Assembly: GCA_016927155.1 (NCBI GenBank)
Contig: JAFGNE010000047.1
Span: forward strand, 1 to 30,077
Direction of reading: 5' to 3'
DNA length: 30,077 bases
Source of the DNA: Candidatus Peregrinibacteria bacterium
GTDB taxonomy: Bacteria; Patescibacteriota; Gracilibacteria; UM-FILTER-43-11
Below, in pieces: positions 1-30,077 of this stretch. The notes under the pieces were generated by a model that was not told the DNA's origin, searched no databases, and worked only from the letters and a program-made list of their open reading frames with translations. The position numbers were made by a program, and so were the translations under genes. Each line of letters begins with the position of its first letter. Within the stretch, counting starts at the first letter, position 1.

Positions 1-2
1 CC

Positions 3-551
3 GATTTCCATCGTTTTTACGGCCAAGCCGTGCCTGGCAGTCCTTATGACGAAAAGGCTGAACATGCCGCGGCAGAAGCCAAACGGCAAGGGCCGCTCCA
101 TGAATGGGATAAACGTTATCAGGCCGCACGTGCCGAACATACACAAAAAATCCGTGAAAACTTATTCGGAGCTTTGACAGAAACCGAAATTGACCAGGCT
201 CTTGGCGCCTTACAGCCATCCGAAGAAATTTTTGCCGCTCCTCCGGCTCTCTTGAAAAATCCCGAAGTCATCGCCGAGGCGCTGGAAAAACTGTTCCCCG
301 CCGACATCAAACCCAATAAAAAAGAATTAGCCTATATAACCCGGGAGTTGTCCGATGAGGCGGACAATATTTTTACGTACGGCGAATTCCCCGCCCTGCA
401 AAGATATCTGGATGGCACGCCTGTCGGCCAGCAGGCCACAGGAATGGAAAGCCGGCAAAAAGTAAGGGAAACGATGGATAATGTGATTACAGGGATGTTC
501 AGGAAAATGAATCCGGGAAAAGATTTGCCGCCTTACCTGATGGCCGCTTAA
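3..551 (+). CDS. Hypothetical protein, probably 5'-truncated by the window edge
   Basis: ORF track starts at GTG 30, but the frame is open back to base 3 (DFHRFYGQAVPG...). No recognisable motif. Stop TAA at 549-551. Confidence 0.65.
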   Translation, partial: DFHRFYGQAVPGSPYDEKAEHAAAEAKRQGPLHEWDKRYQAARAEHTQKIRENLFGALTETEIDQALGALQPSEEIFAAPPALLKNPEVIAEALEKLFPADIKPNKKELAYITRELSDEADNIFTYGEFPALQRYLDGTPVGQQATGMESRQKVRETMDNVITGMFRKMNPGKDLPPYLMAA

Positions 552-559
552 AAATACAT

Positions 560-588
560 TTGACATAAATAATAAAATGTAATAGAAT
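560..588 (+). promoter_or_regulatory. sigma70-type promoter for the 621..941 ORF
   Basis: TTGACA (560-565), 17 bp spacer, TAGAAT (583-588), 32 bp upstream of the ATG. Confidence 0.7.
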
Positions 589-620
589 AGTTTTCTTTTA
601 GCTATTACATTTGTTTTTTT

Positions 621-941
621 ATGCCTCCTGATAACGCGGAAAACCAGGCCGACACGCCGCGACCCCCTAAAAGATGTTTAGATTATTTTGTGTGGAGTTT
701 ACGTCAGCACGCCCTGAAGATGCTTGGCTGGGAACCGGAAAGAGCCAATAAAATATGCCCAGACGTATTCAAAGAGCTTCCTTTGCCAGATGATTTCAAA
801 CCCGAAGATGATGAAATGGCTTTGTGTTATGAAGGCATGTTTAATGGCACGCGCGCACGTTTTATCATGACTGTCGGCAAAGGCAAAAATGGCCAGCCTG
901 ATCTTGATAAACAGCCCAATGCTATAGAACTTATTGAATAA
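621..941 (+). CDS. Hypothetical protein (106 aa orphan)
   Basis: ATG-initiated ORF filling the gap behind a consensus promoter. No family recognised. Confidence 0.7.
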   Translation: MPPDNAENQADTPRPPKRCLDYFVWSLRQHALKMLGWEPERANKICPDVFKELPLPDDFKPEDDEMALCYEGMFNGTRARFIMTVGKGKNGQPDLDKQPNAIELIE

Positions 942-952
942 ACAGGCCTCTC

Positions 953-3706
953 TTAGCGCCTTGGCTTCCCCCTGAAAGGCGGCTTGTTTTTTCCCTGCGG
1001 TTTTTGGGGTTGCGCGGAGGAAACGGCAGGGGCGGCCGGCGGCGCGGGTGAAATTTCTCTTTTGGCGGGTTCTCCCCTTTTGCCTTCCGGCAGTTTTTTG
1101 AGCGCTTCGCTCCAGCGCAAAATCTTGTCTTCCACTACCTCGCGCGGTTTGCAGTAGCGTTCGCGCGAAAGGCGGACGATTTTTTCGCGGCGCTCTTCGT
1201 CTATCGCCACTTCGGGCGGGGGCAGGGTGGAAATGGAAAACGTGGGACTGGGCATGCCGTCAATCATTAACTTGGAATAACAGGTGTATTTGGGCAAGGT
1301 CACAATGTCGTTCGGCAAAACTTCTTCGGAGAACTGGCCGCTGAAGTATTCCGCGTCTTCGAACCCGACCTGAAAACAAAGGATGGTGCCCACATTGCCG
1401 AAGACGGCATCACGCACTTCATCCGGCATTTGGGCCACATACTGGTTGGCCATGGTGAGGTTGAGTTTGTATTTGCGGGCCTCGGAGAGGATGGTGGCGA
1501 AAGCGTCGGTGGCGAAATTCTGGAACTCATCCACATAAAGGTAGAAATCCACGCGTTCTTTTTCCGGGATGTTGGCGCGGCTCATGGCGTCCAGCTGGAA
1601 TTTGGTAATGAGCATGGAACCGAGGAGCGACGAGTTATCTTCGCCGATTTTGCCTTTCGACAAATTGACGATGATGATTTTGCCCGTATCCATCATAAAG
1701 CGGACATTGACCGTGGACTTCACCTGGCCGACGATATTGCGGATCATGGGCGAAGAAAGGAATTGGCCGACTTTGTTCTGGATGGGCGAAATGGCTTCGG
1801 TGCGCATTTTGTCCTGCATCTTGCCGAACTCGTCCACCCAGAAACTTTTGACCATGGGGTTGGTGACGTGATCGACAACGCGCCGGCGGTATTCCGGGTC
1901 CACCAGGATGCGCATGATGCCGAGCATGGAGGTATTCGGGTATTCAACAAGCGCGAGCAGGCAGTTGCGCAGGATGTGCTCCAAGCGGGGGCCCCAGCTT
2001 TCCGCGTACATTTTTTTGAACACACCCAGAAGCCCTGAGGCCATCAGGTTGCGCTGGTTCGCGTCTTCCGTATATTCCAGCATGTTAAAGGCGAAGGGGT
2101 GGGAAACGTCAGAAGGGTCGAGGATGACAACATCATTCGTGCGGTAGGAAGGCACAAAATTAAGCACCGCTTCGGCCAGGTCGCCATGCGGGTCCACCAC
2201 GGCTACCCCTTTGCCGGAAACGGCATCGGAATAGATCATGTTCTCCAAAAGCACGGACTTGCCCATGCCGGTCTTACCAATGATGTAGATGTGCCTCCGC
2301 CTATCGGTCGCCTTGATGCCGAAAACCTGCCGATGCCCGCGGAAATTCGTTTTTCCGATGATGGTCAGCTCCGAATCGGAAGTGGAACCGGGAAGCGGCA
2401 GGTTATGAGGCGGTTCCAATTTTTTAGAAGTGACCCAGACCACATTGGGGGTGCCAACGTCTTTACTGGGCATGTGATAAAGGGTAGCCAGCTCTTCCAC
2501 ATTGAGGATCATGGGGTCCGTGACCAGGCGCTGCCGATAGCGTTTCAGGATCTGTTCGTTGTTTTCATTGACCGACCGGATTTCAAATTCATTCATGTTG
2601 GGGAGGTTGTACTGGTAAAAACTCCCCGCGATTTCATTCAGTTTGATTTCGGCCAGATCAATGTTCTCGCGCCGAAGAACATAAACGATCCGTATGCTGG
2701 TATCAAAAGAAAGCCTTGTGACTTTATCCACGGCAGCGGAAATAGGATCTTCCCTGTCGTGGGTACGGGAGACCTGCTCATCCAAATCGGTTTCCGTGGA
2801 ACTTTTTATGTTCAGTGACCCTGTATGGAACCCCCGCAAAACCCAAAACAGCAAATGAACGGGGGAAAGGAAAAAACGCTTCCAGAACCCGCGGGCCAGA
2901 TAAACACCGGTCGCCAGCTTATTGAGCCAGAAAATGTTGTTGAAAAGCCCGTTGCTCACGATCCGCAGGCATTTAAGGCCGCGCTTGCGCCACCAATCCC
3001 CTAGGGGAGAGATGACAATTTGTATCCAGGCCTGTTCATCGGTGGCATTGAGTTTGGAAAGCGTGGCCGTTACCCCCGCAAGAGGTTCCGTAGGCAAACG
3101 GGTGAGCTTGTCCTCGAATTGGGTGTAACGTTTGACCGGATAAATGTCCGGATCGCTTAATTCGAGTTCCGCGGTTACGGCGCATAGCGCGGATTCCGCC
3201 CATTCCGCCTTTTTATAAGGAACGGGAAGTTTGGTACCGGCGGGAGCGGAGATGGCTTCGGTGGCTGTTTTAGGCTCAGCCAAATCCCCTTTCCCGATAA
3301 GCCCCCCATGAGCGGAAAAATCCTGTTTCGCGTAATCTTCCGCCTCTTCAATTTCCACATCGGGGTACTGCGCGTAGATTTGGCTTTCGATGACATTTTT
3401 AAAACGTCGTGGGACCCAAATGAAAAATTGGATCTTGTTGTTGACGCTGGCGATTTCCATGCTGACCCGCGGCGGCTCATCGCCGACGAGATAATCCCAA
3501 AAACCGTAATTCTCCTGTAGGGCGTGCAAAGCGGAAAATATCTGTTCGGCCACAATCGGCCCGCGTTCGTTCAATTTGGAAACGGCCACGCGCAAAACAA
3601 CGGTTTCCAGGGTGGTATTGTATTTATTCCGGCGGATGCTCAAATAGACTTCGAAACCGAAATAAAGGACAGCCAGGGCGATCAGGACGATGATGGATAC
3701 GTTCAT
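953..3706 (-). CDS. VirD4/TraG/TraD-like (type IV secretion coupling / HerA-like) P-loop ATPase with N-terminal membrane anchor, of the type common in CPR genomes
   Basis: Walker A GKTGMGKS, VVDPHGD, Walker B FYLYVDEFQ, SEARKY, ANQY and FGNVGT motifs. N-terminal hydrophobic helix. Low-complexity C-terminal tail. Confidence 0.85.
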   Translation of the reverse strand: MNVSIIVLIALAVLYFGFEVYLSIRRNKYNTTLETVVLRVAVSKLNERGPIVAEQIFSALHALQENYGFWDYLVGDEPPRVSMEIASVNNKIQFFIWVPRRFKNVIESQIYAQYPDVEIEEAEDYAKQDFSAHGGLIGKGDLAEPKTATEAISAPAGTKLPVPYKKAEWAESALCAVTAELELSDPDIYPVKRYTQFEDKLTRLPTEPLAGVTATLSKLNATDEQAWIQIVISPLGDWWRKRGLKCLRIVSNGLFNNIFWLNKLATGVYLARGFWKRFFLSPVHLLFWVLRGFHTGSLNIKSSTETDLDEQVSRTHDREDPISAAVDKVTRLSFDTSIRIVYVLRRENIDLAEIKLNEIAGSFYQYNLPNMNEFEIRSVNENNEQILKRYRQRLVTDPMILNVEELATLYHMPSKDVGTPNVVWVTSKKLEPPHNLPLPGSTSDSELTIIGKTNFRGHRQVFGIKATDRRRHIYIIGKTGMGKSVLLENMIYSDAVSGKGVAVVDPHGDLAEAVLNFVPSYRTNDVVILDPSDVSHPFAFNMLEYTEDANQRNLMASGLLGVFKKMYAESWGPRLEHILRNCLLALVEYPNTSMLGIMRILVDPEYRRRVVDHVTNPMVKSFWVDEFGKMQDKMRTEAISPIQNKVGQFLSSPMIRNIVGQVKSTVNVRFMMDTGKIIIVNLSKGKIGEDNSSLLGSMLITKFQLDAMSRANIPEKERVDFYLYVDEFQNFATDAFATILSEARKYKLNLTMANQYVAQMPDEVRDAVFGNVGTILCFQVGFEDAEYFSGQFSEEVLPNDIVTLPKYTCYSKLMIDGMPSPTFSISTLPPPEVAIDEERREKIVRLSRERYCKPREVVEDKILRWSEALKKLPEGKRGEPAKREISPAPPAAPAVSSAQPQKPQGKNKPPFRGKPRR

Positions 3707-3778
3707 TTTCTATTTGTTTGCGACAAGACCTATAATACTTGATTTCGCTTAAAATGATAAGAATACTGATACAACTAT

Positions 3779-3807
3779 ATTATATAATATATATTATATA
3801 TAGTCAA
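3779..3807 (-). promoter_or_regulatory. sigma70-type promoter for the VirD4-like ATPase
   Basis: Minus strand TTGACT (3807-3802), 17 bp spacer, TATAAT (3784-3779). Confidence 0.6.
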
Positions 3808-3881
3808 TAGTTAGACCTATTGTAGGGGAAACGGATGACGAAAACTGGCGCGGCAACGATATTCAATGATATTGTTTTTAT

Positions 3882-4961
3882 ATGAAAATCGCCTTGGCAC
3901 ACGAAATGCTGATAAAATTGGGCGGAGCGGAGCGCGTGCTTAAAACACTGACCCGAATTTTTCCGGAAGCCCCGATTTACACGCTGTTCGCGGACAAGGC
4001 AAAAACAGACAAATGGTTCGCGGATAAAAAAATCCATGTTTCGCGCCTGCAAAGCGCCGCCAGGTGGCTACCTTACAAATTCCTGCTCCCCAAAATGGCC
4101 GGGGCCGTTGAGCGGTTTGATCTGAGAAGCTATGATGTGGTGATTTCCAGCAGTTCGGCCTTCGCGCATGGCATAAAAACCGGGCCAAAAACCAAACACA
4201 TCTGCTACTGCCATTCGCCCATGCGGTACGCGTGGGATTACACGCACGAATACACGGAACATTACTCGGCAATAGGGCGTTTTATTGTCGCCAAACTGTT
4301 AAACCCGATACGGCAATGGGACTACAGGCGGGCCCGGGATGTTGATGTGATCGTGGCCAATTCACGGCATGTGCAAAAACGGATAGATAAGTATTGGCGC
4401 AGGGATGCGACGGTGATTTATCCGCCGGTGGACGTGAAACGGTTTACGCCAACGGCGCGCCATGAGGATTATTTTTTGATTGTCTCGGCGCTCACGCCTT
4501 TCAAAAAAATAGACCTCGCCATCCAGGCGTTCAACCGGATCAAAAGGAAGCTCGTCATCGTCGGCGAAGGGGCACAAAAAGAAGCGCTCCAGGCCATGGC
4601 CGGCGATACGATTGAATTTCTTGGCTACAAACCGGATGAAACGGTGCGGACATACATGGAAAACTGTCGCGCCCTTATTTTTCCCGGCGAAGAAGATTTT
4701 GGCATCACGCCCGTGGAAGCGATGGCCGCGGGAAAACCGGTGCTCGCTTACGGCGTTGGCGGCGTGACGGAAAGCGTGGTTGCGGGAACCAGCGGCGAAT
4801 TTTTTTCCGAACCAAATCCTGAATCACTGATCCAAGGACTTACCCGGCTGATGGCCAATGAAAAAAATTATGACGCGCAAAAAATCCGCGCCATCGCCGA
4901 AAAGTTCGATGAAAGCGTGTTTAAGGACAAAATGCTAAATCTTATTTCTTCCCTTTCTTAA
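3882..4961 (+). CDS. Glycosyltransferase family 4 (GT-B fold)
   Basis: N-terminal GGAERV, YCHSPMRYAWD, VIYPPV, KKIDLAI and EDFGITPVEAMAAGKPVLAY motifs. Confidence 0.92.
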   Translation: MKIALAHEMLIKLGGAERVLKTLTRIFPEAPIYTLFADKAKTDKWFADKKIHVSRLQSAARWLPYKFLLPKMAGAVERFDLRSYDVVISSSSAFAHGIKTGPKTKHICYCHSPMRYAWDYTHEYTEHYSAIGRFIVAKLLNPIRQWDYRRARDVDVIVANSRHVQKRIDKYWRRDATVIYPPVDVKRFTPTARHEDYFLIVSALTPFKKIDLAIQAFNRIKRKLVIVGEGAQKEALQAMAGDTIEFLGYKPDETVRTYMENCRALIFPGEEDFGITPVEAMAAGKPVLAYGVGGVTESVVAGTSGEFFSEPNPESLIQGLTRLMANEKNYDAQKIRAIAEKFDESVFKDKMLNLISSLS

Positions 4962-5502
4962 GCGGTTTTTTGGCAGGAGCTGTTTTTTTGGGAATCGGTT
5001 TTTTGGAGGCGGGCTTGGCGGCAGGCCTGGCCATGGGTTTTTTGGGGGCCGCTTTTTTTGGGGAAACTTTTTTAGGGGCGGGCTTGGCAGGCTTTTTGGC
5101 AGGGGCCGCTTTTTTGGAGGCGGGCTTGGCCGCCTCAATCTTGGCTTCTTCTTTCGCTTCCGTATTTTCCGCGGCCTTACGGGTGATTTTTTCTTCAAGG
5201 GTCTCTTTTTGGATCTCTTCTTTTTTGTGGGCACGCGCCTGATATTCGGCCTTGATTTTTTTGCTCTGTTCCATGCGGGCACGGAATTTATCCACACGAC
5301 CGGCAGTATCGATCAGCATTTTTTCACCGGTATAAAAAGGATGGGAGGCGGAGGATATTTCAACATTGATAATGTAATGGTCTACGCCGTTGATCTTTTT
5401 CGTCTCCTCGGAAGTGAGGGTGGAAAGCGTGGCGAATTCCGCTTTGGAAGAGGAGTCCACAAAAACAACATGATTGAGCTTGGGATGGATTTCGGATTTC
5501 AT
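4942..5502 (-). CDS. rpmE: 50S ribosomal protein L31 type B (no Zn-binding Cys) with long Lys/Ala/Pro-rich C-terminal extension
   Basis: MKSEIHP start, VFVD, VEISSASHPFYTG and GRVDKF L31 signature. About 110 extra residues including PAKK/KKAAP repeats. Confidence 0.92.
   Translation of the reverse strand: MKSEIHPKLNHVVFVDSSSKAEFATLSTLTSEETKKINGVDHYIINVEISSASHPFYTGEKMLIDTAGRVDKFRARMEQSKKIKAEYQARAHKKEEIQKETLEEKITRKAAENTEAKEEAKIEAAKPASKKAAPAKKPAKPAPKKVSPKKAAPKKPMARPAAKPASKKPIPKKTAPAKKPLKKGKK
4999..5130 (+). repeat. Degenerate tandem repeats encoding the L31 tail, including an exact 21-bp direct repeat
   Basis: TTTTTTGGAGGCGGGCTTGGC occurs at 4999-5019 and at 5110-5130. Confidence 0.8.
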
Positions 5503-5542
5503 ACAGATAGGGGCGTTAGGGGTTTAGCGGAGGGATTTTATA

Positions 5543-6715
5543 TTATTTTTTCCTTTTCGGCAAGTTTTTCTTAACCGCTTTTGGCTTTTTGCGTGCAACA
5601 GGCTTCGCGCGCGGGGCGCGGCGAGGCGTTACGGGCTTCTTTTTTTCGTTTTTCCGCACAAAAAAGCCGCCAAACAGCAACAAGAAAAGAAGTAGGGTGG
5701 CCCCTGCAAAAGCCACCGCCTGCCATTTATAGGCAATATGGACCGTAACAACGGCCTCGCGGGATTCGTTTTTGTCGTCCATTACCTTTAAGGCGACATC
5801 GTAATAACCCGGTTTTTTAAAAAAGTGGTCCACTACAACTCCGTTTGCCTTTTCCCCGTCACCAAAATCCCATTCAAAACTAACGACATCACCGTCCGGA
5901 TCACTGGATTTTAAAGCGTTGAAAGTGATGATTTCTTTCGCTTTGGCCTTAGTCTTTCCCGCTACAATTTCGGCAATCGGCCCCTTGTTCCAGTCGTTAG
6001 TGTCAGCGTTATCGCCGAGCCCGTCCTTATCCAAATCCGACCATTCTCTGGGATCATCCGGAAAAAGATCCGAATGATCTCCCGTGCCGTCGTTATCGCG
6101 GTCATTCTGTTCGTTAGGATCTAAAGGAAAATCGTCTTCAATGTCGGAAGCGCCGTCGTTGTCGTCGTCCATATCCGCGTTATTTCCGGTCCCGTCCCTG
6201 TCGGTATCCATTGATTCTTTCGGGTTTAAGGGAAAAGCGTCAGCCCTATCGGGCACGCCGTCGTTGTCATCGTCCGTATCTTCCCTATCCATCACGCCGT
6301 CCCGGTCTGAATCGCGGTCGACATAAATTCCAATAACCGCCTTATTGTTTTCGGGATCGTCCCCCTCGACAATCCAAGGGATAACGCGCGCGGCAATATT
6401 ATGGTTGCCGAACGTATCCGCTTCCCAGTCGATAAAAACGTCATCAGCCCCTCCCGCGACAGCAGAGACGGGCTGGTCGGTGCCAATGAAACGTTGGGCG
6501 GTTTCATCATAAAACTTCACAACACCCGCCAAATCTAAATCAGAATGGTTGCGGATGGTCGCGTAAATGCGAACGGCATCCCCCAAAAGCATACCCGAAG
6601 GCGCGCGGATATCCTCAGGGGCCAAAGACAAATCCTGATTGAAATCGGCTGAAACGAACAAGGCAAACGCCAAGGCAAGTACAAAGGAACTGACAAAACG
6701 AAAGATAAATTTCAT
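5543..6715 (-). CDS. Exported, membrane-anchored protein: CARDB/Ig-like domain, thrombospondin type-3-like Ca-binding repeats and PKD domain
   Basis: Signal peptide ending FVSA. DxDxDGxxD repeats (DSDRDGVMD, DTDRDGTGN, DRDNDGTGD, DLDKDGLGD). PKD signature WDFGDG...HFFKKPGYYDVALKV. C-terminal TM helix plus basic tail. Confidence 0.8.
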   Translation of the reverse strand: MKFIFRFVSSFVLALAFALFVSADFNQDLSLAPEDIRAPSGMLLGDAVRIYATIRNHSDLDLAGVVKFYDETAQRFIGTDQPVSAVAGGADDVFIDWEADTFGNHNIAARVIPWIVEGDDPENNKAVIGIYVDRDSDRDGVMDREDTDDDNDGVPDRADAFPLNPKESMDTDRDGTGNNADMDDDNDGASDIEDDFPLDPNEQNDRDNDGTGDHSDLFPDDPREWSDLDKDGLGDNADTNDWNKGPIAEIVAGKTKAKAKEIITFNALKSSDPDGDVVSFEWDFGDGEKANGVVVDHFFKKPGYYDVALKVMDDKNESREAVVTVHIAYKWQAVAFAGATLLLFLLLFGGFFVRKNEKKKPVTPRRAPRAKPVARKKPKAVKKNLPKRKK

Positions 6716-6724
6716 GATTCGGGT

Positions 6725-9334
6725 TTAGGATTTCCCCTTGAGAGGAAGGGCCTGCTTTTCAGCGGCGCCGGCATCCGCCTGTTCATCCACCAAAATAAGC
6801 GAGAAAGAAGCGACTTTGTCGCCGGAATCCATGCGCATGATAATAACCCCCTGTGTGGTGCGGCCGATATTGGGAATCTGTTCCAGGGGCATGCGGATCA
6901 TCTGGCCGTGTTTGCTGATGAGGACGAGATCGCCCTGTGTTTTTTGCGTGATCACATAACCGCCGACAACCTTTCCGGTTTTGGGGGTGATCTGGGCGGC
7001 TTTTACGCCGCTGCCCCCGCGGGACTGGAAGCGATAATTGGTGACGGGTGAGCTTTTGCCTAAGCCGTTTTCCATGACAACGAGCAGGCGGCTCATGGAT
7101 TCGTCCTGAATCACGTCCATGGCTACAAGGATATCGTCGCCTTTCAGCCGTATGCCGCGAACCCCCATGCTGGGACGGCCCATTGGACGCACGTCATCTT
7201 CCTTGAAGCGGATACTTTGGCCGTTTTTTGAAAGCAGGATGACCTGGTCGCCGGGCGAGGTGGCCTTTACCCATTGGAGCAAATCGCCCTGCCTGAGCTT
7301 GATGGCAATCAGGCCGGATTTGCGGACGTTCTTGAATTCTTCCAGTTTTGTTTTTTTCACGGTGCCCTTGTTAGTGGCCATGAACAGGTATTCGCCGGCA
7401 TACTGGGAAAGATCCAGGATAGCGGTGACCCGTTCGTTTTGTTCAAGTTGGAGCAAATTGACGATCGCCTGCCCCCTGGCCTGGCGGGTAGCCACGGGAA
7501 TTTCATAGACAGGCAACTGAAACACGCGGCCCATGTTGGTGAAATAAAGCAAATCATCGTGCGCCATGGTATTCAGGATGAGCTTCGTCTCATCTTCTTC
7601 TTTGGTGGTCATGCCGATAACCCCCTTGCCGCCGCGGCCCTGGGTGCGGTAGACGGAGGGGTTCATGCGTTTCACATAGCCCGCCTCGCTGATCATAACC
7701 ATCATGGGCTCGTTGGGAATGAGCTGTTTGGCGGAGAATTCGCCGACAGCGTGCACATAAACTTTGGTACGGCGGGCATCGCCGTATTTCTCGATAATTT
7801 CCGTAGTTTCCCCCCTGACGATGGCCAACACTTTTTTGGGGTCAGCCAAAATGCCTTCACATTCTTTGATAAAAAGCATGCGTTCCTTAAGCTCATCCTC
7901 GATTTTTTTCCTTTCCAAACCGGCGAGGGTCTGCAGGCGCATTTCCAAAATGGCCTTAGCCTGTTCTTCGCTCAATTTGAACTTTTTCATCAAATTTTCT
8001 TTCGCGAGCTCCTTGGTTTCGGATTTTTTGATGGTAGCGATCACCTCGTCGATGTGATCGAGGGCGATCTTCAGGCCTTCCAGAATATGGGCGCGCGCCT
8101 TGGCCTGTTTCAGTTCAAATTCGGTGCGCCGCGTAATCACGACTTTACGATGGCCAATGAACTGCTCAAGGATGGCTTTAAGGTCGAGCAGGCGGGGCTG
8201 GATGCCGTCCACCAGGCCGATCATGTTAAAACCGAAGGATGTTTGAAGATTGGTGTACTTGTATAACTGATTGAGGAGTTTTTTCGGATAAGCGTCGCGC
8301 TTCAGCTCTATTACGACGCGCATACCTTCGCGGTTGGATTCGTCACGCAAGTCGGAAATTCCGGTTATTTTTTTATTGTGGACCAAATTGGCGATACTTT
8401 CCACAAACGCCGCCTTGTTGACCTGGTAAGGCAGTTCGGTGATGACGATGCGGAACTTGCCGCCCTTCATCTCATCGATATCGGCCTTGCCGCGGATCAC
8501 GATGCTGCCCCGGCCCGTGGCGTAAGCGGTTTTAATGGCTTCGGTATCATAAATCATGCCCGCCGTGGGAAAGTCGGGGCCTTTGATAAATTGCATCAGG
8601 TCTTCAATGGTGGCCTCCGGGTGGTCCGCCAAATGGTTGACCGCGGACATGACCTCGGTGAGGTTATGGGGCGGAATATTGGTGGCCATGCCCACCGCGA
8701 TGCCCATGGAGCCGTTGAGCAGCAGCGCCGGAATACGGCTGGGAAGTACTGAGGGCTCTTTCAGCCGGCCGTCGTAATTGGGGCGAAAATCAACCGTTTC
8801 TTTTTCAATATCGGCCATCATTTCATCCGTGATCTTGGCCATCTTGGCTTCGGTGTAACGCATGGCCGCGGCGTTGTCGCCATCCATGGATCCGAAGTTA
8901 CCCTGGCCAAGGACGAGCGGATAGCGCATAGCGAAATCCTGGGCCATACGGACCATGGAATCATAAACGGCCGAATCGCCATGGGGATGGTACTTACCTA
9001 AAACATCACCGACCACGGTGGCGGATTTGCGGAATTTGGCGGCATGCCTAAGCCCCAACTCGTGCATGGAATAAAGGATGCGGCGGTGCACAGGCTTAAG
9101 GCCATCGCGGACGTCGGGCAACGCGCGGGAAACGATCACGCTCATAGCGTAATCGAGGTAGCTTTCCTCCATTTCCGTGACGATTTCGCGCGGTTTCATA
9201 TTACCGGCCGAAAGAAGCGTCGCGGGAGTCCCCTCTCCGCCATCATCCCCCCCTTCTTCCGCAACCTCTTCGACAGGTTTTTTCTTATCTTCCGGCTCCT
9301 TTTCAGGAGCTTTTTTTGAATCTTTTTTAGGCAT
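6725..9334 (-). CDS. gyrA: DNA gyrase subunit A
   Basis: [32 protein letters not shown], catalytic AAAMRYTE, GyrA box QGRGGKG and C-terminal pinwheel repeats. Start placed at ATG 9334 (MPKK) instead of 9343. Confidence 0.97.
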
Positions 9335-9417
9335 AAAAAACACAAGTCAAAATAAGCAGGAGAATGTTAACACAAAAAATAGCCTGTTGAAAAGGGTAAT
9401 AGTTTGGATTTGTCCGC

Positions 9418-10218
9418 TTAAGCTTTGGCGGCAGAGGCTGGAATAGCAGAGGCAGGGGCAGGCACAACCGCAGGAGTGGCAACAGGCTGACTGGAGGCCA
9501 TTGCTTTTCCTTTCCTGGCCGCCATCTCTTCCATCAAATCAAGCTGGATCTGCTGGATCTCAAGGAGGCGCTGCCACTGGCGGTTGAGCAAATGGTCGAG
9601 CTTTTCGTTCAGATGCCGGATTTCGAGCTCCGCCTTCAAATTCACCTTGTAATCCTCTTCCGACCTCATGCGATCGCGATCTTCCATGCGGTTCTGACTC
9701 ATCATGATGATGGGAGCCTGGATGGCGGCGAGACACGAAAGCATGAGGTTGAGCAGTATGAAGGGATAGGGGTCAAAGGGTTTTGTGACCAGCAAAATGA
9801 CGTTGATGATGATCCAGATAAAGATGAAGGCGCCGAAAGAAATGACGAATTTCCAGCTGCCGCCGAAAGTTGCCACTTTGTCCGCCACCCTTTCACCAAC
9901 AGTAAGCTGCCTGTCAAACGCCGTGTTAATGTCCTGCGCCACGATATCGTGTTCCTTCAAGCCTTTTAAAACTTTCCTTTCTAAAGCGGAAACTTCGCCT
10001 TTCTGCATCTTAAGGGCCTTTTCCACGTATTCCGTGCGGTATTGGTTCAGACAAATTTGACAAACGTATCCCGTCCCGTCCCAGTCGGGATTTTTCTTGC
10101 GGATAAGCACCGCGATGCCATCGCGGATGAGCTCGGAGGGAAAAAGGCTTTTGGGGGCATACACGCGCCCGCAGATGGAGCAGGGCTGGTATTCCTGATG
10201 GGTGTTTTTTGTGGGCAT
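9418..10218 (-). CDS. DUF1003-family membrane protein with N-terminal Cys motifs
   Basis: ADKVATFGGSWKF...FDPYPFILLNL.LS..AAIQAPIIMMSQNR...DR...DYKVNLKAELEI signature. N-terminal CSICG and CQIC. Confidence 0.88.
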   Translation of the reverse strand: MPTKNTHQEYQPCSICGRVYAPKSLFPSELIRDGIAVLIRKKNPDWDGTGYVCQICLNQYRTEYVEKALKMQKGEVSALERKVLKGLKEHDIVAQDINTAFDRQLTVGERVADKVATFGGSWKFVISFGAFIFIWIIINVILLVTKPFDPYPFILLNLMLSCLAAIQAPIIMMSQNRMEDRDRMRSEEDYKVNLKAELEIRHLNEKLDHLLNRQWQRLLEIQQIQLDLMEEMAARKGKAMASSQPVATPAVVPAPASAIPASAAKA

Positions 10219-10297
10219 GGCGTTTGATAATTCTAATCTTTATATTATAGCATTTTTCCGCTTATGTTACAATGATCACTGTCATCAATCAGTCCGA

Positions 10298-11578
10298 ATG
10301 CCTTTCATCGCCGACCTTCACATCCATTCAAAATATTCCCGCGCGTGCAGCAAAAACCTTGACCTGCCGCACATTTGGGCGTGGTGCCAGCTTAAGGGGA
10401 TTGATTTGGTGTCCACTGCGGACTTCACTTATCCGGCCTGGTTTAAAGAAATCCATGAAAAACTCGAGGAAACCGCGCCGGGGATTTACGGGCTAAAAAA
10501 AGAATTCCAAAAAGAGGCGGCGGATGTGTATATCCCCGAAAAATGCCAACGCCCCGCCCATTTTATTTTGAGCACGGAAATCAGCCTGATTTACAAGAAG
10601 GGCGAAAAGACCCGAAAAGTGCACCATGTCATCCTCGCGCCGGACGTGAAAACCGTCGCCAAAATCAATGTCGAGCTCGATAAGCGCGGTAATATCAAGT
10701 CGGACGGGCGGCCTATCCTGGGGCTGGACAGCAAAGAGCTTTTGAAGCTACTCCTCGACATTGACCCGGACATTGAGCTGATTCCCGCCCACGCGTGGAC
10801 GCCGCATTTCGCGATTTTCGGCTCCGTTTCCGGCTTCGACAGTATGGAGGAATGTTTTGAGGAGCTTTCCGACCATATCCACGCGCTGGAAACCGGGCTC
10901 TCTTCCGACCCCCTGATGAACTGGAGGCTCAGCCAAAATGACAAGTACGTTTTGGTGAGCAATTCAGACGCCCATTCCCTCCCAAAAATGGGACGGGAGG
11001 CCACGGTGTTTGATTGTGAAATGACCTATCCGGCCATCCTGCGCGCTTTGCGCCATGACCATAAACAAATTGCCGGGACGATCGAATTTTATCCTGAAGA
11101 AGGCAAATACCACGCGGACGGGTTAAGGGCGGAAGGGCTTTGCCTGGCGCCTGAAGAAACGAAAAAAATGAAAAATATTTCGCCAAAAACAGGGAAAAAA
11201 ATCACGGTCGGCGTGCTTCACCGCGTTTCCGACCTGGCAGACAGGAAAATGGGCGAAAAGCCGAAAACCGCGCGGCCCTTTTGGCACATCATCCCGCTCA
11301 CGGAAATCCTGGCTGAAATCCTGCAGGTCGGCGGCGTGAGCAAAAAAGTGGATGAACTGTATTCCAAATTGCTTCAGGAGGTCGGCCCGGAATTTTATAT
11401 CCTCAAGGACGCGCCGATCGCGGACATCAGCCGTGTCAACGAAATGGTCGGTGAGGCCATCTGCCGCATGCGCGCCAGCCAAGTGATCATCCAGCCGGGA
11501 TATGACGGGGAATATGGTATAATCCGCCTCTTCAAGCCCGAAGAATTAGTTGGAAAAGACCAAATGAAATTGTTCTGA
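10298..11578 (+). CDS. Endonuclease Q family (PHP-domain) protein
   Basis: ADLHIHSKYS, TADFT, STEIS, PAHAWTP, ETGLSSD, SNSDAHS, FYPEEGKYH and PGYDGEYG motifs. Start moved to ATG 10298 (MPFIAD), which avoids overlap with the divergent DUF1003 gene. Confidence 0.88.
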   Translation: MPFIADLHIHSKYSRACSKNLDLPHIWAWCQLKGIDLVSTADFTYPAWFKEIHEKLEETAPGIYGLKKEFQKEAADVYIPEKCQRPAHFILSTEISLIYKKGEKTRKVHHVILAPDVKTVAKINVELDKRGNIKSDGRPILGLDSKELLKLLLDIDPDIELIPAHAWTPHFAIFGSVSGFDSMEECFEELSDHIHALETGLSSDPLMNWRLSQNDKYVLVSNSDAHSLPKMGREATVFDCEMTYPAILRALRHDHKQIAGTIEFYPEEGKYHADGLRAEGLCLAPEETKKMKNISPKTGKKITVGVLHRVSDLADRKMGEKPKTARPFWHIIPLTEILAEILQVGGVSKKVDELYSKLLQEVGPEFYILKDAPIADISRVNEMVGEAICRMRASQVIIQPGYDGEYGIIRLFKPEELVGKDQMKLF

Positions 11579-13215
11579 TGCTCAATCCATCCCAACAACA
11601 GGCCATTGAAACGGCGGGGGGGCCGCTCCGGATCGTCGCGGGGGCCGGCACCGGCAAAACGCGCACGCTTACGGAACGGATCGCTTATTTGATCGAAACA
11701 GAAAATATCCTGCCGCATCGCATCCTCGCCCTCACCTTTACCAACAAGGCCGCGCATGAGATGGTAGAACGGTTGCGCCAAAAGCGCGAGATCCTGAAAC
11801 AAGTTCAGGATGACAATGCGCTTTTGGCGCCACAGGTCATGACTTTCCATTCGCTCGCCGCCCGCCTTTTGCGGCAGTATTGGGACCCGAATTTCATCAT
11901 CCTCACGGAAAAAGACGGGGGACCTCCCGAAGACGTGAACGCGCTTGACTTTGACGGCCTGCTCACCAAGCTGATTGAGGTATGGGATGAAAAGCCGGAG
12001 GTACTTATGGACTGCCAACAAAAATTCGACCATATTTTAGTGGACGAATACCAGGACGTGAACGCGGCGCAAATCGAAATCGTGCGGCGGCTGGCTGAGC
12101 CTCATCGCAACCTCTGCGTGGTGGGAGACCCTGACCAGACGATTTATTCATGGCGCGGGGCCAAAGCGACCTCAATGACGGAGTTCGCGGAGTTATACCC
12201 GGAAACAAAAACCGTTATCCTGACACAAAATTACCGCAACCCGCCCGCGATCCTGAAAGGCGCGGAAGAGCTTATCCGCCATAATCCGGACCGGATTGAA
12301 AAGCGGCTGGAAGCGGCCAAAACCACGGGACAGCCGATCGCGCTTTGGGAAAACGGGAACGAATGGGAAGGTTACGACACAATTTCCCACATCCTTGAAA
12401 TGCACCTCGGCTCGCACGGCGATATGGTGCTGGCGGACAGTTTGGATGTTGGGCGGCATGGGGGCTTCCGGCCGTTCTCGGACATCGCCATCCTTTACCG
12501 CACGCAGGCCGAAGGCAAAAAAATCGCGGCCCGCCTCGCGGAACGCGGGTACCCCTGCCAAATGTCCGCATCAGAGTCATTTTGGGAAAGGAAGGAGGTG
12601 AAGGAATTTTTGGGTGAATTGGAAAAATTCCGTAGCGGCATATGTCATCCTGAACTCGTTTCAGGATCTGCCGCTGCGCCCCTTTTTTCCTCCTGGTTAC
12701 GCGACCGCATCACTTCTTTCGCCGCGTCCAAGCAATTAAAGGCCGCTCCGGCAAACCACCTGAACCTACTGATCGCGTACGCCATTCCTTTTGACCGGTT
12801 GCCGGTTCAAGAAGCGCTCGCCATTTTCCTCGACGAAACCAAGCTACAGCAGGAGGCGGACAACTTGATTATGGCGGACCGCATCAACCTGCTGACCCTG
12901 CACGCGGCCAAAGGGCTGGAATTTCCGGTTGTCGTCATCATCGGGCTGGAAGAGGAACATATCCCCCATTTAAAACCCACGGACGACCCAGATAATCTGG
13001 CCGAAGAACGCCGGCTTCTTTACGTGGGCATGACGCGCGCCACGGAAGAACTGCATCTTCTGGGTGCTAAAAAAACCGGCAATAAAGAACTCAAGCCGTC
13101 GCGGTTCCTGGCAGAAATCGGTCACGCCAATATGGCAACCGGCCAATTGCCGGAAAAAGCGGCAATCCGACTCAAACGTAAGGCCATCAAGCAGGCGCAG
13201 ATGAAAATGTTTTAA
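11578..13215 (+). CDS. UvrD/Rep/PcrA-like superfamily 1 helicase, compact form
   Basis: AGAGTGKT, LTFTNKAA, TFHS, DEYQD, GDPDQTIYSWRGA, QNYR, TLHAAKGLEF and EERRLLYVGMTRA motifs. TGATG overlap with the upstream EndoQ gene. Confidence 0.92.
   Translation: MLNPSQQQAIETAGGPLRIVAGAGTGKTRTLTERIAYLIETENILPHRILALTFTNKAAHEMVERLRQKREILKQVQDDNALLAPQVMTFHSLAARLLRQYWDPNFIILTEKDGGPPEDVNALDFDGLLTKLIEVWDEKPEVLMDCQQKFDHILVDEYQDVNAAQIEIVRRLAEPHRNLCVVGDPDQTIYSWRGAKATSMTEFAELYPETKTVILTQNYRNPPAILKGAEELIRHNPDRIEKRLEAAKTTGQPIALWENGNEWEGYDTISHILEMHLGSHGDMVLADSLDVGRHGGFRPFSDIAILYRTQAEGKKIAARLAERGYPCQMSASESFWERKEVKEFLGELEKFRSGICHPELVSGSAAAPLFSSWLRDRITSFAASKQLKAAPANHLNLLIAYAIPFDRLPVQEALAIFLDETKLQQEADNLIMADRINLLTLHAAKGLEFPVVVIIGLEEEHIPHLKPTDDPDNLAEERRLLYVGMTRATEELHLLGAKKTGNKELKPSRFLAEIGHANMATGQLPEKAAIRLKRKAIKQAQMKMF
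11775..11830 (+). repeat. Palindromic (REP/RPE-like) element, copy 1, in frame inside the helicase
   Basis: GCGCCAAAAGCGC-GAG-ATCCTGAA-ACAAG-TTCAGGAT-GACAAT-GCGCTTTTGGCGC: perfect 13-bp outer stem and 8-bp inner stem. Confidence 0.85.
12631..12678 (-). repeat. Palindromic (REP/RPE-like) element, copy 2, inverted relative to copy 1, in frame inside the helicase
   Basis: Plus strand CGTAGCGGCA-TATGTC-ATCCTGAA-CTCGT-TTCAGGAT-C-TGCCGCTGCG. Its 27-bp core (12643-12669), reverse-complemented, matches copy 1 (11789-11815) at 26/27. Confidence 0.85.
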
Positions 13216-13221
13216 TCCAAA

Positions 13222-13710
13222 TCAGCCGATCATCCCGAACGTGGCGGAAATCCATTCGCCCACAAAATGGGTAAGGAAAATGACGACAAACGCAATGCCC
13301 ATGTGCTCGCCCATCACATGCCACGCCGGCTCTTTTTGGTCGCGCGCCATCCAATAACTGATGGCGCCAAGAACGAGCATTCCCCAGGCAATAGCGATCC
13401 AAACGGCATTAGCCAGATTATTGACCAGCAGGACGGGAACGATGAAAGTAATGGCGAAGAAAAATTTGGCGCACCAGGTGGCCGCGGTGGATTCCCAGAT
13501 TTCACGGACAGTATGCTGGTTTTCGGATTCCTCGGAAATGTGGATGCCGAGCGCGTCGGAAAAGGCGTCCGCCACGGCAATGGTGAGGATGCCGCCTAAA
13601 ACCGCCAGTTTAGAATGGGTGCCCGCCTGGAGCCCGACCATCATCCCCAAAGTGGTGATAACGCCGGAAGTAAGCCCAAAGCTGACACCTTTAAGATAAG
13701 AAAGTTTCAT
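13222..13710 (-). CDS. VIT1/CCC1-like metal transporter family membrane protein (short form)
   Basis: FGLTSGVITTLG...ADAFSDALGIHISEESE pattern and several TM helices. Confidence 0.7.
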   Translation of the reverse strand: MKLSYLKGVSFGLTSGVITTLGMMVGLQAGTHSKLAVLGGILTIAVADAFSDALGIHISEESENQHTVREIWESTAATWCAKFFFAITFIVPVLLVNNLANAVWIAIAWGMLVLGAISYWMARDQKEPAWHVMGEHMGIAFVVIFLTHFVGEWISATFGMIG

Positions 13711-13713
13711 GAC

Positions 13714-15411
13714 CTAAAGAATCAAATTCAATATACCTCCCACAGAAAAAGATGCCAGGACCATGATGAGGGTGGACTTGGCCAAATCCTTGGCCCCCAG
13801 TTCCCGGAACAAAACAACAAAAGTGGCGATACAGGGGAAGTACATCGTCAGGACGGTGCTGGCGATGACCAGCTGCTTCATGCTCAACCCCAGCGGCAGC
13901 AGCATTCCGACGGCCACGTCTTTCCTCAAAAAACCGATAACCAGGGAGGCCACGGCCTCTTTGGGCAAGCCCAGCACCCCGACGATGACGGGCGCCGTAA
14001 CATTGCTGACGTATTCAATAACGCCTGTGGCGTACAGGATATTGACAAAGAAGACGCCTAAAAATACAAACGGTATGGCTTCGGTCAAAAATTTCCTGAT
14101 TCTCATCCATAATTTTTTGGCCAGGATACGCACATGGGGAACCCTGTAAGGGGGAATTTCCATGAAGGTTTCCGGGGTCACGCCTTTCATTATTTTATTG
14201 AGAAGAAAACCTAAAATGAACCACACGGCGGCAAGGGTGGCAAAAAGGATCCCCAGGCCCTTTGCGCCGTATTGGCCGAGTAACCCGAAAACCATGGCGA
14301 TCTGAGCCATACAGGGGATGGAAATGGCCATGAGCGTCGCGGCAATAAACCGCTGCCGTCTGGTTTCCAAAATCCTGGTAGCCAGCGCCCCGGGAACGTT
14401 ACAGCCCAAACCGAGGAGCATGGGGATAATGGCCAACCCGTGCATGCCGAACTTATGCATGACATTATCCACCAGAGTCGCCAGCCTCGGCAGGTAACCA
14501 CTGTCCTCCAAGAAACCCAAAGCCAGGTAAAAGGCGAACACGTAGGGCAGGACCATACCGATCGGCACAAAAAGACCGGTCGTCAGCAACCCCATTGACT
14601 GCACATAATCGATTTCCCCCCCGACCAAGGACCCTATTAAAACGTCATGGATAAAGCCGGAACCCAAAAAATCACTCAGCCGCATGGCAAGAGGTGAATA
14701 CAAACCAAATAAAGGTTCAAAAAGGTATCCGATCAGGTTTTCGCCTATCAGACGGACTAAATAAAACGTCAGCGATAAAACACAGGCGGCGATGGGCAGA
14801 CCGGTCAAGGGTTTAACGCTTAAATCTTCCAATTTCTCAAAAAGCGTATGGCGCTTGGACTCAAGCCGCTGGACCGCCTCGATGATCCTGCCGATTTCAC
14901 ACCATCGCTCTTGCTCATTGCGGCAAAAAGAATGGGCTTTAGCTTCCGGTAACCTGGAAACCAGCCGTTTTATCCCTTCGCCCGTTACGGCGCATGTTGG
15001 CACGACGGGAATTTTTAAAATTTTTTCAAGCGTTTCGATATCTATCCCAACCCCTTGGTGTTTTGCCTCATCCCAAAAATTAAGCGCTACAATGACGGGT
15101 ATCTTTTTCTCCAGAAGCTGAAGGGTGAGATACAGATTCCTTTCCAAATTGGTCGCGTCGACCACATTGATGACCAAATCCCCTTCCTTTAGCATTTGTG
15201 TCGCGACTTTTTCCGCTTTGCAAGTCGGCTCCATCATATAATGTCCCGGAACATCAATGATTTCCGCCAGCTTTTTCCCGAATTTCATCTTGCCCTGCCT
15301 GAACTCGACCGTAGTACCGGGATAATTCGAAATCACGACATTGACACCTGTCAGCCTTGAAAAAAACGCGCTTTTTCCGACGTTGGGATTGCCGATTAAA
15401 AGTATTTTCAT
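13714..15411 (-). CDS. feoB: Ferrous iron transport protein B
   Basis: G1 GNPNVGKS, NYPGTTV, DVPG, DATNLERNL, NFWD. Membrane domain with LEDSGYLPRLA, GLGCNVP, EIPPYRVP and YFPCIAT. Confidence 0.95.
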   Translation of the reverse strand: MKILLIGNPNVGKSAFFSRLTGVNVVISNYPGTTVEFRQGKMKFGKKLAEIIDVPGHYMMEPTCKAEKVATQMLKEGDLVINVVDATNLERNLYLTLQLLEKKIPVIVALNFWDEAKHQGVGIDIETLEKILKIPVVPTCAVTGEGIKRLVSRLPEAKAHSFCRNEQERWCEIGRIIEAVQRLESKRHTLFEKLEDLSVKPLTGLPIAACVLSLTFYLVRLIGENLIGYLFEPLFGLYSPLAMRLSDFLGSGFIHDVLIGSLVGGEIDYVQSMGLLTTGLFVPIGMVLPYVFAFYLALGFLEDSGYLPRLATLVDNVMHKFGMHGLAIIPMLLGLGCNVPGALATRILETRRQRFIAATLMAISIPCMAQIAMVFGLLGQYGAKGLGILFATLAAVWFILGFLLNKIMKGVTPETFMEIPPYRVPHVRILAKKLWMRIRKFLTEAIPFVFLGVFFVNILYATGVIEYVSNVTAPVIVGVLGLPKEAVASLVIGFLRKDVAVGMLLPLGLSMKQLVIASTVLTMYFPCIATFVVLFRELGAKDLAKSTLIMVLASFSVGGILNLIL

Positions 15412-15641
15412 TTTTCGGGTTCTACAAAAATTTTCATCGCCAGCCCCCTTCCCAAAGTGACTTTTGTGTTGCCGATAGCGATGACAACAGGGCCCCTGAA
15501 AGGCTGCATGGTGATTTTTTTGACGGTTTTGCCGACCCTGATATTCAGAGCCGCCAATTTGCTTTGGGCCTCCGAGCCGCCCTCTACCCTTGAGATTTTG
15601 GCTGTCTTTCCGGTTTGCAGATCCAGCAATGAAATTTCCAT
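15408..15641 (-). CDS. feoA: Ferrous iron transport protein A
   Basis: 77 aa with KLAALNIRVG...GPVVIAIGNTKVTLGRGLAMKIFVE. ATGA overlap with feoB. Confidence 0.9.
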   Translation of the reverse strand: MEISLLDLQTGKTAKISRVEGGSEAQSKLAALNIRVGKTVKKITMQPFRGPVVIAIGNTKVTLGRGLAMKIFVEPEK

Positions 15642-15648
15642 GGATTGT

Positions 15649-15957
15649 TTAGTTCAAAAATTGGTTCAAGGCTTCTTTCGCCGTCATACCGGAAAGTTCG
15701 CGGCATTTAACCCCTTTCCCTTCCAAGGCGCTATGCATTTTTTCACCGAAACGGCCGGCCACTACAAAATCGACTTTTTTATCCCCCAGCATTTCCGCCA
15801 CGGCGAACCCGGCGCCCCCGGCGCCAACACAAAAAGGGTTTTTGACCGCTTCAACAAGCTTGCCCCCATCAAAAAAAAGATAAAAAGGGGCGCGTCCGGC
15901 TACCTCGCTCACCTGGGAATCCGGATTATTTTTTAAGGCGGCAATCGCGATTTTCAT
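15649..15957 (-). CDS. NifB/NifX-like (dinitrogenase FeMo-cofactor biosynthesis domain) protein
   Basis: MKIAIA...GRAPFYL...NPF...GAG...VDFVVAGRFG...ALEGKGV pattern. Confidence 0.85.
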   Translation of the reverse strand: MKIAIAALKNNPDSQVSEVAGRAPFYLFFDGGKLVEAVKNPFCVGAGGAGFAVAEMLGDKKVDFVVAGRFGEKMHSALEGKGVKCRELSGMTAKEALNQFLN

Positions 15958-16472
15958 AGTGTTTCGGTTAAGTTGTTATCCATGATCTTTTCCAATAATA
16001 TACCTTGTAACAAGGATGCGGCAACCATTACCAGCGTCAGAACAACCGTAAAACGCCAGCTAAAATAGTAAATGATTAAAGGCAAAAGGGGCAATTTGAT
16101 GGCGCGATTGTAAAGGAACGATGCCATAAAACCATAACTAACGCCTTTTTCGCGCAATTGTTTAAGCAGGGGATACCACATATAAATCGGGCCGGTGGAC
16201 AAAATGCCGCCGACAATCGCGATGACCCACCTTTTCGCCCCCGCGGAACGCCCTGCCATCCGGCTGACCCATGAGGGAGAGATGAAAGCGTTGACGATCA
16301 CCATCATGACGTAAATCAGGATAAAAACCGGAATAATTTTCAAAAAAATATCCAGCGAAAATTTTATAGCGGGTTTTATAAGTTGAGGGTCAAAAACAAG
16401 GACAGCCCCGTACAAAAGGACCACAATCCCCAAAAAAATCCATGGGCCTCTGCTTTTTTCAGAAGGTTGCAT
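15954..16472 (-). CDS. Permease half-subunit (DUF318/ArsP-like)
   Basis: GILSTGPIYMWYPL..L..KG motif and multiple TM helices. Start placed at ATG 16472 (MQPSEK), which overlaps the upstream stop (TAATG). Confidence 0.75.
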   Translation of the reverse strand: MQPSEKSRGPWIFLGIVVLLYGAVLVFDPQLIKPAIKFSLDIFLKIIPVFILIYVMMVIVNAFISPSWVSRMAGRSAGAKRWVIAIVGGILSTGPIYMWYPLLKQLREKGVSYGFMASFLYNRAIKLPLLPLIIYYFSWRFTVVLTLVMVAASLLQGILLEKIMDNNLTETL

Positions 16473-16879
16473 TATAAAAACCAAACCGTTATTACAGCGA
16501 CTAAAATAGAAAGGATGAAGCTCAGGGCATTCCGCCAAAGCGCGAAACGTTTCCCCAGCAAAAAAGCTTCGGCCGGGAACTGCACGATCCCCACGGTCAC
16601 CCAAGCCACCATAAAAGCCGTGACCGCGGTGAGGCCGATTCCCTGGCCCAAAAGTTCCCCTCCGATGACATAGCTTGTAACAGGGTTGCCGGCCATGATG
16701 CTCCCCAGCGCCGCGCCGATCAAGGGGTTAAATAACCCATCCGCAGTAAACAGCCGTGAAAGCAGGGGGAAAAGGTTAGCGCTGTTCAGCAGGCCGATCA
16801 GCAGGATAATGCCCAAAAGGACGGGCAGGCTGCCTAAAAGCGGTTTAGCCGAATTGATGAACAGGGATTTTATCTTCAT
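16472..16879 (-). CDS. Permease half-subunit (DUF318/ArsP-like)
   Basis: GAALGSIMAGNPVTSYVIGGELL...AWVTVGIVQFPAE...LGKRFALWRN pattern. Four TM helices. Confidence 0.8.
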   Translation of the reverse strand: MKIKSLFINSAKPLLGSLPVLLGIILLIGLLNSANLFPLLSRLFTADGLFNPLIGAALGSIMAGNPVTSYVIGGELLGQGIGLTAVTAFMVAWVTVGIVQFPAEAFLLGKRFALWRNALSFILSILVAVITVWFL

Positions 16880-17436
16880 GTTTTAAATATTATACCATGT
16901 CCCGGAATAATGAAATCCGCGATTTTTAAAAGTTTTTCCTGATTTTTGCGGAGCGCCTTATTATCCGAAGCGAAAGGGTCTGTTTTAGGCCTCCCTTTGC
17001 TCCAAAACACATCCCCGCAAACCGCCGTAACGCCGGCGCCGGTTTTAACCAGGAAGGTAATGCTGTCCGGACTATGGCCCGGAGTCAATATAAAACGAAT
17101 GTTTGGCGATATTTTTCCATCGCTTTTTGACCATTTATCCCCTTTCCACCAGCCCCAGTAATCGATGATCCCGGCCTTTTGGAACAGTGCCACATTTTTA
17201 TAGTGGTCCACGTGCGAATGGGTAAGGCCGACCACATTGATATCTTCCGGCGACAAGCCTTCTTTTTTTAAAGCGGTAACGAGAACTTTAGGCGAAGAAA
17301 CCGTTCCCGGATCAATAACCATATTCAATCGCCCGTCCCGGACAAGCGTGCAGGTGGCGCAAGTACGGCCGGGCTTTTCTTTTATGGTATAGCCGGTGAT
17401 GAGAATTTTGGCTTCTGCCATTAAACCTGTAGGCAT
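16876..17436 (-). CDS. Metallo-beta-lactamase-fold hydrolase
   Basis: IDPG, THSHVDH (HxHxDH), TPGHS, CGDVF and IIPGHG motifs. Start could also be the Met five codons downstream. Confidence 0.88.
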   Translation of the reverse strand: MPTGLMAEAKILITGYTIKEKPGRTCATCTLVRDGRLNMVIDPGTVSSPKVLVTALKKEGLSPEDINVVGLTHSHVDHYKNVALFQKAGIIDYWGWWKGDKWSKSDGKISPNIRFILTPGHSPDSITFLVKTGAGVTAVCGDVFWSKGRPKTDPFASDNKALRKNQEKLLKIADFIIPGHGIIFKT

Positions 17437-17438
17437 AG

Positions 17439-19247
17439 TTACACAATACCCCTTTCTTTCCTTTTTGCCTCATTTTCATCCAAAACGATTTTGCGGATAC
17501 GCACGCTTTGGGGCGTCACTTCTACCAGTTCACTATCATCAATGTATTCAAGCGCTTCTTCCAGCCCCATGATTTTTGGCGTATTGAAGTGCTCGCTTAC
17601 GCCATCGCCTTTGGAACGCACATTTGTAAGGTGCTTGGTCTTGCACACGTTGATGCGGATATCTTCCGCGCGCGGATTCTGCCCCACCACCTGCCCCTTG
17701 TAAACAGGGATACCGGGACCGAAGAAGAGCTGGCCGCGTTCCTGGGTTTTAATAAGGCCGTACATGTTGGTCACACCCGTTTCGCTGGCAATCAGCGAAC
17801 CCTTATCGCGCTCGGGCCAGTTTTCAAAGTCGGCGTCATATTTACAGAAATTGGTATTGATGATGCCCAAACCATGGCTGTCGGTGATAAATTCCGAGCG
17901 GAAACCGAAAAGCCCCCGTGTGGGAACGACAAATTCAATAAAATTAATCCCCTGCTCGGCGCCCATCGCCTTCATCTCACCATGGCGCATGCCCAGTTTT
18001 TGGATAATGGTACCGGCATAAGCTTCGGGCACTTCGATATACACGTTTTCATAAGGCACCATCCTTTTCCCGTTGGCCTCTTTCACAATGACTTGCGGGC
18101 GGGAAACCTGGAATTCATAGCCTTCGCGGCGCATGCGTTCGATGAGGATGGAAAGGTGCAGTTCGCCGCGCCCGGAAACTTCCCAGGTGCCATCCGCGTT
18201 ATCGGCCACGCGAAGGGCCATATCGGTTTCCAGCTCCTTGTATAGCCGTTCGCGGATCTGGCGGGAAGTTTTCATTTTTCCCTCCTTGCCGGCAAAGGGC
18301 GAATCATTGACCATAAAAGTCATTTTCACTGTAGGCTCTTCGATATCAAGAAGCGGCAGGGCAATAGGGGTTTCCACGCTGGCGATGGTTTCGCCGATGT
18401 TCACATTGGAGATCCCCGCAACAGCCACAATATCGCCCGCGCTGGCTTCCTGCGCTTCCATCCGGCCAAGGCCGCAAAAAGTCATCAGGGACATAAGGCG
18501 ATACTTCTTCATTTCACCTTTGCGGTTGATGTGCATAATATCCTGCCCGGCTTTAATGATGCCGTTGTAGATGCGGCCCGTGGCAATGCGCCCTTTAAAA
18601 TTATCACCCGTGATGGTGGTCACCAGCATTTGCAGGGGTTTGGCCGGGTCACCGGACGGTTCCGGGACGTGCTTCATGATCGCCTCAAAAACCGGTGAAA
18701 TGTCCTGCATCCTCGTCACATCGGCCTCTTCGCCCGCTTTGCCCTGTTTAGCCACAGCATACAGGATGGGAAAATCAAGCGCGTCATCTTTGGCGCCGAG
18801 CTCGACGAATAAATCAAAGGTTTTGTTGACCGCGAAATCGGGCCGGGCGGCGGGTTTATCGATTTTATTGATTACCACAATCACCTTGAGCCCCATTTCC
18901 AGCGCTTTTTTGAGTACAAACCGTGTTTGGGGCATGGGACCCTCTTTGGCATCCACCAAGAGAAGACAACCGTTGGCCATATTCAGCACCCGTTCCACTT
19001 CGCCGCCAAAATCCGCGTGGCCCGGGGTATCGATGATGTTGATTTTCGTATCGCCCCACTGCACCGAAGCGTTCTTAGAGAAAATGGTGATGCCGCGTTC
19101 CCGTTCCAATTCGTTGCTATCCAAAATGCACGTCATGCCGACGTTTTCCTTGCCCACATCGGTTTTGGACTGGCGAAGAAGCGCATCAACAAGCGTTGTT
19201 TTGCCGTGGTCCACGTGCGCGATGATGGCGATGTTGCGGATGTTCAA
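17439..19247 (-). CDS. typA: Translational GTPase TypA/BipA
   Basis: RNIAIIAHVDHGKTT, ERERGITI, DTPGHADF, INKID, VSGRGELHL and LEEALEYIDDSELVEVTP motifs. TTG start with an in-frame TAG five codons upstream. Confidence 0.97.
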   Translation of the reverse strand: MNIRNIAIIAHVDHGKTTLVDALLRQSKTDVGKENVGMTCILDSNELERERGITIFSKNASVQWGDTKINIIDTPGHADFGGEVERVLNMANGCLLLVDAKEGPMPQTRFVLKKALEMGLKVIVVINKIDKPAARPDFAVNKTFDLFVELGAKDDALDFPILYAVAKQGKAGEEADVTRMQDISPVFEAIMKHVPEPSGDPAKPLQMLVTTITGDNFKGRIATGRIYNGIIKAGQDIMHINRKGEMKKYRLMSLMTFCGLGRMEAQEASAGDIVAVAGISNVNIGETIASVETPIALPLLDIEEPTVKMTFMVNDSPFAGKEGKMKTSRQIRERLYKELETDMALRVADNADGTWEVSGRGELHLSILIERMRREGYEFQVSRPQVIVKEANGKRMVPYENVYIEVPEAYAGTIIQKLGMRHGEMKAMGAEQGINFIEFVVPTRGLFGFRSEFITDSHGLGIINTNFCKYDADFENWPERDKGSLIASETGVTNMYGLIKTQERGQLFFGPGIPVYKGQVVGQNPRAEDIRINVCKTKHLTNVRSKGDGVSEHFNTPKIMGLEEALEYIDDSELVEVTPQSVRIRKIVLDENEAKRKERGIV

Positions 19248-19272
19248 GGAGGGCTTTGGCTAAAGCCTTATC

Positions 19273-19300
19273 AGTTTAATGGCATAAGATGGAAAGTCAA
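19273..19300 (-). promoter_or_regulatory. sigma70-type promoter of the typA operon
   Basis: Minus strand TTGACT (19300-19295), 16 bp spacer, TAAACT (19278-19273). Confidence 0.55.
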
Positions 19301-19325
19301 TATAACCAGAAGGGAAACGCTCTCC

Positions 19326-19405
19326 CCAAAGAAAATTTTCTCCGCAAATTTTCGTTTCGGAGTCCTCACTTCATTTCCCCGCCTGAGGCGGGTCATTTCA
19401 TTCGG
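19326..19405. repeat. Cluster of short palindromes in the tRNA-Ser 3' trailer
   Basis: GAAAATTT(T)-CTCCGC-AAATTTTC (19331-19353). CCCGCCT-G-AGGCGGG (19378-19392), flanked by near-direct repeats TCACTTCATT (19366-19375) and TCATTTCATT (19393-19402). Confidence 0.65.
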
Positions 19406-19426
19406 CACGCGTTTCTCGCATCTTTG

Positions 19427-19518
19427 TGGCGGAAGGGGTGGGATTCGAACCCACGGTCCCGATAAATCGGGACAACAGTTTTCAAGACTGCCGCTTTCGA
19501 CCGCTCAGCCACCCTTCC
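19427..19518 (-). tRNA. tRNA-Ser (anticodon TGA)
   Basis: Minus strand GGAAGGG/CCCTTCC acceptor stem plus G and encoded CCA. Anticodon arm GCAGT-CTTGAAA-ACTGT, long variable arm, T-arm GTGGG-TTCGAAT-CCCAC. Confidence 0.97.
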
Positions 19519-19592
19519 AGAAACCAGTGTAATCGCCAGAGCGCTTCATTGACAAGCCCGATTGGTGTATAATAGGTTCAACAAAAACACAA

Positions 19593-19730
19593 ATGAGAAG
19601 AAAAACCGCTTTAAAAAAGGCCACTTCCGCCCATCTTGTGAAATTCCACAAAACATTGCTGGAGATCGGGACAACGCGGAAAAGGCAAAAGCTCAAAAGG
19701 GGAATATCCGGTAAAAAGAAATCAAAATAA
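19593..19730 (+). CDS. Possible small basic protein (45 aa), below the ORF-track cutoff
   Basis: ATG 19593 to TAA 19730: MRRKTALKKATSAHLVKFHKTLLEIGTTRKRQKLKRGISGKKKSK. Follows TATAAT at 19568-19573 and ends 10 bp before the next ATG. Confidence 0.35.
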   Translation: MRRKTALKKATSAHLVKFHKTLLEIGTTRKRQKLKRGISGKKKSK

Positions 19731-19740
19731 TTCCATTACG

Positions 19741-21531
19741 ATGACGTGGAAGGAGGTCATTGACCGCCTCGGCAACCCAAGCGAACAAACGGAAATAAAA
19801 GAATTCAAAGTCGAATTTCCAAAGGAACTCGAAACGCTGGAACGTTCGCGTTTTTTTGAAAAAGTCCGTGAATTCGCCAATGGCTGCATCCGGATTCCCG
19901 AATTCCAGAAGGCCGCGGGCATTGGGGAAAATTTCGGCGAAAGTTTTTTGGAAATGGTCACCAGCAATGATTTTTCCGAAGCGGACAAAAACGACCCTAT
20001 TTATGCCAAACTGCTCGATCTGGCCCGGATCAAGAATGAGATGGTCCGTGATATCGCGCTTGATTACCTGAAACACCGCGGAGACGGATTGGGGCTAAAA
20101 CCGCATGAAACCGTAATTTTGGAATACCTCCTCCAGCTTATTCCCGTAATGGATCGCATGTACATGCGCTGGAGGAAAGAACTTTACCCCGCGGCCCTGG
20201 CCAAAAAACTGACGGACCTCCTGGATTCGGAAACGGAATCGGCTTTTGACCACTTACAGGCACAGGGGCTTTCTGACCCTTACGCCATCGTGCAGGAAGC
20301 GGAAGGCAAACCGATCGCGGTCCCTTATGGCGTCGCTTTCGCCGAGGAAACAGCCGAAGCCGACACCTTATTGGCCGGTCTGGTGATGGCGCTTAACGGA
20401 TTAAAAGAAAAAACAGAAAATCAGGCCGACATCGCAGAAATTGAAACGTATATTTTTTATTTCGCTGCCTTACAAACGGCCTTTAAATGCGAAGAATCCA
20501 AAAAGGAAGGGGACGATTGGCTATCGGTTAAGTTATGGAAAGAGGTGGACAAGGCCTGGCTTAAAACCCAGGGCCGACTCCAGTTGGTCCATTCCATTGA
20601 GGCCGGTTACGGCGGCATCGACCCAACGGAAACCAAAGTGATCCCCGAATTCAAAATCCTGCTTGTGGACGAATCCGCCGGCGGCGAAGCGCTGGAAATT
20701 CTAAAAAAAATGAGGGAAGAAAACATGGAGGTTTTGGCGCCGCTCCTTCCGGAACAGGTAAAAGGCAGGCTGGAAGTGATCCGCCTTTCGCTGGTCGGGC
20801 CTTTTTCCATCGTACTGGCCGGAGGCAATTCACTGGATAATCTTGGCATCGCCCAAATGGGCCCCAATTACGGCGACATCGCTTCTATGGGGGTGAAGTC
20901 GTTTCTTGACGCCGCCTCTTTCGCGGAAACAGACGCTTCGCGCGCGGCTTCAATAGAAGGTGTGCTGGGGATAGAGGCCGCTCAAACCTATTTCCCTTAC
21001 GAAACAAAACACGAAGACTTGCTTTTGGCCGAACTCATCGCCTCGCATGAGATTTCTCATGCCGTGCTTGGAGACCTGGGCACGCTGGATGAAGTGCACG
21101 CCACCTGGATGGGGCTTGTGGCTCTTTTTGAAAGGGAAAAAACGGGCAAGGTGGAGGCGGCAACCGTAAATGTGATCCTGAAAGAACACATCAAATACAG
21201 CATCAAATACCTTTCCGACGCCAGCCATGACGACCGGTATTACATCGAAGGGGCGATCAACACGAAGCTGATGCTCCAAAGCGGGCTTCTGGCGCGGGCT
21301 GACGGTAAATTTTCCCTGGATGAAAAAAATTGGGGACCATTCAAAAAACTTATCGGGGAACATTGGGCGGAAATGGTCCGCCTGCACGCGGCCGGCGGCA
21401 GGGGATTAAAAACTTTCGCGAAAAACCTCCAAAAAGCGGATGACGCCATAAAAGAAGTTGCCCGCCTGGCCGTTGAAGGCGTGCAGGCTTACAACGAAAA
21501 CACCAAAAAGGAGATTCTCGGATCAAAATAA
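19741..21531 (+). CDS. Zincin-like (HExxH) protein resembling CiaB / peptidase M49-like families
   Basis: SHEISH...LDEVHAT zinc-ligand arrangement. WKEVDKAW...LQLVHSIE and AQMGPN...GVKSF blocks recall Campylobacter CiaB (from memory, not searched). Confidence 0.6.
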   Translation: MTWKEVIDRLGNPSEQTEIKEFKVEFPKELETLERSRFFEKVREFANGCIRIPEFQKAAGIGENFGESFLEMVTSNDFSEADKNDPIYAKLLDLARIKNEMVRDIALDYLKHRGDGLGLKPHETVILEYLLQLIPVMDRMYMRWRKELYPAALAKKLTDLLDSETESAFDHLQAQGLSDPYAIVQEAEGKPIAVPYGVAFAEETAEADTLLAGLVMALNGLKEKTENQADIAEIETYIFYFAALQTAFKCEESKKEGDDWLSVKLWKEVDKAWLKTQGRLQLVHSIEAGYGGIDPTETKVIPEFKILLVDESAGGEALEILKKMREENMEVLAPLLPEQVKGRLEVIRLSLVGPFSIVLAGGNSLDNLGIAQMGPNYGDIASMGVKSFLDAASFAETDASRAASIEGVLGIEAAQTYFPYETKHEDLLLAELIASHEISHAVLGDLGTLDEVHATWMGLVALFEREKTGKVEAATVNVILKEHIKYSIKYLSDASHDDRYYIEGAINTKLMLQSGLLARADGKFSLDEKNWGPFKKLIGEHWAEMVRLHAAGGRGLKTFAKNLQKADDAIKEVARLAVEGVQAYNENTKKEILGSK

Positions 21532-22215
21532 GATTTTACGGCCGAATATTTTTTTCATCAGGCTTTGCAAATCCGGCGGCAGGGGCGCTTCGACGGCAAC
21601 GGATTTTCCGGTTAACGGATGCCGGAAAGAAAGCGAGCGCGAATGGAGGACCAGGCGGCCGAACTGGAACGTGGTGCGGAATTTTTTATTGAATTTTAAA
21701 TCACCGTAAACGGAATCGTTGATGACCGGGCATTTGATCTTGGCGAAATGGAGGCGGATCTGGTGGCGGCGGCCTGTTCTGATTTCCGCCTCCACAATAG
21801 AACAAACCTGCTTAAAAAGATCAAAGGTGTAAATGACCTTAAAGCGCGTCTCGGCGGGGACAAGTATTTTCGATTCGCGCGCAGGCACGGGGAAAGTGAG
21901 TTTTTCGCCGTGAGGGACGCCTTTTAACATGGCCAGATATTTTTTATGGGTATCGGGCGCCTTAAAAATGGCCTCAAGGGGTTTGCGGTCTTTGGCATAT
22001 TTACCAAAAAGGATCAGGCCGGAAGTCTGCGCGTCCAGCCGATGGAGCAGGTAAGGCGTGAATTCCCCGCCTTTGAATTTTTCCCGCGCCATGCCCATCA
22101 CGGTTCGCGGGAGCTTGGTTTTAGGATCAGGCACGGAAGGAATTCCCGCCGGCTTGTTCACCGCGAGCAGATATTCATCTTCATAAATAACCGGAATAAG
22201 GTCTCTTTTGGGCAT
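21523..22215 (-). CDS. RluA-family pseudouridine synthase
   Basis: AVNKPAG, catalytic HRLDAQTSG, TGRRHQIRLH, DSVYG and LHSRSLSFRHP motifs. Confidence 0.92.
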   Translation of the reverse strand: MPKRDLIPVIYEDEYLLAVNKPAGIPSVPDPKTKLPRTVMGMAREKFKGGEFTPYLLHRLDAQTSGLILFGKYAKDRKPLEAIFKAPDTHKKYLAMLKGVPHGEKLTFPVPARESKILVPAETRFKVIYTFDLFKQVCSIVEAEIRTGRRHQIRLHFAKIKCPVINDSVYGDLKFNKKFRTTFQFGRLVLHSRSLSFRHPLTGKSVAVEAPLPPDLQSLMKKIFGRKILF

Positions 22216-22234
22216 GGCTCAATGATAGCATAAG

Positions 22235-22260
22235 AAAAAAGGGCTGGAACAAACCAGCCC
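22235..22260 (-). terminator. Rho-independent terminator after the small Cys-rich ORF
   Basis: Minus strand GGGCTGG-TTTGTT-CCAGCCC followed by TTTTTT. Confidence 0.8.
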
Positions 22261-22276
22261 CAAAATTCGGATCAAA

Positions 22277-22450
22277 TTAATGCCCTGCGTAACCGCTGCA
22301 AGCACAAGCCCCATTGATGATGGGGTGTTTACAGCGCTCGCAATGGGGGAATTTGGAATCTTCTCGTTCATCTTGGCGCTCCTTATCGCCTCTTTTCTCA
22401 CTAGACGTCTGTGGCTGAACCGTGGACTCTTTACGCTTCAATTCCGCCAT
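22277..22450 (-). CDS. Small (57 aa) protein with CxxC...CxC putative zinc-binding tail, not in the ORF track
   Basis: MAELKRKESTVQPQTSSEKRGDKERQDEREDSKFPHCERCKHPIINGACACSGYAGH. AGAAAGGA lies 7 nt before the ATG and a terminator follows the stop. Confidence 0.65.
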   Translation of the reverse strand: MAELKRKESTVQPQTSSEKRGDKERQDEREDSKFPHCERCKHPIINGACACSGYAGH

Positions 22451-22536
22451 GGCTGGTTCCTTTCTCCGAATTTTTAAAGACCAGGCTCTCCCATTCCGGG
22501 AATCCGACGCGCGGACTTTGCCCTGGATCCCAGGAC

Positions 22537-22627
22537 AAAAAACCCTTCCCTTCCGGGAAGGGGCTAAGTTGATAAAAAACGGACAGCATCAACGCAACCT
22601 TTTCCCGGAAGAAGAGGAAACGTGATG
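22537..22627 (-). promoter_or_regulatory. Putative ribosome-dependent transcription attenuator overlapping the 3' end of the trpR-like gene
   Basis: Terminator CCCTTCCC-GGAA-GGGAAGGG-TTTTTT (22562-22537). Mutually exclusive antiterminator pairing 22611-22588 with 22573-22550. Protector hairpin 22627-22587 begins at the His-His codons. Confidence 0.7.
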
Positions 22628-22906
22628 GCCCAAAACCAAATTGTATCCGCCTTCGCCATTATTGAGCCACCAGGCCACGCGGGCGACGGTGGTGGTGCTG
22701 GCGCCGGTTTTTTTGGAGATAGCGCGGTAAGGAAGGCCTTGTTCAATAAGTTGGGCCGCCTCGAGACGTTCGCTCATTTCATTGAGCTCGCGCAGCGTGG
22801 CTACATCCCGTAAAAAGGCGGTGACCTGTTTTTCCGTCTTCAGGGCGGCAAGGGCCTTGCAGAGGTTACTGAAACCCGGATTTTGCTGGAGTGTTTTTTC
22901 AATCAT
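22589..22906 (-). CDS. YerC/YecD family TrpR-related repressor
   Basis: FLRDVATLRELNEMSERL..A..I..G.PYR.I..KTGASTTTVARVA.WL..G.GGY signature. Confidence 0.92.
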   Translation of the reverse strand: MIEKTLQQNPGFSNLCKALAALKTEKQVTAFLRDVATLRELNEMSERLEAAQLIEQGLPYRAISKKTGASTTTVARVAWWLNNGEGGYNLVLGHHVSSSSGKRLR

Positions 22907-22907
22907 A

Positions 22908-22953
22908 GTATTATTGTGTTAACACATTAATACAAGCCGGCAAAAAAAGTCAA
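22908..22953 (-). promoter_or_regulatory. Promoter with overlapping 26-bp palindromic operator candidate
   Basis: Minus strand TTGACT (22953-22948), 16 bp spacer, ATTAAT (22931-22926). Palindrome GTATTATTGTGTTAACACATTAATAC (22908-22933) has a single mismatched pair. Confidence 0.65.
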
Positions 22954-22975
22954 TAGGATTTTTTAGGAGGGATTC

Positions 22976-23695
22976 CTAAAACGTCAGTAACATCTGGTTT
23001 TTCCTCAGCCATTTTTTCCGTTGCTTGTGGTCGGGAACCGTTTCTTCCACCAGCGCCCAAAACCTCCGCGAATGGTTCATTTCCTTAAGGTGGCAAAGTT
23101 CGTGGACGACCACGGAATCGATGATCTCGATGGGCGCCATGATGAGCCGCCAGTTAAAGTTGAGGTTGCCGGCGCGGCTACAGCTTCCCCACCGGGTTTT
23201 CTGGTTGCGGAAAGTGACTTTATGGTAGCGGAACCCGTAATGCTCATTCCAATGTTGTAACCGGTCGTGGATCGTTTCGACGGCCTTTTTTTTATAAAAC
23301 AACTCGACCATTTTTCGAACGGTGGGCGCGGGATTCGCCAAAGATTCGTGGACTCCGACGACCATTTTATCGCCCCGGACTTTAATGGCGGGCCGGCGCT
23401 TTTTGGAAAGCCGGATGACGAGCGTTACCGGTTCGCCGAAATAGTAAAACGTGTCGCCATTTTGGTATGTGGGTTTTTGGCGCAAAGCTTTTTGCTTTTC
23501 CGCTTTCAGCCAGTTTTTTTCTATCCACCGGCTGTGCTGGTTTAAAAATGTCTCAACGTGCTTTTTGTCGGCGAGCCAAGGGGCGGTGAGCGTGAGTTTG
23601 CCCTCGCCGTCCATCCGCAAACATAGCCGCCGCGCCTGCAAACTGCGACGGAAAACGACAGGGACGCGGCGCTGGTTGATGACAAGGACTTCCAT
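22976..23695 (-). CDS. YgjP/DUF45-like (M48/SprT-type) zinc-dependent hydrolase
   Basis: QKTRWGSCS, LNFNWRLIMAP, VVVHELCHL (HExxH) and NHSRRFW motifs. Confidence 0.9.
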   Translation of the reverse strand: MEVLVINQRRVPVVFRRSLQARRLCLRMDGEGKLTLTAPWLADKKHVETFLNQHSRWIEKNWLKAEKQKALRQKPTYQNGDTFYYFGEPVTLVIRLSKKRRPAIKVRGDKMVVGVHESLANPAPTVRKMVELFYKKKAVETIHDRLQHWNEHYGFRYHKVTFRNQKTRWGSCSRAGNLNFNWRLIMAPIEIIDSVVVHELCHLKEMNHSRRFWALVEETVPDHKQRKKWLRKNQMLLTF

Positions 23696-23722
23696 GGACT
23701 TACGTTACCATGAGGATAGGCT

Positions 23723-23751
23723 TTGATTAAGCCAAAAAATAAGGTTAAACT
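23723..23751 (+). promoter_or_regulatory. sigma70-type promoter for the Yip1-methyltransferase pair
   Basis: TTGATT (23723-23728), 17 bp spacer, TAAACT (23746-23751). Supports a gene start at 23780 instead of 23723. Confidence 0.5.
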
Positions 23752-23779
23752 GGTTCCAGTATTTTTTCACACCAAAACC

Positions 23780-24373
23780 ATGAAAAACATTGTTTCCGAA
23801 CTCAAGACCGCCCTGCAGGTCATTTTATTCAATGAAAAGGCCATGCATGAAGTGGCGGCGGATAAAAATAAGACAAAATTCGGTTTCGCTGTCATCATCG
23901 TGGCGGCCTTTTTGGGCGTCATCGGCCAGCAGCTTTTTATGGGCTGGCTCAAGCCAAGCTTTGGCTACGGCCTGATGATGGGGGTTACACAAATTATCGG
24001 CGTTACTATCGGGATTTACGTGATCAGTTTTGTCGCGGTCAAAATTTTTAAGGGCCAGGTAAAACATGATGCGTTTTTCCGTGTGGCGGCTTATGGCATG
24101 CTTTTGGGATGGGCCAGCATTATCCCCATGCTCGGCATCATTTCGGCATTGTGGGGCCTCGCCCTTCTTTTTGTGATCCTTACCAAAGTACATAAAGTTA
24201 CAGTGGGCGGGGCCATCGGCACTATCCTCATCAGCCTGGTGGTCCTGATGGCCGTTTCCGCGATCCTCTCCCCTGCCATGAGCCGGTTCGGTTACAAAGC
24301 GGGCATGGGCGGGGCCATGAATTATCACTTGAATATGGGGCCTAATTCCTACAACTTCCAAATCAATCCCTAA
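23780..24373 (+). CDS. Yip1-like multi-pass membrane protein
   Basis: About five TM helices with Yip1-type spacing (...F..E.AM.EVA.D...T..G...II; FKGQ......FRV.AY). Start at ATG 23780. Confidence 0.65.
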   Translation: MKNIVSELKTALQVILFNEKAMHEVAADKNKTKFGFAVIIVAAFLGVIGQQLFMGWLKPSFGYGLMMGVTQIIGVTIGIYVISFVAVKIFKGQVKHDAFFRVAAYGMLLGWASIIPMLGIISALWGLALLFVILTKVHKVTVGGAIGTILISLVVLMAVSAILSPAMSRFGYKAGMGGAMNYHLNMGPNSYNFQINP

Positions 24374-24981
24374 TGCCAAAAAATACCGGTTTACCCCCAA
24401 AGGAAGGTTTTGCACGCTATGCCCATGAATATGATGACAGAGAAAAATACTGGGACAGTTTTGAGCAAGACGCCCTTACTCCCTATATCCACGCGGCCCA
24501 AGGCAAAAAAGTGCTGGATGCCGGCGCGGGCACCGGACGACTCGCCTTGCGGCTTAAAAAGGCGGGCGCGGAAGTAACGGCCCTCGACATTTCATCTGAT
24601 ATGCTGGACCTGCTCCAAAAAAAAGACCCTGAAATCACAATCGTTGAAGGCGATGTGGAAGCCATGCCCCTGCCGGACGGGACTTTCGACATGGTTTTTT
24701 CAAGCCTTACACTGGTTCACCTTAAAGAGATCGAGCCGTTTTTGGACGAGTGTTACCGGGTGCTCAAAGATGACGGGAAATTGGTTTTAGTCAATGTGCA
24801 CTACCGCAAGCCCATGGTGCTGAAAGACGGAAAAGGGAAATACATCATCCAGTGCTACAACCATTTTCCCCGCCATGTGCGCGAAGCGGCGGAAAGCCTG
24901 GCTTTTGGCGTGGAGAAAGAGCTTATCCTCAAAGAAGAGGACAACATTTGGATCAGCCATGTGCTTGTGCTCAGGAAGTAG
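24373..24981 (+). CDS. Class I SAM-dependent methyltransferase
   Basis: VLDAGAGTG, LDISSDML, GDVEAMPLPDGTFD and ECYRVLKDDG motifs. TAATG overlap with the upstream gene. Confidence 0.92.
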   Translation: MPKNTGLPPKEGFARYAHEYDDREKYWDSFEQDALTPYIHAAQGKKVLDAGAGTGRLALRLKKAGAEVTALDISSDMLDLLQKKDPEITIVEGDVEAMPLPDGTFDMVFSSLTLVHLKEIEPFLDECYRVLKDDGKLVLVNVHYRKPMVLKDGKGKYIIQCYNHFPRHVREAAESLAFGVEKELILKEEDNIWISHVLVLRK

Positions 24982-25468
24982 GCGCAGACCAATATTGCTT
25001 GAGCCGCTTTTTCAGCTCTCCGATCTTTCCTTTTTTGAATGATGCACGTATTTCAGCTTCATCCAAGCCGGCCGACTGGCAGATTTCGGTGACCTGTTGG
25101 GCAATAGGCAAATTGGAACGCGTAAACTCACGCACCTTTTTGCCTGATTCCGCGATCCTTATTAAAGCGGTATAGTAGGCATTCCAATCTTCCTCATCCA
25201 AAGGAGAAAGGTATAAAGTACTTATCACCCGGCTGCGCAATCCCTCCAATTCACTTTCAATAAACGGAGTGCCCATTACCTCTTTTGTTTCCTTCTCATC
25301 CAAACCGGCCAATTCACAAATCCGGCGGGCATGATCGGCAAAAGGGGCTTTTTTATCCAATTGTTCAAGCAACGCCGGCATATCAGCTCCCATTTCTTTC
25401 GCGCTTCTCAAAGCTACAAAAAAGAGATATTGGTCTTTTTCGGTATTTGCGGGATTTTCATTCATCAT
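24971..25468 (-). CDS. Hypothetical protein with an internal two-fold repeat
   Basis: Two copies of AL....E.G...P.A......IC..AGLDE.E. Start placed at ATG 25468 (MMNENP), overlapping the upstream stop. Confidence 0.6.
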   Translation of the reverse strand: MMNENPANTEKDQYLFFVALRSAKEMGADMPALLEQLDKKAPFADHARRICELAGLDEKETKEVMGTPFIESELEGLRSRVISTLYLSPLDEEDWNAYYTALIRIAESGKKVREFTRSNLPIAQQVTEICQSAGLDEAEIRASFKKGKIGELKKRLKQYWSAPTS

Positions 25469-25796
25469 AAGACGTATCTTTACCAAATGGATTTTTTACA
25501 CTGCAATCGGGCCGATACCCTTCCCATAGCTCCGTTTCAGGGTTAAAGATAACATGTTTTAACTCACTTGAATAAGAGACCTTAGATAACCGCCTGATAA
25601 AACTTCTGATAGCCTCCACCATTTCCGGTTTCGTGGAATTATCCGGAATCCCGAGCTCTTCCAGCTCATCCAGTTTTGTGACAAAACTTGTGGCTAAGGG
25701 GAGAAGTTCCGAACGTCTTACAAAAAAATCCAATATTTCTTTTATTAATTCCCTATTGGTCATGGAACTACCATTGGAAGGGGCTTCTTTTATCAT
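25458..25796 (-). CDS. Hypothetical protein (112 aa orphan)
   Basis: ATG-initiated ORF in an AT-richer stretch, downstream of a consensus promoter. No family recognised. Confidence 0.6.
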   Translation of the reverse strand: MIKEAPSNGSSMTNRELIKEILDFFVRRSELLPLATSFVTKLDELEELGIPDNSTKPEMVEAIRSFIRRLSKVSYSSELKHVIFNPETELWEGYRPDCSVKNPFGKDTSYDE

Positions 25797-25883
25797 TGTG
25801 ATAGATTATGGGGCAACTTTATAAGGGGGGAGGGGGGAGTTAATTATATTTTAATGTAAATTTAATTATTCTTTAAGAATTGC

Positions 25884-25912
25884 ATCTTAAAACATAATAA
25901 AAAAAATGTCAA
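25884..25912 (-). promoter_or_regulatory. sigma70-type promoter for the orphan gene pair
   Basis: Minus strand TTGACA (25912-25907), 17 bp spacer, TAAGAT (25889-25884). Confidence 0.6.
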
Positions 25913-25940
25913 GTATTTTTACCTGGTTCCGCAAAACTAC

Positions 25941-26492
25941 CTACCGGATCAGGTTCAAAAATTCGCTACGGGTATTCAGGTTCGACTTAAAGAGGCCGGT
26001 GAAAGCGGAGGTGATGATTTCGGAATTCTGTTTTTCCACGCCGCGGGCTTTCATGCACAGATGCTGGGCCCTTAAAACAACGCCCACGCCTTTCGGCTGC
26101 AGGAGCTCATTGAGCGTGTCCGCGATTTGTTTGGTAAGCCGTTCCTGGTTCTGCAGGCGGCGGGCGAAAATTTCGACCATCCGCGGCAACTTGGAAAGGC
26201 CGATGATCTTGTCGTTTGGCAAATACCCGATGTACGCCCTGCCGAAAAAAGGCAAGATGTGGTGTTCGCAGGTGGAAAAAAAATCAATATCTTTGGCGAT
26301 GATCATCTCATCGCACCCCTCATTGGTAAAAACCTTGATGAGTTTTTTGGGATCCTGCCCATAGCCGCCATACAGTTTCGCGAAACTGCGGACCACACGC
26401 TCGGGAGTATTAAGAAGCCCTTCGCGCTTGGGATCTTCGCCAATTTCCGCAATCAGCCTGCCGATAAGTTTTTGGAGGTTTTCGGGGTTCAT
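25941..26492 (-). CDS. folE: GTP cyclohydrolase I
   Basis: REGLLNTPERV, STCEHH, IIGLSKLPR, RLQNQERLT and HLCMKARGV motifs. Confidence 0.96.
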   Translation of the reverse strand: MNPENLQKLIGRLIAEIGEDPKREGLLNTPERVVRSFAKLYGGYGQDPKKLIKVFTNEGCDEMIIAKDIDFFSTCEHHILPFFGRAYIGYLPNDKIIGLSKLPRMVEIFARRLQNQERLTKQIADTLNELLQPKGVGVVLRAQHLCMKARGVEKQNSEIITSAFTGLFKSNLNTRSEFLNLIR

Positions 26493-27046
26493 AAAAATGG
26501 GGTTACTTTATGGGAATCTTCCAAATTTTGCAGAATAAGACGGTACAGGTTTTTTGTCACAGGGTCCTTCAGGCCGGGTTCAAGTTCCACCAACGGCACC
26601 AGTACAAATTGCCTGTTATTCATGTGGCGGTGGGGCACCTGGAGCTCCGGCAAATCGACCACTTCATCGCCATAAAGCAGGATGTCGATGTCGATCCGGC
26701 GGGGTTTCAGCTCTTTTTTATGAGTACGACCCATCGCTTTTTCCACCACTTCACAGGTTTCCAGAAATTCCAAAGGGTTCAAATCCGTTTCGATTTTAAG
26801 CACACGGTTCAGGAACCAGGAATGGCCTTTTTCCGCCGCCGGCTGACCTTCCTGACGGCCGTCGGGCCCGCCCGAACGATCCGAAAATCGTTCGGACCGG
26901 ACGGGGAACCAGGGTTCGGTTTCATAAACCCTGGATGACTGGATAATTTTGATTTTGCCGGTTTCCCCCAGCTTTTTTTCAGCTTCCATAAGGTGTTCAA
27001 GCCTGTCGCCGACGTTGGAACCCAGTGATAAATAAGCCGTGATCAT
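26489..27046 (-). CDS. folK: 6-hydroxymethyl-7,8-dihydropterin pyrophosphokinase with a ~20-aa loop insertion
   Basis: AYLSLGSNVGDR, SRVYETEP, FLNRV, E..MGR, PRRIDIDILLY and PH..M.NRQFVLVPL motifs. Start placed at ATG 27046 (ATGA overlap with the PTPS gene). Confidence 0.93.
   Translation of the reverse strand: MITAYLSLGSNVGDRLEHLMEAEKKLGETGKIKIIQSSRVYETEPWFPVRSERFSDRSGGPDGRQEGQPAAEKGHSWFLNRVLKIETDLNPLEFLETCEVVEKAMGRTHKKELKPRRIDIDILLYGDEVVDLPELQVPHRHMNNRQFVLVPLVELEPGLKDPVTKNLYRLILQNLEDSHKVTPFL
26847..26906. repeat. 60-bp double palindromic insert inside folK
   Basis: CCTT-CCTGACGGCCGTCGGG (26851-26866, perfect core GACGGCCGTC) abuts CCGAACGAT-CCGAAA-ATCGTTCGG (26872-26895). Confidence 0.75.
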
Positions 27047-27396
27047 TTTCCGGTATAAATAGCGAATGAATTGGCGGTTTCCCAGATACGCACTTCGGCC
27101 AACCCTCTGATTTTCGGTTTCAGCTGTTTCCAAACCCACACGCACATGTTTTCCGCGGAAGCGACTTTAATGGTGTCGTTGATAGTGGAATGGTCCAGCT
27201 TATCCACGACCCGCTCATTCACGATTTTTTTGATTTCCATAAAATCCATCACCAGGCCGTCCTTTTTTACAGGCCCTTCCACAATAACGCGGAGCTTATA
27301 GGTGTGGCCATGCATACGTTCGCATTTGCCATGGTAATCGGGCAAATAATGGGCGGCGTCGAACGTAAATTCTTTGGCAATCCGGAGCTTGGGCAT
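27043..27396 (-). CDS. queD: 6-pyruvoyl/6-carboxy-tetrahydropterin synthase family (COG0720), CExxHGH type
   Basis: FDAAH, KCERMHGHTY, DGLVMDF, LDH, SAEN and WETANS motifs. Confidence 0.9.
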   Translation of the reverse strand: MPKLRIAKEFTFDAAHYLPDYHGKCERMHGHTYKLRVIVEGPVKKDGLVMDFMEIKKIVNERVVDKLDHSTINDTIKVASAENMCVWVWKQLKPKIRGLAEVRIWETANSFAIYTGK

Positions 27397-27451
27397 AAAG
27401 ATAAAATTTATCAGGCTTTTATGATACCAATTTAGGCCGGAAAAATCATAC

Positions 27452-27482
27452 TTGACTTAAGCAAAAAAATAGATATTATAAT
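27452..27482 (+). promoter_or_regulatory. Probable sigma70-type promoter for the 27512 ORF
   Basis: TTGACT (27452-27457) with TATTAT at 16 bp or TATAAT at 19 bp spacing. Confidence 0.45.
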
Positions 27483-27511
27483 ACCCTTGTTAAAAAATAA
27501 TCGCCCTCCCC

Positions 27512-27997
27512 ATGTCTAATAAAACTTCTCCAGAAGTCGAATTTCCATCAGATAAGGTTTTGACGAAGATGTCACCTCAGAATTTAGATAAACTGGTTAC
27601 CCAAAAACTCGGTATCCCCCTTGGGCCTGATTTTAAGGATGCCAGCCATGGCTGTAACAAATCCCTCTGGCCGGCGGAATACACCGGAAAAGATGAGGAA
27701 GGGGGACAGTTTTTTTCTGCGGTCAGGGGCGCAACAGGAGAGATATTGCTAGAGCCCACCTTACTCCCCCTAGACATGGCCGATGATATTTTAAGAGACC
27801 CCGGCCAACATACGGAGTCGTTTGAATACGATCCTGACCTTGTTTGCCTGACAGCTCCTTCCCCCGAAGAAATAGCGGTAGCCAATCTGGCTGTGGAAGA
27901 AAAAATCGAGGAAGTCCGCAAACGAAGAAAAATGTCCCGCGAAAGGTTATTGGTTGAAATAGGCCTTACGGATACCCCTCCTAAAAAAACCGATTAG
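27512..27997 (+). CDS. Hypothetical protein (161 aa orphan)
   Basis: ATG-initiated ORF between the PTPS gene and folP, on the opposite strand. No family recognised. Confidence 0.65.
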   Translation: MSNKTSPEVEFPSDKVLTKMSPQNLDKLVTQKLGIPLGPDFKDASHGCNKSLWPAEYTGKDEEGGQFFSAVRGATGEILLEPTLLPLDMADDILRDPGQHTESFEYDPDLVCLTAPSPEEIAVANLAVEEKIEEVRKRRKMSRERLLVEIGLTDTPPKKTD

Positions 27998-28038
27998 ATT
28001 CCTATTATAAATGAGGGGGGTTATTTTGTCTTTTAATA

Positions 28039-28066
28039 TTGACTTTTTTTTATGTTATTATATAAT
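28039..28066 (+). promoter_or_regulatory. sigma70-type promoter for the 28094 ORF
   Basis: TTGACT (28039-28044), 16 bp spacer, TATAAT (28061-28066). Confidence 0.6.
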
Positions 28067-28093
28067 ATAAACATAAAGTAACCCCACAAGGCA

Positions 28094-28408
28094 ATGCCAA
28101 AAAAACCCTATGACGGAATGGATTACAGTAGAGACAGTGTAGAAGGATATGGGATAGATGATACCGGCAATCAAAAACCGGAGATCGGATACGGGGATCT
28201 TGAAACAGACTTACAGCGCGTTGAAGATGAGCCAAATTCGATAAAAAATATCCAAAAACGCAAAGAGCGACAACCTCCTCCTCCTCCTTTTGTTTATACC
28301 CCGCCAGACTCTCCTGTACCGGAATCCAAAGAAACGGATGAAGAGCAGGAATCATGGGAAATCATTAACGGTGTGCGCGTCCGCCTGCCTAAAGCCGGAC
28401 ACGCCTAA
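28094..28408 (+). CDS. Hypothetical acidic, Pro-rich protein (104 aa, probably disordered)
   Basis: ORF behind a consensus promoter, with a PPPPP run. 4-bp convergent overlap with the folP stop. Confidence 0.6.
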   Translation: MPKKPYDGMDYSRDSVEGYGIDDTGNQKPEIGYGDLETDLQRVEDEPNSIKNIQKRKERQPPPPPFVYTPPDSPVPESKETDEEQESWEIINGVRVRLPKAGHA

Positions 28409-29181
28409 AGGGCTTTTTTCATATCGCCCACGTCGTGCACGCGCACGATGGAGGCGCCGTTTTTAATGGCTTTTAAGCTCCATTCCACGGAGGCCGGTCC
28501 GCGGTCTTCAATCAGCCCGCCGAGGAAAGATTTATAAGAAGCGCAGACACAGACGGGGAAGCCGAGCGCCCTGATCTCATCCAGCCTTTCGATCAGTTCA
28601 AAACTGTATTTCGCTTCAGCGGAAACAAACATGCCCATACCGGGATCCACGATGATCTTTTCCCGGGGGAAGCCGCTGTCCAATAAGATTCGGATCCGCT
28701 CCTTCAGAAAATCCTTGACGGTTTTAACGACGTCATCATATTCCACTTTGGCTGTTGTCGTGCGCGGAGTGGGATCTTTGGCGTACATTAAGATGACATA
28801 AGGCTTATGCCTTAAAAGGACACTGAGCATATTCGGGTCTCCCCGCATGGCGGTTACGTCGTTCACGATTTCAAAACCCCGCATGAGGGCGTACTCGGCC
28901 ATGGCGGCCTTGTAAGTGTCGATGGAAAACGGAATTTTTTCCACCAGCTTGGTCGCGCAGGCGTAATCGACAGCAGGCCTTACACGCCTGCCTTCTTCCT
29001 CCAAATCCACATTTTTGGAATTGGGGCCGGTGGATTCGCCGCCGATATCGATGATATCGGCCCCCTGGCGCACCAACTGGGCGATGCGGGATTCGGGGTA
29101 AGCGTTATACCGGCCTCCATCAGAAAAAGAGTCCGGTGTCATGTTCAGGACCCCCATGATGAGCGGCTTTCTGAAATCCAC
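28405..29181 (-). CDS. folP: Dihydropteroate synthase with a Sul-like loop
   Basis: MGVLNMTPDSFSDGG, IIDIGGEST, SIDTYK, VNDVT, VDPG, KSFLG and IVRVHDV motifs. Start placed at GTG 29181, 7 bp after the upstream stop at 29189. Confidence 0.93.
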   Translation of the reverse strand: MDFRKPLIMGVLNMTPDSFSDGGRYNAYPESRIAQLVRQGADIIDIGGESTGPNSKNVDLEEEGRRVRPAVDYACATKLVEKIPFSIDTYKAAMAEYALMRGFEIVNDVTAMRGDPNMLSVLLRHKPYVILMYAKDPTPRTTTAKVEYDDVVKTVKDFLKERIRILLDSGFPREKIIVDPGMGMFVSAEAKYSFELIERLDEIRALGFPVCVCASYKSFLGGLIEDRGPASVEWSLKAIKNGASIVRVHDVGDMKKAL

Positions 29182-29188
29182 GCCCTTA

Positions 29189-30076
29189 TTATAACGAACA
29201 GGCGGCTTTTTTAAAAGCGGCGTAAAGGGGGGCGCCGGGGCCCGTATGGTAATAAGGGTCGCTAAAAATCCGGTGATCCATAATTTCAAAAATTTCCTCG
29301 CGCCGCGCCGACCGCGTGTTGTATTTGTCAAAAGGGCGGTTCTGCGTCATGGCGGAAAACGCGTCCGCGAAACCGGCAATATGGTCCTCGGCCGTCAATT
29401 CGGGATCAAGGCCTTTTAAGCCGCAATATTCCTTAAAAACTTCAACAGGGTAGCCGGCAAGCCGCAGACTGCCATCGGCCAATGTTTGCATTTTCAGATG
29501 GTGGGCAAGGACAATCCTGATGACTTTTTCATCAAACCCAAGCGCGCTGAGGACCAAGGCGCCAAGGCGGGGATGGTCTTCTTTGATCCGGTGTTCCTGT
29601 TCATTGAACCGGATATTTTCATTTAGCATGGGGTCCGTAAAACACAATTTACCGATGTCGTGCAATTCCATGGCAAAAGCGGCTTTTTTGAAATCAACGC
29701 CTCCAAAAGCTCTCGCTCTGGATTTTTTAAAGCCCTGCAGGATTTGTTTAACGTTTATCGAATGCTGGCGCGTGCAGGGTGAACGTTCGCCAAGCATATC
29801 CAGAAGCCGCTCAGCCTTAAAAAATAGAGAAGCATGAGGGGGTATGCGAAGCAGCGCATCAAGATAATAGCCGGTTTTTCCCAAGTTGCCCCGATACAAA
29901 AGGCGCCGGATTTCCAGCCATTCCGGCCGGCTGTTAAACCGTTCCAGCCGCCCACGGAACTGATGGAGGCCGCAAGGGGTAGCGGCGATTTTTGCGCGAG
30001 TGGCAAGGGCTGCATTTTCCCGGCTTCCAGAGGCATGGGCAGGCTTTTCCCGTTTTTCCGGAAGGCCAAAGTTTTC
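29189..30076 (-). CDS. HD-domain (HD-GYP-like) phosphohydrolase, 5'-truncated by the window edge
   Basis: HS..V, LHDIGK, HPRLG, AHH, AGYP and ADAFSAMTQNRPF motifs. The frame stays open from the track start (29899) to the window end. Confidence 0.8.
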   Translation of the reverse strand, partial: ENFGLPEKREKPAHASGSRENAALATRAKIAATPCGLHQFRGRLERFNSRPEWLEIRRLLYRGNLGKTGYYLDALLRIPPHASLFFKAERLLDMLGERSPCTRQHSINVKQILQGFKKSRARAFGGVDFKKAAFAMELHDIGKLCFTDPMLNENIRFNEQEHRIKEDHPRLGALVLSALGFDEKVIRIVLAHHLKMQTLADGSLRLAGYPVEVFKEYCGLKGLDPELTAEDHIAGFADAFSAMTQNRPFDKYNTRSARREEIFEIMDHRIFSDPYYHTGPGAPLYAAFKKAACSL

Positions 30077-30077
30077 C

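Follow-up and report, generated by a model that had tools for sequence, protein, structure and literature searches.

The window, that is the whole 30,077-nt stretch of contig JAFGNE010000047.1 from a Candidatus Peregrinibacteria bacterium, contains a gene for a UvrD/PcrA-like helicase that harbours two copies of one tagged hairpin repeat in opposite orientations (Table 1). The helicase ORF matched the Pfam families PF00580 (1e-64) and PF13361 (5e-40) and also PF13245. On its tagged strand the repeat unit reads TGTC-ATCCTGAA-CTTGT-TTCAGGAT-CTC, and its 25-nt core has a second match in the window, for which the chance expectation is 0. Each copy is enclosed by an outer stem. The outer arms of copy 1 are complementary at 13 of 13 positions, which confirms the nested hairpin that the first-pass annotation had described at 11775-11830, with a perfect 13-bp outer stem, an 8-bp inner stem and the tag GACA. 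In the frame of the helicase ORF this hairpin is read as LRQKREILKQVQDDNALLAP, and its right arm encodes A-L-L-A-P where orthologues conserve [LF]-P-x-V. The 76-nt stretch around copy 1 folds with -38.4 kcal/mol, compared with -17.5 ± 2.8 kcal/mol for shuffled sequences (z = -7.45; 0 of 200 as good). Outside the arms of copy 2 there is a further 7-bp complementarity, GGAAAAA/TTTTTCC. The outer stems of the two copies are unrelated in sequence.

Table 1. Coordinates of the helicase gene and of the parts of its two hairpin repeats, numbered along the window.
Feature	Position	Strand	Remarks
Host gene, 545-aa UvrD/PcrA-like SF1 helicase	11578..13215	+	From ORF and translation, Pfam; holds both REP copies
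REP copy 1, assigned to the CGTC-2 type, whole unit	11788..11815	+	28 nt; tagged 5'-TGTC strand is minus; encodes E71-D79
Copy 1 tail GAG	11788-11790	+	
Copy 1 stem, first half ATCCTGAA	11791-11798	+	8 bp
Copy 1 loop ACAAG	11799-11803	+	5 nt
Copy 1 stem, second half TTCAGGAT	11804-11811	+	
Copy 1 tag GACA	11812-11815	+	
Copy 1 left outer arm GCGCCAAAAGCGC	11775..11787	+	Encodes L-R-Q-K-R, resembling native orthologue residues
Copy 1 right outer arm	11818..11830	+	Exact reverse complement of left arm; 2 nt past tag
REP copy 2, inverted, same gene	12643..12670	-	25-nt core match 12643-12667; encodes CHPELVSGS
Copy 2 tag TGTC	12643-12646		Plus-strand reading
Copy 2 stem, first half	12647-12654		Plus-strand reading
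Copy 2 loop CTCGT	12655-12659		Plus-strand reading
Copy 2 stem, second half	12660-12667		Plus-strand reading
Copy 2 tail CTG	12668-12670		Plus-strand reading
Copy 2 left outer arm GTAGCGGCA	12632..12640	+	
Copy 2 right outer arm TGCCGCTGC	12669..12677	+	9 pairs including one T-G

The helicase was aligned with 51 orthologues retrieved by a search of 5.8 billion proteins and with six from same-family genomes. Within the alignment, identity to the helicase is 45-61%; across relatives and metagenomes the range for orthologues is 41-61%. At site 1 all 51 of these 51 show a gap of 11 residues opposite EILKQVQDDNA (residues 71-81, net +33 nt), and the segment from motif Ia to TFH is otherwise constant in length. 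The earlier estimate that this loop is about 10 residues longer than usual was therefore close to the mark, and the orthologues present empty sites rather than loops of the same length. The peptide of copy 2 (residues 356-364) lies in a length-variable loop of the alignment, where approximately 7 residues are added compared with most orthologues (about 7-9; net ~21 nt). An AlphaFold (AF2) model built on the orthologue alignment reached an overall pLDDT of 89.7. Residues 71-80 were modelled as coil with a mean pLDDT of 56, and residues 351-370 around copy 2 had values of 66-71. Because the orthologue sites are empty or variable in length and pLDDT is low at these sites in a confident model, both inserts are predicted to form exposed, poorly constrained surface loops. 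Among the 5.8 billion proteins no orthologue exceeded 57% local identity (61% in the alignment); since the nearest orthologue is only 57-61% identical, an empty helicase site at the nucleotide level is not available and the origin of the outer arms could not be reconstructed. The gene was also compared with two RNA runs and with the contigs of one DNA run, in which the organism has a depth of ~4x; no empty-site allele of the helicase was seen. Apparent joints between the helicase copies in these runs belonged to contigs of other organisms with the same repeat.

The source assembly (G000) comprises 915 kb (0.9 Mb) in 99 contigs and is 90% complete. Searching it with up to four mismatches returned eight copies of the core. 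Five of the eight are intragenic, all in open frames: two in the helicase, two in a YjeF_N/NnrE gene and one in a gene with a PD-(D/E)XK nuclease domain. Both NnrE copies are translated as EVLKQVQDDN and are located in variable loops; the nuclease-domain copy, at a contig end, is translated as YVTLNSFQG. The unit has three stop-free frames, and the five intragenic copies use all three. One further copy directly follows tuf, and a degenerate copy with tandem half-units is found on contig C58. Differences in the inner stem among the genome copies are compensated, for example from AT...AT to AC...GT or to GT...AC. The copies on contigs C36 and C37 were considered as marks of a longer autonomous element, and this idea was dropped as their shared stretch measures only 39 nt. 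A palindrome in FolK (26847-26906), which had also been flagged from the window, has no second copy in the genome and bears no relation to this REP family.

Beyond the source genome, 11 of the 31 family genomes contain the 28-nt pattern (up to three mismatches), with a maximum of 30 copies per genome in G011, and the reversed control pattern had no match in the 31 genomes. Many of the G011 copies are arranged as (-)/(+) doublets ~155 bp apart, forming palindromic elements of ~185 bp in which the core provides the terminal inverted repeats; the ends of these elements are far more conserved than the interior. The exact 25-mer was present in at least 119 stretches across many phyla in a collection with one genome per species, and the hosts among the matches listed include Sphingomonas, many Bacteroidota, Treponema, Campylobacterota, Gracilibacteria, Saccharibacteria and others. 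It was also found in 36 viral contigs. The first-pass annotation had proposed a miniature element that writes new peptide into a CPR protein. The dispersed repeat and the empty sites bear this out, except that the element is particular neither to this genome nor to the CPR and belongs to a cross-phylum family.

This family could be named. CGTC-tagged REPs have been defined by a tag CGTC, often TGTC, stems of 8-9 bp that start with AT, loops of 4-5 nt and short tails that are mostly CCA (PMC3733652), and they occur mostly as head-to-head dimers (PMC3733652; Di Nocera, De Gregorio, Rocco 2013, BMC Genomics 14:522). Judged by their sequence, the helicase hairpins have all defining features of the CGTC-2 REPs. 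Both window copies have the tag TGTC; elsewhere in the genome and among relatives it is either CGTC or TGTC. The stem, ATCCTGAA and TTCAGGAT around a 5-nt loop, has 8 bp, of which the first are A-T and then T-A. The tail has 3 nt and is CTC or CTG in the source genome and CCA in G011, G019 and G006. Finally, the repeat is multi-copy, with the eight copies of the source genome and, in G011, both the highest copy number and the doublets. The Rickettsia palindromic elements RPE-4 and RPE-6 have been assigned to the same CGTC-tagged super-family (PMC3733652), and the comparison with Rickettsia elements made at first sight of the locus was thus apt.

No dedicated transposase for CGTC REPs was found by Di Nocera et al. 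(PMC3733652). In our data a first unbiased clustering of the ORFs within 600 nt of the cores (119 loci listed) revealed no recurrent enzyme. A family of small GIY-YIG genes surfaced from ORF clustering near the cores with a wider set and distance. Of 30 such genes in the family relatives (93-105 aa, PF01541), eight are bracketed: inverted tagged hairpins, with the tags pointing outward, lie no more than 200 nt away on either side. The background density of tagged hairpins is 0.11 per kb. The type of hairpin differs between the GIY-YIG genes, and the ATCCTGAA type is present at two of them (G022:C103 and G001:C21). The first-pass annotation had suggested looking for RAYT or GIY-YIG genes flanked by the repeat; the GIY-YIG half of this proposal was borne out in relatives, and seven RAYT-like genes inspected there had no tagged hairpins nearby.

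The biochemistry of the known system comes from Neisseria and Wolbachia enzymes, which were assayed for binding and cleavage of single-stranded DNA hairpins (PMC11893778). SsnA binds the NTS hairpin only as single-stranded DNA and on one strand only, and it does not bind RNA (PMC11893778). Cleavage takes place within the variable flank, a few nucleotides ahead of the tag on its upstream side (PMC11893778; Chenal et al. 2025, Nat Commun 16:2388). The arrangement NTS-ssnA-NTS resembles an insertion sequence, and cleavage, not transposition, was demonstrated (PMC11893778). By analogy in gene layout and hairpin structure, the bracketed GIY-YIG genes of the relatives probably belong to this published nuclease/hairpin system. 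The published SRM pattern, applied as a regular expression, matched neither window copy; it did pick up two NTS-like copies elsewhere in the source genome. In the 90% complete source assembly no ssn gene, small GIY-YIG gene or Y1 transposase was found. As no small GIY-YIG gene is detectable there, the source-genome copies look orphaned and the nuclease seems to be absent now.

The outer stems were compared among copies. Pairing of the flanks exceeded the threshold, set at the 1% level of shuffled pairs of left and right flanks, in 12 of 62 distinct copies from the CPR family, compared with 5 of 190 from other phyla. Most copies with an outer stem resemble intrinsic terminators, with an A run, a GC stem, the REP in the loop, the returning stem and a T run, and the same nested layout is present inside coding DNA in both helicase copies and one NnrE copy. 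In the eleven best-formed outer stems the tag-side arm starts 1-4 nt past the tag, which would correspond to the zone of reported SsnA cutting (PMC11893778). Two orthologous terminators were informative. The G017 counterpart of the intergenic site at which G024 bears a REP within a terminator is a plain hairpin with a loop of 6 nt, which indicates that a hairpin was present there before the insertion; the filled stem of G024 is longer and perfect, whereas the empty stem of G017 is imperfect. At a second terminator G001 and G017 share the REP, and their stems differ at four positions, all compensated, with REP stem halves 100% identical versus 76% for the flanks. At helicase site 1 the codons of the tag-side arm (ALLAP) are exactly complementary to those of LRQKR upstream. 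The longer, perfect G024 stem, the compensated differences and these helicase codons all speak for arms that become symmetrised, and the outer arm may be an inverted copy of target DNA, as had been supposed before. The net insert sizes of 33 nt and ~21 nt follow no single simple rule. A fixed target-site duplication of ~5 nt was rejected: it fits +33 nt (site 1 and the G024 site) and not +21 nt (site 2), and no direct repeats are visible.

Taken together, the helicase hairpins are in all probability selfish, non-coding CGTC-2 REPs that lie in frame in surface loops, are tolerated there and would have spread with the help of an Ssn-type nuclease. The repeat class would comprise the hairpins that GIY-YIG Ssn nucleases bind as single-stranded DNA, cutting a few bases past the tag, and the repeat would spread by or with such a nuclease on single-stranded DNA. 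Two surface loops of the helicase would have received copies in stop-free frames; translation would therefore continue through them and add 11 and about 7-9 residues, which are presumably tolerated and not functional. The copy-specific outer stems may reflect how the repeats settle. At least in some cases a repeat would land in the single-stranded loop of a hairpin that was already there. At coding sites, template switching or fold-back synthesis, either at the cut or at the hairpin, would have turned the tag-side arm into the reverse complement of the opposite flank. We think that both loop entry and such copying of the flank contribute. A more specific version, which we offer as a rather unlikely one, takes the outer arms as the footprint of Ssn-type repeat propagation, in which either a cut in single-stranded DNA a few bases past the tag or a stall at the hairpin causes the nascent strand to fold back on the repeat and take the opposite flank as its template. 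If it were true, each insertion would build its own longer hairpin, making or perfecting terminator-like structures between genes and overwriting a few codons within genes, and selfish repeats would be a source of terminators and peptide in a reduced CPR genome.

The outer stems might instead predate the repeat, the element targeting the apex of a hairpin or palindrome and the coding sites happening to be palindromic. The plain G017 hairpin opposite the REP-bearing loop of G024 is what such an order of events would leave behind, most stem-bearing copies of the relatives are terminator-like with A and T runs, and some REPs are reported to sit within palindromes (PMC3733652). A perfect palindrome with 13-bp arms is, however, expected by our own estimate only ~0.1 times per 0.9 Mb by chance. 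Furthermore, the tag-side arm in the helicase displaces the [LF]P.V conserved in 51 orthologues with codons complementary to the upstream ones, and the filled G024 stem is the longer and perfect one. We regard pre-existing stems as less probable than not.

A selected function of the nested hairpin in the mRNA, be it in processing, stabilisation or pausing, with the core as a protein-binding RNA motif, would account for the compensated stem differences and for the identity of the core stem halves above that of the flanks at the orthologous site. The core is also present in metatranscriptome contigs of the source community, and many REPs have been argued to be transcribed (PMC3733652). Nevertheless, the two helicase copies are oppositely oriented, so that one strand of the unit appears in the mRNA at the first site and the other strand at the second; orthologues function without the unit, copies are also found in unrelated genes and at intergenic sites, and RNA is no ligand of SsnA (PMC11893778). 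In Rfam 15 the best matches of positions 11500-12900, searched with E up to 10, had E >1 and were far under gathering scores. We consider an RNA element very unlikely. Still less probable is that the element belongs to the classical REPs or MITEs and owes its movement to a tyrosine transposase of the RAYT/IS200 type or to a DDE transposase that recognises its terminal TG...CA. The G011 doublets, which end in inverted copies of the core, have the appearance of such an element, and Y1_Tnp genes are present in 20 of the 31 family genomes. These genes do not track the repeat, though (8 of 11 genomes with it, 12 of 20 without), and seven RAYT-like genes inspected in repeat-bearing relatives have no tagged hairpins nearby. 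The GTAG tag is missing, PF01797 was not found in the source genome and no transposase family recurs beside the cores. Single units have no pair of terminal inverted repeats as classical MITEs do, and no direct duplication of the target site is visible at single units or at G011 doublets.

Clearly, the finding is real, and for the most part it adds a candidate-phyla genome to the examples of a repeat class that has already been described, together with its partner nuclease. Modestly new are the variant stem missed by the published SRM pattern, the intragenic share of five of eight copies in a reduced genome and the nested copy-specific stems. CGTC/Ssn-type hairpin repeats thus reach very small candidate-phyla genomes, where more than half of the copies are intragenic and add peptide to conserved enzymes. 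The enzymes hit include DNA-repair proteins, as in other phyla in 2013 (PMC3733652). Since the SRM pattern misses an abundant AT-richer variant, current counts of Ssn-related repeats are underestimates. That the outer stems start 1-4 nt past the tag gives a testable hint of the way in which insertion proceeds. In genome annotation, loops of unusual length and spurious small ORFs are explained by such inserts (for example ILKQVQDD and HPELVSGS peptides).

Among known systems, Ssn shares with the repeat described here the order of tag, hairpin and a C after the palindrome. The single-domain GIY-YIG genes of the relatives, bracketed with tags outward, have the NTS-ssnA-NTS layout, their proteins being matched to PF01541 only. 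In contrast to the Ssn repeats, the stem is AT-richer here and no ssn gene was found in the source genome; in Neisseria the role of Ssn is the modulation of transformation. The REP/REPIN-RAYT system (Bertels and Rainey 2011, PMC3116915) likewise has a short tagged hairpin, long-hairpin doublets and a small nuclease gene bracketed by repeats. It differs in its GTAG tag, as opposed to CGTC/TGTC, and in the HUH-Y1 fold of its enzyme, as opposed to GIY-YIG, and the repeat described here shows no association with RAYT genes. Rickettsia palindromic elements resemble the helicase inserts as palindromic in-frame insertions that give extra peptide in surface loops of conserved proteins. Elements of the RPE-1 type measure 100-150 bp, compared with 28 nt plus copy-specific arms here.

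The closest relatives are the CGTC-2 REPs themselves (PMC3733652). Three differences can be named: the host is a Peregrinibacteria genome of the candidate phyla, unsampled in 2013; the source-genome tails depart from the CCA consensus; and copy-specific outer stems with terminator nesting are without description for CGTC-2 in PMC3733652. Intragenic REPs were frequent there in UvrD/Rep, UvrABC, RecBCD and polymerase genes (PMC3733652), and the presence of two copies in a UvrD-like helicase matches this published pattern, including the in-frame copies in UvrD/Rep genes. Even the encoded peptide is similar, with RHSELVSGS at an intragenic site in Sulfurovum (supplement of PMC3733652) and CHPELVSGS in the helicase.

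The 28-nt hairpin unit carried by the helicase gene was also found within other genes of the same genome. In the YjeF_N/NnrE gene, two copies lie at sites that are variable loops, and each is translated as EVLKQVQDDN. The NnrE orthologue of a second genome of this family, G022, contains a decayed copy (L217, about 1900-1960; FFDCAQNDN) at a site different from those in G000. A further copy, in a PD-(D/E)XK nuclease domain, uses the third open frame and encodes the peptide YVTLNSFQG. This gene is a further DNA-repair-type gene carrying a repeat insertion.

Locations of repeat copies, half-unit arrays and a second hairpin type (G000, the assembly containing the window; C, contigs; L, loci)
Feature	Location	Remarks
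Repeat copies, YjeF_N/NnrE gene	G000 C52:20366-20393 and 20531-20558 (= L023:998-1025 and 1163-1190)	same orientation
Repeat copy, PD-(D/E)XK nuclease domain (PF12705, 2e-41)	G000 C70:3096-3123 (L024)	contig end
Half-unit arrays	L052:1-150; L043:1440-1590; L044:1340-1570; G000 C58 (L026:1290-1380)	
NTS/dRS3-like tagged hairpin, 2 copies	G000 C8 (about 2811) and C25 (about 3936)	both minus strand

Some full repeat units are adjoined by tandem arrays of half-units of about 20 nt, each made up of the 3′ half-stem, the tag and an 8-nt spacer, e.g. TTCAGGATGACG-GTTGGTGG. The arrays in the related genome G001 extend up to contig ends, and one array is localized immediately upstream of dnaK.

Compared with all close orthologues, the helicase lacks approximately 58 residues between TFHS and the DEYQD motif in the 1B-domain region (window 11890-11935, residues about 105-120). 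The sequence spanning this gap is ILTEKDGGPPEDVNALDF, where the pLDDT of the structural model falls to about 70. The first-pass annotation had also pointed out a GC-rich double palindrome in folK (window 26847-26906). No second copy was found in the genome at ≤4 mismatches, and this unique, unrelated element was rejected as a member of the helicase repeat family.

Some IMG/VR viral contigs (L247, L249, L258) each contain 3-7 exact copies of the 25-mer core. The repeat may be carried or disseminated by phages; alternatively, these phages may share repeat-rich hosts. Numerous further contigs from the sediment metagenome of origin (runs X1-X3) likewise contain the core (window 11790-11814). Because one of them, 128 nt long, comes from a metatranscriptome, transcription of such repeats must take place somewhere in this community.

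Finally, G000 contains two copies of a tagged hairpin resembling the NTS/dRS3 type. Its arrangement, TGTC-ATTCCCGCG-AAA-GCGGGAAT-CCAG, differs from that of the helicase repeat, and thus at least two CGTC REP types are present in this genome.

Follow-up and report, generated by a model that had tools for sequence, protein, structure and literature searches.

The window analysed here is a stretch of 30,077 nucleotides from contig JAFGNE010000047.1 of a Candidatus Peregrinibacteria bacterium (assembly GCA_016927155.1). It contains the gene of a small helicase (Table 1), whose open reading frame matches Pfam UvrD-helicase (1e-64) and UvrD_C (5e-40) and whose nearest solved structure is PcrA 1pjr (5e-84). 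An AlphaFold (AF2) model of the protein has a pLDDT of 90.8. Approximately 58 residues of the 1B-domain region, which all orthologs from the same bacterial family have, are absent from this helicase (window 11893-11935, residues ~106-120), and model confidence at the junction is low (pLDDT 70). The same gene carries two copies of a short palindromic element, called copy 1 and copy 2 below.

Table 1. Features of the helicase gene and its two palindromic copies (positions in the window)
Feature	Position	Strand or orientation	Description
Host gene	11578-13215	+	Minimised UvrD/PcrA-type SF1 helicase, 545 aa; holds copies 1 and 2
Copy 1	11775-11830	tag on -	Perfect 13-bp arms GCGCCAAAAGCGC/GCGCTTTTGGCGC; encodes REILKQVQDDN
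9-bp palindrome	12603-12631	+	GGAATTTTT-N11-AAAAATTCC; conserved coding sequence; abuts copy 2 arm
Copy 2, outermost tier	12621-12690	+	GGAAAAA (12621-12627)/TTTTTCC (12684-12690); DNA fold
Copy 2, 5' outer arm	12631-12640	+	CGTAGCGGCA; pairs with 12669-12678
Copy 2, core	12643-12669	reverse relative to copy 1	26 of 27 bases identical to 11789-11815
Copy 2, tag	12643-12646	+	TGTC, a CGTC variant; unpaired; 5' end of the element
Copy 2, inner hairpin	12647-12667	+	8-bp stem ATCCTGAA/TTCAGGAT, 5-nt loop CTCGT
Copy 2, stem halves	12647-12654, 12660-12667	+	
Copy 2, loop	12655-12659	+	
Copy 2, 3' outer arm	12669-12678	+	TGCCGCTGCG; one G-T pair; first bases overlap the element tail

An earlier note on this DNA had described copy 2 as an inverted repetition of copy 1 with its own outer stem of 10 bp. 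Our pattern search agrees. In the window, the 26-nt core pattern matches at 11790-11815 (+) and 12643-12668 (-) only, and zero matches are expected by chance (100 shuffles), which rules out a chance origin of the copy 2 match. The sole difference between the copies is a loop base (A versus G), and the arms of copy 2 are complementary to each other except for one G-T pair, exceed chance by far and differ from those of copy 1. Folded as single-stranded DNA, the copy 2 region forms a nested hairpin of three tiers; the 72 nt from 12621 to 12692 reach -18.6 kcal/mol (z = -6.1), and none of 200 shuffles does as well. The outermost tier is host sequence, since its T-run encodes the F-S of a near-invariant FSxW motif. 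No direct repeats flank copy 2. An independently assembled contig from a public run (X1) covers 11927-12918 without any difference, so that copy 2 is not an artefact of the assembly of this bin. With regard to inversion between the two copies, which the earlier note had proposed to look for, the assembled contigs of one DNA run include a single collinear contig across copy 2 and, among the joints listed, none from this organism, so that they provide no evidence for inversion; those joints carry foreign sequence, from the repeats of other organisms.

Both copies are read through as protein. The helicase frame reads copy 2 as RSGICHPELVSGSAAA (residues 352-367), as the note had given it, and TGA occurs in three of the six frames of the element, which limits insertion to the three open ones (EILKQVQDDN, CHPELVSGS and VILNLFQDL). 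Both peptides are absent from six orthologs of the same bacterial family and from 57 metagenomic orthologs. With some 63 orthologous helicases lacking them, the two copies are insertions and not ancestral peptides, and the proposal that one helicase took up the element twice holds. The copy 1 insert lies between motif Ia (TNKAA) and TFH and lengthens the protein by exactly 11 residues; the length of this site does not vary in 54 of the 57 metagenomic orthologs. At copy 2 the protein is seven residues longer than most orthologs, and the insert lies in a variable-length loop that follows FWERKE...L, where the reduced 2B region begins. Because this gain is only seven residues and the structure spans 48 nt, either extra events or a misjudged ancestral loop length must be assumed. 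The note had expected the inserts to map to surface loops. In the predicted structure, both fall in dips of pLDDT (61 for residues 71-80; 72 and 70 within 351-370) with confident helices on either side, placed in the model as expected for tolerated loops.

What, then, is the element? CGTC-tagged REPs are defined by an unpaired CGTC tag followed by an 8-bp stem that opens with A-T; in the CGTC-2 family the loop measures 5 nt, and the unpaired tail is short and in most cases CCA (Di Nocera, De Gregorio & Rocco 2013, BMC Genomics 14:522, PMC3733652). The tag is altered to TGTC in many repeats, and TGTC or CCTC are allowed (PMC3733652). Copies 1 and 2 share the tag, stem and loop of this architecture: a TGTC tag, an 8-bp stem opening with A-T and a loop of 5 nt. 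Their short tail reads CTG (copy 2) or CTC (copy 1), and part of it is taken up by the outer arm. The match of tag, stem and loop to the published definition shows, at the level of sequence architecture, that the element is a member of the CGTC-tagged REPs, of the CGTC-2 type, with a unit of ~28 nt. Further resemblances concern its habits. The copies are dispersed, and head-to-head dimers are common in relatives and in other phyla. In-frame copies also occur in repair genes, notably those of UvrD/REP helicases, and a single gene may hold two; CGTC repeats in UvrD/REP helicases, as well as double insertions in repair genes, were already described in 2013, and a Sulfurovum CGTC-2 insert in the supplement of that paper reads RHSELVSGS (PMC3733652), compared with CHPELVSGS here. 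The differences are a host of Peregrinibacteria type (Patescibacteria), outside the five phyla listed in 2013, a very low copy number, a tail of CTC or CTG instead of CCA (CCA is present in the relative G011 and in Sphingomonadales) and the nesting of a subset of copies inside longer, site-specific hairpins. The earlier note had not linked the element to this published family. The family was recognised by architecture and not by a literature search with the sequence; a full-text literature search for the core sequence and its peptides gave no match.

Other classes of short palindrome share some of these properties. The Rickettsia palindromic elements (RPE) are likewise selfish palindromes that sit in frame in working genes and are read as surface loops, and RPE-4 and RPE-6 are the same as CGTC-4 and CGTC-1; the classical RPE-1, however, measures 100-150 bp against the 28 nt of the present unit and belongs to a different sub-family. 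GTAG REPs and REPINs, mobilised by RAYT (IS200/IS605-like Y1) enzymes, are also short tagged hairpins of single-stranded DNA, often in inverted dimers. We rejected this assignment because the tag is TGTC instead of GTAG and no Y1 transposase gene (PF01797) was found in the 90%-complete genome; the candidate partner, discussed below, is a GIY-YIG nuclease. A MITE, which would have the terminal inverted repeats of a parent IS and a target-site duplication, was likewise rejected, given that the unit is a single 28-nt hairpin, that no direct repeats flank copy 2 and that each copy has inverted arms of its own sequence.

The genome (915 kb in 99 contigs, 90% complete) holds approximately nine copies of the repeat on six contigs, of which five are intragenic. 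In several of them the stem is kept through compensatory changes; stems altered in this way in other copies read ACCCTGAA/TTCAGGGT and ATGCTGA/TCAGCAT. Three of the nine lie in UvrD-like genes (P ~3e-5, calculated post hoc). Elsewhere, more than 120 contigs from many phyla contain the 21-nt core without any change, including Sphingomonadales, Bacteroidota, Treponema, Ignavibacteria, Nitrospirota, several Patescibacteria, a Rickettsia endosymbiont and a Nanoarchaeota bin. Other in-frame copies lie in genes for a class I tRNA synthetase, glutamate synthase, asparagine synthase, HsdM and YjeF_N, every one of them read in one of the three open frames.

Several individual loci deserve description. 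In this genome (G000), a gene for a YjeF_N protein, NAD(P)HX epimerase-like, carries two copies in the same orientation, 165 nt apart (contig C52, 20368-20393 and 20533-20558; L182, 1295-2032); both read GEVLKQVQDDN and lie in loops of variable length. Besides copies 1 and 2 of the helicase, a third copy in a UvrD-like gene coincides with an assembly break between the end of C30 (~20093-20105) and the end of C70 (3098-3125; L184), within an AddA/RecB-like gene (UvrD_C plus PD-(D/E)XK nuclease), and is read as VTLNSFQGL. In the G001 ortholog of that gene (L172), the corresponding linker holds a decayed copy in opposite orientation, which reads SDPESSSGL and has lost its TGA. In relatives (L180, 1917-1975; L149, L169, L172, L173, L177), full repeats are followed by tandem arrays in which a 3' half-site and tag (GTTCAGGATGAC) recur every ~20 nt, separated by spacers of ~8 nt; the arrays may represent a separate binding unit or products of slippage. 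In G011 (L144, L155, L156, L161), a conserved block resembling a sigma-70 promoter (TTAGCA ... TATAAT) lies ~40 nt upstream of several copies of the repeat, and if this block is a promoter, its transcript would have the repeat at the 5' end. This genome also contains another, unrelated family of dispersed repeats, built on inverted GACTATTRSGA pairs, on C1, C17, C34, C38, C44, C55, C89 and C96. Finally, the folK gene has a GC-rich double palindrome (window 26847-26906) that is unrelated in sequence to the repeat, so that in-frame palindromic inserts here come from more than one source.

A conserved stem within a coding region could, in principle, belong to a functional structured RNA, such as an internal attenuator or a processing site in the helicase mRNA, and not to selfish DNA. 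The compensatory changes noted above agree with such a role, as do the many copies located in 3' UTRs or terminators. The exact core also occurs, between unrelated flanks, in a metatranscriptome contig from the same study (RNA run X2, record 12, on window 11790-11814), so that some part of the community transcribes copies of the repeat. A regulatory RNA, however, would hardly be expected in both orientations within one gene and across genes, as is the case here. Moreover, a terminator scan flags neither helicase copy, an Rfam scan of window 11500-13000 returned only chance-level matches at E values up to 10, and the nuclease partner of the related NTS acts on single-stranded DNA, not RNA (PMC11893778). 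We thus regard a function as RNA as very improbable.

It is more probable that the repeat acts as single-stranded DNA. No dedicated transposase is known for CGTC REPs (PMC3733652), but a class of candidate partners has recently appeared. The Ssn proteins, GIY-YIG nucleases of ~95 aa, bind and cut CGTC-type hairpins, only as single-stranded DNA and on one strand, and the NTS/dRS3 sequences have been generalised as Ssn-related motifs (SRM), which typically flank ssn genes (Chenal et al. 2025, Nat Commun 16:2388, PMC11893778). Small GIY-YIG genes are numerous in genomes of this bacterial family. In two sister genera (G022, L180, 1593-1904; G001, L223, 1438-1731 on the minus strand), GIY-YIG genes of 103 and 97 aa have the repeat on both sides with the tags pointing outward, which reproduces the layout of ssn loci: a single-domain gene of ~100 aa between two repeats. 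The two proteins are 55% identical to each other, and their homologs are 60-70% identical across phyla, which would fit the constancy of the repeat across phyla. The repeat itself has the conserved 5' HGTCWY tag of the SRM and the C after the palindrome, but its stem is AT-richer and fails the literal motif: the published degenerate SRM pattern has no match in the window or in the repeat-flanked GIY-YIG loci, the third base of the stem is T, at a point for which the pattern specifies V. Searches of NCBIfam and of PDB sequences with the sister-genome nuclease returned nothing useful.

In the present genome the link to an enzyme is indirect. No small GIY-YIG gene, repeat-flanked or otherwise, and no Y1 (PF01797) or IS110 (PF01548) gene was found in the 90%-complete assembly, and the sole GIY-YIG match is a 780-aa ORF, possibly UvrC. 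The connection therefore rests on the sister genomes. Absence of a nuclease gene is not proven by this result, because the genome is 90% complete and a repeat-flanked gene could vanish at contig breaks. If the analogy with Ssn holds, hairpin and tag together would form the recognition site, only the strand that bears the tag (+ in copy 2, - in copy 1) would be nicked, a few bases to the 5' side of the tag, and Ssn-type nucleases, now absent or unassembled in this genome, would drive or once have driven the spread of the repeat.

It is less clear why both helicase copies are framed by outer arms. The earlier note had taken the combination of a conserved core and site-specific arms as a hint of a mechanism that builds or selects flanking inverted repeats, with the proviso that a lack of outer stems in other copies would speak against it. 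Requiring an outer stem of at least eight matched pairs, with one mismatch allowed, we found arms in nine of 185 copies without a neighbouring copy, where 0.7 are expected from shuffled flank pairs; the remaining 176 (~95%) have no outer stem beyond chance. None of the other intragenic copies (~40) has arms. The proviso thus largely applies, nine armed copies notwithstanding, and of the two halves of the idea, the building of arms as part of insertion is not supported, whereas selection of hairpin targets is favoured. Nesting is concentrated in this bacterial family (8 of 51 copies, compared with 2 of 173 elsewhere; Fisher p = 1.4e-4), and five of the eight nested family copies occupy the loops of ordinary terminators of the A-run/GC-stem/T-run kind that directly follow stop codons. 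This genome also has repeat-free terminators built in that way, with loops of 3-4 nt, and the distance from arm to arm in the nested copies, 28-32 nt, equals one repeat plus such a loop.

Comparisons with sister species bear on the history of these sites. One orthologous terminator (G001, G017) has the repeat in both species with covaried arms, which indicates that arms evolve faster than the core. Two orthologous positions have unrelated terminators without a repeat, and at one the synteny breaks at the repeat; no clean empty site for a terminator-embedded copy emerged among these comparisons. At the position orthologous to L167 1494-1560, G006 (L228, contig C1) has a repeat-free terminator that is itself nested, with outer AAAAAATGCA/TGCATTTTTT and inner GGGTT-AGAA-AACCC, and nested terminators seem to be common in this lineage.

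Because the armed family copies sit mostly in terminator loops, and repeat-free terminators look alike, selection of hairpins as targets is more likely than the building of arms. The arms would then most probably be hairpins already present at the target, the element landing in their exposed loops. Copy 1 fits this reading: once 33 nt are removed, what remains is a 9-bp stem closed by a loop of 3 nt, encoding RQK-A/R-LLA, consistent with insertion into a pre-existing hairpin.

The opposite order of events is that the arms arose during or after insertion, the inner hairpin inducing intramolecular template switching (quasipalindrome correction). One flank would be overwritten with the complement of the other, and the palindrome would grow outward with no change in length. 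Such a process would account for the perfect 13-bp coding arms of copy 1 despite a net gain of exactly 33 nt at a length-invariant site. It would also explain why the codons of the 5' arm (RQK) are close to the consensus of the orthologs (QKK) while those of the 3' arm (ALLA) depart from the common [L/F/H]-P-x-V, although conservation of that motif among orthologs is no more than moderate. The empty site of either copy, a comparison that the earlier note had proposed for the arms, forms no hairpin in orthologs, and arms that pre-existed would demand three stems of at least 9 bp in this 1.6-kb gene, when the density of such stems in the genome is 0.25 per kb. The concentration of nesting in one family, furthermore, is as expected for a trait of host replication or repair. 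Nevertheless, ~95% of copies, including all the other intragenic ones, are without arms, most of the nested copies lie in ordinary terminators, for which no such mechanism has to be assumed, and no intermediate, with imperfect or growing arms, is documented. Taken alone, outgrowth of the arms after insertion seems unlikely to us.

A further possibility is that arms and repeat travelled together, copied as one cassette from a repeat-bearing terminator and replacing host sequence of similar length. Both helicase copies do have the order A-run/stem/repeat/stem/T-run of the terminator-embedded copies in relatives. But the net gains of 33 and 21 nt are far below cassette sizes of 56 and 48-70 nt, the T-run at copy 2 encodes the near-invariant FS of the host motif, and no donor with the same arms exists in the genome. 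Transfer of a whole nested hairpin is thus quite improbable.

Of these possibilities, insertion of the repeat into pre-existing hairpins remains the preferred account of the arms. For the locus overall, we think it highly likely that the element is a CGTC-2 REP that inserted independently at each site; it would be recognised as single-stranded DNA by an Ssn-type nuclease, and the hairpins at its targets would more likely than not have been there beforehand. Copy 2 would have entered separately from copy 1, keeping the frame, in a surface loop of variable length where the reduced 2B region begins, and its peptide is probably tolerated as an additional floppy loop. As to a rule, one may tentatively propose, at rather low confidence, that in this Peregrinibacteria family the repeat prefers the apical single-stranded loops of existing hairpins (terminators and rare coding palindromes), or else that its hairpin seeds palindrome outgrowth by template switching.

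Cases of selfish hairpin DNA translated as a protein loop are known from Rickettsia, Wolbachia and many REP families. The present case is a new host and a new locus for a known family; intragenic copies of that family, some of them in UvrD-type helicases, have already been published. With it, the CGTC-2 repeat is recorded from an ultrasmall Patescibacteria genome, where more than half of the copies lie within genes. The occurrence of the exact repeat beside small GIY-YIG genes in sister genera supports the idea of Ssn-type nucleases as the long-missing partners of CGTC repeats, and its lineage-specific nesting in longer hairpins is a testable clue to how targets are chosen or reshaped. If true, entry into loops or outgrowth of palindromes would give the CGTC/Ssn-type repeats a concrete target rule or a concrete mutational consequence, and might bear on their recurrence in SF1 helicase and repair genes; in this genome three of nine copies lie in UvrD-like genes.

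Follow-up and report, generated by a model that had tools for sequence, protein, structure and literature searches.

The 3′ end of a HisR-type repressor gene as a candidate leader of a histidine attenuator in a Peregrinibacteria genome

Introduction

The hisL and trpL attenuators of Escherichia coli and Salmonella, represented by the families His_leader (RF00514) and Trp_leader (RF00513), carry cognate codons upstream of a terminator, together with an antiterminator that overlaps the 5′ arm of this terminator. A ribosome that stalls at the cognate codons leads to readthrough, while a ribosome that reaches the stop codon, or the absence of translation, leads to termination. The leaders themselves are dedicated peptides of 14-30 residues, with seven His codons in the case of hisL; their RNA comprises four to six segments, and they gate genes of the corresponding pathway. 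In the E. coli trp operon, repression by TrpR and attenuation at trpL sense the same amino acid, in its free form and as charged tRNA, the repressor gene being unlinked and the leader separate. Longer open reading frames (ORFs) can also act on the gene that follows them: in the SecM-secA and MifM-yidC2 pairs, a stall near the 3′ end remodels the downstream mRNA and switches on the next gene. SecM and MifM stall as arrest peptides in response to secretion or insertion; their effect is on translation initiation, and their products are not known to have another function.

A leader product can have a role beyond attenuation, as is the case for peTrpL from Sinorhizobium meliloti, a 14-aa attenuator leader peptide that also acts in trans in an unrelated role (PMC7298713). 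With regard to repression by histidine, the YerC protein of B. subtilis has been named HisR, and histidine-stimulated operator binding has been shown only for the HisR of Ruminococcus gnavus (PMC9413887). HisR and His-leader attenuators are presented there as alternative systems that belong to different lineages (PMC9413887).

In the present work we analyse a hisR-like gene located in a stretch of 30,077 nucleotides (hereafter the window) from a Candidatus Peregrinibacteria bacterium, whose small genome, recovered from a sediment metagenome, amounts to 915 kb in 99 contigs and is 90% complete. The gene resembles the HisR system (B. subtilis YerC; PMC9413887) by its family, by a palindrome on its own promoter and by the his genes that neighbour it in relatives, but here HisR and a His attenuator are apparently found in one gene, whereas the HisR proteins of Firmicutes have no His tail. 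With hisL and trpL it would have in common the cognate codons, the antiterminator overlapping the terminator 5′ arm and the outcome of a stall. However, the leader would be a 105-aa repressor, by its sequence a functional transcription factor, with two His codons in place of seven and three RNA segments (a closing segment, an antiterminator strand and a terminator), and the gated gene in this genome is not a his gene. Compared with the E. coli trp operon, the repressor gene would here be both the first gene of the unit and its leader. In contrast to SecM and MifM, the proposed stall would depend on codons and on tRNA charging and would act on termination, and the product would be a repressor. 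As for peTrpL, the leader product would have a function of its own, in this case that of a full-length DNA-binding regulator of the same pathway. A full-text search of the literature found no description of a repressor gene that serves as its own attenuator leader.

Results

The hisR-like gene and its promoter region

The hisR-like gene (22589..22906, minus strand) encodes a protein of 105 residues, including a 12-residue tail that opens with two adjacent histidines (HH). Profile searches matched the protein to PF01371 (Trp_repressor; E = 2.6e-19, 69.5 bits for a cut-off of 27) and to TIGR02531 (YerC/YecD; E = 4.6e-19, 68.6 bits for a cut-off of 42.2), while the TrpR equivalog TIGR01321 remained below its cut-off (22.9 versus 67.25). 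As judged by these profiles, the protein is a TrpR-family repressor of the HisR/YerC type. Its nearest solved structures are 3FRW, 3G1C and 3KOR; 3G1C, a protein from Eubacterium eligens, is the HisR structure used by Ashniev et al. 2022 (PMC9413887). The AlphaFold model has a pLDDT of about 95 in the domain and of less than 50 at residues 95-105; the fold of the domain is thus confidently modelled and the His tail is predicted to be disordered. The HH pair is not required for the HisR fold: it is absent from the aligned region of 3FRW and 3G1C, the two solved HisR-like structures with printed alignments, as well as from 81 of 120 family representatives, and it opens a tail predicted to be disordered.

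Upstream of the gene, a -35-like hexamer, TTGACT (22948..22953, minus strand), is separated by a spacer of 18 nt from a weak -10 candidate, TAATGT (22929-22924). Read from the sequence, the hexamer would belong to a putative promoter of the hisR-like gene; a consensus promoter scan did not flag it. An inverted-repeat search revealed an operator-like palindrome of 26 bp (22908..22933, assigned to neither strand; 17-nt arms, 94% complementary), which spans the -10 region and ends 1 bp before the ATG. This palindrome, unlike the Firmicute HisR consensus quoted in PMC9413887, is the probable site of HisR autoregulation. No second copy of it was found in the 915-kb genome with up to 5 mismatches allowed, and given this uniqueness the putative HisR regulon may consist of a single unit. 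No Shine-Dalgarno-like sequence precedes the ATG of the hisR-like gene (22906), to which the palindrome is so close, and the mRNA leader may be very short or missing altogether.

Overlapping hairpins at the 3′ end of the gene

A previous sequence-only reading of the locus had proposed that the gene acts as its own His-sensing leader. H94 and H95, encoded by CAT CAC (22622..22627, minus strand; the proposed stall site, as read from the sequence), are the sole histidines of the 105-aa protein and are followed by 10 residues and a TGA codon (22591-22589). Among the 970 long ORFs of the source genome, 1.55% have an HH pair within their last 17 residues. Downstream of the His codons, a pyrimidine-rich segment starting with TTTCC (22612..22620, minus strand), here called the closing segment, pairs with the 3′ arm of the terminator in ribosome-free folds, the long hairpin described below then reaching the U-run. 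In these predicted folds the closing helix, which adjoins a 4-nt bulge, is weak, with one U-G pair, two U-A pairs and two C-G pairs.

The 5′ strand of the antiterminator (CTTCCGGGAA, GGTT and GTTGAT; 22588..22611, minus strand) contains the last 7 codons and the TGA, and its 3′ strand (ATCAAC, AGCC and TTCCCGGAAG; 22550..22573, minus strand) was located by folding and by the inverted-repeat search. CTTCCGGGAA (22611-22602) and TTCCCGGAAG (22559-22550) are exactly complementary, GGTT (22599-22596) pairs with AGCC (22565-22562) with one G-U pair, and GTTGAT (22593-22588) pairs with ATCAAC (22573-22568). The long hairpin is therefore made of three helices, 20 bp in total, parted by symmetric 2-nt internal loops. 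An intrinsic terminator, CCCTTCCC / GGAA / GGGAAGGG followed by T6, occupies 22537..22562 (minus strand; stem-loop 22562-22543, T6 22542-22537); its stem of 8 bp includes 6 G-C pairs, for an energy of -15.3 kcal/mol. The antiterminator 3′ strand consumes 5 of the 8 bases of the terminator 5′ arm, all of the GGAA loop and one further base, at the start of the 3′ arm.

The adjacent pair of His codons with no other His codon in the gene, the antiterminator of about 20 bp with symmetric 2-nt loops and its overlap with the terminator 5′ arm and loop, and the 8-bp GC terminator with its GGAA loop and U6 tail are thus all present as the sequence-only reading had described them. A further element, a "protector hairpin" formed by CATCACG and CGTTGATG, was not supported: its letters exist, but no fold contains it and nothing equivalent was seen in other clades. 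The closing segment (22620-22612), which pairs with the terminator 3′ arm, takes the role that had been given to the protector.

Folding yields the long hairpin as the structure of minimum energy (-40.8 kcal/mol, z -3.08), with 1 of 200 shuffles folding as well; it is also the longest inverted repeat of the 30-kb window. Furthermore, the complementarity of the 5′ arm and loop to the 60 nt upstream was calculated for all strict terminators of the 915-kb genome. The terminator of the hisR-like gene ranks first of the 81 (z -3.9); none of the other 80 is found at z <= -3, for a background mean of -0.19 and a standard deviation of 1.06. An Rfam scan of positions 21500-23800, up to E = 1, returned no match to His_leader (RF00514).

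Conservation in homologous loci

About 75 homologous loci from the same class were compared, along with three from metagenomes. Homologues are of three types: those with HH(H) in the C-terminal tail, to which the gene of the window belongs, those with a short tail whose HH lies within the domain (HWLHHG.GGY), and those with no HH. The 120 family representatives comprise 33 proteins with HH in the tail, 6 with HH in the domain, none with both and 81 with neither; HH or HHH tails were found in about 21 of the fetched loci. Strong predicted structure across the stop codon accompanies His codons near the 3′ end: a fold z-score of -3 or below was obtained for 18/21 tail-HH loci, 10/16 in-domain-HH loci and 3/34 loci with no HH. 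Pairing between the end of the coding sequence (last 45 nt) and the downstream RNA has a median z of -3.16 in His-tail loci (n = 21) and of -0.25 in the others (n = 53), a contrast whose Mann-Whitney p-value of 6e-6 treats related genomes as independent and is therefore overstated.

The geometry is also preserved. In 12 tail-type loci with differing helix sequences, the terminator 3′ arm finds its partners at 0-14 nt from the His cluster, on its downstream side, and the 5′ arm at 14-31 nt. The stop codon is at +30 to +36 from the cluster in 9 of the 12 loci; two others, whose tails are shorter, have it at +9 and +21. Overall, the design of tail and terminator was found with other sequences in about 20 further genomes.

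In a sister clade of 9 genomes, analysed with RNAalifold, the long hairpin has 18 pairs, with 93.8% of cells paired and 8 pairs double-changed; none of 500 shuffles is as high, and slid alignments are 26-46% paired. The short terminator nested in it is 92.6% paired in the same clade, with 2 double changes. Riboregulators are usually recognised by such a pair of conserved structures that exclude each other. The clade of the hisR-like gene itself (the window and the loci that we label L024 and L025) has too few sequences for such a test: 16 of the 20 antiterminator pairs are invariant, covariation is no better than in shuffles, and each structure has 1 compensatory pair. Searches with the protein and with the three-sequence alignment found no further close relatives in genome or metagenome contigs. 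At the 3′ ends of the homologues, where the sequence-only reading would be expected to leave its mark, His codons thus recur in the tails and the stems covary in the 9-genome clade, the three-sequence clade being uninformative.

Compared with L024, 13 of 13 third codon positions are identical in the tail and 70% in codons 1-93; the nucleotide identity of the gene body is about 85% across the relatives used for the tail comparison. Both tail differences with L024 alter the amino acid (V to T and S to F), and the S-to-F change in L024 is matched by a G to A change in the partner strand, which converts a C-G into a U-A pair. Because third positions are frozen while amino acids change, the constraint on the tail seems to act on the RNA rather than on the protein. 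Tails across clusters defined at 50% identity have a loose peptide motif in common, HH-x-SS..GK.L., which could reflect either a protein role or shared ancestry. In a tree of the His-tail origins, well-supported branches force at least 3 changes; with its 90 columns it does not separate one origin from several.

Predicted folds under ribosome occupancy

A ribosome whose A site is at a His codon covers about the next 10-13 nt. Waiting at the His codons, it would hide the first pairing segment and expose the second. In the free RNA, the predicted fold is the long hairpin (-35.8 kcal/mol), with a helix that extends to the U-run and no pair of the short terminator. When the first 10 nt after HH are masked, to represent the stalled state, the best fold (-30.1) contains 0 of the 8 terminator pairs, while the best fold with the terminator forced reaches -22.9; by the time the polymerase enters the 3′ arm, pairing already involves 6 of the 8 bases on the terminator 5′ arm. 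When the RNA is masked to 12 nt past the stop codon, 8/8 terminator pairs form. These in-silico masks lend support to the earlier proposal that a stall would free the antiterminator and that a ribosome at the TGA would cover it.

The same three-way masking behaviour was found in 14-15 of 17 His-tail loci; in locus L002 the terminator is the favoured fold in all ribosome states. Loci with HH inside the domain served as control, and 10 of 11 keep the terminator whatever the state of the ribosome; for the 11th, the script took the long hairpin as the terminator. Since these controls keep the terminator in every state, the masking switch is not an artefact of the procedure. The in-domain-HH genes had themselves been candidates for the same switch and were rejected, the terminator forming in every ribosome state in these 10/11 loci. 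Eight loci of this type (L003, L004, L006, L012, L034, L039, L046 and L063) carry a covarying hairpin of 15-20 bp across the stop codon, which starts at the GGY codons about 10 nt after HH and ends 1-3 nt before a separate terminator.

The downstream slot in this genome

The terminator is followed by the leader of the downstream ORF (22455..22536, minus strand), with three small hairpins and a Shine-Dalgarno-like GGAG/AAGGA site; no promoter match was found within it. The three hairpins, which come right after the terminator U-run, are kept in L024, L025 and L002 with differing stem sequences, and loci of another family also carry a hairpin immediately after the U-run. The candidate regulated gene is a Cys-rich ORF of 57 aa (22277..22450, minus strand); no other reading frame lies between the attenuator and the terminator that comes next. 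This ORF contains the motif C-x2-C-x8-C-x-C, has no Pfam or NCBIfam match and has no homologue among 5.8 billion proteins. In L024 and L025 the same slot is occupied by a gene for a radical-SAM-like protein of about 370 aa; descent of the 57-aa ORF from that gene by decay was considered and rejected, as the two have no similarity. A second intrinsic terminator (22234..22261, minus strand) closes the unit before an RluA-type gene (21523-22215); a weak match to RyhB at this terminator (E 0.074, 25 bits for a gathering score of 55) is taken to be a chance hit.

Neither hisG nor hisD (histidinol dehydrogenase) was found in the 90%-complete source genome, and hisS is present on a contig other than that of the hisR-like gene. 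Sequence words of the locus are absent from the sole metatranscriptome of the source study.

Downstream genes in relatives and a tryptophan counterpart

In relatives, the hisR-like gene is immediately followed by hisG (about 16 loci), hisS (about 8), a hisC-like gene (5) or a hisI-like gene (2), the HisG and HisS identities being confirmed by Pfam where tested. The association of YerC/YecD genes with his genes, stated in the sequence-only reading, is therefore borne out in class-level relatives. In L119 the tail contains two His clusters; behind it come a gap of 47 nt, which corresponds to the terminator alone, and then hisG-hisD; as this gap leaves no room for a promoter, hisG-hisD must be reached by readthrough. 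Moreover, hisS lies behind a His tail in L009, and hisG in L035.

Radical-SAM-like enzymes are encoded directly behind the His-tail hisR genes of L010, L024, L025 and L079. An ATP-grasp, an AstE/AspA-type and an M15-type enzyme are likewise encoded in this position, L082, L091 and L073 also belonging to this group of loci, and small ORFs lie behind other tail-type genes. Taken together, the radical-SAM-like, ATP-grasp, AstE/AspA-type and M15-type genes suggest a variable histidine-starvation set.

Distant TrpR-like paralogues from the same class have tails with Trp codons (..WW..L.W..) and a stop codon 21-27 nt after WW. They were found at nine loci (L016, L017, L019, L023, L123, L124, L130, L137 and L140), 8 of which show the switch between stall and stop masks. 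A Chorismate_bind (TrpE-like) gene comes after the tail and terminator in L016 and L019, and L137 and L140 are followed by TrpE-like and TrpB-like genes, as judged by N-terminal motifs only. L123 is followed by a radical-SAM-like gene, and L017 and L023 by small ORFs and SLH proteins. TrpR-like members with no tail overlap trpE by 4 nt. The Trp-tail loci would represent a tryptophan counterpart, that is, an independent parallel of the His design.

Discussion

From the sequences, folds, conservation and genomic context reported here we infer, as a rather likely reading, a stall, its coupling to RNA polymerase and an outcome by which the 3′ end of the hisR-like gene would be the leader of a three-state ribosome-mediated transcription attenuator. 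The gene would probably sense histidine a second time in this way, through ribosome stalling. The unit would consist, in order, of the operator and promoter, the hisR-like gene, the attenuator and one downstream slot. With no ribosome on the tail, the whole long hairpin would form with its base at the U-run, and transcription would stop. With a ribosome at the TGA, the antiterminator 5′ strand would be covered, the 8-bp terminator would form and transcription would stop as well. When His-tRNA is scarce, the ribosome would wait at CAT CAC and hide only the closing segment; the exposed CTTCCGGGAA would then capture the emerging 5′ arm of the terminator, and the 3′ arm, left with no partner, would allow readthrough to the downstream gene. 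One gene would thus receive two inputs, free histidine through the repressor and charged tRNA-His through the leader.

The earlier proposal that a full regulator coding sequence serves as the His leader, gating here a micro-ORF and not hisG, is supported computationally by the family identity, the context in relatives, the fixed geometry, the scarcity of such structure in homologues whose 3′ ends have no His codons nearby, and the failure to find hisG and hisD in this genome. The weak closing helix at this locus means that the untranslated state may read through instead of terminating. The regulatory codons number only two and come at the end of an ORF of 105 codons, and the model needs coupling between the leading ribosome and RNA polymerase over 300 nt. 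A clear benefit of histidine control is also called into question by a gated ORF with no homologue in a genome where hisG and hisD were not found. Given that no histidine biosynthesis genes were found and that the slot holds an orphan 57-aa ORF, the switch would here be either repurposed or a recent leftover.

It could be argued that the His tail acts in the protein, through metal binding or as the tethered mimic of a co-repressor, and that the RNA is a plain long terminator or a stabiliser of the mRNA 3′ end. The ribosome-free long hairpin, which ends at the U-run in most loci, could indeed be a terminator itself, and a cognate residue in each tail, His in HisR and Trp in TrpR-like proteins, would fit a tethered ligand. 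The loose peptide motif shared by the tails of distant clusters points in the same direction, as does the fact that tail HH and in-domain HH never occur together (0/39 proteins with either), since two histidines may be needed at one site of the protein. We nevertheless hold this explanation to be unlikely, because HisR proteins that have been validated or solved do not contain HH (PMC9413887), the tail is predicted to be disordered, and its amino acids change in the clade of the window while its synonymous sites are frozen. It would moreover deprive of any purpose the nested short terminator, although this is conserved with covariation of its own, and the fixed spacing of the His codons to both pairing segments, and it leaves unexplained the presence of hisG-hisD behind a terminator gap with no promoter.

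More improbable, in our view, is a relic, in which the architecture would have been inherited from an ancestor with a hisR-his operon and would no longer work here, the 57-aa ORF not being a gene and the terminator merely ending the hisR transcript. Such a scenario would account for the failure to find hisG and hisD, for an ORF with no homologue or family match in a slot that differs from the radical-SAM-like gene of the nearest relatives, and for an operator unique in the genome. However, a relic is at odds with an antiterminator and a terminator that are both intact, and with synonymous sites fully conserved in the tail despite the roughly 85% nucleotide identity of the gene body; the leader hairpins and the Shine-Dalgarno-like site before the 57-aa ORF are also kept, and this ORF has a strong terminator of its own. 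We give hardly any credence to the hairpin being a mobile palindromic element or a chance inverted repeat, as about 20 other genomes have the same design built from different sequences and the terminator stands first of 81 by upstream complementarity. The hairpin is single-copy in the genome, the longest match elsewhere being 18 nt, and the mobile element was rejected on this ground.

Returning to the attenuator, the findings in relatives bear on the whole group. For the ultrasmall bacteria of the CPR type, we regard as evenly balanced the broader proposal that the repressor and the attenuator leader of one operon have fused repeatedly in the TrpR family, with His codons in HisR and Trp codons in TrpR-like proteins, so that a gene of about 100 codons would respond to the free amino acid as well as to its charged tRNA. 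After loss of the pathway, as in the present genome, the switch would gate a variable "starvation slot" occupied by radical-SAM or peptidase-like genes or by orphan micro-proteins.

The leaders of textbook attenuation are throw-away peptides; if the proposed mechanism is true, the last codons of a transcription factor would turn it into a compact two-input sensor. Annotation would then call for some caution, since C-terminal "extensions" of small regulators can be devices acting at the RNA level. The mechanism, if true, would also show how regulation is compressed in very small genomes. Finally, it would provide a handle on the genes that amino-acid-dependent symbionts switch on when histidine runs out, among them the radical-SAM, peptidase-like and orphan micro-protein genes of the gated slot, which are otherwise uncharacterised.

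Follow-up and report, generated by a model that had tools for sequence, protein, structure and literature searches.

Palindromic repeats that are tolerated within genes are known in outline, and the insertion in folK described here is ordinary in kind (RPE-like or REP-like) and new in its particulars. Rickettsia palindromic elements (RPEs) were reportedly described by Ogata and colleagues in 2000 as in-frame palindromic repeats in housekeeping genes, translated as extra surface segments. Most RPEs are 100–150 bp long and occur in Rickettsia, and the host proteins stay intact. The 'Byp' elements of Magnusiomyces mitochondria, said to have been reported by Lang and colleagues in 2014, are short GC-rich palindromic mobile inserts in protein-coding genes. 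Byps, which the ribosome skips, do not have to be in frame.

RPEs are mentioned in PMC3733652 and PMC10969869. The intragenic GTAG- and CGTC-tagged REPs (Di Nocera, De Gregorio, Rocco 2013, PMC3733652) are 20–40 bp GC-rich stem-loops whose intragenic copies encode ∼10–30 extra residues. The CGTC class, for which no dedicated transposase is known, is defined by an unpaired CGTC, TGTC or CCTC tag directly 5′ of the stem, a stem of 8–9 bp starting with A-T pairs, a loop of 4–5 nt and a CCA-like tail (PMC3733652). Ssn nucleases (Chenal et al. 2025, PMC11893778) are encoded by small single-domain GIY-YIG genes lying beside 20–50-nt hairpin repeats (NTS/SRM), which are also dispersed over the genome; an SRM lies beside a single-domain GIY-YIG (cd10448) gene, whose product cuts it as single-stranded DNA. 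SRMs are rarely intragenic (2% in N. meningitidis; PMC11893778). SegB is a free-standing GIY-YIG homing endonuclease in the tRNA gene cluster of phage T4 (PMC2330249).

The window, i.e. the whole 30,077-nt stretch of DNA that was analysed, comes from an ultra-small uncultured bacterium (the assembly has 915 kb in 99 contigs with 50% G+C and is 90% complete) and carries the following gene and loop.

26489..27046, minus strand: folK (HPPK) coding sequence, 185 aa plus stop, from the ORF list and its translation
26807..26908, minus strand: whole HPPK loop 2, residues 47–80 (FPVR...SWFLN), 13 residues of which are insert, from the alignment and AlphaFold2

Judged by its sequence, the gene belongs to the HPPK/FolK family (PF01288), as the original prediction had held: FolK matches the Pfam HPPK profile with E 6e-35 (120.6 bits, cut-off 25.7) and HPPK chains in PDB with E 3e-28. 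Both matches come in two pieces. The Pfam match splits after residue ∼47, and in the PDB match query residues 1–46 and 78–166 align to residues 4–49 and 57–145 of S. aureus HPPK. For annotation this matters, as inserts of the kind described below split profile matches and inflate loop lengths in the proteins of these bacteria. All 25 columns that are invariant in 39 aligned homologs are retained in FolK, including N80, R107, R116, D119, D121, H139, R145 and F147; the relatives carry labels such as Peregrinibacteria and 'Patescibacteria group'. The start of folK overlaps the stop of the upstream PTPS gene (27043–27396), and its stop overlaps the start of the downstream folE (25941–26492). The ATGA start/stop codons shared at 27043–27046 and 26489–26492 join the three pterin branch genes, an arrangement that suggests translational coupling of folE, folK and the PTPS gene.

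An in-frame palindromic insert of exactly 60 bp (26847–26906) had been predicted in folK. Palindromic DNA is indeed inserted there in frame, and alignment of FolK orthologs did reveal the empty site; the gap, however, is 39 bp long and lies at 26867–26905.

26867..26905, unstranded: inserted element, 39 bp, from the gap against orthologs L001 and L003, covariance model R1 and an nhmmer profile
26872–26880 and 26887–26895 (arms), 26881–26886 (loop), unstranded: inner hairpin of the element, a perfect 9-bp inverted repeat
26851..26866, minus strand: ancestral loop codons PDGRQ, coding strand CCCGACGGCCGTCAGG; the orthologs have PDGRQ in non-palindromic DNA

In the DNA alignment with the two closest orthologs (P0002 and P0003, with 74% and 71% identity to FolK) the window is longer by exactly 39 bases, which lie between TGGTT(C/T) and CCCGA(C/T)GG, hence 13 inserted residues (48–60). 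The plus strand of the insert reads CCCGCC CGAACGAT CCGAAA ATCGTTCG GACC GGACGGG, and its translation from the minus strand is PVRSERFSDRSGG. Both orthologs read ETEPWF-PDGRQTGQPAAE(E/K)GH, and the gap comprises these 39 bp and 13 aa only. Excision of the 39 bp gives back the WF|PDG of the orthologs, with an empty site TGGTTC|CCCGACGG; the element sits between the codons for Phe47 and Pro61. Since CGGG both precedes and ends the element, its boundaries may slide by up to 4 nt (26863–26901). The inner hairpin, CCGAACGAT-CCGAAA-ATCGTTCGG at 26872–26895 of the plus strand, has a 9-bp stem and a 6-nt loop and is the centroid structure in both DNA and RNA folds. We put the probability that chance would give a perfect 9-bp stem restricted to a 39-bp indel at ∼3e-4, and do not regard the hairpin as a chance feature; genome-wide, ∼45 comparable hairpins were found against roughly 20 expected. 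The folding energy of the 76-nt region gave no signal against shuffles (z −0.9 as DNA, −1.3 as RNA).

The original prediction also expected the motifs to recur in the genome. In exact form they do not: neither was found by exact or BLAST-short search elsewhere in the 915-kb assembly, and a search of 30 family genomes for the exact stem pattern gave no match. Terminal 7-mers allowing one mismatch did not discriminate either (238 inverted pairs versus 222–226 in controls). The element as defined from foreign copies, on the other hand, does recur. When all species genomes were scanned for the 9-bp stem, >120 loci came up. Most were repeats of Salibacterium and other Bacillota that are AT-flanked, terminator-like and unrelated to the element; one locus was related (L044, in a 'Candidatus Peribacteria' MAG), and there the flanks are alike too. 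Among the former, a multi-copy repeat of Salibacterium, Rossellomorea and other Bacillaceae (L017–L136) has the CCGAACGAT stem, but with AT-rich sequence on either side (aaaaatgCCGAACGAT..ATCGTTCGGcattttt); it resembles a terminator-type repeat and seems to have no relation to the folK element.

A scan of 400 genomes of the class for the 16-nt core added three further copies. The five aligned copies are conserved over a span of exactly 39 nt and unrelated outside it, with the consensus CC(C/T)(G/A)CC CGAACGAT loop ATCGTTCG GA(T/C)C GG(G/A)CGGG, and the ends of conservation are the ends of the folK insertion as defined from the orthologs. Covariance model R1, whose E-values are rough by the tool's own statement, places the element of the window at 26866–26906 (E 9e-11) and finds one to nine copies per genome in G117, G374, G342, G047, G032, G080, G126 and G131. 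Occurrence is patchy, with the element in 6 of 151 genomes sampled from the class and in none of 13 others sampled from the window's own family. With an nhmmer profile built from 23 foreign copies only (the own genome being excluded), the own genome has just two significant copies, in folK (26867–26905, E 6.9e-7) and in queG (C32:1953–1985, E 7.9e-5); the next hit has E 0.04. The foreign-profile E-value and the coincidence of element ends with indel ends place the folK insert in the CCCGCCCG-ended hairpin family. A member of this family is a GC-rich sequence of 32–39 nt with ends CCCGCCCG...CGGGCGGG and a core CGAACG(AT/TA)-loop-(AT/TA)CGTTCG, in the pattern CCCGCCCGAACG..loop..CGTTCGG..CGGGCGGG; it forms two stems with a 4–5-nt bulge and a loop of 0–6 nt (6 nt in the folK copy). 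Two core variants exist, CGAACGAT...ATCGTTCG and CGAACGTA...CGTTCGGTA.

We therefore regard 26867–26905 as very probably a copy of a mobile two-stem palindromic family that inserted in folK, where it would be translated and neutral. The copy would have entered between the Phe47 and Pro61 codons with no clear target duplication. Precise excision gives back the ortholog sequence in folK as well as in queG and carA, with only 1–4 nt of ambiguity; 8-nt inverted ends, as in MITEs, are present in the element, but target-site duplication, also typical of MITEs, is not. The proposal of a second family of coding-region palindromic inserts is thus substantiated by the significant queG copy and by a probable truncated relative in carA.

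G000:C32:1953–1985 (L143 1502–1534), in frame: queG copy, 33 bp, encoding PPERAVSVRAG (11 aa), profile E 7.9e-5
G000:C14:3823–3846, in frame: carA palindrome, 24 bp, CCCGCCCCTTACGGTACGGGCAGG, encoding PPLTVRAG (8 aa)

The queG host is a QueG-type epoxyqueuosine reductase by Pfam; its 11-aa insert is missing from 11 family orthologs, and excision gives back GAGES. The carA insert lies between the CPSase and GATase domains, is missing from nine orthologs and has ends as in the folK element, but it is graded as probable only, because it is non-significant by profile. The family of the folK and queG copies is distinct from the TGTC-tagged REPs found in a helicase at 11775–11830 and 12631–12678. 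In other genomes the hosts of intragenic copies include Fmt, PdxT/SNO and a GT4 glycosyltransferase.

The element is free of stop codons in all six frames. Its length is a multiple of three in six of seven copies in open frames of ≥300 aa versus 4 of 21 remaining copies (Fisher p 0.003; the folK copy, a multiple of three, was counted with the remaining copies, and copies are not fully independent). The single exception is a copy upstream of the real prs start; in this case (L044 3324–3360, Ca. Peribacteria MAG) the element directly precedes the codon at which prs (PRPP synthetase) probably starts, and is still within the longer stop-to-stop frame. Being stop-free and having lengths in multiples of three, the intragenic copies are likely to be translated rather than skipped or excised, and the multiple-of-three rule led us to set aside ribosomal bypass and removal at the RNA level. 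In this the family differs from Byp elements: plain translation is what the stop-free multiples of three point to.

Other short palindromes of similar style, with the form GCCCGCCCG..GTTCGGACGGGC, occur in the own genome.

G000:C5:5169–5194, C43:11785–11808 and C1:10426–10454: 26–29-nt palindromes GCCCGCCCG..GTTCGGACGGGC

They lie inside a DHH/DHHA1 protein (DHH phosphoesterase), near the atpA start and in a GT2 transferase, and encode GPSEPARAG, NPSEPARAG and GPSERLSRAG. A 26-nt palindrome, GCCCGCCTGTACCAGTATGGGCAGGC, has three identical copies (G000:C5:6564–6589, C9:9270–9295 and C10:10022–10047), apparently outside long ORFs.

The site in FolK had correctly been placed in HPPK loop 2: it lies between the ETEPW strand and WFLN, with Asn80 corresponding by alignment to Asn55 of E. 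coli. The insert starts two residues after the position aligned with E. coli Leu45 and ends 17 residues before that aligned with Tyr53, two residues involved in pterin binding in E. coli HPPK. From YETEP to FLN there are 40 residues here, 27 in the closest orthologs, 24–33 in 11 family relatives and 16 in E. coli HPPK. The loop was already long before the insertion; without the 39 bp it is still 9–17 residues longer than in canonical HPPKs, a length typical of the family and variable across it. The expectation that removal of the insert would restore a loop of normal HPPK length does not hold, therefore, as the loop is long in the whole clade. The insertion point is where the loop 2 lengths of the clade differ. 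The AlphaFold2 model of FolK (mean pLDDT 87.9) retains the HPPK order of strands and helices; pLDDT is low only at about residues 47–70 (<50 at 55–64), and residues 44–77 have no secondary structure. The model thus predicts that the HPPK fold is kept and that the loop alone is disordered. Transcription and translation of the insert would then add 13 disordered residues to an already long, length-variable loop 2, and FolK presumably stays active, given that the fold and all family-invariant residues are intact.

It is conceivable that the insert has been co-opted, either as an mRNA hairpin tuning translation of the three overlapping genes (folE, folK, PTPS) or by lengthening the loop so that FolK gating or partner binding changes. 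Its position in a catalytic loop beside the pterin site and the apparent translational coupling of the three genes would fit such a role. Yet the insert is conserved in no relative, its folding energy is ordinary for its composition, the same element occurs in unrelated proteins and the model has disorder at this place, and we consider co-option unlikely. The folK copy seems rather to persist as a neutral insertion, not for any service to FolK. If so, an essential folate enzyme encoded in a genome of ∼1 Mb can accommodate a selfish DNA hairpin even in its catalytic gating loop.

The direction of the change has to be considered too. A long loop with the hairpin might be ancestral, the relatives having lost the hairpin by deletion between CCCG repeats; direct repeats of CCCG that could mediate such a deletion are present, and the L007 loop has a vaguely similar KERFDDE. 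(We judged the ERF.D likeness to the L007 loop to be due to chance.) Should P0002 and P0003 be sisters, one deletion in their ancestor would formally be no less parsimonious than an insertion in the window. However, the hairpin is missing from all 38 aligned homologs and from all 11 family genomes, the loops of other genera are encoded in unrelated, non-palindromic DNA and the element exists elsewhere as a discrete unit. The distant relatives and the identity of the element thus argue against a deletion in the ancestor of P0002 and P0003, and an ancestral hairpin appears very unlikely.

Could the hairpin have formed locally, through slippage during replication or a template switch in an indel-prone loop, with no mobile family involved? 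Loop 2 varies in length by many indels in the family, the insert is flanked by CCCG microhomology and the exact motif is unique in the genome. Still, such an origin hardly seems credible in view of the same 38–39-nt sequence, together with its asymmetric bulge, in other families of the class amid unrelated flanks, and of the detection of the insert (E 6.9e-7) by a profile that has learned nothing from its own genome.

The 60-bp interval had been read as two abutting palindromes, possibly inserted in succession, whose joint removal would leave a normal HPPK loop. The letters were read correctly: both palindromes exist and abut, and the coding strand encodes ...FPVRSERFSDRSGGPDGRQEG... in FolK. 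But the first of them, CCTGACGGCCGTCGGG at 26851–26866 of the plus strand (7 of 8 pairs), lies outside the insert. PDGRQ(T/E)GQPAAE.GH is common to the window FolK and both closest orthologs, where the PDGRQ codons are the non-palindromic CCCGATGGCCGCCAAA and CCCGATGGCAGGCAAA; since PDGRQ is common to all three proteins, this 'first palindrome' represents ancestral codons. A 16-nt palindrome with one mismatch is, by our estimate, expected several times per 30 kb by chance. With the element family ending exactly at 26867 and the loop of the clade long without any insert, we give two successive insertions next to no credence. Faulty assembly or binning, through a chimeric join or a wrongly assembled repeat, is extremely improbable in this fragmented MAG of 99 contigs, with read depth of ∼5x from one sample, as an independent 849-nt Logan contig, from what is probably the source run, spans the site with the insert and has zero differences from the window, the insert is in frame with precise bounds and the same pattern is seen in queG and carA.

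The reading as a copy of a mobile palindromic family invites comparison with the described systems. To RPEs the folK element is alike in behaviour only, being in frame and translated with the host protein intact; it differs in size (32–39 nt), presumably in sequence, in its Patescibacteria-type genome and in being tied, in relatives, to tRNA fragments and GIY-YIG genes. With REPs it shares the size, the GC-rich stem-loop and intragenic coding copies; it departs from the GTAG and CGTC classes in having two stems, a 4–5-nt bulge, ends CCCGCCCG/CGGGCGGG and no stem-adjacent tag. CGTC does occur on both strands of the folK copy, but 4 and 8 nt from the stem, and the family consensus has CCCGCC there. 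The stem, CCGAACGAT, does not start with A-T pairs and encloses a loop of 6 nt; a second, outer stem carries a bulge, and the CCA tail is missing. As both tag and stem disagree, the element was rejected as a CGTC-REP. Nor does the published SRM search motif match: HGTCWYN(0-2)YYVSBRHN(0-5)WNVSBRGN(0-2)RNCYNB is absent from either strand of the folK, queG and carA copies. What recalls the Ssn/SRM system is that small single-domain GIY-YIG genes of 82–87 aa (by Pfam PF01541) abut the element, itself also dispersed, in two foreign genomes; besides the motif, the lack of a small GIY-YIG gene in the own assembly sets it apart. The GIY-YIG genes lodged among or within tRNA genes in G117 and G126 resemble SegB in this respect. 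SegB, in contrast, is a larger protein, of a phage, and the hairpin repeat, the duplication of the tRNA 5′ part and solo copies in protein genes are undescribed for it. We found no paper on the CCCGCCCG-ended element family in the literature.

A relation to tRNA genes emerged from 26 foreign copies. Nine of them lie in the D-loop of a duplicated 5′ tRNA fragment. For seven of these nine, an intact gene for the same tRNA lies 38–49 nt away, and the fragment breaks off in the anticodon loop. Within the D-loop of the fragment the hairpin sits at TA^GAGC, in either orientation. The other two copies have a GIY-YIG gene of 82–87 aa (PF01541, E 1e-13 to 1e-15) between the fragment and the intact tRNA.

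L147 1481–1865 (G117:C2): cassette of G117 at tRNA-Ile (Ile-GAT), GIY-YIG gene at 1561–1821
L187 1126–1560 (G126:C2): cassette of G126 at tRNA-His (His-GTG), GIY-YIG gene at 1223–1468

GIY-YIG adjacency thus holds for 2 of 26 foreign copies, loosely for 4 of 26. The nearest relative of the folK copy is the G117 copy (two substitutions and one loop base), which lies within the tRNA-Ile 5′ fragment, 15 nt upstream of the 87-aa GIY-YIG gene. In the own assembly neither a small GIY-YIG gene nor a Y1 transposase was found, the single GIY-YIG match there being a 780-aa frame. The mover of the folK copy can thus only be inferred, as the assembly has no small GIY-YIG or Y1 gene and the element departs from the SRM and CGTC-REP definitions; with no nuclease gene in a 90%-complete assembly, the folK copy may be a relic.

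By analogy, a small GIY-YIG nuclease might recognise the hairpin as single-stranded DNA. Its gene would travel with the hairpin inside tRNA genes in related lineages, and solo hairpins like that in folK would spread in trans. Taken one step further, the folK insert would be the solo recognition hairpin of a tRNA-gene-colonising mini GIY-YIG cassette, undescribed in print, whose nuclease, acting in trans, places copies of the hairpin in single-stranded targets that resemble D-loops (TGGTTN^ / ^GAGC) and whose stop-free design remodels loops of essential enzymes across ultra-small bacteria. This extended scenario is possible, if on balance doubtful. The hairpin sequence and the two candidate nucleases do provide a handle on which enzyme moves palindromic repeats that have no tag. 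The size and origin of the folK insert are corrected here in any case, and the insert is tied to a sharply defined family that marks GIY-YIG cassettes splitting tRNAs.

Excision of the element from the tRNA-like flanks gave no ARAGORN tRNA, because the flanks are 5′ fragments only. Layouts lacking the nuclease gene (L185, L183, L192, L193, L194, L180 and L191, in G032, G131 and G126) consist of the 5′ fragment split by the hairpin, an AT-rich spacer and then, 38–49 nt downstream, an intact Trp, Val, Ile, Ala, Met, Phe or Ile(TAT) tRNA. In the cassettes the order is the 5′ tRNA fragment (positions 1 to ∼33) with the hairpin in its D-loop, the GIY-YIG gene and the intact tRNA; in L147 the nuclease ORF enters the tRNA, and its stop is the TAA of the anticodon loop.
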